DNA of 39,846 bases from an uncultured Candidatus Saccharibacteria bacterium (lineage in GTDB: Bacteria; Patescibacteriota; Minisyncoccia; 2-02-FULL-40-12; IGHO2-01-FULL-4-A), in assembly GCA_964423175.1 (NCBI GenBank), contig CAYRDM010000001.1, positions 1-39,846 on the forward strand. The letters are read 5' to 3'. Both the position numbers and the translations under genes were made by a program. Below, piece after piece: positions 1 through 39,846 of the stretch. Under the pieces are notes generated by a model that was given only the letters and a program-made list of their open reading frames with translations, made no database searches and had not been told where the DNA came from. Positions within the stretch are counted from its first letter, which is position 1. Each line of letters starts with the position of its first letter.

Positions 1-1
1 A

Positions 2-475
2 GAACTAAGCCTGGATCTGGTCACAGACGAATCGAAAAGAGGAATCTTGGGCAAACCCCACTTCGGAGGAAACTGGTCCGGAGGTCCTTGCTACCAACCA
101 CTAACCGATGAGCTGTTCAGGGTCCTGCTGCCCTTCTTGATTTCGTTCAACGGAGATCTTGCGGATGTTGTAAAATATTCATCGAATACCAGCGCACAGG
201 TAATCCTGCCCTGGACTGATCTTGGCCTGGGCGGTCTTAGATCTCTATCCGCTTTATTAAAAGAATTTTTAATGGGAAATGAAACACTTAAAAAAATAAT
301 TAATGGATCTATCATAGAGCTTAGTCCCGACCCTCTACTCAGGAGAGGAATAGGTTATGGGAATCCGCGATCGGACATTTTTCTAATAGAGGCATTGCAA
401 AACAGATTGATGGAACAATGGGAAGAACAAGTGAGCGAATTCAAAAGGCAACTTGGACAAGCCAGAAAATGGTAA
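2..475 (+). CDS. hypothetical protein, 5'-partial (reading frame is open to the window edge)
   Basis: The frame of the listed ORF 47..475 has no stop back to position 2. No family motif was recognised. Confidence 0.45.
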   Translation, partial: ELSLDLVTDESKRGILGKPHFGGNWSGGPCYQPLTDELFRVLLPFLISFNGDLADVVKYSSNTSAQVILPWTDLGLGGLRSLSALLKEFLMGNETLKKIINGSIIELSPDPLLRRGIGYGNPRSDIFLIEALQNRLMEQWEEQVSEFKRQLGQARKW

Positions 476-517
476 AACCCCTTATCGGGGTTTTTATATT
501 TCAAAAATAAATTAAAA

Positions 518-916
518 TTAGTCTCCTTCAAAATCATCTTCAGCAAAATCCATGGTCTCGATTTGAAAATCCAAATCATTAAGTATCAGGAGCAATTCTA
601 AATTGTGCTGCATTCCTTTTGTAAAGTGCGCCAGCGTAAAACCTTCCAACCAATTCAATTCCCCCCTAGACTCGCATTTGTGTGTGTCTTTATAAATACT
701 GGCTTGGATTTCGGCATCATAACTAATAGCGTCTTTGATCTGCCTGGCAAGTTTTTGTCTGCCAGCAGCGCTCCTCAAATCATGCCAAATATTACTGTGC
801 ACAATGCCCTCAGGTTTCCAGGACATATTGCCGAAGGAATCCGGGGGAAAATATGGTTTCAAATTTTCAAAAATCTTTTTGGCATTTCTAGATAACTCAA
901 TCACGTCTCTTCCCAT
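518..916 (-). CDS. hypothetical protein
   Basis: An internal ATG at 916 is preceded by GGAGG 5 nt upstream. The longer ORF to 958 lacks an SD. No family recognised. Confidence 0.5.
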   Translation of the reverse strand: MGRDVIELSRNAKKIFENLKPYFPPDSFGNMSWKPEGIVHSNIWHDLRSAAGRQKLARQIKDAISYDAEIQASIYKDTHKCESRGELNWLEGFTLAHFTKGMQHNLELLLILNDLDFQIETMDFAEDDFEGD

Positions 917-979
917 GGTACCTCCAAAAACCAAAACGCCACCCGAACAAGGTAGCATTTTTTATAAAACGAATCCACC

Positions 980-1429
980 CTATCTACTCTCCACGTGCAT
1001 GGGCTCAAGCTGTGCCGCGATAACCACGGCGGCTGAAATAATTAATAGGTTTTTTATAATATACTGACCTTCTAGAGTGGGCACAAAAAAACCCGACCAG
1101 GTCTCTTGCCTCAACATCACTAAAGGCAAAAACGTAGTCACCATGTGTATCGCCAATAGTGCAATCGATAATCTTTCCGCACCTTTTATCAAAAATAAAA
1201 TTCCAATAAGTGCCTCGAACAAACCAAAAAGAATCATGAAAGTATGGAAACTCATAAATGGCACTGTGCGGGAAAAAAGATGCTCGACTAATTCACTAGC
1301 GGGACTCTGGCCGACAACCTTCAATATCCCAAACCAAAAGAAAACGACAAATATTCCGGTACGCGCAAGAGGTAAAGAAATTTTCCTAAAAAATCTTATT
1401 AATTTGTCGTCAATTTTATGTATCAACAT
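980..1429 (-). CDS. DUF417/YkgB-like (DoxX-like) small membrane protein
   Basis: About 4 hydrophobic segments. The FFWFGILKV and GQYIIKNLLIISAAVVI motifs resemble YkgB/DUF417 as I recall it. Confidence 0.5.
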   Translation of the reverse strand: MLIHKIDDKLIRFFRKISLPLARTGIFVVFFWFGILKVVGQSPASELVEHLFSRTVPFMSFHTFMILFGLFEALIGILFLIKGAERLSIALLAIHMVTTFLPLVMLRQETWSGFFVPTLEGQYIIKNLLIISAAVVIAAQLEPMHVESR

Positions 1430-1512
1430 GTTTAATTTAATTTTAGCATGTTATATATATTTTTAAAACAAAATAAATTAAAAAGGCGCGCAAATAGCAC
1501 GCCCCAATTTTC

Positions 1513-2262
1513 CTATACAAAAGGCCGACGCAAAAGCAAACGGGTCCATGGAGTAATGCGGTCTGCGATCTCTGCGAATGGACCAAGCGCTCTTATCTTC
1601 TCGCCTATATACCAAGAGGTATCAATCACTTCCCAACCAGGAAAGTTAGATAGAAGCCACCCTCGACTGTTTGACCAAGGATGATAGAGGCTAGGGCGTT
1701 GATTACCGAACCACCTTTTCGTATGAAGCTCACGCAAATACCAATAATTCGGAATGGCCAAAAATACATAATCAGCGGCCACCCTCTTAACTTCGTTTAG
1801 AAAGGATATTCTATCAACAAGACGCGGAATGAATTCCAAAACAGAAACGACAACTACGATTTCGAACGCTCCATCATAAAAAGGCAGCGGCCTGCCGGCT
1901 TCAATATTAACTAGGCTTACATCCGTGTTTTCAATTGAAGCACGAAGGCGAGCTGCATTTACTGAAAGCTGGTGAGGATCAACTCCTACAACAAATGTCT
2001 TGGGGAAAACTTTTTTCAAAGCTACCGTGCTGCCTCCTGTACTACAACCGAGATCCAAAATCCGGCGTGGTTTTCCGGGAAAACTTTCACGAATAATTTT
2101 ACAAAACCCGTTAGAATGCGCCTCGACGCGGCCCAATTCTCGTTTTAAAAAATCTTGGTTTATAGACTCGCACCCCTTGGGAGAATCAACCCCAACAATA
2201 TCTTGGGAACCGGCACCTTGCCGAATCAATAATTCGAGCTCTTTGCTTGCGGCAACCCCCAT
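1513..2262 (-). CDS. class I SAM-dependent methyltransferase
   Basis: Motif I is ILDLGCSTGGST, followed by VVGVDP and a post-II acidic loop typical of the Rossmann methyltransferase fold. Confidence 0.8.
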   Translation of the reverse strand: MGVAASKELELLIRQGAGSQDIVGVDSPKGCESINQDFLKRELGRVEAHSNGFCKIIRESFPGKPRRILDLGCSTGGSTVALKKVFPKTFVVGVDPHQLSVNAARLRASIENTDVSLVNIEAGRPLPFYDGAFEIVVVVSVLEFIPRLVDRISFLNEVKRVAADYVFLAIPNYWYLRELHTKRWFGNQRPSLYHPWSNSRGWLLSNFPGWEVIDTSWYIGEKIRALGPFAEIADRITPWTRLLLRRPFV

Positions 2263-2380
2263 GCTGTCTTTCCTGGTAAAATAGTTTTAACAGAACTTAA
2301 AAGATTATAAAATAGTTATATCTTAATGTCAAGCAAAATTTATTTTCAAAATAAAATTATTTTCTATGTCTTATTAAAAA

Positions 2381-2399
2381 CCGGCCATTAAATGGCCGG
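2381..2399 (-). terminator. intrinsic terminator downstream of 2407..3078
   Basis: CCGGCCAT-TAA-ATGGCCGG hairpin with a U-run on the minus strand (A-run 2376-2380 on plus). Confidence 0.6.
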
Positions 2400-2406
2400 T
2401 CGGTAT

Positions 2407-3078
2407 CTATACTTGATTGGACTTAACTTGGAAATCTTCTGGCGGATTAACCGGCGGGCATATATTTTCTTTGATTGCTTTTAAATATGCCCCGACTTGA
2501 TGGAAAAAATTCTTTATCCTGTCCCTGGGCTTACTTGGTATCAGTAGAAAAACGACTGCAGAAATCACGACAAGAAGCCAAGCAAAAAAAATATATTCCA
2601 AAAACTTAAGTGTGTCATGAAAAAGTTTCATAAAGTCTAGATATAAACCGCTGCTAAAAAAGGCCACAGACATAATTGCCAGTAACGCTCCGAAAAACAA
2701 TGCGGCTCTTGTACCGCTGGGAACGGCCTCTAACCTTTTATCGATATACAATAAAAGGCGTAAAAAGCTTAAACAAAGAGCAAGCAGAAAAAACAAAAGA
2801 GAAAAAATCAAGAAAAAAACAACAGCGAAATTAAACACAGTTCCTTTAATATCCCTTGGCATATATCTTAAAACGCCAAAAAAACCTCCGATCAAAACAC
2901 TACCAATCAGCCATACCTTAAGAAGAGAGAGCTCACGAGCTACGTAGGATAAAAACCCGTCAACTGCTCCCCAAAAATATGGGCAAAGATTATTAGGCCG
3001 TTTTATTTCCTTGCCATCAATCTCAAAACTTTTGCAATAAAAATACCAGAGAACATCATCTTTCTTGATATTGATCAT
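2407..3078 (-). CDS. hypothetical polytopic membrane protein
   Basis: Several long hydrophobic stretches; ATG start; no family motif recognised. Confidence 0.55.
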   Translation of the reverse strand: MINIKKDDVLWYFYCKSFEIDGKEIKRPNNLCPYFWGAVDGFLSYVARELSLLKVWLIGSVLIGGFFGVLRYMPRDIKGTVFNFAVVFFLIFSLLFFLLALCLSFLRLLLYIDKRLEAVPSGTRAALFFGALLAIMSVAFFSSGLYLDFMKLFHDTLKFLEYIFFAWLLVVISAVVFLLIPSKPRDRIKNFFHQVGAYLKAIKENICPPVNPPEDFQVKSNQV

Positions 3079-3176
3079 CCTGATCCTCCAAATTCCATAT
3101 TTTTAAGTTACGATTTATCTAAAATACTATAAACACTAATCTACAAAAAGTCAATGAGCGGAGGATGTCAGAGAGA

Positions 3177-3929
3177 TCATGCCAAAATAAATTCAACCGG
3201 GCTATGGTCAGATACCCTGTCGGGAAGTACAGAACATTTGCCACCACCCTTATCAAAAGTCATTTTATCAATAAAGACATGGTCACATCTCAAGTGAATT
3301 CCAATGTTAAATAGGCCCAGGAAGGCAGCAATCCTACTTGGAAGATGAGCAGTGTTCTCGCTATAACGACTATCTAATGTCGGGCCACAGCCCTCAGAGA
3401 GCCAGGCAAAATCTGGAGTAAGAATTCCTGCCATGTCTTTGGGTTCACGAGGAAAGCCAGCATTAAAGTCCCCGGCGAGCATAACTCTACCAGGACCCTC
3501 ACTAAGCAAAATTTCTTTTGCAATTTGCAATTCTTTGAGTCTGACGTGTCGGTCAATACCTGAATGTAGGTGGGTAGAAGCCGCCCGCAAAATCCCCTCG
3601 CCAGCATCTATTTCTGCCCAAAGCAATCCGAAACATGGATGTTTAAAACCGCGAACAGGATCATAGCGCATAGAAGAAAAAGATCTAAATCCTATTTTAG
3701 AAAGTTTGTAACCAGTCCTGTATGCGATACACAACTGGCTATCACATCCGGTTTCTTTATTAAAAGACCTTACTAACTGATAGGCAGGATGATCAAGAAT
3801 TGCCATTACTTTTTCTTCCACCTCTTGAAGTAGTAAAATATCATACTCTCGGGAGTTCAATATGCGACGCAAAAAATCCCCCAACTGGGGTTGTTCTCCG
3901 TGCTGACAGTTTAAACTTAAAAATTTCAT
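3177..3929 (-). CDS. endonuclease/exonuclease/phosphatase (EEP) family protein
   Basis: N-terminal LLLQEV, central GDFN and C-terminal SDHSPV motifs are characteristic of the EEP fold. Confidence 0.8.
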   Translation of the reverse strand: MKFLSLNCQHGEQPQLGDFLRRILNSREYDILLLQEVEEKVMAILDHPAYQLVRSFNKETGCDSQLCIAYRTGYKLSKIGFRSFSSMRYDPVRGFKHPCFGLLWAEIDAGEGILRAASTHLHSGIDRHVRLKELQIAKEILLSEGPGRVMLAGDFNAGFPREPKDMAGILTPDFAWLSEGCGPTLDSRYSENTAHLPSRIAAFLGLFNIGIHLRCDHVFIDKMTFDKGGGKCSVLPDRVSDHSPVEFILA

Positions 3930-3994
3930 AAACAGCTAACCTGCAAGAAAAATCTATATTTCATTTAATTCTTTTTATTAATAGCAATTGATCT

Positions 3995-4282
3995 CTATTT
4001 ATTAATTTCATGCGTTTCGCATGCACCATGCTTATATCGAATTGAATACCACAATATGACTCCCGGAGCGACGATATTCCATACCTGTAAAGTCACAAAA
4101 ACCCTGTCCCTGATGAGATAAGAGTGTATTAGGAGAAATACTGCGGACAGAAGCCAAAGTGTATACGCATAGCGGCTAATACCCGCAGAACAGTGTTCCT
4201 TGATAAGATGCATGATTTGTGGAATATACGCGACAACGACGAGCGCCATTCCTAGGAAACCGAAAAAATGTGAAAGTGTCAT
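3995..4282 (-). CDS. PQ-loop (SemiSWEET-like) 3-TM membrane protein
   Basis: 95 aa with three hydrophobic helices and a PQ motif (AYIPQIMHLIK) in helix 1. Its start lies 3 nt from the stop of the upstream gene. Confidence 0.55.
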   Translation of the reverse strand: MTLSHFFGFLGMALVVVAYIPQIMHLIKEHCSAGISRYAYTLWLLSAVFLLIHSYLIRDRVFVTLQVWNIVAPGVILWYSIRYKHGACETHEINK

Positions 4283-4284
4283 AG

Positions 4285-5004
4285 TTAGTAACCAGAAAAT
4301 TCCTCAGTGCGGATATTATCCTCATTGACCCCTAGTTTAATAAGCATTCCACGCATCACAGCGACCATCTCGGATGGGCCCGCAAGATAATAAATAGGAT
4401 TTGTAACATCCGCTAGATATTTTCGGATTAGTTTTTGGTCAATGTGGCCACGATTACCAACCCAAGAAAGTTTTGATTTATCCATCTCCGTCATTGTACC
4501 AATAAAATGGTAATTTAAATTTTCTTTCTCTAACCCTTGGAGCTCCGCGAGAAATGCACTGTCTTCTGGCCGATGATTTGAATAAAAAAGATACAATTCA
4601 TGAGATAGCATTCTTTTTGTCGCGTCCAGAAGAATCGAACGGACTGGTGTAATACCAATTCCGCCAATTAAAAAAACTGCTGGCCGTGAAATGTTGTTAT
4701 GAAGTGTGAAAGATCCAAAAGGACCTTCCAACTGCAGTTCAAGATTTGTCTCCGTTTTCATAACTCTTTTAAAAGCAGTGTCTCGCATACGGGTAGCAAT
4801 CATAAGTTCTTTTTCATGGGGTGCAGAGGCAATAGAAAAAGCCCGGGTGTTACCTTCCGTGTCGGTTTCTGGCGGATTAATAATTGTTAAGTCCAGAGAG
4901 TTACCAGCTTTATAGTCAAAGCCAGATGGTTTTTCAAAATAAAAGGCGATTGTACCTTCCGCAACTTCTTTTCGTTCAATGAGTTTTGATGTGTATTTTG
5001 CCAT
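4285..5004 (-). CDS. ferredoxin-NADP reductase-type FAD/NAD(P)-binding oxidoreductase
   Basis: RAFSIAS (RxYS-type FAD motif), GPFGSF, and GGIGITP (NAD(P)-binding glycine motif). Confidence 0.8.
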   Translation of the reverse strand: MAKYTSKLIERKEVAEGTIAFYFEKPSGFDYKAGNSLDLTIINPPETDTEGNTRAFSIASAPHEKELMIATRMRDTAFKRVMKTETNLELQLEGPFGSFTLHNNISRPAVFLIGGIGITPVRSILLDATKRMLSHELYLFYSNHRPEDSAFLAELQGLEKENLNYHFIGTMTEMDKSKLSWVGNRGHIDQKLIRKYLADVTNPIYYLAGPSEMVAVMRGMLIKLGVNEDNIRTEEFSGY

Positions 5005-5086
5005 TATAATAATCTAAAGCCCAGGTGGATTCCCGCCGCAGGCGCTATACAAATACATTCCCGCCAAAAATTATGATTTTCAATTT

Positions 5087-5172
5087 TGGCGGAGGGTGTG
5101 GGACTCGAACCCACGAGGGATTGCTCCCGCACGCTTTCCAAGCGTGTGCCATAGCCGCTAGGCGAACCCTCC
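5087..5172 (-). tRNA. tRNA-Ser (anticodon GGA), CCA encoded
   Basis: Reverse complement folds as a cloverleaf. Acceptor is GGAGGGT/ACCCTCC; anticodon stem CACGC/GCGTG with loop TTGGAAA. It has a long variable arm, T-arm GTGGG-TTCGAGT-CCCAC, discriminator G and CCA. Confidence 0.9.
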
Positions 5173-5250
5173 AATTTCTCGGTATAACCTCGAGCAAAAA
5201 ATACCCTCGAGAATTTAAAAAATAATATCACAAATCTCTACTTATCTAAA

Positions 5251-5271
5251 GCCCCGACTTGGAGTCGGGGC
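5251..5271 (-). terminator. intrinsic terminator after groEL
   Basis: GCCCCGACT-TGG-AGTCGGGGC hairpin 8 nt beyond the groEL stop, with a short U-tract on the minus strand. Confidence 0.6.
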
Positions 5272-5278
5272 TTTGATT

Positions 5279-6910
<1,632 letters not shown>

Positions 6911-6929
6911 TTATTTGTTAGTTTTTATG

Positions 6930-7217
6930 TTACTCGATTATTGCAAGGATATTATCTTCCTTTGCTATCAAATATTCTTTTCCGTCGACCTTCACCTGAT
7001 CAGGGCCATATTTGGTAAACAAAACCTTGTCGCCCTTTTTCACATTCATCGGAATTCTTTTACCATTTTCATCAAGACGACCAGCACCAACCGCAACAAC
7101 ACGCCCCTTTTCTGGACGCTCTTTATCAACTGTCTCGGGCAATATTATTCCGCCCTTAGTTTTTTCCTCATACAAAGCTTCGATTAGAACTCTGTCGCCC
7201 AAAGGTTTAATTTTCAT
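6930..7217 (-). CDS. groS: co-chaperonin GroES (Cpn10)
   Basis: 95 aa with MKIKPLGDRVLI...GGIILPE...G.V.AVG motifs, immediately upstream of groEL. Confidence 0.97.
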   Translation of the reverse strand: MKIKPLGDRVLIEALYEEKTKGGIILPETVDKERPEKGRVVAVGAGRLDENGKRIPMNVKKGDKVLFTKYGPDQVKVDGKEYLIAKEDNILAIIE

Positions 7218-7252
7218 AAAGTTATCAGACTATTAATTAATTTAAAATATTA

Positions 7253-7279
7253 TTGGCACTTTTGACCATAGAGTGCTAA
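7253..7279. promoter_or_regulatory. CIRCE-like HrcA operator upstream of groES
   Basis: TTGGCACTT-N9-GAGTGCTAA against the consensus TTAGCACTC-N9-GAGTGCTAA. One arm is perfect and the other has 2 mismatches. It lies between the putative promoter and the groES start. Confidence 0.8.
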
Positions 7280-7284
7280 ACACC

Positions 7285-7312
7285 ATATTACTCAAGAAAA
7301 AAATGATGTCAA
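7285..7312 (-). promoter_or_regulatory. putative sigma70-type promoter of groES-groEL
   Basis: Minus strand TTGACA (7307-7312), 16-nt spacer, TAATAT (7285-7290), directly upstream of CIRCE. Confidence 0.55.
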
Positions 7313-7361
7313 CATCTTGGTCTTTCCATAAATAAAAACCTGCTTAATGCAGGCTTTAATA

Positions 7362-9017
7362 TTAAAACAAAATAAAACGCTTTCTTTTTTTAGTTTCTTT
7401 AGAAGTATCCTCTGATTCGGAAATTTTAACAGTAAAATCTTTCTTTCCTTCTATAAGATAGTTTCCGCCGACCGATTCTAGTTTAGCAATTATTTCGGCG
7501 CCAGGCTTCGGATTTGATTCCTTCCACATGTTATCGGTTTTCTGCTCAATCTTTTGGCTATCATAGCCGACGGACATTCTCTGCAAGTCGCTAAGGTTAC
7601 CGCGTTGTTGCAGACCTATCAAAAAAATTCCTCCATCAAATGGCTTTCTTGGCCTAAGAGGCGTTTCGCTGGCATAGTAAACATACAGAGCATTTCTGTC
7701 CGAAACCTTGTTTAATAATTCAACAGTTTCAGCATTCGGCAAAAGATCAGGTAAAATCTGATTTGCCAGCTCTTCTCCGCTAGCTATAAAAATCTTCTTT
7801 TCTAAATATTTTTTATCCAGTTTTAGGTTCTTGGTAAGGGTCCATTCTTTTTCTCCCAAAGCAACTATGCTGATATCTACGGATACCTTATCATCCTCTA
7901 AACGACACTCGCTTGTAACTTTCTGCAGAGCAAGCCTCTTGTATTTATTTTTAACACGAAGGTTAAATCGAATACTATCAATGACGGGATTTAGAGAATC
8001 GGTTATGAAGAGTTCGGGAATTTGGCCCATATTTTTACCGACCAGTCCAAAGAATTTAACTTGTCCCAGGCCAGAAATATTTATCTCGGCATCTACATCA
8101 ATATCTAGCTGCTTATCAACCAAAGCTTTCTGAGCTTGTATTATTGAGGTTATGCTGCTTCCAGTTGTGGGCGTATAAGCAAAAAAATATTGTCTGGGGT
8201 CAGTTTTTAGAAAATAGTTTTCGAGACTCAACGTTAGAGGAAAAAATTTAGGCACCGCACCAAACTTTGCAATCTGACCGTAGGGTCCGCCAAAAACAAC
8301 AGCTCCCAACATCGGTCCAATTTTAGTCACGACCTTATTAGAAGAGTCCTGTTTGGCAAAAGTTGTCAAAACATTACCTTTCCAAAAGGGTATTGCCATC
8401 AAACCGTTCGGACCGCTTTCATGTCCCAGGGCATAAAAAACCCCATTAAGTCTATCCACCATGGTGACAGTTCCGGCGGCGCAAGAATAATCATACCCCC
8501 AATAATCACAAAAAACATACATTTCTCCCGCCTTAATGGGAGGGTCCGAAAATGAGATGGCGCCAAATGCGTTAGCCTCAAAAATTAATTTATTGGGCTC
8601 AGACAAAATCTTTGGCTTAAATCCCAGAGTAAGTTCAATAGGGGTGACAAAGCCCTTAACCTCTTTGGCAAACCTCGGTGCCATTGAAATCGCACCTACA
8701 AGCTTACCGTCGTTTGTATAGATTGGGCTTCCAGACATTCCACTAATAATACGAGTGTTTTTTAAAAGGTCTTGGCCATCAAATTGTTTGGGGCCGCCAG
8801 ACAACTCAACAAGAATATAAAGTGCACCACCGCCTTCATCAAAAACGCCGATAACTTCATACTCGAATTTTTCAACCTGAGTTCCCCTAAAAACACTTAG
8901 GCCATAACCCTTGTCGCCAGGTTTAACATTGCCCAACGGCATTATTCCTTGCCCGGAAACAAAAACCAAGTTCAAAAAAATAAACAAAAAGAAAAGCAAA
9001 AATCTCGTTTGCTTCAT
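7362..9017 (-). CDS. secreted peptidase S55 (SpoIVB-type) domain protein
   Basis: N-terminal signal peptide. PGDKGYGLSVFRGTQVEKFEYEVIGV and ISGMSGSPIY resemble the S55 domain as I recall it. The C-terminal roughly 300 aa are unassigned. Confidence 0.55.
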   Translation of the reverse strand: MKQTRFLLFFLFIFLNLVFVSGQGIMPLGNVKPGDKGYGLSVFRGTQVEKFEYEVIGVFDEGGGALYILVELSGGPKQFDGQDLLKNTRIISGMSGSPIYTNDGKLVGAISMAPRFAKEVKGFVTPIELTLGFKPKILSEPNKLIFEANAFGAISFSDPPIKAGEMYVFCDYWGYDYSCAAGTVTMVDRLNGVFYALGHESGPNGLMAIPFWKGNVLTTFAKQDSSNKVVTKIGPMLGAVVFGGPYGQIAKFGAVPKFFPLTLSLENYFLKTDPRQYFFAYTPTTGSSITSIIQAQKALVDKQLDIDVDAEINISGLGQVKFFGLVGKNMGQIPELFITDSLNPVIDSIRFNLRVKNKYKRLALQKVTSECRLEDDKVSVDISIVALGEKEWTLTKNLKLDKKYLEKKIFIASGEELANQILPDLLPNAETVELLNKVSDRNALYVYYASETPLRPRKPFDGGIFLIGLQQRGNLSDLQRMSVGYDSQKIEQKTDNMWKESNPKPGAEIIAKLESVGGNYLIEGKKDFTVKISESEDTSKETKKRKRFILF

Positions 9018-9070
9018 CTTTACCTTAAATTGTAAAAATACTATTAATGCGAGTTACTATACCCCTGGTT

Positions 9071-10024
9071 TTAGCTATTGTCCAGTCCTAGTTTTTCTAA
9101 ACGCTGTCCATAAAATCTCAAGATTTGATCATCCAGAGTAATAGGTTTGAATTTAAAAATTCCGGAATTAATTTTAAACATCAATTGCGTATCATTAAAT
9201 ATAATCTTGCTGCCGGCAATTGCTGTAACTGGATTACTCTTTATTCTTTCTACCTGATATCTCTTAGCTAAACTTTCAAGATAATTACCAAGCGGGTTAT
9301 TTAATATGCCTTCACCAAGGCAAGCAAAAAAATTTGTAAGTCTCGGTGTTAAAATGGATTCATTTGGAATATTCCATCTTGATAAATATTCTAAAACACC
9401 CTTGTTTTCAATTTTAAATCTTTCAATAATACCAATATCTCTAACAAATATCGGAACGAGGTTTGAATAAGTTCTGGCGTCATAAATATTTTCTATCTTA
9501 ACTTTTAAATTATCCTCTGAAACAAAATGGCTGGTGCAAACCTTATCTGGAGCAATGACATCTGTGCCCTTGCGTCGAATACCTAAAAAACTCAAAAGGC
9601 CAAGAACTAAAAAACGACCCAACCATATACGACGGCCTTGTGTAACAATGAGAACATCCAAATCACTCAGTTCATTAGTATTTCTAATGGCAAGGGAACC
9701 AGAAGCAAAGACCGCTTTAATACATGGGACGAAAGAGAGGCAGCATCCGGCCATGCGCATTAGTCGCCACTTTTTTTGGGCAATTTTTTGACGCTTGATC
9801 CTAAGAGGCACTAAGTGTTCCCGATCATACAAAAAATAAAAACCTTCCCTAAATCCAATCACTCTTTCCATGACCAACTGATCAAGTTCTTTTTTGATAT
9901 CTAACAATCTAGGACCGGCATCACCATATTTTAAAAGATAATCAAAAATCTCTCCCGCTTTCAAAGGGAAATCTAGAACATCATAAAAAGCCAAGGTAGA
10001 TAATATGTTGCCCCTGAAATTCAT
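9071..10024 (-). CDS. nucleotidyltransferase-fold domain protein
   Basis: ASGSLAIRNTNELSDLDVLIVT fits the G[GS]-x(9-13)-D-x-D polymerase-beta-like NTase signature. Confidence 0.5.
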   Translation of the reverse strand: MNFRGNILSTLAFYDVLDFPLKAGEIFDYLLKYGDAGPRLLDIKKELDQLVMERVIGFREGFYFLYDREHLVPLRIKRQKIAQKKWRLMRMAGCCLSFVPCIKAVFASGSLAIRNTNELSDLDVLIVTQGRRIWLGRFLVLGLLSFLGIRRKGTDVIAPDKVCTSHFVSEDNLKVKIENIYDARTYSNLVPIFVRDIGIIERFKIENKGVLEYLSRWNIPNESILTPRLTNFFACLGEGILNNPLGNYLESLAKRYQVERIKSNPVTAIAGSKIIFNDTQLMFKINSGIFKFKPITLDDQILRFYGQRLEKLGLDNS

Positions 10025-10084
10025 ACCGACTCAAATTAACACGAAAATATAAAATTAAAAACCCGGTTTAAACGGGTTTAGAAA

Positions 10085-11608
10085 CTACAATCCAAAAACA
10101 AAAATATCAGAACCGACAGCAATCGCCACGTATTGTTTCCCTCCAACAGAATACGTCATCGGCGAAGCAAAAATTCCTTTCCCTATACTAAACTGCCATA
10201 ACTTATCGCCTTTGGAAGAATCCAAAGCAATGATGTTTCCACTGGCATCTCCAGAAAAAACCAAACCACCAGCGGTGGCTAAAGTTCCTGCCGCCATTGG
10301 TCCTTCGCGTTTCATGGGATGTTCCCAACGGATATCTCCACTCTTGGGATCGATGGCCCTCAAAAAATACTCCCCCGACTCCATATCGCAATGTTCCAAG
10401 GCAACAACATAAAAAAGTTTTTCTACCGGATTATAAGATGGCGACATCCAATTGGTGGCACCCACTAATCCTGGGCAAACACCTTTCTCAAGTCCCTCGT
10501 CAGAAAAATTCATATTAGCAACTTCAATTGGCCTGCCCGATAGATCTAAACCTTTTGCCCAGGTCATCCTCTTAACAAACGGCGTACCAGAAAGAAACTC
10601 ACCACTTACTCTATCGATAACATAGAAAAATCCATTTCTATTTGCCTGCAATATGACATCTCTGTTTTTACCCTTCCAAAGTATATTCGCAAGCACTGGA
10701 TATTCTGTAGCATCCCACTCCCGCATGTCATGAGGACTGAATTGAAAATACCACTTAAGCTCCCCGCTATCGGGATTGAGAGCAAGAATACTGTCTGAAT
10801 ATAAATTATCACCTGGACGAGCCTTACCATTAAATCCAGGTCTAGGATTTCCAGTCGGCCAATACACAAGATTCAGTGACGGATCATAAGTCCCATTTAT
10901 CCAAGTTGAGGCCCCACCGACTTTATCAATGTTTTCGCCCCAGGTTTCAAAATGAAGCTGTCCCTTTTGAGGTACAGTCCAAAATCTCCAAAGCTCCTTA
11001 CCATCGACTGCTGAAAATGCAGCGATAAAACCTTTGGCATTATCTTTGTCACAAGAAACGCCGACCAATATCTTGTCTTTTATGACGAGCGGGGCCAGGG
11101 TGCAGTAGTTGCCATTCTTAGAATACCCGTACTTTTTAATCCAAAGTATTTTGCCGTCAATATTTGAAACAGCAACTAGGTTACAACTAGCCGTCACTAT
11201 AAAAACCTTATCGTCTAAAACGGCAACTCCCCTGTTTGAACCGAGCTCGCCGTAACTAGACATTCTCCAAAACCACTTAAGCTCCCCCTTGGCAGCATCT
11301 AAGGCCTGTATCTCATATGGACCAGTTACGTACATGGTTCCATTGTGAACCAGCGGCGTTACACGAAGATTGGAAACATTGTCTAAGTGATGTGCCCATC
11401 TCGGCATAAGCAAGGCGACATTTGTTCTATTAATATCGCGAAGCGGACTGAATCTAGTACCGGCATAATCCCCAGAATAAGTAAGCCAATCGCTATTAGG
11501 ACTTTCTAAAATGTCTTTATATGTAGCAATCTTAACATCGGCAAAAGATAGACAAAACAAAGAATACAAAATGCAGAACAAAACCGCTAAGCTTCTCGAA
11601 CTTTTCAT
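10085..11608 (-). CDS. secreted PQQ-dependent-dehydrogenase-like 8-bladed beta-propeller protein
   Basis: Signal peptide. N-terminal WLTYSGDYAGTRFSPLRDINRTNV resembles quinoprotein alcohol/methanol dehydrogenases. Blade motifs A-D-x3-G-x-x-W repeat (ALDAAKGELKW, AVDGKELW, NPDSGELKW, DPKSGDIRW, DSSKGDKLW). Confidence 0.75.
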   Translation of the reverse strand: MKSSRSLAVLFCILYSLFCLSFADVKIATYKDILESPNSDWLTYSGDYAGTRFSPLRDINRTNVALLMPRWAHHLDNVSNLRVTPLVHNGTMYVTGPYEIQALDAAKGELKWFWRMSSYGELGSNRGVAVLDDKVFIVTASCNLVAVSNIDGKILWIKKYGYSKNGNYCTLAPLVIKDKILVGVSCDKDNAKGFIAAFSAVDGKELWRFWTVPQKGQLHFETWGENIDKVGGASTWINGTYDPSLNLVYWPTGNPRPGFNGKARPGDNLYSDSILALNPDSGELKWYFQFSPHDMREWDATEYPVLANILWKGKNRDVILQANRNGFFYVIDRVSGEFLSGTPFVKRMTWAKGLDLSGRPIEVANMNFSDEGLEKGVCPGLVGATNWMSPSYNPVEKLFYVVALEHCDMESGEYFLRAIDPKSGDIRWEHPMKREGPMAAGTLATAGGLVFSGDASGNIIALDSSKGDKLWQFSIGKGIFASPMTYSVGGKQYVAIAVGSDIFVFGL

Positions 11609-11682
11609 TTTAATCGTCCTTTTTTAAAATAACTACGTTACGATGTTCTACCACTTTTATTACCATCCGTCAAAATATAAAA

Positions 11683-11699
11683 CCCGCTTCATTAGCGGG
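11683..11699 (-). terminator. intrinsic terminator after the Cys-rich gene
   Basis: Minus strand CCCGCU-AAUGA-AGCGGG followed by UUUUAUAUUUU. Confidence 0.6.
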
Positions 11700-11706
11700 C
11701 TTAAAA

Positions 11707-11979
11707 TTAAGTCTGACACTTGGTACGGCACTTGCAATGGTCTTCGAAACATCTGTTACCACACCTTTTATCTCGTTCGGGTTTACCGTCCTTTGTACAT
11801 TCACGGAAACATTCACAATTCCTGTCTTTGCCAACATTGTGGCATTCGACCTTCCCTCCCAGAGGGCCATGAGGACTGTCTGGGTTAGGATCTTTGGGAA
11901 TTTGAAAAGGCGGGGCCGCCGGTGCAGCGACTACAGCCAAAATCAATAAAAAAGATAGCGCCAATACCCTGGCATTCAT
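11707..11979 (-). CDS. secreted cysteine-rich small protein (90 aa, 10 Cys in the last 45 residues)
   Basis: ATG at 11979 is preceded by GGAG 7 nt upstream. It has signal peptide MNARVLALSFLLILAVVAAPAA and a C-terminal CxC-x3-C ... C-x3-C-x4-C-x-C-x3-C pattern. Confidence 0.6.
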   Translation of the reverse strand: MNARVLALSFLLILAVVAAPAAPPFQIPKDPNPDSPHGPLGGKVECHNVGKDRNCECFRECTKDGKPERDKRCGNRCFEDHCKCRTKCQT

Positions 11980-12049
11980 TTGTTCACTCCAATAAATAAA
12001 AGATCTAACATTCAATAATTTAGCACCTGATAAGAGGTTGTCAAGCAAA

Positions 12050-13114
12050 TTATTTCCGCCAAATTATCAGAGCTAAAAAAAATAAAGAAGGGAATCCCAG
12101 AACTTCCCACCAAATTTCACGCCTATCATTGGAATAAACCAATCTCGGTAAATAAGAACGATTTGAATCAATAGAGTTTTTCAATAACCTTAGCGACTGC
12201 ATATAAACTTTTTCGGAATCCAGAACAAGTGCTTGTCCGCCGGTTTGATCAGCCAACATGGCCAAATCTTTTGTCGATACCTTCGTATCAAGACTTATTT
12301 TCTCAACAGGCTTTGAAGGATCTTTTGAATCCCTCGCCTGTATCGAAACTTTGGAGCCGGAAGAAGTTCCGATAGCAACGGTATATAATTTTATTTTTGC
12401 TTTCTTGATTGCTGCAATTCCTCGAGCTAAGTTTTCTTCAGCCTCGTTATTGCCATCACTTAGAAATATACCGACCCTCGTGTTGGAGTACTTTGACATC
12501 TCCAAACCAAAAGGATTATTTTTTGCAAAAATTTCCTGTTTATTGAGGCACATGGGCGCGTATTCAAGAGCTTGCGTATAGTCTGTACTTAACTGGGACT
12601 CCTCTATATAAACGTCAGGGTGTTCTACCTCCTGAACCTTAGAAACAAAACTGGGGTAATCCTCAGATAAAGGCATTCGCCAAATCGTATTCTCACCAAA
12701 AACAAAAAGAGTAATTCTGTCGCCCGGTTTTAGGTACCCGACGACATCAATTGCGACCTTCTTGGCCAGCTCTTGTCGAGAGGGTTTAATATCATCCGCC
12801 TTCATTGAAAAAGAATAATCCATCCAAACAATGACATCGACATTGCCGCCCTGACTTATTGTGAAACCGTTTACAACATATGGCCCCGCCAATGCAATCA
12901 CCGAAAAACAACAAATAATTATAAGCATCGCCCACATGAAATCTTTTCCCAAAATCGGAAAATTTGAGTATTTTGATTTTGCAGGCCTGAAAAAATGCTT
13001 TAAAAATACGACAGCGAGCAGGACCAAAACCATCAGAAAAATAATTTCAAAAAATCTTAAAAATCCAGGTGTGGAAAAATGTAACAAGTCCAACCACTGA
13101 TTTAGGTTTTTCAT
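12050..13114 (-). CDS. membrane-anchored von Willebrand factor A (VWA) domain protein, BatA/BatB-like
   Basis: N-terminal TM helices, MIDAS-type DYSFSM (DxSxS), a C-terminal TM, and a start 3 nt from the upstream stop. Confidence 0.75.
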   Translation of the reverse strand: MKNLNQWLDLLHFSTPGFLRFFEIIFLMVLVLLAVVFLKHFFRPAKSKYSNFPILGKDFMWAMLIIICCFSVIALAGPYVVNGFTISQGGNVDVIVWMDYSFSMKADDIKPSRQELAKKVAIDVVGYLKPGDRITLFVFGENTIWRMPLSEDYPSFVSKVQEVEHPDVYIEESQLSTDYTQALEYAPMCLNKQEIFAKNNPFGLEMSKYSNTRVGIFLSDGNNEAEENLARGIAAIKKAKIKLYTVAIGTSSGSKVSIQARDSKDPSKPVEKISLDTKVSTKDLAMLADQTGGQALVLDSEKVYMQSLRLLKNSIDSNRSYLPRLVYSNDRREIWWEVLGFPSLFFLALIIWRK

Positions 13115-13116
13115 TT

Positions 13117-13860
13117 CTACCCCGGCCTGTAAGTTCCGCTCTTCGGCTTGCCCGGTTGTTCCGGACTTTCTTTTCCGTCCTTCAAATCATGCCCCTTGGG
13201 ACCTTCACCTTTGTCTTGCCCTTCGCCTTTTTTATTTTTGCCTCCCCTGCCTAATACAACCCTGACTTTTTGGGGTTTGGGCATAAGGCCGCGAGCCAAT
13301 GCATTCGGATCTGTAACAAGGTCATAATTCCATTTGGGGGAGATGCTGGATTTTTGATCTTTTTTTATGCATTCGGCATAATCCTCCTTCAAAGCCGCAG
13401 CCATCTGAACAGATTTAAGGGCGGGCTCAATGCGAATGGTCGAACTAGATAAATTTTGCTCAATAAGACCTTGAGCAGTGCGCCATTTAGCATTAGCTCT
13501 AATAAAGTGTGCGTAAAAATCTTCATCATCCTTAAGCTGGTCGATTACTCTCTCATAATTTCCGGTCATGTAATCATATGCAGACTCGTAATATCTGAAA
13601 TCCTTGAATAGATATTTGTTTGCAATAAAATCCAGTCCTGCAAACTCCAACTTCTTATTGAGATCTGGGAAATGTCTAAGATCCTCCAAATTATCCCTTA
13701 CCGCCAATTGATCGCCGCGAGAAACAGCTCCGCTGTATGCGTCCAAGCTTTTATAAAATTTGCTCACCTGCAATAAGGAATAACAAAACGCGAAAGAAAC
13801 AACTATAACCGCCAGGGATATCAAAAGTCTTACTAAGGTGAATCTGTTAGTCTTTTTCAC
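13117..13860 (-). CDS. membrane-anchored hypothetical protein with Gly/Lys-rich C-terminal tail (positionally BatC-like)
   Basis: GTG start with GAGG 7 nt upstream and one N-terminal TM. The helical middle may be TPR-like (not verified). The tail is low-complexity KGEGQDKGEGPKG. Confidence 0.45.
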   Translation of the reverse strand: MKKTNRFTLVRLLISLAVIVVSFAFCYSLLQVSKFYKSLDAYSGAVSRGDQLAVRDNLEDLRHFPDLNKKLEFAGLDFIANKYLFKDFRYYESAYDYMTGNYERVIDQLKDDEDFYAHFIRANAKWRTAQGLIEQNLSSSTIRIEPALKSVQMAAALKEDYAECIKKDQKSSISPKWNYDLVTDPNALARGLMPKPQKVRVVLGRGGKNKKGEGQDKGEGPKGHDLKDGKESPEQPGKPKSGTYRPG

Positions 13861-13939
13861 TAATCTACCTCATCTAAATTGTAAAATAACTTACGGAAAA
13901 ACTATCACCAAATTAAAAAATTGTCGAATACCGACAATT

Positions 13940-15106
13940 TTATATGACTCTTGAAAAAGTCCAAAGAACAAACCTCAAAAAAATAGCTAACAAACTAAAA
14001 AAGATTGCCAAGACAAGAAAGGTCCTGTAAATATGCACCTCTACGACATAGCTTTTAGCCTTGATCAACGAAGTCTGAAGCTCATCCAATTTTCTTTTAA
14101 TTCGCTCCATTGATGCACGATCTTTGGCCAAAAAGTATTGTCCTCCCGCCTCTTTAACTTGATTGAACAGAATATCCGGGAGTTTTGCATTAGGAGAATT
14201 CTCTCCATGAAATCTCTTCTCGGCCTCTCTATCCGGATCTATAAAAATCAGATAAGGAATAATGTTTCTTTTTTTTAATTCAATAAATTCTTTTTCAGGA
14301 TCTCTGTCCGCTGCACCATCTGTTAAAATTATTATAGATCTTTTTTTAACTGAAGGGTTCGCCCTAATTTCCTCGCTAACTTTTTTATCACCCTTGTAAT
14401 CAAATAAGCGCATTGCCGTATCTAGACCCAGGGAAAGATCGGTTCCTCCTTCAAAAGGAATTTTCTCGAAATCCTTCAACACAAAAATATCAGGGAAGGT
14501 TTTGGGGGCGCTCTCATCAGCCGTGACGATAGGTCCCGTAGCAACAGAGAAGAGAAGGCTATTTGTATCTGTTGTAAATTCTGAATAAATTCTTGGCTCA
14601 GAAGCAAAAATAATATATGCGGACCTGTCGCCCCTTTCTCTCCGTCCGGAGATGAGCTCCATCAAAAAATCTTGCAGAATCTCACCCCTGGGGCGGTCAC
14701 CCATTTTAAAACCCATCGAAACAGAGGTATCGCGCAAATAAATTATTTCTCTGACTTCTTTGATTTTTTCATACTCGCTGTGTTGCAAAAAGGGGTCACC
14801 AGTTGCAATTAGGACACAAGCACAGGCAAATATTGCGATGACTGTTGGTAGGTTTCCAAAAACAAAATATATCGCTCCCGGCCTATCTTTTTTGTTAAAA
14901 AAATATCCGGAATGGACTAAGAAGCTTTTATCTTCTTTACCACGCAAAAGCGCAGAAGAAAGTTTTAATAAAAAGGCCACTACAATAAAGATCGTGGCCC
15001 CGACAAGAAAACTCTCTCTCTTGAAATGAATTTCTGTCCAGTTTAAGACAGATAAATCTTCGTAACAATTTCTAAATAACTCTAGCGACTTATCTATACT
15101 AATCAT
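13940..15106 (-). CDS. membrane-anchored VWA domain protein, BatA/BatB-like
   Basis: Two N-terminal TMs, DTSVSM (DxSxS MIDAS) and a C-terminal TM. ATGA start/stop overlap with the upstream gene. Confidence 0.75.
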   Translation of the reverse strand: MISIDKSLELFRNCYEDLSVLNWTEIHFKRESFLVGATIFIVVAFLLKLSSALLRGKEDKSFLVHSGYFFNKKDRPGAIYFVFGNLPTVIAIFACACVLIATGDPFLQHSEYEKIKEVREIIYLRDTSVSMGFKMGDRPRGEILQDFLMELISGRRERGDRSAYIIFASEPRIYSEFTTDTNSLLFSVATGPIVTADESAPKTFPDIFVLKDFEKIPFEGGTDLSLGLDTAMRLFDYKGDKKVSEEIRANPSVKKRSIIILTDGAADRDPEKEFIELKKRNIIPYLIFIDPDREAEKRFHGENSPNAKLPDILFNQVKEAGGQYFLAKDRASMERIKRKLDELQTSLIKAKSYVVEVHIYRTFLVLAIFFSLLAIFLRFVLWTFSRVI

Positions 15107-16185
15107 CTTGCGCCTCCAAAGATTTTAAATCTTTTAAATAGGTTCGCGAATAGGAACCAAAACGAATTGGCTCTCTTAAGGTCTTCGGCCAGTTGCAAAG
15201 AAGAATTTATATCATCGAGTAATATACCGGACTCGGCAGATTCGTATAAGAGCTCCCCCTGACGGTTCAAAGATCTAGCAAGCTCCAAAAGAATACTTCT
15301 TTGATCTTTGTTTATCACCTGAGAAATTTTTAAAATAAGTTCTTCGTGATTTTCTGAACCCAAAACTCCAGGAGTGTAAATAACAATAAACTTAGACAAC
15401 TCATTACAAAGTTTTCTTCTTAAAAGAGAAGTTGTCTCAGACGTTTTTGTTTTGCTTTGCAGGGCCAGTTCTTTAAGCTCATAGATCAAATTATCCAAAG
15501 CCTCGCCAGAAGTCGGCTTCTCTTTTATTTCATCGACAGGAGCCGACAAAACACTAACGGTGCCCAGACTAAATATCTTACTTTGTGCAAAAGAAGATTT
15601 AAATAAAATCAGGATGGCGCTGATAAGCCCCAGTCCAAAAATAGAAAAGGCCAGGACTTCGAAAATAATTTCCCGATTCCTAAAGGAACCGAAATTGATA
15701 TCATCCATTATATCGTTTGCCTCTTTAGTCAGGACACTATCATAACGAAGGCTCACGCCGGGAGAAATAAATTGCATGACTTCTAACTTGTCAGGCGACT
15801 TACCGGCCTCTTTTTTAACGTATTTGAATATCTGCGGAGATATTGCGACTTCGCCTTTCTTAATATCAACAAGCCTCAAATAATAAACCAAATCAAAATA
15901 ATTTTCTTCTTTATATCTGCGCTGATTTATTTTTATAATCTGCCGACCCTTAACCGGGTCCAATTCAAAAGGAGAAAATAACATGTTATCCGGTCTGATC
16001 TCATCAAGAACCAATTCATAACCGTCTAGATATCCGACAGTATAGGTCACTTTGATTTCTTGCCAGTTTGTAAAAACAGTTGAAGAAACAACTGGCCTAA
16101 AAACAATTAGCGGCGACTCTTCTTGGGCCCAGATATTAATGCTAAATAAGAGGAGTATGAAGAATAACAGCAATCTCCTAATCAT
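15103..16185 (-). CDS. BatD-like exported protein with a C-terminal-half TM segment
   Basis: ATG at 16185 follows GGAG by 6 nt. Signal peptide MIRRLLLFFILLLFSINIWA and an internal TM (FEVLAFSIFGLGLISAILILF). The assignment rests on position and architecture only. Confidence 0.45.
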   Translation of the reverse strand: MIRRLLLFFILLLFSINIWAQEESPLIVFRPVVSSTVFTNWQEIKVTYTVGYLDGYELVLDEIRPDNMLFSPFELDPVKGRQIIKINQRRYKEENYFDLVYYLRLVDIKKGEVAISPQIFKYVKKEAGKSPDKLEVMQFISPGVSLRYDSVLTKEANDIMDDINFGSFRNREIIFEVLAFSIFGLGLISAILILFKSSFAQSKIFSLGTVSVLSAPVDEIKEKPTSGEALDNLIYELKELALQSKTKTSETTSLLRRKLCNELSKFIVIYTPGVLGSENHEELILKISQVINKDQRSILLELARSLNRQGELLYESAESGILLDDINSSLQLAEDLKRANSFWFLFANLFKRFKIFGGAR

Positions 16186-16287
16186 AGTAAACTCCAATTT
16201 GTAAAGGTTCGCTGGGGAAAGAATAAAAGAAACTACAAGGCTGGTCAAGGCCGTAAACCCTGCGCCCAGAAAATAAGAATAAAAAAA

Positions 16288-16305
16288 GTCGGGCCTTAGC
16301 CCGAC
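16288..16305 (-). terminator. intrinsic terminator directly after the DUF58 gene
   Basis: Minus strand GUCGGGC-UAAG-GCCCGAC followed by U7 (A-run 16281-16287 on plus). Confidence 0.7.
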
Positions 16306-17255
16306 TAGACTGATACAGCCTGACGCTCTGATAAAAATTTCGCCAGCTGGTTAAAATGCTCACCATAATTTACAACGACAGAGTCAACTCCAATTTTAGA
16401 AAGTCGCCTACGTAAAGACTCCCGCTTATTCTCAAACTCCTTGCGGACTGAAACTGCAGATTTTGCTTTTATTTCTTGTAAGACACCGGTTTCAGCATCT
16501 TTCACCATAACGACTCCTAGCCTATGCCGCCAGGAAAACTCTCTCGGTTCATCTAAAAAAATCATTACTACATTGAAATTGTTAATCGCTGAGAGATCCC
16601 TAAGGATTTTAAAATTCAATTCGGATTGTCCGCTAATCAAATCTGTAAAATCGGAAAAAATAACAATTGAGCACTGCCTTTTTGAAAACCTACGGATTAA
16701 AAAATCCAAGGCCTTATTTACATCTGATCGACTATCACCAATCTTATTTTCAGCTTCCTTGGCATCAAATGCTTTTGCATGTTTTTGCAAAACACTCGAG
16801 AGATAATACATCCAATTTGAGCCGAGCTTTGGGGGTAAACAAAAATGAATCTTGTCAGAAAAGCATACAACGCCGACTGGATCTCTCAAACGGCTGGCAC
16901 CCAAACCCATTGCACCAATCGACTGAAGCATTGTCTTAATCTTTCCAGATCTTTCGCCTATCTGAACAAAAATTGAGGGAGAAATATCTGCCACAAATAT
17001 AAGAGGCGCCTGCCTCGACTCCAACATTTCAAGAATAAAAACTTCATCGGGCCAAGTAGCCAAACTTGCCTCTAAGTCGATATTTTCCATTGGTTCGCCT
17101 TCTTGCCACTGGCGAATATTATGTATCTCGTAGCCATAGCCGGCTCTCCGACTCTTATTCTCGCCTAAAATAATATTTCTAACCTTACCCCTGTGAATAG
17201 GCTTCGTAATCGCCATCATTTCGGAAAAAAAATCCTTGTTGTCGTCGATTACCAT
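16305..17255 (-). CDS. DUF58 family protein (VWA-like fold; usual MoxR partner)
   Basis: SRRAGYGYEIHNIRQWQEGEPMENIDLEASL resembles the DUF58 core G-x-G-x-EF...R-x-Y-x-x-GD...IDW. ATGGTAA overlap with the moxR stop suggests translational coupling. Confidence 0.7.
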   Translation of the reverse strand: MVIDDNKDFFSEMMAITKPIHRGKVRNIILGENKSRRAGYGYEIHNIRQWQEGEPMENIDLEASLATWPDEVFILEMLESRQAPLIFVADISPSIFVQIGERSGKIKTMLQSIGAMGLGASRLRDPVGVVCFSDKIHFCLPPKLGSNWMYYLSSVLQKHAKAFDAKEAENKIGDSRSDVNKALDFLIRRFSKRQCSIVIFSDFTDLISGQSELNFKILRDLSAINNFNVVMIFLDEPREFSWRHRLGVVMVKDAETGVLQEIKAKSAVSVRKEFENKRESLRRRLSKIGVDSVVVNYGEHFNQLAKFLSERQAVSV

Positions 17256-18448
17256 TCCGGCAACTCCGTAAGGTCTAGGACCTTTTGAAAAATTTCTTCT
17301 TTAGTAGTAGTAAGTTCCAAACCAGGAGCAAGACGTAAGCGGTGCGCGATAACTTCTGGCGCCACGGCTTTTACATGTTCCGGCTTAATAACCATGCTTC
17401 CGGAGAAAAACGCTCTAACTCTGGCAGCGGCCTCCAAATGGAAATTAACTCTAGGACTCGCGCCTATCTGAATATTCTCTCGAACAAACTCCACCAATTC
17501 CGGAGGATCGTTAACACCCTCGTTCTTATCTCGTGAACTCGGCGGATTAGTATTTCTCAAAAGCCTGGTGATGTAATCGTTTGCAGGAGATTTTTCTAGC
17601 AACCGTACATTGTTAAAAATATAATGGGCACAAGCCAACAGCTCCGCCAAATTAGTAACCGGGCTGATTGATTTGCCGACAACGTTCTTTGCTCTTATTT
17701 TTTTCTCGTCGCCGAAATTCGGACGGCCGATGTTAATAGAAAGGGTAATACGATCTAAAAGTGCCTGCGGATTGGGATACGTTCCCTCTTCATCTCCAAA
17801 AGGATTTTCTGTAAGGGCCACTTGGAAAAATCTTGGAGAAGAAAAATCTGTATATACTCCGGTGATCGGAAAAAATGGCAAAGCCTTAACCACCAAATCC
17901 TTCTCATCGACATACTCGTTTCTTGGCGTCAAAGAACGCTCTTCCATAGCCTCCACAGCAGAAGAGAAGGTATTCTGTCTCATACGATTTGCTTCATCTA
18001 CAAGAACCAGGTGAGACAGCAAGGGGCCAGGTTCAAAAACAACCCTACGTTCACCTCTGAGATTTTGGACAAATCTCGAGCCGCCGGTAATGTGCCGCGG
18101 CATCATCTCAGGATCACCCTGAATTCTAGATGCCATGGCATCGATGGACAAAGCTATCGATTGCTCCAAATCGGTTTTACCGATACCAGTCTTACCCCGA
18201 AACATAAGATGTGCTTGCCCCAGTCTTTTTGTACCTTTTTTGGGCTGGCTGGGATCGCTTTGCACTTTGTCGGAATACGGCAAAAGTATAAACAAAGCTT
18301 CCACTCTCTTTCTAATTGCTTCGTCCAATCCATAGAGCCACGTCGAAACTTGCTCATTTATTCTGTTTTTAATCTCCAGGATTCTCTTTTCACTAATTTC
18401 CCTGGACATTCTTTCAATATCGATATCTCCGGGTGCTTGAAAACTCAT
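17249..18448 (-). CDS. MoxR-like AAA+ ATPase with a roughly 90-aa N-terminal extension
   Basis: Walker A GKTGIGKT; Walker B/MoxR signature LVLVDEANRMRQNTFSSAVEAMEE. ATG 18448 is preferred over TTG 18487, which has no SD and lies next to a possible -10 box. Confidence 0.8.
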   Translation of the reverse strand: MSFQAPGDIDIERMSREISEKRILEIKNRINEQVSTWLYGLDEAIRKRVEALFILLPYSDKVQSDPSQPKKGTKRLGQAHLMFRGKTGIGKTDLEQSIALSIDAMASRIQGDPEMMPRHITGGSRFVQNLRGERRVVFEPGPLLSHLVLVDEANRMRQNTFSSAVEAMEERSLTPRNEYVDEKDLVVKALPFFPITGVYTDFSSPRFFQVALTENPFGDEEGTYPNPQALLDRITLSINIGRPNFGDEKKIRAKNVVGKSISPVTNLAELLACAHYIFNNVRLLEKSPANDYITRLLRNTNPPSSRDKNEGVNDPPELVEFVRENIQIGASPRVNFHLEAAARVRAFFSGSMVIKPEHVKAVAPEVIAHRLRLAPGLELTTTKEEIFQKVLDLTELPEW

Positions 18449-18533
18449 GTGTAATAATACCTCTTTGTAAAAAAACTCTTTGACCAAAATTATAGAATAA
18501 GAGCATCGCTGTCAACTCAAAAACAAAATAAAA

Positions 18534-18552
18534 AGCCCTTACCAAAAGGGCT
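18534..18552 (-). terminator. intrinsic terminator after the S1-type protease gene
   Basis: AGCCCTT-ACCAA-AAGGGCT hairpin with a U-run on the minus strand. Confidence 0.6.
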
Positions 18553-19393
18553 ATTTCACATTAAGCGCCTGCGGCAAAAGCTTTATAAGCTCAGAAATCG
18601 AAACCAAATGAAAAGTAGTCCAGGGATGATATTGGGCTTTGCCGTCTTCTGTTATTTCAAGATAGCCGCCAACCTCTGAAGAATTTATACCCACAACCTC
18701 TTCTCTATCATTCACAGTGGGTCCGCCGCTTAATCCGCCAAAAGAGAAATGATGGTCTTTTTTCATCTTTAATTCTATGTAAGAAGATGTGACATCGGCC
18801 AGCATCTTTGACGAACCGCCTATTTTTTTATTTTCAATTCTTTTATCTAGATCTGAAATTTCTCCTTCCAAATTGTCATAAACGAACTCGCCATCCCTGC
18901 CAAGTATAAAATAATAGCCACGCATCAAGGGCAACAAGCGGCCAGCATCCTGATACTTTTTGGGGTGGGGGTGTATTCCCCTGGTAAAAGTCTTATCGCC
19001 TTTATTTATTTTTGAGGCGAATTTGTAAGGTTCCGGAAAATCAGAAGGATCAAAAGGCCCATCTATCTTTATTATACCGACATCTGTTATGGGCGGCAGC
19101 TTTAGCAAAAAAGCATTGTAGACCCTGCCGTTGAAAAAAATCTTACAAACGTCTCTGGCTTGGATCCCAACATGTTTTGCGGAAGCAAATAACCCACGCT
19201 CCTTATCAATTAGAAACGCTGTGCCCATGGCATACGGCGCGCCGTTTCTTTCTTTGACAAAAAGGGCTTCTTTAATTTTAAAATCCTGCTTATATACATT
19301 CGGCCTCTTTTTATCCTGGCCATTTGCCGAAAACAAAAACTGAGTAAAAACAAGCAAGATCACAAAATATTTTCTTTTAAAAAAACTGTCCAT
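18551..19393 (-). CDS. secreted trypsin-like (S1/S1C-type) serine peptidase
   Basis: ATG 19393 follows GGAGG by 5 nt. Signal peptide, GTAFLID...SAKHV (His region) and GGLSGGPTV (catalytic Ser motif). Confidence 0.7.
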   Translation of the reverse strand: MDSFFKRKYFVILLVFTQFLFSANGQDKKRPNVYKQDFKIKEALFVKERNGAPYAMGTAFLIDKERGLFASAKHVGIQARDVCKIFFNGRVYNAFLLKLPPITDVGIIKIDGPFDPSDFPEPYKFASKINKGDKTFTRGIHPHPKKYQDAGRLLPLMRGYYFILGRDGEFVYDNLEGEISDLDKRIENKKIGGSSKMLADVTSSYIELKMKKDHHFSFGGLSGGPTVNDREEVVGINSSEVGGYLEITEDGKAQYHPWTTFHLVSISELIKLLPQALNVK

Positions 19394-19423
19394 AGAACCT
19401 CCGCTCAAACCGAATCTTACATC

Positions 19424-19452
19424 TTGAAAATTAAGCAGTAAAATTGTATAAT
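19424..19452 (+). promoter_or_regulatory. putative promoter of uvrC (would yield a leaderless mRNA)
   Basis: TTGAAA (19424-19429), 17-nt spacer, TATAAT (19447-19452). The ATG at 19459 lies 6 nt after the -10 box. Confidence 0.5.
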
Positions 19453-19458
19453 GTCAAT

Positions 19459-20742
19459 ATGAATGGGCTCAATCCAAAACAAATCCCGCAGGAAAGCGGG
19501 GTATATTTTTTCAAAGACGACAAAGGCAACATCCTTTATATAGGAAAGGCTTCAAATTTAAGGAATCGTGTTTCCTCCTATTTTAAGGTTAGCCAAACGA
19601 ACAGCAGAATAGTTAAAATGCTCGAAACCTCTACTAACGTTACATGGCAGATAACAGCGTCAGAAATAGAAGCCCTCATCCTGGAATCCCAGTTAATCAA
19701 AAAAAACAAACCCCCTTTCAATGTAATGCTTCGTGATGATAAGCAGTATTTTTATGTCGTATTCACAAACGAAACTTTTCCAAAAATTTTTCTAACCCAC
19801 CAGCCCCAATCTCAAGATTCACTTGGAAAAAATAAAATAGTCGGACCCTTTACCGACGGGCTATCTCTCAAAACCACCTTGCGACTGTTGCGCAAGATTT
19901 TCCCCTATTGTTCCTGCAAACAAAAACATAACAATTTTTGTTTAAATTATCATATTGGCAAATGTCTTGGTTTTTGCTGCCTCAAAAATCCAAAAATAAA
20001 GCAGGGAGAAGTCCAAGAGTATCAAAAGAACATTTTGGCAATTAAAAACTTATTATCGGGTAAAAAGAATTCACTGATAAAGGCATTCGAGAAAAAAATG
20101 AATGAACTCGGAGAATCTGGTGACTTCGAAAAAGCAATTGAATTAAGAGATAAGATTTCAAAACTTAAAAGAATCTTTGAAAACGCTTTGATTTTGAGAA
20201 CGGCCAAAGAAACAAATTTTTATGACACAAACAATCCGACGCTTAAAAAAATAAAAACAATATTAAAACTAGGATCAATCCCCCAAAGAATAGAGGGTTA
20301 TGACATCTCAAACATTCAAGGAAAAATGGCAGTGGGCTCTATGGTCGTCTTTACCAATGGCCAACCAGACAAAAAAAATTACCGCAAGTTTAAAATCAAA
20401 TCGTCCCAAAGCCCAGATGACACCGCCATGCTTAAAGAAGTGTTGGTCAGGAGATTCAAACATCCAGAGTGGGATTTTCCTCATTTGATATTAATAGATG
20501 GCGGCAAAGGCCAACTCAGCGCGGCGGAATCCTGCGTTCCAAAAAACATCTCTATAGTTGCGCTAACAAAAAATGACAAGCACAGAGGCGATCACATTTA
20601 TGCAGCCAAACAAAAAGCGGCTATGCCGCTTGAAAAATTATCATCTGACGTACACAATCTTTTACTCCTTATAGACTCGGAGGCACACAGATTCGCAATT
20701 CGATATTATAGAGAACTCCACCTTAAAAACCAGAAAAGCTAG
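19459..20742 (+). CDS. uvrC: excinuclease ABC subunit C (UvrC), short form without the C-terminal (HhH)2 domain
   Basis: GIY-YIG domain (GVYFFKDDKGNILYIGKASNLRNRVSSYF), Cys-rich region, UVR motif (FEKAIELRDKISKLKRI), and endonuclease domain (IEGYDISNIQG ... DSEAHRFAI). It ends right after that domain. TTG 19444 is an alternative start. Confidence 0.85.
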   Translation: MNGLNPKQIPQESGVYFFKDDKGNILYIGKASNLRNRVSSYFKVSQTNSRIVKMLETSTNVTWQITASEIEALILESQLIKKNKPPFNVMLRDDKQYFYVVFTNETFPKIFLTHQPQSQDSLGKNKIVGPFTDGLSLKTTLRLLRKIFPYCSCKQKHNNFCLNYHIGKCLGFCCLKNPKIKQGEVQEYQKNILAIKNLLSGKKNSLIKAFEKKMNELGESGDFEKAIELRDKISKLKRIFENALILRTAKETNFYDTNNPTLKKIKTILKLGSIPQRIEGYDISNIQGKMAVGSMVVFTNGQPDKKNYRKFKIKSSQSPDDTAMLKEVLVRRFKHPEWDFPHLILIDGGKGQLSAAESCVPKNISIVALTKNDKHRGDHIYAAKQKAAMPLEKLSSDVHNLLLLIDSEAHRFAIRYYRELHLKNQKS

Positions 20743-21266
20743 TTGCAAAAATTCTCTGGCAAATCAAGTTTTTTGAATTTTAGTTTTCTCAACTTAACGG
20801 GCTTGGTCAACGTTTCAACCTCAGCAACCTCAATTTTTTCTAAATATGCTTGAAGTTGTCTGCAAGTACCAAACTCCGCAAACAAACCGATGGGCATCCA
20901 ACACCAACCCTTTAAGTTAGAGGAATTCTTAGAATATATAGAACTCTTATCTCTCGCTAAACAAAAAGATTCATAATGCTGATCGTTTGAAGAAGTGAAA
21001 CTAATCCTTCTTCCAAAAGCACTTCCATTTCTAAATGTTAAGCTTTGGGCCAAATGGAAGCTCTCACGACTACCACCCGGAATAACCATCAGTCTATGGT
21101 GTTTTGGAAGATCTCTTTTTATCAAAAACAGCCCACCGCTATTTGGTACTACCTTTATACTCTGCCCCTCATCTTGAACTGTCTGTGCCACAACTAAGTC
21201 ACTCTCAAAAAAAGGACAAATAAGAATCGCCAAAACGCAAGTAAACCCTGGGATCCAGGATTTCAT
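20739..21266 (-). CDS. secreted hypothetical protein
   Basis: ATG 21266 follows GGAGG by 6 nt. It has an N-terminal signal-like hydrophobic segment. The 4-nt convergent overlap with the uvrC stop is noted. Confidence 0.5.
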   Translation of the reverse strand: MKSWIPGFTCVLAILICPFFESDLVVAQTVQDEGQSIKVVPNSGGLFLIKRDLPKHHRLMVIPGGSRESFHLAQSLTFRNGSAFGRRISFTSSNDQHYESFCLARDKSSIYSKNSSNLKGWCWMPIGLFAEFGTCRQLQAYLEKIEVAEVETLTKPVKLRKLKFKKLDLPENFCN

Positions 21267-21359
21267 CAATTACCTCCTCTTCTAATATAAAAGAACAACT
21301 AATTGTCACATAAATTTATATTTTAGTCAAGTCTAAGCACCTGTTTAACGCCCGGAAAT

Positions 21360-21810
21360 AAAAAAACCGGGTCCCGTCTCGCGACAGTACCCGGCGGTTT
21401 GGCTGTTGTGTTCTAAATCAGGATCAGCCCGGTTCTAGCCCATATGGGTATTCCCGATAGCAGGAACCGGAAACGTTGTCCGCTCACGGCGTTAGTCCAC
21501 CGCCTGCGACTATCGTTTCATCCTTGGCTTTGGGGGCTTATATCCCCCGCGGTTGTCCGCCTCCGCAATGGTCATATCAGAACGAACCTCCATCTTTCCC
21601 AGCCCGGCCCGATGAACCTCATCGTCCGGGAAATAACAACCAACGCATGCCGTGTAATTCTAAGCGGCTATTCGAACCGCGTCACGGCACCACAACAAAC
21701 CTATTTACCACCGCTGCGGCCGACCTGCCGAGGAGGAATTCCTTTTCGGGGGTGGCCAAGCGTCTGCATTCGGCTCATCGTACCTCCATAATGCCGGCTT
21801 CCAACCTTAT
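21360..21810 (-). ncRNA. unclassified, highly structured G+C-rich RNA of about 450 nt (island 1)
   Basis: Bounded by a consensus promoter and a strong terminator. There is no minus-strand ORF of 60 codons or more. Many nested helices are present, for example 21683-21689/21648-21654, 21626-21630/21603-21607, and closing helix 21801-21806/21396-21402. Family not assignable by eye. Confidence 0.6.
21367..21394 (-). terminator. intrinsic terminator of the island-1 RNA
   Basis: Minus strand CCGGGUACUGUC-GCGA-GACGGGACCCGG (11 bp, 1 mismatch, GNRA loop) followed by U7. Confidence 0.8.
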
Positions 21811-21816
21811 TTATTA

Positions 21817-21845
21817 ATTATAGCATAATTATGATATTATGTCAA
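21817..21845 (-). promoter_or_regulatory. consensus extended -10 promoter of the island-1 RNA
   Basis: Minus strand TTGACA (21840-21845), 17-nt spacer, TGc-TATAAT (21817-21822). Predicted +1 near 21810. Confidence 0.75.
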
Positions 21846-21889
21846 TATTGGCCGGCCGGTCTCAAAATGGTAGAGTAAACAATAGCTAA

Positions 21890-22225
21890 ATGGGCATTAT
21901 TATAGGCCTTTTTTCTAATATATTGGCTCTATACCTAGCCAACTTATGGGTAAGTGGTTTTGGTGTAGTTAACGGCTGGAAGGGTTACTTAATAGCGGGT
22001 ATAGTCTTGGGAATACTTAATTTTATACTGAGGCCATTGCTTAAAATAATAAGCTTCCCCCTCATAATAGTATCCCTCGGCTTGTTTTTAATAGTTATAA
22101 ATGCAATCATTCTCTGGCTAGCGGCCAGATTTACTGGATATATAATTATTGATAATAATATCGCTCTGCTTGAGGCAACACTTGTAATTGCTGCGGTTAA
22201 TTTTATCGCACACTGGTTTAAATAA
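21890..22225 (+). CDS. phage holin family IV / DUF360-type 4-TM membrane protein
   Basis: 111 aa. LNFILRPLLKIISFPLIIVSLGLFLIVINAIILWLAA matches the DUF360 core as I recall it. Confidence 0.65.
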   Translation: MGIIIGLFSNILALYLANLWVSGFGVVNGWKGYLIAGIVLGILNFILRPLLKIISFPLIIVSLGLFLIVINAIILWLAARFTGYIIIDNNIALLEATLVIAAVNFIAHWFK

Positions 22226-22435
22226 ATGATTATAAAAATAACACAATTAGTTCTAGCCATACTGCTCATCGTTACAATACTATTGCAACAGCGTGGTACT
22301 GGTCTTTCAGGCGCCTTTGGAGGCGAGGGTAGCGTTTACTCAACAAGACGCGGAATAGAAAAGATACTTTTTGTTTCCACTATCTTCATCGTGGCTTTAT
22401 TCATAGCCGTCTCCGCTCTTAGGATTATTTATTAG
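22226..22435 (+). CDS. secG: preprotein translocase subunit SecG
   Basis: 69 aa, two TMs, LLQQRGTGLSGAFGG motif. Its start directly abuts the previous stop. Confidence 0.8.
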   Translation: MIIKITQLVLAILLIVTILLQQRGTGLSGAFGGEGSVYSTRRGIEKILFVSTIFIVALFIAVSALRIIY

Positions 22436-22531
22436 GTTTAATATTTGAATTCAGTTGTATCTTCTACAACAATTTTAAATATCTAAGCCCACTCCCAAAT
22501 TAACGACTTCAACCAATTAGATAATTTTTTT

Positions 22532-24328
22532 ATGTCGGCCAAAAGCAAAAAACCCGACAGAAACAAACGTAACACGAGTTCGTTTAAGGTTTGGCTGCAA
22601 AAAAAACTTCCCTCAATACAACAACTACGCCACCTACCCAAAGTTCTCTCGGTAAAGGAACGACGCCTTGTAATGATTTTAGGCTTCGTAGCCTTGGGCG
22701 CTCTCATAAGCCTGCCAATAACAACATACCGCCACTACACCAAAATTGTTCCTTCATACGGTGGAAGTTTTTCTGAGGGAATAATCGGTTCACCCAAACA
22801 CATTAACCCGCTTTTAATTCAAAACACTGATGCCGACAAAGATCTTGTAAATTTGATATTTTCCGGACTCATGAAGTACGACGAGAAAGGTAAGATAATC
22901 ACCGACCTTGCTGATTCGTATACAGTATCTGACGATGGTCTAGTATATACTTTTAAACTCAAGAGTAACTTGAAATGGCAAGACGGCGAACCGCTCACAT
23001 CTGACGATGTAGTATTTACAATAATTACTGCGCAAAACTCAGACTATGGCAGTTCACAAAGAATCCTTTGGCAAGGTGTGGATGTAAGCAAAACGGACAG
23101 TCAAACGGTTGTTTTTAATCTCAAAAATAAATATGCGCAATTCATCGCCAATACGACTCTCGGAATTTTGCCAAAACACATATGGGAAAACATAAAGCCA
23201 TCCGGCTTTGCACTTTCAGACACCAACATTAAACCGATCGGTTCGGGCCCTTATAAATTCTCTAAAATCCGCCGAGACACTTCTGGCAATATTAAGTCCT
23301 ATGAGCTTGTCTCTTTTGATAAATATAATTTAGGCAAACCCTATATATCCAAAATAACTTTAAATTTTTATAATTCGGAAGCGGATCTTATAAAGGCCTA
23401 CAACAGCAACGAGGTTGAGAGTTTATCAGCGATCTCCGCTGCAAAATTAAAGGATATCCGTTTTTTGGGACAACTAAAATTAAAAAAACTCAAACTGCCA
23501 AGATATTTTGCTATATTTTTTAACCAGAACCACAGCAAGCCGCTGGGTGATAAAAATGTTCGTTCAGCCCTGGCAAATGCAACAGACAAACAAAGCATCT
23601 TAAAAGATTTACTCTCAGGCAACGCAGAAGTGGCAGATTCACCAATGTTACCGGGAATAATAGATCTTCCGGATTCTGTAACCAAGTATCCGTTCGATAT
23701 CGAATTAGCTAAAAAAACATTGGATAGCGCCGGCTGGACATATTCTGACCAGGACAAAATCAGAGAAAAAAGTGCGCCAGTTCCAAAAAGTAAAAAAGAA
23801 AAACAGGGCGAACCGACAAAACTAGAAATCAAATTGACAACCTCAGACTGGCCAGAATTGGTAAGCGTGGCGAACCAAATAAAGAAACAGTGGGAACAAC
23901 TCGGCATAACCGTGAACCTAGAAATACTTCCCATACCGCAACTACAACAAGCCATCAAAGAACGAGATTATGATGCTCTTCTATTCGGCGAAGTAATAGC
24001 AACGGAACCAGATCCATTTAGTTTTTGGCACTCGTCACAAAAACGAGAGCCCGGACTTAACCTGGCCCTCTACGACAACAAGGACGCTGACAAGCTTCTT
24101 GAAGATGCCAGGCTAACCCTAGATAGATCAGCACGAATGTCCAAATATGACGACTTCCAGAAGATAGTTGCCAAAGACATTCCAGCTATATTTCTTTACA
24201 GTCCTGATTTCCTTTATGCCCAGCCGTCCAAAATTAAAGGCAACACAACATATCTAATATCAACGCCATCAGACAGATTCGACACCGTTAACAACTGGTA
24301 CATAGACACCAAGCGTGTTAAAAAATAG
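22532..24328 (+). CDS. ABC transporter substrate-binding protein, family 5 (Opp/Dpp-like), membrane-anchored
   Basis: Basic N-terminus plus one TM, then family-5 SBP motifs (LMKYDEKGKIITDLADSY, LKSNLKWQDGEPLTSDDVVFT). No permease or ATPase genes are adjacent. Confidence 0.8.
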   Translation: MSAKSKKPDRNKRNTSSFKVWLQKKLPSIQQLRHLPKVLSVKERRLVMILGFVALGALISLPITTYRHYTKIVPSYGGSFSEGIIGSPKHINPLLIQNTDADKDLVNLIFSGLMKYDEKGKIITDLADSYTVSDDGLVYTFKLKSNLKWQDGEPLTSDDVVFTIITAQNSDYGSSQRILWQGVDVSKTDSQTVVFNLKNKYAQFIANTTLGILPKHIWENIKPSGFALSDTNIKPIGSGPYKFSKIRRDTSGNIKSYELVSFDKYNLGKPYISKITLNFYNSEADLIKAYNSNEVESLSAISAAKLKDIRFLGQLKLKKLKLPRYFAIFFNQNHSKPLGDKNVRSALANATDKQSILKDLLSGNAEVADSPMLPGIIDLPDSVTKYPFDIELAKKTLDSAGWTYSDQDKIREKSAPVPKSKKEKQGEPTKLEIKLTTSDWPELVSVANQIKKQWEQLGITVNLEILPIPQLQQAIKERDYDALLFGEVIATEPDPFSFWHSSQKREPGLNLALYDNKDADKLLEDARLTLDRSARMSKYDDFQKIVAKDIPAIFLYSPDFLYAQPSKIKGNTTYLISTPSDRFDTVNNWYIDTKRVKK

Positions 24329-24357
24329 GCTACTTAATTTAATTGAAATGACAGTGC

Positions 24358-24387
24358 TTGACTTTTGATATATAGCGGTGCTATAAT
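24358..24387 (+). promoter_or_regulatory. putative promoter upstream of tRNA-Leu
   Basis: TTGACT (24358-24363), 18-nt spacer, TGc-TATAAT (24382-24387). Confidence 0.6.
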
Positions 24388-24449
24388 GAAGTTACCAATA
24401 TTTAAGGCCTCTTCTCGCTTGAATTATAAATATTTATAACCACACGCGT

Positions 24450-24533
24450 GGGCGTGTGGCGGAACTGGCATACGCGTACGCTTCAGGAGCGTATGAGAGC
24501 AATCTCTTGAGGGTTCAAATCCCTCCACGCCCA
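24450..24533 (+). tRNA. tRNA-Leu (anticodon CAG), CCA not encoded
   Basis: Acceptor GGGCGTG/CACGCCC; anticodon stem TACGC/GCGTA with loop TTCAGGA. It has a long variable arm, T-arm GAGGG-TTCAAAT-CCCTC and discriminator A. Confidence 0.9.
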
Positions 24534-24544
24534 CAGAATTATTT

Positions 24545-25009
24545 TTGACACAAGAAAAACCGAAAATCATATTGTTCGATTCTTATGTTCAAGCGATTAG
24601 AAACAGCGTAAATTCGCGTTTATTTAGAAACCTTTATATTAATTATTCGGGCAAGAAAGAAGATGTCCTAGAAAATGGCCGCTTCTCTTGTGCTGTATTT
24701 GTTTCCTCGGTTTTATATCTTTATAAATTAATTTCCGATGTCCACGCCACAGTAGCTGGCAGTGTAACGGATCTTGAAAAATCCGGATGGGAACAAATAC
24801 CCAAGCCTGAGATTGGCTCTGTTATTGTTTGGGAAAACCACCAATCAAATGAAGGTCACAAACATATCGGTTTCTATATAGGAGAAGATAAAGCGATAAG
24901 CAATAGTTCGAAGAAAAAACAACCAATTTTGCACCATTGGACCTTTGGAACAAAAAAAGGCCAACCTGTTCGCAAAATAGAAAAAATATTATGGAAGAAA
25001 ATAAAGTAG
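24545..25009 (+). CDS. hypothetical protein, possibly an NlpC/P60- or CHAP-like Cys-His hydrolase
   Basis: TTG start 11 nt after the tRNA. Candidate catalytic Cys (RFSCAVFVSS) and His (HKHIGFYIG) appear in the papain-like order. Weak assignment. Confidence 0.4.
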   Translation: MTQEKPKIILFDSYVQAIRNSVNSRLFRNLYINYSGKKEDVLENGRFSCAVFVSSVLYLYKLISDVHATVAGSVTDLEKSGWEQIPKPEIGSVIVWENHQSNEGHKHIGFYIGEDKAISNSSKKKQPILHHWTFGTKKGQPVRKIEKILWKKIK

Positions 25010-26871
25010 AAGTGGGCTTGGCATCAGCTAAGTCTGAAAACAATACAACGAGTACTGAACGCCCTCAAAATCAAAAAAGGCGCTCCCGATCACCTAGGTA
25101 CAAAGACCGCAGGGATTTGCCACGCCCAAGACGTCTTGTCCCCTTATTGGACAGACCGGAAAAAAGAGAAGGTTCAAGTTCTGAAGACGAAACACTCAAA
25201 ATTATTCCGCTGGGAGGTTTAGGTGAGGTAGGTAAAAACATGTGTGTAATAGAATACAAAGAAGACATCATGCTAATCGATGCTGGTTTTGGATTCCCAG
25301 AAGAAGACATGCCGGGCATTGATTATACCTTGCCGAATATTTCCTATCTCGACGGCAAACAGGACAGAATCAGAGGCCTAGTAGCAACACACGGGCACAT
25401 GGACCACATAGGAGGCATCCCCTACCTTATAAACCGCCTTGGCAATCCTCCAATATATGCTGCCAATCTGACCAGAGGTCTAATAATAAAAAGACAGCAA
25501 GAGTTTCCACATCTTCCGGAACTAGATGTTAATCTGGTTCACCCCGGAGATGTAATTAAACTAGGTCATTTTGAAGTAGAATTTTTCCACGTTAACCACA
25601 ATATTCCTGACGATACTGCTGTTATAATCACAACACCAGCTGGAAGAATAGTTCACACAGCCGACTTTAAATTCGACCCCAAACCATTAAACGAAGAGCC
25701 CGTTAACTTAGACTTCATTAAAAGCATCGGTGACAGAGGTATTTCGGTTTTGATGTCAGACTCAACAGGCGCAGAAAAAGAAGGCAAATGTGTTTCTGAA
25801 AGCGTAATTCAAGATAACATAGAAAAAATATTCCAAGAGGCAAATGGCATGATAGTTGCTGCCACATTTTCCTCAATCATCAATCGTATTCAACAGCTTA
25901 TTACTCTTTCCGAGAAATACGGCCGCAAAGTAATCTTTGATGGTTTTAGTTTAAAGAGCAACGTCGAGATAGCCAAAGAGTTCAATCAAATAAAAATCCA
26001 AAAAGAAACTCAAATTCAAATTGGAGAAATAGACAAATACCCAAGATCAAAAATCACTCTCATCGGCACAGGCGCTCAGGGTGAAGAAAGAGCTGTTTTG
26101 ATGCGCATAGCATCAGGTGAGCACAGATATGTCCAACTGCAAAAGAAAGACTCTATTATCTTTTCCTCTTCCGTCATACCGGGCAACGAAAGAACAGTCC
26201 AAAGACTGAAAGATTTACTATATAGAATGGGAACCAAGGTTTATGACTACAACATGATGGACATTCACGCTAGCGGTCATGCCTATAAAGAAGACCTCAA
26301 GCAAATGATTAGACTCATACAACCCAAAGCCCTAATGCCGATACACGGACAATACTCCATGATGGTTAATCATGGCTATCTAGGGAATCAGGAAGGAGTT
26401 AAAGAAGAAAATACAATAATCGCTGACAACGGTTCAATAATCCATGTCTTCGATCCAAAATTTGCCAATCACAAAGAACCGATAAATTGGTGGTTCGATA
26501 AAAAAACAGTGCCTTCAGACACTATAATGGTTGACGGCCTTGGCATTGGAGATATTGGCAACGTAGTCTTGCGCGACAGACAAGTCTTGGCTGAAGATGG
26601 AATGTTCGTAATCATAGCCTTGATAGATTCAAAAACTGGCAAAGTCAGAGGCAGTCCGGATATCATATCCAGAGGATTCGTGTATCTAAAAGAAAACAAG
26701 GAACTTCTCTCTCAAGTAAGAAAGAAGATCAAATTTACTATCGAACGCAAAACAACTCGCCCAATAAACTGGGTCGACTTAAAAGACATCTTGCGAGACG
26801 AAGTTGGTCTATTCCTATTCCAAAAAACAGAGAGGCGTCCGATGGTATTACCAGTAATAATAGAGATCTAG
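24991..26871 (+). CDS. rnj: ribonuclease J with an Arg/Ser-rich N-terminal extension
   Basis: Metallo-beta-lactamase HGHMDHIGG motif, beta-CASP and C-terminal domains. The ATG at 24991 overlaps the upstream gene by 19 nt. The first roughly 75 aa are low-complexity and basic. Confidence 0.9.
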   Translation: MEENKVEVGLASAKSENNTTSTERPQNQKRRSRSPRYKDRRDLPRPRRLVPLLDRPEKREGSSSEDETLKIIPLGGLGEVGKNMCVIEYKEDIMLIDAGFGFPEEDMPGIDYTLPNISYLDGKQDRIRGLVATHGHMDHIGGIPYLINRLGNPPIYAANLTRGLIIKRQQEFPHLPELDVNLVHPGDVIKLGHFEVEFFHVNHNIPDDTAVIITTPAGRIVHTADFKFDPKPLNEEPVNLDFIKSIGDRGISVLMSDSTGAEKEGKCVSESVIQDNIEKIFQEANGMIVAATFSSIINRIQQLITLSEKYGRKVIFDGFSLKSNVEIAKEFNQIKIQKETQIQIGEIDKYPRSKITLIGTGAQGEERAVLMRIASGEHRYVQLQKKDSIIFSSSVIPGNERTVQRLKDLLYRMGTKVYDYNMMDIHASGHAYKEDLKQMIRLIQPKALMPIHGQYSMMVNHGYLGNQEGVKEENTIIADNGSIIHVFDPKFANHKEPINWWFDKKTVPSDTIMVDGLGIGDIGNVVLRDRQVLAEDGMFVIIALIDSKTGKVRGSPDIISRGFVYLKENKELLSQVRKKIKFTIERKTTRPINWVDLKDILRDEVGLFLFQKTERRPMVLPVIIEI

Positions 26872-26880
26872 AAAAATAAA

Positions 26881-26897
26881 AACGGGCTAAGCCCGTT
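26881..26897. terminator. bidirectional intrinsic terminator between rnj and the convergent gene
   Basis: AACGGGC-TAA-GCCCGTT flanked by an A-run upstream and a T-run downstream. Confidence 0.7.
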
Positions 26898-26902
26898 TTT
26901 GG

Positions 26903-27385
26903 TTAGATTGCAGATCCAGATGAAACAGGAACTAATCCTGAGTTTGGCTGCTCGATGGGAGGTCTTTCAGCAATCAATGAAAAACTTCTTCTATGCCAAA
27001 CCATTTTAACTCTTGAAAAATCATAACCGGGGAAACTTGAAGCAATGAGTTTAACAACCGCTAGCGAGAGGGCGGCATCTGTTAATCCTATTTCAAAAGC
27101 CGTGACCTCGGGATGCGTCAGCACGGCATTCAAGAAGCCAGGTCCTTCCATTTTACAAATCATTATTTCATGTTCCTGAAGATCTCCGACAGCATACCGA
27201 AAATCATCAAGATGCGGGAAAAATATTTCAAAATCGCTAACTCCAGGAAATTCTCTTTGGCAAAGATCAATCAAATCCTGCAAAGTAGTTGTCCGTTCAT
27301 CAAAAATTAAACTACCGCCAGGGCCTTTTCTCATTATCTCTCGGAATCTTATCTTACAAATACTCGTTTCATAAAATAACACCAT
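26903..27385 (-). CDS. hypothetical protein
   Basis: ORF with ATG start. No SD is obvious at 27385, so an internal Met (MRKGPGG) is possible. No family recognised. Confidence 0.45.
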   Translation of the reverse strand: MVLFYETSICKIRFREIMRKGPGGSLIFDERTTTLQDLIDLCQREFPGVSDFEIFFPHLDDFRYAVGDLQEHEIMICKMEGPGFLNAVLTHPEVTAFEIGLTDAALSLAVVKLIASSFPGYDFSRVKMVWHRRSFSLIAERPPIEQPNSGLVPVSSGSAI

Positions 27386-27402
27386 ATATGAACACTGTCA
27401 AA

Positions 27403-27927
27403 TTAACCACTTGCCCGATACCAAACGAAGAACTTATTCATGCGAGCGCCAATCTCTTTGCAATGCCCAAGCGTATTCTCATCAATTCTTTTCTCTTCGA
27501 TCAACCGACGCACCCCTTGAGCTTCCGGCACGCTTAAGAATCTAGCATCAACCCCAGACGACTGTTTGAACAACAAATGCCTCCAGAGGCCACTTTTCCA
27601 ACCGCTCTCGCCCATATCGTGATCCCATTCAATTCTCAATAGGTCAGCCAGGGTTTTTAATAATTTACCGCTTAAGCCCTTGGAATTGTGCCTCAACGCT
27701 TCTGTCACTTCTCTGTTTACAATAATGTCCCAGTTGTCCGTAAAATGATGGTACCTAGAAACGGGTATGCGGCCCCTGTCGCCAAGAAGATATTCACGCA
27801 AAGCTGCGGCCATGGGTAAAAGAATTCCGGATTCTTTGTCGGGAAAAGATTCCATTCCTTCATTTGTTGCAAAAAATAAAATTATATCCAGAATTGTCCC
27901 CTCAAAAGCAGTATCCCTGGGCTCCAT
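27403..27927 (-). CDS. hypothetical protein
   Basis: ATG preceded by GGAG. No family recognised. Forms a two-gene unit with 26903..27385. Confidence 0.5.
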   Translation of the reverse strand: MEPRDTAFEGTILDIILFFATNEGMESFPDKESGILLPMAAALREYLLGDRGRIPVSRYHHFTDNWDIIVNREVTEALRHNSKGLSGKLLKTLADLLRIEWDHDMGESGWKSGLWRHLLFKQSSGVDARFLSVPEAQGVRRLIEEKRIDENTLGHCKEIGARMNKFFVWYRASG

Positions 27928-27993
27928 TTTATCTCCTCATTAAAATGTAAAATAACTTGGCTTTATGTTATTAGTGTATTAGAATGGTGTCAA

Positions 27994-28317
27994 ATGATCA
28001 CAATTGATGATTTCAAAAAAATAAACATAGTGGTGGGCCAAATCGAGAATGTTGAAGAAATTGAGGGTAGTGAGAAACTATACAAATTCAGCATAAATAT
28101 CGGAACGGAAACGAGGCAAATTCTTGGCGGACTTAAACCTTCTTATACAAAGGAAGATTTAACGGGCAGGCAGGTTTTGATTCTTGCAAACCTCGAACCA
28201 CGCAAACTAATGGGCCTTGAATCACAAGGCATGATATTGGCGGCTTCTGATGAGAATGGCAAAGCAGTTATAATAAGTCCTGAAAAACAAGTAGCCAACG
28301 GTTCAATAATAAGATAA
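27994..28317 (+). CDS. tRNA-binding domain protein (CsaA/Trbp111-like)
   Basis: 107 aa. DFKKINIVVGQI...EGSEKLYKFSINIG...RQILGGLK...LANLEPRKLMGLESQGMILAA matches the OB-fold tRNA-binding domain. Confidence 0.8.
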   Translation: MITIDDFKKINIVVGQIENVEEIEGSEKLYKFSINIGTETRQILGGLKPSYTKEDLTGRQVLILANLEPRKLMGLESQGMILAASDENGKAVIISPEKQVANGSIIR

Positions 28318-28326
28318 TATTTAATA

Positions 28327-29307
28327 ATGAATAAAATATTCTCGGGCATTCGCCCATCTGGCAAACTACATCTCGGTAATTACCTGGGGGCAATCAAAAA
28401 CTGGATAGAACTCCAAAACAATCCGGACACAGAGCAAACTATTTTTGCTGTAGTTGATTATCACGGAATTACAACTCCATTTGAACCAAAGGAATACAAA
28501 CAACAAATAATGGACGCTGCAATCGATTTTCTTGCGGCCGGTGTTGATCCCAAAAAGTCCCTTTTAATTCGCCAATCATACGTACCGGCCCATACCGAGC
28601 TTGCCTGGATTTTCAATACGATAACTCCCGTAAGTTGGTTGGACCGATTGCCAACTTATCGCGAACAGTTAGAAAAAAATCCCAAATACAATAACATGGG
28701 TTTATTGGATTATCCAGTTTTAATGGCAGTCGATATTCTTATTTACAAACCGAATATGGTTCCTGTTGGAGAAGACCAGCTTCCTCACATAGACCTCACA
28801 AATGAGATAGCAAGAAGATTCAACTCAATGTTCGGCGAAACATTTAAAACCGTAAAACCTTACATAACCGAAGGCGCCAGAATCATGTCGCTTCAAGATC
28901 CGAAGAAAAAAATGTCGAAAACCGGAGACGAAGGTATTGCCTTAACGGATTCCCCTGATTTAATCAGGGAAAAAATCAAAAAAGCCGTTACGGATTCGGG
29001 CAAGGATATAAAATTTGACCCAGAAAAAAAACCAGCGATTGCTAATCTACTAACGATCTATCACCTTCTGGGAAATAAGGAAATAAAAGACATAGAGTCC
29101 GACTATGAAGGCAAAACATATTCTGAATTTAAATCAGATTTGGCTGAAGTCGTTGTTAACTTCTTGAAACCATTTCAGAAAAAATATGAAGAAATATCAA
29201 ATGACCCGACATACGTTAAAGACATCCTCCTAGAATCGGAAGAAAAAGCGAGAGAAATCTCTAATAAAACCCTAACTGAGGTTAAGACCAAGATGGGTCT
29301 TCTATAA
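28327..29307 (+). CDS. trpS: tryptophan--tRNA ligase
   Basis: GIRPSGKLHLGNYLG (HIGH region), KMSKT (KMSKS) and GEDQLPHIDLTNEIARRFN. Confidence 0.95.
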   Translation: MNKIFSGIRPSGKLHLGNYLGAIKNWIELQNNPDTEQTIFAVVDYHGITTPFEPKEYKQQIMDAAIDFLAAGVDPKKSLLIRQSYVPAHTELAWIFNTITPVSWLDRLPTYREQLEKNPKYNNMGLLDYPVLMAVDILIYKPNMVPVGEDQLPHIDLTNEIARRFNSMFGETFKTVKPYITEGARIMSLQDPKKKMSKTGDEGIALTDSPDLIREKIKKAVTDSGKDIKFDPEKKPAIANLLTIYHLLGNKEIKDIESDYEGKTYSEFKSDLAEVVVNFLKPFQKKYEEISNDPTYVKDILLESEEKAREISNKTLTEVKTKMGLL

Positions 29308-29312
29308 TTCGA

Positions 29313-30107
29313 CTAGCCAATAATACTCCTCAAAATTTCCTTAGTATCCTCGGGGCCTTTTACACTGATGCAATCTACCTTGGTTTCTAGAGCGGTGTAA
29401 TCATTACCCCCGGAATAAATAGCATCTCCAACAAAAATAGTATCCTTGCTTGAAACAGCAAGCTCTTTCTGAACTTGTCTTATACCATAGGCTTTGTTAA
29501 TCCCCTTTTTAGTTATATCTATCGATGTATAACCGGCAGCACTTATTTCCATCTCCGGCAGAACACTCTCGAGAGACTCAACAAATTTAATTTTTTCCAA
29601 ATAGTGCCCCCTCCTCCACTCTTCTTTTAAGTCCAATGGTGCTTCCTGGCCTAAAAATGAAAAAGTTATTTCTGTCCCTCTATCATCAATTGTGTCGCCA
29701 TATGTTTTCTTGGGCTGAACATACCCCAACTTCTCGATAGTTTCTTTCAACTTTTTGATTATTGTATTCTTTTCGTCCTGTTTTAAATCAACAGAATAAA
29801 TTTTCTGCCAAAAATTATCGGCATATCTATAAAACAGCGCGGCGTTTGTCGGGAACAAAAAAAGATTAGCCAAATATTCGGCGGGGCTATTGAGTTTATC
29901 CAAAAACTGTTTTTTGAAACTTTCAAATGTGCCACCGCCAATTACGGCAACCCTTTTTTGAGTTAGAAGTTTTTCAAAAAGAGTTGCCATTTCTTCATCC
30001 ATTTCTGACTTGCTTGGCGTCAACGTTCCATCCAAATCAAAAATAATGAGTTTTGCCTTTTTGTGTTTATTTTGTATTTTGTATAATGTTGTTGGTGGCA
30101 TAGACAT
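29313..30107 (-). CDS. HAD-IIB hydrolase, eukaryotic-type phosphomannomutase-like
   Basis: FDLDGTLTPSKSEMDEEM...VAVIGGGTF parallels the PMM pattern DxDGTLT...GxVGGSD. A C-terminal GDxxxxGGNDY-type motif is present. Confidence 0.65.
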   Translation of the reverse strand: MSMPPTTLYKIQNKHKKAKLIIFDLDGTLTPSKSEMDEEMATLFEKLLTQKRVAVIGGGTFESFKKQFLDKLNSPAEYLANLFLFPTNAALFYRYADNFWQKIYSVDLKQDEKNTIIKKLKETIEKLGYVQPKKTYGDTIDDRGTEITFSFLGQEAPLDLKEEWRRGHYLEKIKFVESLESVLPEMEISAAGYTSIDITKKGINKAYGIRQVQKELAVSSKDTIFVGDAIYSGGNDYTALETKVDCISVKGPEDTKEILRSIIG

Positions 30108-30112
30108 AAAAA

Positions 30113-31468
30113 ATGGAACTACTAAACAAAATTAAAAAGGTACACATGGTCGGTATAAAAGGTACCGGCATGTCTGCTTTAGCGGTAAACCTGAAATCAA
30201 TGGGCATAAGCGTAACCGGCTCAGACTTTTCAGAATCGTTTTTTACCGATGCCTTACTTAAAAAACACGAAATCAAAGTCTTAAGTCCTTTCTCGGCAAA
30301 GAATGTAGATCCTAACATTGACCTGCTTATAGTATCTACAGCTTATAATAACAAAAACCCAGAACTACAAGAAGCCAAAAAACTTGGCTTAAAAATAATA
30401 ACTTATCCAGAAATGCTTGGTGTTATAACAAAACAGTTAAAATCAATAGCTGTTTGCGGCAGTCATGGCAAAACCACAACCTCCGGGGCCCTCTCATATA
30501 TCCTGAGCAAAACACGCTACAAGCCGATAGTTAACATCGGATCAATTGTTCCTCAGTTAATAAATTACAAAACAAAGGATCCTCAACTATTCGTTTTTGA
30601 AGCCGATGAATATCAAAACAAGTTCAGATTTTTTAAACCAGAAATAGTTATTCTAACAAATGTCGATTTTGATCATCCAGACTTTTTTAAAAACAAAAAG
30701 CATTACGCATCTGTCTTTGTAGAATTTATAAAAAGAATCCCCGCCAAAGGTTTGCTAGTATATTGCTCTGATGATAAAAACGCATCTAGCGTTGCGAGAT
30801 ATGCAAAATGTAAAAAGATCAGCTACGGCTTAAATAATAGTCCTGATATAAAAATAAAAATCGTAAATATAAAACCCGCCAGAATGGAATTTGAAGTCAG
30901 CAAGATGGGTAAATTTAAATCAAAGTTAATCGGAGAACACAACGCCCTTAATCTGAGCGCGACAATCATATGCTCTAATTTTCTCAAGGCCGACCAACGA
31001 ACAGTTGCAAGCGCTGTCTCAGGTTTTACGGGAACAAAACGCCGTCTAGAATTAATAAAAGAAATAGTTATAAATGGACATAAGTGTACAATAATAGATG
31101 ACTACGGGCATCATCCAACCGAAATAAAAGCAACTATCGCAACAATAAAAAGCGCCTACCCAAATAAGACCCTCTGGACCGTATTCCAACCCCACACATT
31201 TTCCAGAACAAAAGCCTTATTCGAAGATTTTTCTAAAACATTTACCCAATCTGATCAAACAATAATTTTAGATATCTACGCTTCAAAAAGAGAAACAAGC
31301 GGTAAAATACATTCCAGGGATCTTGTTAAAAAAATAAATTCACCTAACGTATATTACCTCCCTGACACAGAAATGACCTTGGACTTTTTAAATAAAAAAA
31401 TAAAAACCGATAGCATCATACTGACTATCGGCGCAGGCAACGTTTGGGAGTTAGTAAAAATACTCTAA
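30113..31468 (+). CDS. murC: UDP-N-acetylmuramate--L-alanine ligase
   Basis: VHMVGIKGTGMSALA N-terminal Rossmann motif, GSHGKTTT P-loop, DDYGHHPTE. Confidence 0.92.
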   Translation: MELLNKIKKVHMVGIKGTGMSALAVNLKSMGISVTGSDFSESFFTDALLKKHEIKVLSPFSAKNVDPNIDLLIVSTAYNNKNPELQEAKKLGLKIITYPEMLGVITKQLKSIAVCGSHGKTTTSGALSYILSKTRYKPIVNIGSIVPQLINYKTKDPQLFVFEADEYQNKFRFFKPEIVILTNVDFDHPDFFKNKKHYASVFVEFIKRIPAKGLLVYCSDDKNASSVARYAKCKKISYGLNNSPDIKIKIVNIKPARMEFEVSKMGKFKSKLIGEHNALNLSATIICSNFLKADQRTVASAVSGFTGTKRRLELIKEIVINGHKCTIIDDYGHHPTEIKATIATIKSAYPNKTLWTVFQPHTFSRTKALFEDFSKTFTQSDQTIILDIYASKRETSGKIHSRDLVKKINSPNVYYLPDTEMTLDFLNKKIKTDSIILTIGAGNVWELVKIL

Positions 31469-31474
31469 AAAACA

Positions 31475-31884
31475 AAAAGACCCAGGGAGGGGTCTCGGCC
31501 AGCGGATGGAGCACACCGGCCTAAAACTAGCACCTCTCCCCGGGTTGGGTCGTGGGAACAAAGGAATCCAGCTGTGGCAGTCATACACGTCATCCGCTGG
31601 CGATGCGTGCAATCTTGATACGAACTTACGCGTTTCTTACTTGATCCCTGCCTGTTGGCTCGGGGTATTGGGCAAGTTCGTAGAAGCGAAGACTTAAATT
31701 AAAGAACGGGAGGGTCGGCTTTCGGGCCAATTTCACCGACCCCCTTTTTTTTGTTAGCAGCATGCTTTTTTGATCCATGGGACACTTCCCGGGTTATCCC
31801 AGGCGCATGGGCCTTGCCTGCGACTATGGGGTAACTTGCGGCGGGGCCTAACCGGGCCCTTTCACCGCAGTCCTAACCTTAGCT
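31475..31884 (-). ncRNA. rnpB: structured G+C-rich RNA of about 410 nt (island 2); probable divergent RNase P RNA (type A-like)
   Basis: Own promoter and terminator. There are collinear matches to E. coli M1 RNA as I remember it:
- AUAGUCGC + hairpin (31820-31827);
- GGGAUAACCCGGG (31788-31800);
- CAACAG (31652-31657);
- GGGAUCAAGUAAG (31636-31648);
- AUGACUGCCAC (31574-31584);
- CACGACCCAACCCGGGG (31538-31554).
A 10-bp end-closing helix pairs 31873-31882 with 31521-31530. Not verified with a covariance model. Confidence 0.5.
31712..31752 (+). terminator. hairpin plus T8 inside island 2; reads as a plus-strand intrinsic terminator (possible murC terminator)
   Basis: GGGTCGG (31712-31718) / CCGACCC (31736-31742) followed by T8 (31745-31752). 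On the minus strand the same hairpin is preceded by A8 and lies inside the RNA. Confidence 0.45.
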
Positions 31885-31890
31885 TTCTCA

Positions 31891-31920
31891 ATTGTAGCAC
31901 AATTATTAACCAAGTGTCAA
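31891..31920 (-). promoter_or_regulatory. extended -10 promoter of the island-2 RNA
   Basis: Minus strand TTGACA (31915-31920), 18-nt spacer, TGc-TACAAT (31891-31896). Predicted +1 near 31884. Confidence 0.7.
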
Positions 31921-31936
31921 TAGCCATGCAGCCGCC

Positions 31937-33736
31937 CTATAAGGCCGCCTGATGCTCATTATACTGCCGCCATAAACCTTGGAAGTATTCACAGTTTTCA
32001 AGCAACTCAGACAATGTGCCCGATGCGACTATTCTTCCCTCACCGAATACATATATCCTATGAAACATAGGCAAAAGATGAAGTCTGTGGACTGAGGAAA
32101 TTATTGTCTTATCCGAAAAACCATTAAAGATGTTTCTATATACACTCATTTCAGTTGCAGTATCCAGACTGCTTGTTGGTTCATCCAAAAGAATAATGTC
32201 TTTGTCATGACAAGCTAACAAACCTCGAGCAAGTGCCAGCCGTTGCTGCTGCCCTCCGCTCAAATTGACACCCTTCTCTTTGATAGAAGAATTCCACTTA
32301 TTTGGAAGGTTTTCGACAATATCTGTGAAACAAGCCATATCAGTGAACCTGCGAACAAAGTCCAATTCATGTTCAGCACCAAGAGTAATATTTTCTAGAA
32401 TCGTAGTGGCAAATATTTCTGGATTTTGTGGACCGAGAGTTATGGCCCTGCTTATACCAGCAAAACCTTCTTCTATTTTTCTTCCATCAACATTTAGCTT
32501 AATGTTTCTGGGATGATAAAGATCTCGCATAACTTTCAGAAATGTTGTTTTGCCGCTTCCGCTTTCTCCAACAAAGGCTATACGCTCCCCTCGTTTCAAA
32601 GTAAAAGAAACATCTTCCAAATGGAGATCATCACTTTCTTCACTGTGATAAGAAAAATCCAAATGTTTAACTGATAGTTCTTTCCAATCCCGAGGCAACA
32701 CATGATTGCCAAAATTCTCTTCTCTGAAATCTCTGCTCAATTCTTCGGCGTTCATAACGCGAGACTTACTGCGCAGAATATTGCTATACATACCGGTGAA
32801 TCTAGAAACAAGCTCATTTATTTTATCCAGGTATCTGATCATCAAGAAAACGCTTCCAATCAGCACGCCCTTTGTGGTTCCAATGTTCTGCCAAAAATAA
32901 GCCCCCAAAACCATAGCGGTCATTGCGGTATAAATAATGTTGGTAAAAAACCATTTCGTTTCATTGATTCTTTGATTCAACTGAAACAAGCTAAAAGGCT
33001 TCTCAACCTTGTTCATGATTGCGTTAAATACTAATTTCTCAACTCTAAGAATGATGACGGTCGTAATATTGCTTATTACGTCAAAAACGCTTTCGGATAT
33101 TTGGTTCTCTGAGAGATTAAGATCGTCATACTGTTGAATCATTATCTTATCAAACCAAATGGTTATCCGAGCAGAAATCAAAATCATAGCCAAAACTATA
33201 AATGCTGCTGGCCAACTAAAATAGGCCAGAATAATATAGCTTATAATTAACTGCGCCACCGCATATATAACCTCGAAGGAGTCTTCAGAAAATGAGAACA
33301 GAGCATTCGTACCTTTTTCTATCTTATCAATTGTGTCTCCCGAATGATGTTCAACGTGCCATTCCATCGGCAAATTCATAATTCCTTGGAGTAAAAATTT
33401 ACGGTAGTTTGTGCGCAACTTGAATGCGTTATCTCTTTCCAAACAACGTGCTGGACCATGAAGAAGCCAGAACATAAATTCAAAGAGTAAGGTAAGGGCC
33501 AGGAGCTCCAAAAGAAATTTAATATTTGATACCACGATCCCTTCTTTCTGAATCGTATCCATAATCTTAGCCATAGCGAATGGTTGTCCAAAAAGCGTTA
33601 TGAAATTGGCTAGAATAAACATTGTCCAATACCAAACAACTTTTGTTCGATTACCATCCGAGTAATGCCAAGACTTGGAAAAAAGGTATAGCAAAGGGTT
33701 CTTCTCCCTATCCTCTCCTCCTGCATTAGCGGTCAT
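31937..33736 (-). CDS. ABC exporter, fused permease/ATPase (type I exporter, MsbA/bacteriocin-exporter-like, no C39 peptidase domain)
   Basis: Six predicted TMs N-terminally. Walker A GESGSGKTT, signature LSGGQQQR, Walker B ILLLDEPTS. Strong SD AAGGAGG. Confidence 0.9.
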   Translation of the reverse strand: MTANAGGEDREKNPLLYLFSKSWHYSDGNRTKVVWYWTMFILANFITLFGQPFAMAKIMDTIQKEGIVVSNIKFLLELLALTLLFEFMFWLLHGPARCLERDNAFKLRTNYRKFLLQGIMNLPMEWHVEHHSGDTIDKIEKGTNALFSFSEDSFEVIYAVAQLIISYIILAYFSWPAAFIVLAMILISARITIWFDKIMIQQYDDLNLSENQISESVFDVISNITTVIILRVEKLVFNAIMNKVEKPFSLFQLNQRINETKWFFTNIIYTAMTAMVLGAYFWQNIGTTKGVLIGSVFLMIRYLDKINELVSRFTGMYSNILRSKSRVMNAEELSRDFREENFGNHVLPRDWKELSVKHLDFSYHSEESDDLHLEDVSFTLKRGERIAFVGESGSGKTTFLKVMRDLYHPRNIKLNVDGRKIEEGFAGISRAITLGPQNPEIFATTILENITLGAEHELDFVRRFTDMACFTDIVENLPNKWNSSIKEKGVNLSGGQQQRLALARGLLACHDKDIILLDEPTSSLDTATEMSVYRNIFNGFSDKTIISSVHRLHLLPMFHRIYVFGEGRIVASGTLSELLENCEYFQGLWRQYNEHQAAL

Positions 33737-33776
33737 TTTACCTCCTTTTTAAAGATCTGCGACTACTATAAACAAT

Positions 33777-33804
33777 AGCGCCGCGGATTGCTATCCGCGG
33801 CGCT
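33777..33804 (-). terminator. perfect 12-bp GC-rich hairpin between the small ORF and the ABC exporter (terminator/attenuator candidate)
   Basis: AGCGCCGCGGAT-TGCT-ATCCGCGGCGCT. On the minus strand it is followed by AUUGUUUAU, a weak U-tract. Confidence 0.5.
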
Positions 33805-33832
33805 TAAACATAAACAAGTTAATTAGATTCCC

Positions 33833-33940
33833 CTACAATCGTTTATGTCTAAAAACCGCGATACAATCGCAATTGATATTAACACCAGCGCATCTAGGCG
33901 CAGTGTTTTTGTATATAAGTTGTGTTTTGTTATTAGACAT
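33833..33940 (-). CDS. candidate 35-aa Cys-containing peptide (MSNNKTQLIYKNTAPRCAGVNINCDCIAVFRHKRL)
   Basis: ATG..TAG ORF below the ORF-track cutoff, sitting between a putative promoter (TTGACG-17-TATTGT near 34024-34052) and the hairpin/ABC exporter. No good SD; GGAG is about 17 nt upstream. Confidence 0.3.
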   Translation of the reverse strand: MSNNKTQLIYKNTAPRCAGVNINCDCIAVFRHKRL

Positions 33941-34059
33941 TTTTGTTTTTTGATTGCTCCAATTTTATGACCCTTGAGGATCGAGCAAGCCTCTAAACCA
34001 ATAATGACAAAGATTTAGCATACAAATACAATAACATATCATATATTTTACGTCAATAT

Positions 34060-35031
34060 CTAGTACCTGCCACACATTGGTTCGGGATTGTTTTTTCTAT
34101 ACTTTATCATATTTGCCTCAGCGACTATTCGTTTCACTATCTCCATGTCTTTACCCTTATCACAATTACCCATGGCACCAAGCTTATTCAGCTCGTGTGG
34201 ATCTCCCCCAGTATTTGCAATAAACAGTGGCAAACCACCTTCTAAATTTTTAAATTCACGAATCACATCAGAACCGCTAAATGACATCGATAGCCCTTGA
34301 TCCATCAAAACAATATCAGGCCCGCGTTCAATTATCCGACGAGCGACGTCTTTCTCTGGTTTAGGATTTTTATTATCCGCATCTTTGTGCTGTAACAGAT
34401 CTAAAGTAATATTCTCCCAGCCAATAAAAGATCCGCTAGTTCTAATAATATCTGCTGAGCTATCGTCAACAATCAAAACTCTTAACGGCAATGGTGAGGG
34501 TTTAAATAATCTTCCTGGAAAACTAAAATTTTTATTTGCATAATCCGGCCTAAAAGGCCTGCCTCCCATTCTAATAATATTGTCATTGATCAAAGTAATC
34601 AGGTGTTCAATTGTAATAGAATATTCCCCACCACAACCAGGAAAAATTTTAAGAACTGCCAAAGCACCTTCTATGATTTCGACTTCTTGGCTGTTGTCTG
34701 TTTTAAGCTGGGGGCGTATCTGATTTTCTATCAAAGTCACCATTTCAGCATCTTCTTCTTTTATCTTATTGTCTTGTGGTAAATAGAAATCAAACAATTC
34801 CCTTTCTAGTTCGGGAACTGTCAAACCGCACCTTGCGAATACATGACAAAGGCGATCAAAAATCCATTTTCTATCCCATATGGCGGTTTCTATATAAAAT
34901 CTCTCTATTTCTTTTAGATTAACGACAAATATTTTATTGTCTAACATTTGTGCCAAGTCGGCTGCAACCTTGGCAAATCCCAAGGAGCGTAAAACATCCT
35001 GATTCAAATTGACCATGTTTGTATATTTCAT
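34060..35031 (-). CDS. orphan response-regulator-like protein: unknown N-terminal domain plus C-terminal receiver (REC) domain
   Basis: RVLIVDDSS ... DIVLMDQGL (phospho-acceptor Asp context) ... FIANTGG ... DKGK. Strong SD GGAGGAG. No histidine kinase and no DNA-binding output domain are present in the window. Confidence 0.65.
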   Translation of the reverse strand: MKYTNMVNLNQDVLRSLGFAKVAADLAQMLDNKIFVVNLKEIERFYIETAIWDRKWIFDRLCHVFARCGLTVPELERELFDFYLPQDNKIKEEDAEMVTLIENQIRPQLKTDNSQEVEIIEGALAVLKIFPGCGGEYSITIEHLITLINDNIIRMGGRPFRPDYANKNFSFPGRLFKPSPLPLRVLIVDDSSADIIRTSGSFIGWENITLDLLQHKDADNKNPKPEKDVARRIIERGPDIVLMDQGLSMSFSGSDVIREFKNLEGGLPLFIANTGGDPHELNKLGAMGNCDKGKDMEIVKRIVAEANMIKYRKNNPEPMCGRY

Positions 35032-35076
35032 CTTCTCCTCCTTTTTAATTGTTAATGTTCTTAAATAAAAAAAATA

Positions 35077-35100
35077 AAACCGCCCCTTCTGGGGCGGTTT
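35077..35100. terminator. bidirectional intrinsic terminator
   Basis: AAACCGCCCC-TTCT-GGGGCGGTTT (10 bp), with A-rich sequence upstream and T-rich downstream. Confidence 0.75.
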
Positions 35101-35130
35101 TTAAGTTCTTTGATTAACTATTTAAAAAAG

Positions 35131-35211
35131 TTACAGAACGCAAAAATTGCCCCAGAAATTGGTACGGTATACTTTGTAATATCTCTTGTATCGGGCAATC
35201 TTTATTTGCAT
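35131..35211 (-). CDS. candidate leaderless 26-aa basic/aromatic peptide (MQIKIARYKRYYKVYRTNFWGNFCVL), or alternatively an sRNA of about 135 nt
   Basis: The ATG lies 6 nt after the TAAAAT -10 box. The unit ends at the 35077-35100 terminator. Below the ORF-track cutoff. Confidence 0.3.
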   Translation of the reverse strand: MQIKIARYKRYYKVYRTNFWGNFCVL

Positions 35212-35217
35212 ATTTGT

Positions 35218-35246
35218 ATTTTAATCCAAATTAAAAATTATGTCAA
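35218..35246 (-). promoter_or_regulatory. putative promoter of the 35077-35211 unit
   Basis: Minus strand TTGACA (35241-35246), 17-nt spacer, TAAAAT (35218-35223). Confidence 0.6.
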
Positions 35247-35269
35247 GCAAAACCCTTTCTCAAACAAAA

Positions 35270-35288
35270 AAGAGCTGGTCAAGCTCTT
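35270..35288 (-). terminator. intrinsic terminator of the island-3 gene
   Basis: AAGAGCT-GGTCA-AGCTCTT hairpin with a U-run on the minus strand (A-run 35266-35270 on plus). Confidence 0.7.
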
Positions 35289-35334
35289 CGCGCCGCCTCC
35301 TTTTGACGGATATTTAACGACCGTTTTTAACGAA

Positions 35335-35925
35335 TTAGCACATACGTGGCCGCCGCGGAGGAACGAAGGCCGGGCGCCGGGTTGGCGTCGTGATGAGTTC
35401 GCGTCGCATGAGCCGGCTCTTCTCGTCGCTCTGCTTTGGTGGCAACAAGCGGGATTTGCTTATTTCCTCGCTGCCGCCACAACCATCGCTAGCGTAAGGA
35501 TGCATGACCCGTGGAAAGGGTGGCACCGGCAAGCCGGCGGCCCAAGTCACGTCGACATGTCCAGTGAGATTGAAGACCCTTGCCTTGGCGGCGACGAGAC
35601 GTCCGCCCATCAAATCGTGCGTTACGTTGATGACTCCGCCGGCAAGTTCCTCGCAAGAGGCCTTCAGCTTACCGTTGACCGGAGCAAACCGATCACGGAT
35701 AGCTCGAATAAGATTCTCATTGTGAGTAACGAAACCGGCGTTATCCAGATCCGTGCTCGTCACCGAGAGGGACACACGGAATTGGCCATCATAGCCACCG
35801 CATACGTTATCGTCGGCGAGGTCAGCCGGGACACTGAACTTCTTGAGAAACAGCGTAACCGGAACCAACCAATTGTGCACCTTTTCCTTATACACTTTGG
35901 AAAGCGAATCTTTCAGGTCAAACAT
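35335..35925 (-). CDS. orphan 196-aa protein encoded by a G+C-rich island (island 3); Arg/Pro-rich C-terminal tail
   Basis: AGGAGG lies 6 nt before the ATG, with its own consensus promoter and terminator. Codons end mostly in G/C (CTG, GTG, GAC, AAG, GCC), unlike the A/T-ending neighbours. No family recognised. Confidence 0.6.
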   Translation of the reverse strand: MFDLKDSLSKVYKEKVHNWLVPVTLFLKKFSVPADLADDNVCGGYDGQFRVSLSVTSTDLDNAGFVTHNENLIRAIRDRFAPVNGKLKASCEELAGGVINVTHDLMGGRLVAAKARVFNLTGHVDVTWAAGLPVPPFPRVMHPYASDGCGGSEEISKSRLLPPKQSDEKSRLMRRELITTPTRRPAFVPPRRPRMC

Positions 35926-35965
35926 CAGATCCTCCTTGGTATTTTAATTTTCAAGTTACATATTA

Positions 35966-35994
35966 ATTATATCATTTTTAATGGCAAAAGTCAA
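35966..35994 (-). promoter_or_regulatory. extended -10 promoter of the island-3 gene
   Basis: Minus strand TTGACT (35989-35994), 17-nt spacer, TGa-TATAAT (35966-35971). Confidence 0.7.
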
Positions 35995-36042
35995 TATCAA
36001 TAAAAGGCTTTGTTTTTATTGATTTTTTGATATTATAGACTA

Positions 36043-37110
36043 ATGCTACAAATCGGTATCGTCGGCCTTCCAAATGTAGGCAAATCAACCCTATTCAAGG
36101 CCCTGACCAAAAAACAAATAGATATCCAAAATTACCCATTCACAACAATCGATCCCAATGTCGGTGTTGTCGGCGTGCCCGACGAAAGACTAGACCTATT
36201 GGCAAAAATGTCGGTCTCCAAGAAAATAGTACCAACCGCAATTGAATTTATAGACATCGCCGGCCTAGTAAAGGGCGCCGCAGCCGGCGAGGGTCTAGGC
36301 AATAAATTCCTGGCAAACATTCGAGAAGTTGATGCCATAGCTGAAGTAGTCAGAGTTTTTGAAAACGAAGACATAACTCATGTCCACAAAAAAATTGATC
36401 CGGTAGGCGACATCGAAATAATAAACGCCGAGCTAATATTGGCGGATTTGGATACTGTCATAAAACGATCAGAAAAAACCAAAGCGAATGATCCCAAGGC
36501 CGCAATTGAAGTCTCCACACTCAAAAAACTTAAACTAGGTCTTGAATCAGGCTCGCTTGCAATAGAAATAAAATTAGAAGACAAGGAAAAAGAAATAGCC
36601 AAAGAACTTAACTTGCTGACTAATAAAAAATTTATATATGTTTTAAATGCCTCCGAAGATCAAGTTAAAAATAACTGGCAGCCTGACAGCAAACTCAAAA
36701 ATGCGCTTGGCCGGAATGATTATGTAATACTCTCGAACACTTTTGAGTTATTACTTTCTGAATCAACACCCGAAGAACAAAAAATATTCCTCGAAGAGAT
36801 TGGCCTTAAAGAAAGCGGCTTAGATATGTTAATAAAAAAGGCTTATCACACCTTAGATCTCATAACATTTCTAACAACAGGAGAAGATGAAACCAGAGCA
36901 TGGACAACGCATCTCAACACCGCTATACCTATAGCCTCTCGAGCAATACATACCGACTTTGAACAGTTATTTATAAAAGCAGAGGTCATAAACTGGAAAG
37001 AACTTCTTGGAGTCGGCTCATGGGCAAATGCTCGCAAAACCGGCAAGCTCAAAGTTGTCGGCAGAGACTACATCGTCCAAGACGGCGATGTTGTTGAAAT
37101 TAAAATATAG
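36043..37110 (+). CDS. ychF: ribosome-binding ATPase YchF (Obg-like)
   Basis: IGIVGLPNVGKSTLF G1 motif, DIAGLVKGA G3 region, C-terminal TGS-like VVGRDYIVQDGDVVE. Confidence 0.93.
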   Translation: MLQIGIVGLPNVGKSTLFKALTKKQIDIQNYPFTTIDPNVGVVGVPDERLDLLAKMSVSKKIVPTAIEFIDIAGLVKGAAAGEGLGNKFLANIREVDAIAEVVRVFENEDITHVHKKIDPVGDIEIINAELILADLDTVIKRSEKTKANDPKAAIEVSTLKKLKLGLESGSLAIEIKLEDKEKEIAKELNLLTNKKFIYVLNASEDQVKNNWQPDSKLKNALGRNDYVILSNTFELLLSESTPEEQKIFLEEIGLKESGLDMLIKKAYHTLDLITFLTTGEDETRAWTTHLNTAIPIASRAIHTDFEQLFIKAEVINWKELLGVGSWANARKTGKLKVVGRDYIVQDGDVVEIKI

Positions 37111-37152
37111 TTGTCCTAAAATAAACTAGCTCTTTTGAATCCAAGGCTGACT

Positions 37153-37704
37153 ATGCGCACCTCGAAACCAGAAGAAAGACTTGAGCAATTACGAGGTTCA
37201 TTAGAGACAACCAGAAGAAAAACTTTTGAGTTTTGGCTCCTAAACATCAAAATAATTGCACCGCCGGAGGCACACGTAAGTGAAGAAGAAAAACATTATA
37301 CAGCGAGACTACTTACAGCCCTTTCTTTAAATTCCACCAGTGAATCGACCCTCCTCTTCCCTACGTTTACCAGCCTGGTAAAAATCCATGATGAAGCCAT
37401 CATGTGCCCGGATGCCCTGAAAACTCCGAAACTAATGGAAAATGCCGGATGTCAGGTGCTTCTGCTGGGAGGCTTCTATATGCAGGCGGCCAGAAAACAC
37501 TATGACCTCCATGACATAGAAGAACTAGGCAAGAACTTATTCGCACAAGGAGCAAGCGGCAAAAGAAGAAAAGTAATCAAAGAAATGTCTAGAGACTTTG
37601 GGAAATGGCAACATCTCCTCTGCTATCTTGAGTGGTATTTGAGAAACAATAGATTGCTGATAGCAAAAGAGCCTCACGAAGAACCAATAATTATAATCCC
37701 CTAA
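37153..37704 (+). CDS. hypothetical protein
   Basis: ATG 37153 with AAGG upstream; TTG 37135 is an alternative start. No family recognised. Confidence 0.45.
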   Translation: MRTSKPEERLEQLRGSLETTRRKTFEFWLLNIKIIAPPEAHVSEEEKHYTARLLTALSLNSTSESTLLFPTFTSLVKIHDEAIMCPDALKTPKLMENAGCQVLLLGGFYMQAARKHYDLHDIEELGKNLFAQGASGKRRKVIKEMSRDFGKWQHLLCYLEWYLRNNRLLIAKEPHEEPIIIIP

Positions 37705-37794
37705 CAAGGGATTTTATATTCATCCAAAATTGACTTTTATCAAGTAACAATCTAATATCCTTGAATCCTGTTTCCTTTAAAAAAGAGATCGAAA

Positions 37795-38193
37795 ATGCAA
37801 CCAGCTTATGCAATCTATCTTTTAGAAAGCCGCTGGACCTATGACCACAGCAACACTGAGATAGCCACAATAACAGTTGAGGGAAGAGAAGGCCAAAGAT
37901 GGCAAATGGAGCTAGAAGACTTGCTTAAACCAGAACTAAATGCAAATATTAAAAAAATGACAATAAAGGAACTCCGCGAAATTGCCCAAAATCAATGTGG
38001 AACACAAAGTGGCATCTGCAGACTTATAAGATTATACCGCGTCGTCGACCATGAAGGCCTAACCGTAAACTCTCCTCTCACAGTAGAACTTGAGGGCGGT
38101 CGAAAAACCGCATCAGTTTCTTTGAAACTTAAACCCATATGCGACTTCGATGAAAATGATCGAATTCTGCCGATAGATGTAGGAGGATTTTAA
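37795..38193 (+). CDS. hypothetical protein
   Basis: 132-aa ORF with ATG start, ending at a bidirectional terminator. No family recognised. Confidence 0.5.
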   Translation: MQPAYAIYLLESRWTYDHSNTEIATITVEGREGQRWQMELEDLLKPELNANIKKMTIKELREIAQNQCGTQSGICRLIRLYRVVDHEGLTVNSPLTVELEGGRKTASVSLKLKPICDFDENDRILPIDVGGF

Positions 38194-38197
38194 AAAT

Positions 38198-38214
38198 ACC
38201 CGCTTGAAGCGGGT
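38198..38214. terminator. bidirectional intrinsic terminator
   Basis: ACCCGC-TTGAA-GCGGGT flanked by an A-run and a T-run, between convergent genes. Confidence 0.65.
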
Positions 38215-38216
38215 TT

Positions 38217-39080
38217 TTACTTGCCAGAAAATAGTTTTAACTTTTCTAGAACCACCTTCTTGGTTGCTTCATATGAAGGTGTTAAAAGCTTGTAGGGCGT
38301 AGTCTGATCAGGCTCTTTTTTTAGTTCAGCCTTTAGCGCCTTCTGGTAGGCAACGCGTAGCTCGGTGTTTATATGAACATTTGATATGCCGTTAGCTATT
38401 GCTTCTTTGACTTCAGAATCTGCCAAACCGGAACCGCCATGCAATACAAGCGGCACCCCAGGCACTGTCTCAGATATTCTTTTGAGAACACCAATATCCA
38501 AATGCTCTTCCTGTTTGGTAACAATTCCATGTATATTTCCGAAAACAATCGCAAGTCGATCTACTCCCGTACGTGCAATGAAGTCCTTGGCCTGTTCTGG
38601 TTTGGTATAATCTTCTGAGCTGATTTCAACATTTTCCTGAACCTGAGATTCACCTTTCAAATAACCTATCTCGCCCTCAACTGTTATATCCACCCCATGC
38701 TCTCTAGACATTTTGCGAGCATAGACCACAACCTTCTTCGTTAATTCTATATTTTCTTCATAGGGCATTTTGGACGCATCAATGAGGATAGTATCATAAC
38801 CACTATCTATCGCTTCCTTGGCAGATATCCAGCTCTTGTGATGATCAGCATTGAGATGAAGGTCATAGCCAAGCATGCGCCAGGCCCCAACTAAAGCTAC
38901 TGACTGAACCCTACCCAAGAAACCCGCCTCTCCCTCTGACGTGCCAACCATAACGGGCACCTTGGCCTCCATGGATGCTTCAGCGATAGCTCGCAGCTGC
39001 TCAGCAGTAGAAAAATTAAAATGCCCAATTGCCCACTTACCGTCCATGGCTTCCTGAAAATGTTGTTTTAAGGTTTTCAT
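38217..39080 (-). CDS. fba: class II fructose-1,6-bisphosphate aldolase
   Basis: 287 aa. FNFSTAEQL, LNADHH, VEGEIG, VLHGGSG and GISNVHINTEL motifs of the class II aldolase family. Confidence 0.9.
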   Translation of the reverse strand: MKTLKQHFQEAMDGKWAIGHFNFSTAEQLRAIAEASMEAKVPVMVGTSEGEAGFLGRVQSVALVGAWRMLGYDLHLNADHHKSWISAKEAIDSGYDTILIDASKMPYEENIELTKKVVVYARKMSREHGVDITVEGEIGYLKGESQVQENVEISSEDYTKPEQAKDFIARTGVDRLAIVFGNIHGIVTKQEEHLDIGVLKRISETVPGVPLVLHGGSGLADSEVKEAIANGISNVHINTELRVAYQKALKAELKKEPDQTTPYKLLTPSYEATKKVVLEKLKLFSGK

Positions 39081-39085
39081 TTAAA

Positions 39086-39844
39086 TTATAGTTTTATAAA
39101 ACCGCTTATTATATTACTGTCTATCAATTCATTAACTTTATCACGACCGAGGTATTCTATGAAAATTTTATTCCACAGCGCTTCCTGTTGATGATATAAA
39201 TACTTAACTTCGCCTTTTTTAACCAATGACATGACAATATCTATAAGATCGAAACTGACAAGAGACCCATCAAAAAAATCACCGACAAAATCTAGACCCT
39301 GCCAATAACCAAACGCAGCCCCCTCCGCACCTATCAAACTGCTCATTTTGCCCAAATCTCCCTCTGCATTAAACCAATGTTCAGCTTCGGGGTTAACATG
39401 AGGTTCAGATAATCTAAAATCGTTTGCGTCATCTTTTGCAAGATATCTTTGAACTATTCTAAAACTTGAATCATCCGGCCTAGGTTTTTCGGGAACATCC
39501 CCGCGTAAAAGGGATTTTAATTTAACCGTAAAATCCTTATCCGCCGAAAATTGTCTGAAAAGTTTAGAATAAAAAGGAACTTCATTTAAATAATGTAAGA
39601 TAAGAGTAAACAAACGCATAGTTTCGCCGGGCACGTTAAGCTCTAGAGGTATGATAAAAATGACACCAAATTCTTTAAGATGGCTAACATTATGATATTT
39701 CTTCTTTAGAAATTTATCTGCTACTTCCAGCCACTGCGGTTCTAAGACCTTCAAAACGACCTCTCTTTCTTCAAAATCTTCAGGCTTTAAATCATCATAA
39801 GCCTCATCAAAAAAACAAAAGGTCTTTTTTAAAGTCCCTAAAAT
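39086..39844 (-). CDS. hypothetical protein, 5'-partial (frame stays open to the window end)
   Basis: The listed ORF starts at a TTG at 39754, but the same frame has no stop up to 39844. No family recognised. Confidence 0.45.
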   Translation of the reverse strand: MLGTLKKTFCFFDEAYDDLKPEDFEEREVVLKVLEPQWLEVADKFLKKKYHNVSHLKEFGVIFIIPLELNVPGETMRLFTLILHYLNEVPFYSKLFRQFSADKDFTVKLKSLLRGDVPEKPRPDDSSFRIVQRYLAKDDANDFRLSEPHVNPEAEHWFNAEGDLGKMSSLIGAEGAAFGYWQGLDFVGDFFDGSLVSFDLIDIVMSLVKKGEVKYLYHQQEALWNKIFIEYLGRDKVNELIDSNIISGFIKL

Positions 39845-39846
39845 TG

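Follow-up and report, generated by a model that had tools for sequence, protein, structure and literature searches.

Island 1 lies on the minus strand of the window (the whole 39,846-nt stretch of DNA that was analysed), at a fixed locus bordered on one side by the uvrC 3′ end and on the other by the PF04020-secG-SBP genes, which run divergently. Here an extra 176-aa ORF separates the RNA from uvrC; in most relatives only the convergent uvrC 3′ end is found downstream of the RNA unit. The promoter had already been picked out by a sequence-only reading of this DNA, and rescoring gave it 12 of 12 with an extended −10 element (Table 1). Transcription is predicted to start at about 21810, downstream of this site (21845–21817). 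At the other end, the proposed GNRA-capped terminator was read directly from the sequence as the hairpin CCGGGUACUGUC-GCGA-GACGGGACCCGG (21394–21367), with 11 pairs and one A·G mismatch, followed by U7 at 21366–21360. A simple terminator scan overlooked it because of the mismatch.

The region contains 56% G+C (0.54 in the 5′ half and 0.575 in the 3′ half) against 40% for the window, in line with its earlier description as a G+C-rich island in AT-rich DNA. Minus-strand ORFs of at least 60 codons had been reported as lacking, and none of even 40 aa was found within the RNA region. The plus strand holds two ORFs, of 113 and 115 aa, neither matching Pfam. A Pfam search with the ORFs of both strands at the RNA locus and with the relatives' ORFs returned zero matches.

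Table 1. Positions of the promoter, transcript, structural elements and terminator of island 1 in the window.
Feature	Positions	Strand	Basis or remark
Sigma-70 promoter, TTGACA-17-TG-n-TATAAT, extended −10	21817–21845	−	Promoter score 12/12 with TG
Predicted primary transcript, ~450 nt	21360–21810	−	Promoter-to-terminator span
Conserved 5′ leader, AAGGUUGGAAGCCGGC..AUGGAGGUACG-AUG	21776–21806	−	Aligns with leaders of L130, L127, L145, L136 and L023
Putative 25-codon ORF (MSRMQTLGHPRKGIPPRQVGRSGGK) behind GGAGG	21701–21778	−	
Probable H-type pseudoknot module	21690–21755	−	Same arrangement in three relatives
Window-specific hairpin, GUGCCGUG...CACGGCAU enclosing GCGG-UUCGAAUAG-CCGC	21647–21690	−	MFE fold prediction
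Window-specific hairpin, CCCGG-A-CGAUGA-GGU-UCAUCG-GG-CCGGG	21603–21630	−	MFE fold
Conserved 3′ module (H1, H2, Pa/Pb/Pc, H5, H6, terminator), the family core	21362–21566	−	CM, covariation, fold z
H1, GCGG-AGGCGGACAA-CCGC	21549–21566	−	Covariation
H2, GGGGG-AUAUAAG-CCCCC, then conserved AAAGCCAAGGA	21532–21548	−	Adjoins H1; joint span 21532–21566
Extended hairpin, Pa GAAACG/CGUUUC, Pb UCGC/GCGG, Pc GGC/GCC	21470–21519	−	Covariation
H5, long hairpin with internal loop; invariant tip GGGAAUACCC at 21446–21455	21430–21469	−	
H6, GGCUG...CAGCC, conserved loop ..UCCUG..AGAACACAAC	21401–21429	−	Covariation
Intrinsic terminator, 11-bp stem with 2×2 internal loop, tip GUC-GNGA-GAC, U7	21360–21394	−	

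Distribution in related genomes

Homologous units were found in about 13 relatives. There too the neighbours are the uvrC 3′ end on one side and, on the other, the gene for a PF04020 membrane protein, and the unit occupies the opposite strand. Carriers at that position with the conserved consensus promoter are the window, L001/L129, L002, L084, L127, L130, L134–L137 and L145. All family members share the promoter architecture, with a ..AGCAAAtaTTGAC motif upstream, and unit length ranges from 117 to about 660 nt. Searches with nhmmer connected the window, L001, L127, L084, L002, L135, L028, L023, L130, L137 and L134 in one network. Covariance model R1, built from three seed sequences with the window among them, scored the window at 204.8 bits, L001 at 233.8 and L127 at 220; L084 (71), L002 (32.3) and L135 (25.8) are independent matches, and E-values ran from 1e-56 to 3e-4. 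Two types of 3′ module occur in the family. The terminator tip GUCGNGAGAC is kept in both, and the L023 type has a covarying, aptamer-like pseudoknot right upstream of the terminator.

The gene is absent in L139/L140, L141, L142 and L004; in these, PF04020 or secG comes next after uvrC. Since several equally close relatives are entirely without it, the RNA gene is dispensable. The neighbouring PF04020 gene, which encodes a protein with four transmembrane segments, is also present in relatives that have no RNA, so its linkage to the RNA may reflect position only. The family does not extend beyond a narrow Yanofskybacteria-like group within Parcubacteria (CPR), and the window itself derives from a Yanofskybacteria-like parcubacterium. 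The family is fast-evolving and previously undescribed; a literature search turned up no account of an RNA of this type from CPR.

Island 2 was considered as a paralogue and rejected: a shared 12-mer aside, it was seen neither by CM R1 nor by nhmmer profiles of both 3′-module types. Circular permutation within the family was suggested by the motif AAGCGAGAG, which lies on one side of H5 in L002/L084 and on the other in L001. It was likewise rejected, because the motif aligns in the H6 loop in L002/L084 but in Pa in L001.

Conserved 3′ module

MFE folding of the whole RNA gave z −3.18 (0/100 shuffles). This signal sits in the 3′ 207 nt, for which z was −4.40 (0/200 shuffles) compared to −1.22 for the 5′ 246 nt (18/200 shuffles). 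The conserved part comprises six helical elements in about 205 nt and can be extended to about 250 nt (21362–21603). Its outer limit is the 3′ end of the window-specific hairpin at 21603–21630, where the region alignable with L127 and L084 starts (nhmmer reaches 21602/21603). In the smallest relative the conserved unit is only about 115 nt, and H5, H6 and the terminator alone are retained (117 nt).

Across six sequences, in an alignment fitted to the model, 93% of base-pair cells were paired, with double changes in 29 of 52 pairs. Masking of an L002 promoter stretch spuriously aligned to H1/H2 left 27 of 52. None of 500 shuffles was as good, and slid controls reached 36–46%. Double changes were seen in 7/10 pairs of H5 and in 4/5 pairs of H6, the latter appearing in relatives as GGCGG/CCGCC, GGCAG/CUGCC, GGUGG/CCACC, GGAGG/CCUCC and GCGGA/UCCGC. 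Pa is GAAGCG/CGCUUC in L001, ACGGG/CCCGU in L127 and GGACG/CGUCC in L084; the internal loops of this extended hairpin, GAuAGUCGCAGGCGG and GCCGUGAGCGGA, are invariant. A C-G pair of H1 becomes G-C in L084 and L135. H2, whose GGGGG/CCCCC pairing had been recognised beforehand, is GGUGG/CCACC in L001. The compensatory changes imply long-term selection for RNA structure. The locus, with a predicted discrete transcript of about 450 nt, is a real RNA gene, conserved and covarying.

Three pairings proposed from the single sequence gave way to this model. A supposed pseudoknot, UCCGGUUC/GAACCGGG, is really the nested base of the covarying hairpin H5. The end-closing GGUUGG/CCAAACC helix overlaps covarying H6 by two bases and is unsupported, since relatives have nothing to serve as its 5′ partner. 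In H1, relatives pair the outer and not the inner GCGG with CCGC, so that the loop has 10 nt (9–11 nt in relatives) instead of the ACAA tetraloop first drawn.

Nucleotide identity to L001 was 77% for the 3′ module and 67–68% for the flanking uvrC and PF04020 genes, a difference that we count as probable purifying selection on the RNA module. Indels among orthologues are not multiples of three (loop lengths of 9, 25 and 14 nt in one instance and of 10, 11 and 9 nt in a second), which, together with the zero Pfam matches, was counted as evidence against coding. A search of the window for the complement of the invariant H5 tip GGGAAUACCC gave chance-level counts only. RNAduplex runs against all translation-initiation regions of the window produced unrealistically long duplexes and no usable target ranking.

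Variable 5′ half

The 5′ half is a fast-evolving, lineage-specific accessory region. Its 5′ 200 nt are without direct comparative support because the next UvrC is 61% identical and the window's lineage lacks a close relative. The leader carries a Shine–Dalgarno (SD) sequence, GGAGG, at 21783–21787 and an AUG at 21776–21778 on the minus strand. In the family GGAGG is enriched, with 21 observed against 9.5 expected (z ~4). The 25-codon ORF said to follow GGAGG exists at 21778–21701. As the source of a peptide it is no more than putative: family members share the SD and start, but ORFs at the homologous start in relatives have 8, 86, 87, 97 and 98 codons, are mutually unrelated and do not match Pfam.

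Pairs compared by script across the window and three relatives point to a covarying H-type pseudoknot, rated probable, downstream of the leader. In the window, loop 1 carries a 31-nt insertion. Stem S1 joins CCACC (21751–21755) to GGUGG (21708–21712) and S2 joins CCGCAGC (21713–21719) to GUUGUGG (21690–21696), with an A-rich linker, UAAAUAGGUUU, between the pairings. S2 differs in the relatives yet stays complementary (GCUGG/CCAGC in L084, CUGCUG/CAGCAG in L135 and CCGCUA/UAGCGG in L028), and the linker GUAAAUAAGUA is conserved. Two further hairpins noted earlier are present in the window, one with the 7-bp helix UGCCGUG/CACGGCA (21689–21683 with 21654–21648) and one at 21630–21603. No homologue of the former (21647–21690) was found in relatives.

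Function and alternative explanations

We lean towards the explanation that island 1 is a gene for a structured ncRNA, transcribed on its own and ended by an intrinsic terminator, of an undescribed family of Yanofskybacteria-like Parcubacteria. It is probably a stand-alone ncRNA that would act in trans, likeliest as a regulator or as the RNA component of an RNP. The 3′ domain would be the functional unit, and the invariant purine-rich internal loops and hairpin tips may serve as recognition surfaces. The 5′-proximal SD might recruit 30S subunits or ribosomes. These could either shield the 5′ end from RNase J, whose gene lies within the window (24937–26871), in the manner of the Bacillus STAB-SD, or translate a short non-conserved peptide. 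In the STAB-SD of the cryIIIA leader, as in the present leader, an SD-like GGAGG sits near the 5′ end, RNase J is encoded and the downstream sequence need not be translated. Here, however, a start codon follows the SD at short spacing, and the likeness is offered as an analogy for the leader only.

A tentative extension of the stand-alone ncRNA reading is a new, modular, pseudoknotted CPR-specific RNA class with cassette-exchanged domains. Such an RNA might engage ribosomes through its conserved SD/start and start-stop signals and work as a ribosome-associated or ligand-sensing riboregulator. Strains would swap its independently folding domains, namely a pseudoknot at the 5′ end and either of two 3′ domains, of which one is aptamer-like. 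If true, this riboregulator would have no counterpart in cultivated bacteria. The earlier suggestion of a new large ncRNA class stands insofar as the RNA is conserved, covarying and outside Rfam 15; the conserved unit, however, is the 3′ ~205–250 nt and not the whole 450 nt.

The conserved SD and start, together with an in-frame indel between L127 and L145, leave room for coding or dual function. The island might then be an RNA of dual function, or the mRNA of a small protein whose 3′ UTR is long and structured; in either case leader, SD and start would drive translation (of 25 aa here and 86–98 aa in some relatives). The 3′ domain would stabilise or regulate the message, or have a role of its own, like that of Staphylococcus RNAIII. 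The window, L130, L127, L145, L136 and L023 have leader, SD and start in common, and L023-type members retain the SD and a mini-ORF with indels in multiples of three. Between L127 and L145 the ORFs share 80% identity, differ by a single in-frame 3-nt indel, keep their start and stop positions and give a dN/dS of ~0.49; yet their substitutions fall about equally on the three codon positions (9/10/11). The ORFs at the shared start (8, 25, 86, 97 and 98 codons) are unrelated in sequence with zero Pfam matches, and the 3′ domain persists in L001, L002 and L084, which lack an ORF of this kind. Long ORFs also arise by chance in G+C-rich sequence of an A+T-rich genome, as on the opposite strand (113 and 115 aa). 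We hold this dual-function or mRNA explanation to be unlikely.

RNAIII resembles the present RNA in its size (~450–500 nt), strong promoter, modular multi-hairpin fold and small ORF, preceded by an SD, close to the 5′ end. Conservation in either RNA is highest in the 3′ domain with its terminator, and the 5′ and central parts vary between species. Unlike RNAIII, whose C-rich loops pair with SD sequences, the present RNA has purine-rich conserved loops. The two show no homology in sequence or structure, Rfam gives no match, the ORF here is unconserved and a quorum-sensing context is missing.

A cis-acting role appears unlikely. As a leader or conditional terminator, the RNA would sense a signal and govern read-through into the 176-aa gene (21269–20739) or, in relatives, antisense into convergent uvrC, like riboswitch-controlled antisense RNAs. 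This fits the same-strand ORF immediately after the terminator here, the uvrC 3′ end in the same place in relatives, and the aptamer-like covarying pseudoknot just before the terminator in the L023-type 3′ module. However, the terminator is strong (11 bp and U7) with no conserved anti-terminator alternative seen, and the 176-aa gene has its own promoter-like site (21330–21302) and is itself missing in relatives. A consensus constitutive promoter and a length spread of 117–660 nt would also be unusual for a leader.

We regard it as improbable that a mobile or recombining cassette entered between uvrC and the PF04020 gene and that the RNA is its leftover or passenger, functionless for the host. 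Its patchy distribution (absent from L139/L140, L141, L142 and L004), its G+C content well above the genome average, the modules swapped between L127 and L145, and an unrelated repeated element adjoining the RNA in L130, L145 and L023 all accord with such an origin. But all carriers share orientation, promoter and position, neither terminal repeats nor a recombinase was found, and the compensatory evolution of the helices implies long-term structural selection. Nothing similar was found in phage, plasmid or viral collections: blastn against phage and plasmid sequences gave no match, and of two viral-contig scans one gave 0 matches and the other 2 chance matches inside coding sequence.

A sponge like CsrB or RsmZ, with repeated hairpins whose GGA loops titrate a CsrA-type protein, is very improbable. 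CsrB, CsrC, RsmY and RsmZ are likewise stand-alone series of hairpins that end in a terminator hairpin and vary greatly in length between lineages, and the present modular RNA has GGA in several loops (for example CCAAGGAUGA and AGGCGGACAA). However, GGA is not enriched above composition (14 observed against 12.5 expected; 102 against 106 in the family, z −0.6). Its density is ~3 per 100 nt, and that of CsrB is roughly double. The hairpins here are distinct and individually conserved, with pseudoknots, rather than one repeated unit. A tblastn search with E. coli and B. subtilis CsrA found no homologue in the window or the related loci, a few percent of each genome.

Searches against known families were negative. 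Rfam 15 covariance models matched island 1 neither at gathering threshold nor at E≤10, the latter on both strands of 701 nt (21250–21950), and on island 2 and 21 related loci returned only tRNAs or noise. RNase P RNA (RF00010/RF00011), tmRNA (RF00023 and the permuted RF01849–RF01851), 6S RNA (RF00013) and SRP RNA (RF00169/RF01854) were rejected on this basis. The covariation favours serial local hairpins, and so not a single long rod of the 6S type. ARAGORN reported two tRNAs in the window and no tmRNA.

The sequence-only reading had pointed to RNase P and tmRNA through short words (CUAGAACCGGGCUGAUC, CAACAGCCAAACCGCC, AUAGUCGCA and GGUUCGAAU). These are chance words that lie in the covarying helices H5 and H6, where they have their own local partners. 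The word resembling CR-V (ACAGAAcCCGGCUUA) is GAACCGGGCUG, that is, the H5 3′ strand and H6 5′ strand. CR-I, the 5′ strand of P4 (GAGGAAAGUCCGGGC), is absent from the whole window at up to 3 mismatches. GGUUCGAAUAG is a T-loop word with 2 mismatches at chance frequency. After AUAGUC-GCA the frame reads AGGGLTP* here and runs on in L001 and L127 with no nearby stop; indel lengths over this part are not divisible by three, and a tag frame is not kept in relatives. Relatives that shrink to 117 nt or have no gene are incompatible with an essential housekeeping RNA. A rearranged or circularly permuted RNase P RNA or tmRNA is thus scarcely credible: size, strong promoter, high G+C and a few shared 8–12-nt words are alike, but P4 with CR-I/CR-V, the tRNA-like domain and the tag frame are absent and the models unmatched.

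The stand-alone ncRNA that we favour shares with OLE, ROOL, GOLLD and the raiA motif, RNAs whose functions are unknown or recently emerging, the character of a G+C-rich, highly structured, lineage-restricted island in an A+T-rich genome. OLE adjoins the gene of its membrane-protein partner, and the present RNA adjoins a gene for a four-transmembrane protein. None of these Rfam models matches, however, and the conserved core here is much smaller (115–250 nt).

Bacterial diversity consists to a large extent of CPR/Patescibacteria, hardly any of which have been cultivated; their genomes are tiny and few regulators are known in them. To our knowledge, their non-coding RNA repertoire past rRNA and tRNA is essentially uncharted. 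Here, a strongly promoted and structurally conserved RNA is retained in genomes of ~1 Mb and evolves by adding and swapping structured modules. Should its 3′ domains bind ligands or ribosomes, it would be a new RNA class; otherwise it would be another lineage-specific sRNA. The family provides invariant loops usable as bait for partners, a defined transcript to seek in groundwater metatranscriptomes and a covariance model for scans of MAGs. A metagenome scan with the pattern GGGAATACCC-N45-75-GTCGNGAGAC returned 65 matches, most of them chance occurrences in G+C-rich coding DNA; three (L084, L097 and L127) were genuine.

A discrete transcription unit with a covarying 3' domain

Island 1 represents a real family of structured RNA that had not been described before. 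Sequence signals define it as a discrete promoter-to-terminator unit with a predicted transcript body of ~450 nt. The perfect promoter and the 11-bp GNRA-capped hairpin with its U7 terminator, both claimed by the sequence-only reading, were found, as was the G+C-rich stretch between them: the two halves of island 1 have a G+C of 0.54 (5') and 0.575 (3') against 0.40 for the window, and no minus-strand ORF of at least 40 codons lies within it. On its plus strand, ORFs of 113 aa and 115 aa both lacked a Pfam match. The fold of the whole RNA beat dinucleotide shuffles (z -3.18), a signal carried by the 3' 207 nt (z -4.40, 0/200 shuffles as good). Folding of the 5' 246 nt was unremarkable (z -1.22, 18/200 shuffles).

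Positions of the features discussed (window coordinates unless a related locus is named)
Feature	Position	Strand	Detail
Sigma-70 promoter	21845-21817	minus	TTGACA-17-TGcTATAAT, extended -10, score 12/12
H-type pseudoknot	21755-21690	minus	S1 CCACC/GGUGG, linker UAAAUAGGUUU
H1	21566-21549	minus	GCGG-AGGCGGACAA-CCGC
H2	21548-21532	minus	GGGGG-AUAUAAG-CCCCC
Pa/Pb/Pc	21519-21470	minus	invariant internal loops GAuAGUCGCAGGCGG and GCCGUGAGCGGA
H5	21469-21430	minus	invariant tip GGGAAUACCC
H6	21429-21401	minus	GGCUG/CAGCC
Terminator hairpin	21394-21367	minus	CCGGGUACUGUC-GCGA-GACGGGACCCGG, 11 pairs with a single A.G mismatch; tip GUC-GNGA-GAC, conserved in almost every member
U run	21366-21360	minus	seven U, read from sequence
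Word shared by H1 and Pa loops	21475-21483, 21552-21560		GCGGACAAC twice
176-aa ORF	20739-21269	minus	hydrophobic N-terminus; between RNA terminator and uvrC
Promoter-like site of 176-aa ORF	21330-21302		
tRNA-Ser(GGA)	5087-5172	minus	Rfam/ARAGORN
tRNA-Leu(CAG)	24450-24534	plus	Rfam/ARAGORN
Second G+C-rich island	31477-31920	minus	promoter TTGACA-18-TGnTACAAT, 11/12; terminator
Third G+C-rich patch	35335-35925	minus	G+C 0.59; 196-aa ORF
Two RNA members sharing a leader and 86/87-codon ORF	L127 655-1316; L145 1650-2305	minus (L127)	
Repeated element	L130 4264-4444; L132 1673-1853; L145 2341-2475; L023 5068-5203; L004 5786-5853		~135-180 nt

A covariance model, CM R1, was built on a seed alignment of the window and the related loci L001 and L127, with the structure taken from RNAalifold and inspection, and was searched over 714 kb of sequence. 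The three seeds scored 205-234 bits. Independent matches, with E-values that rest on a short calibration, were obtained for L084 (71 bits, E 1e-15), L002 (32 bits, E 7e-6) and L135 (26 bits, E 3e-4); L130 matched in the terminator region only (E 0.13). In the resulting alignment, comprising only six sequences and fitted to CM R1, standard pairs occupied 93.3% of pair cells and 29/52 pairs had changed on both sides. Masking the 5' end of L002, which had been forced onto H1 and H2, left 27/52 pairs compensatory and 93.2% of cells paired. None of 500 column shuffles reached any of the five measures, and when the 3' partners were shifted by 1-3 columns, pairing fell to 36-46% with double changes in 1-5 pairs. 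H6, for example, reads GGCGG/CCGCC, GGCAG/CUGCC, GGUGG/CCACC, GGAGG/CCUCC or GCGGA/UCCGC in relatives. Nucleotide identity to L001 was 77% for the 3' module and 67-68% for the flanking genes. Loop lengths differ among the 3'-module sequences (9/25/14 nt and 10/11/9 nt), which excludes that either strand keeps a conserved reading frame. The core lacks such a frame. In the RNA as a whole, compensatory evolution is seen in one pseudoknot and six helices or more.

Of the helices drawn from the sequence alone, three were recovered: the 7-bp helix, the hairpin with CGAUGA and that of GGGGG/CCCCC, which is H2. The proposed pseudoknot UCCGGUUC/GAACCGGG is really the nested base of H5. Two bases of the end-closing helix are also claimed by H6, and its 5' strand is missing from L001 and L002. 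In place of H1, the window has a specific alternative in the GCGG-ACAA-CCGC tetraloop hairpin. As for a new large ncRNA class of 450 nt, the new structured family stands; its conserved part is smaller, its distribution narrower and its build more modular than that label suggests.

Within each RNA, one word recurs in the loop of H1 and the internal loop of Pa, and it changes from species to species (GGAAGA(A)C twice in L001, GGAAA(A)C twice in L127, GAU(A/C)AAC twice in L084). Two sites recognised by one partner may have evolved in parallel, or the word may stem from an internal duplication.

Two 3' domain types and a variable 5' half

The 3' domain occurs as two types that have nothing in common beyond the terminator tip and a pair of adjacent hairpins with AAAG after them. 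Members of the second type (L023, L028, L130, L145, L134 and L137) have a covarying pseudoknot (loop/partner AUCUUU/GAAGAU, GUCUUU/GAAGAC, GACUUU/GAAGUC, ACCUU/AAGGU). Here the first-hairpin loop pairs with a GAAGAN stretch 3' of the third hairpin (alignment A6, columns 20-25 with 85-90), with compensatory changes in 5/6 sequences. Lying just upstream of the terminator, this pseudoknot is aptamer-like. In the second type an SD also precedes a mini-ORF (MPG, MKPG, MTAKPG or MT, then stop), with indels in threes. Within the RNAs of L023, L028, L130/L132 and L145, a conserved strong SD precedes a tiny ORF ending ..CCAGGUUGA, so that the structured RNA contains a putative ribosome-binding element of start-stop-like form. 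L127 and L145, both from one aquifer well, share a 5' leader and 86/87-codon ORF at ~88% nucleotide identity but carry window-type and L023-type 3' domains, respectively, indicating recombinational module exchange.

As a whole, the 5' half has no alignable counterpart, although two pieces are shared with relatives. The S2 helix of the H-type pseudoknot is CCGCAGC/GUUGUGG in the window, GCUGG/CCAGC in L084, CUGCUG/CAGCAG in L135 and CCGCUA/UAGCGG in L028. The leader AAGGUUGGAAGCCGGC..GGAGG..AUG aligns with those of L130, L127, L145, L136 and L023. The SD and start of the previously noted 25-codon ORF are retained, but the ORFs behind this start span 25, 8, 86, 87, 98 and 97 codons, are mutually unrelated in sequence and have no Pfam match. 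L127/L145, the only pair close enough for a coding test, gave an ambiguous result (dN/dS ~0.49, one in-frame indel, substitutions 9/10/11 over codon positions). A dual-function or small-protein mRNA, as the aligned start would allow, is rather unlikely.

Homologues in synteny and possible roles

Neighbouring genes in the window encode UvrC, a PF04020 four-TM protein, an SBP_bac_5 protein, RNase J and a Mur ligase. UvrC relatives among GTDB genomes were all Parcubacteria/Paceibacteria, mostly Yanofskybacteria (best 61% identical). The closest relatives have, on the strand opposite to uvrC and PF04020 and in the gap from the uvrC stop codon to the PF04020 gene, a G+C-rich unit that begins with the same consensus promoter and also has a terminator. 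Homologous units, joined in one network by pairwise nhmmer, measure 237 nt (L001/L129), 117 nt (L002/L097), ~330 nt (L084/L006 and L135), 662 nt (L127), 576 nt (L023), 336 nt (L028), ~410 nt (L130/L132), 341 nt (L134), 329 nt (L137), 439 nt (L136) and ~650 nt (L145). The unit is missing in the equally close L139/L140, L141, L142 and L004, where uvrC is directly followed by PF04020 or secG; the RNA gene is therefore lineage-restricted and dispensable.

The terminator is strong, and most carriers have no downstream gene that it could regulate, which suggests that the RNA acts in trans, probably as an RNP or regulator via its invariant purine-rich loops. Its 5' SD may recruit 30S subunits, which would either shield the RNA from RNase J or translate a short peptide. 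A conditional terminator feeding the 176-aa gene or a uvrC antisense is improbable; that ORF follows the RNA terminator, has its own promoter-like site and no Pfam match, and none of the relatives examined has it at this position. Slightly less credible still is a cassette remnant. GGAGG occurs about twice as often in the family as in shuffles (21 vs 9.5, z ~4), by a post-hoc test on related sequences. GGA is not enriched over expectation in the family or island 1, making a CsrB-like sponge very unlikely.

Known RNA families and other islands

Island 1 belongs to no Rfam family. With Rfam 15 cmscan at gathering thresholds, the whole window gave two tRNAs, also its sole ARAGORN matches; ARAGORN found no tmRNA there. 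Relaxing the cutoff to E<=10 over 21250-21950 brought up only noise, topped by the island 1 terminator against an unrelated sRNA (E 0.43). Related loci contained no Rfam family (nine at E<=5, twelve at gathering thresholds), and no description of such an RNA was found in the literature. The RNase P CR-I/P4 5' strand was not found in the window with up to three mismatches allowed. These results, with the RNase P-like words located in H5 and H6, each with its own covarying partners, overturn the suggested permuted RNase P RNA or tmRNA: island 1 has nothing to do with either, and a permuted housekeeping RNA is extremely improbable. The T-loop-like GGUUCGAAUAG, considered as a tmRNA trace, is a two-mismatch word at chance level.

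A promoter and a terminator of its own also bound the second G+C-rich island, whose predicted RNA measures ~410 nt (fold z -2.28). It has no Rfam match, is not detected by the family CM and profiles, and shares only the 12-mer AUAGUCGCAGGC with island 1; it is probably a separate orphan ncRNA. The third patch coincides with an ORF lacking a Pfam match, and looks like a compositionally foreign protein gene, not an RNA. A repeated element with a perfect 14-nt inverted repeat (CCGTCAAAATTGTG...CACAATTTTGACGG), absent from the window, adjoins the RNA terminator in some relatives and lies elsewhere in others; a MITE or a further small RNA are possible identities.
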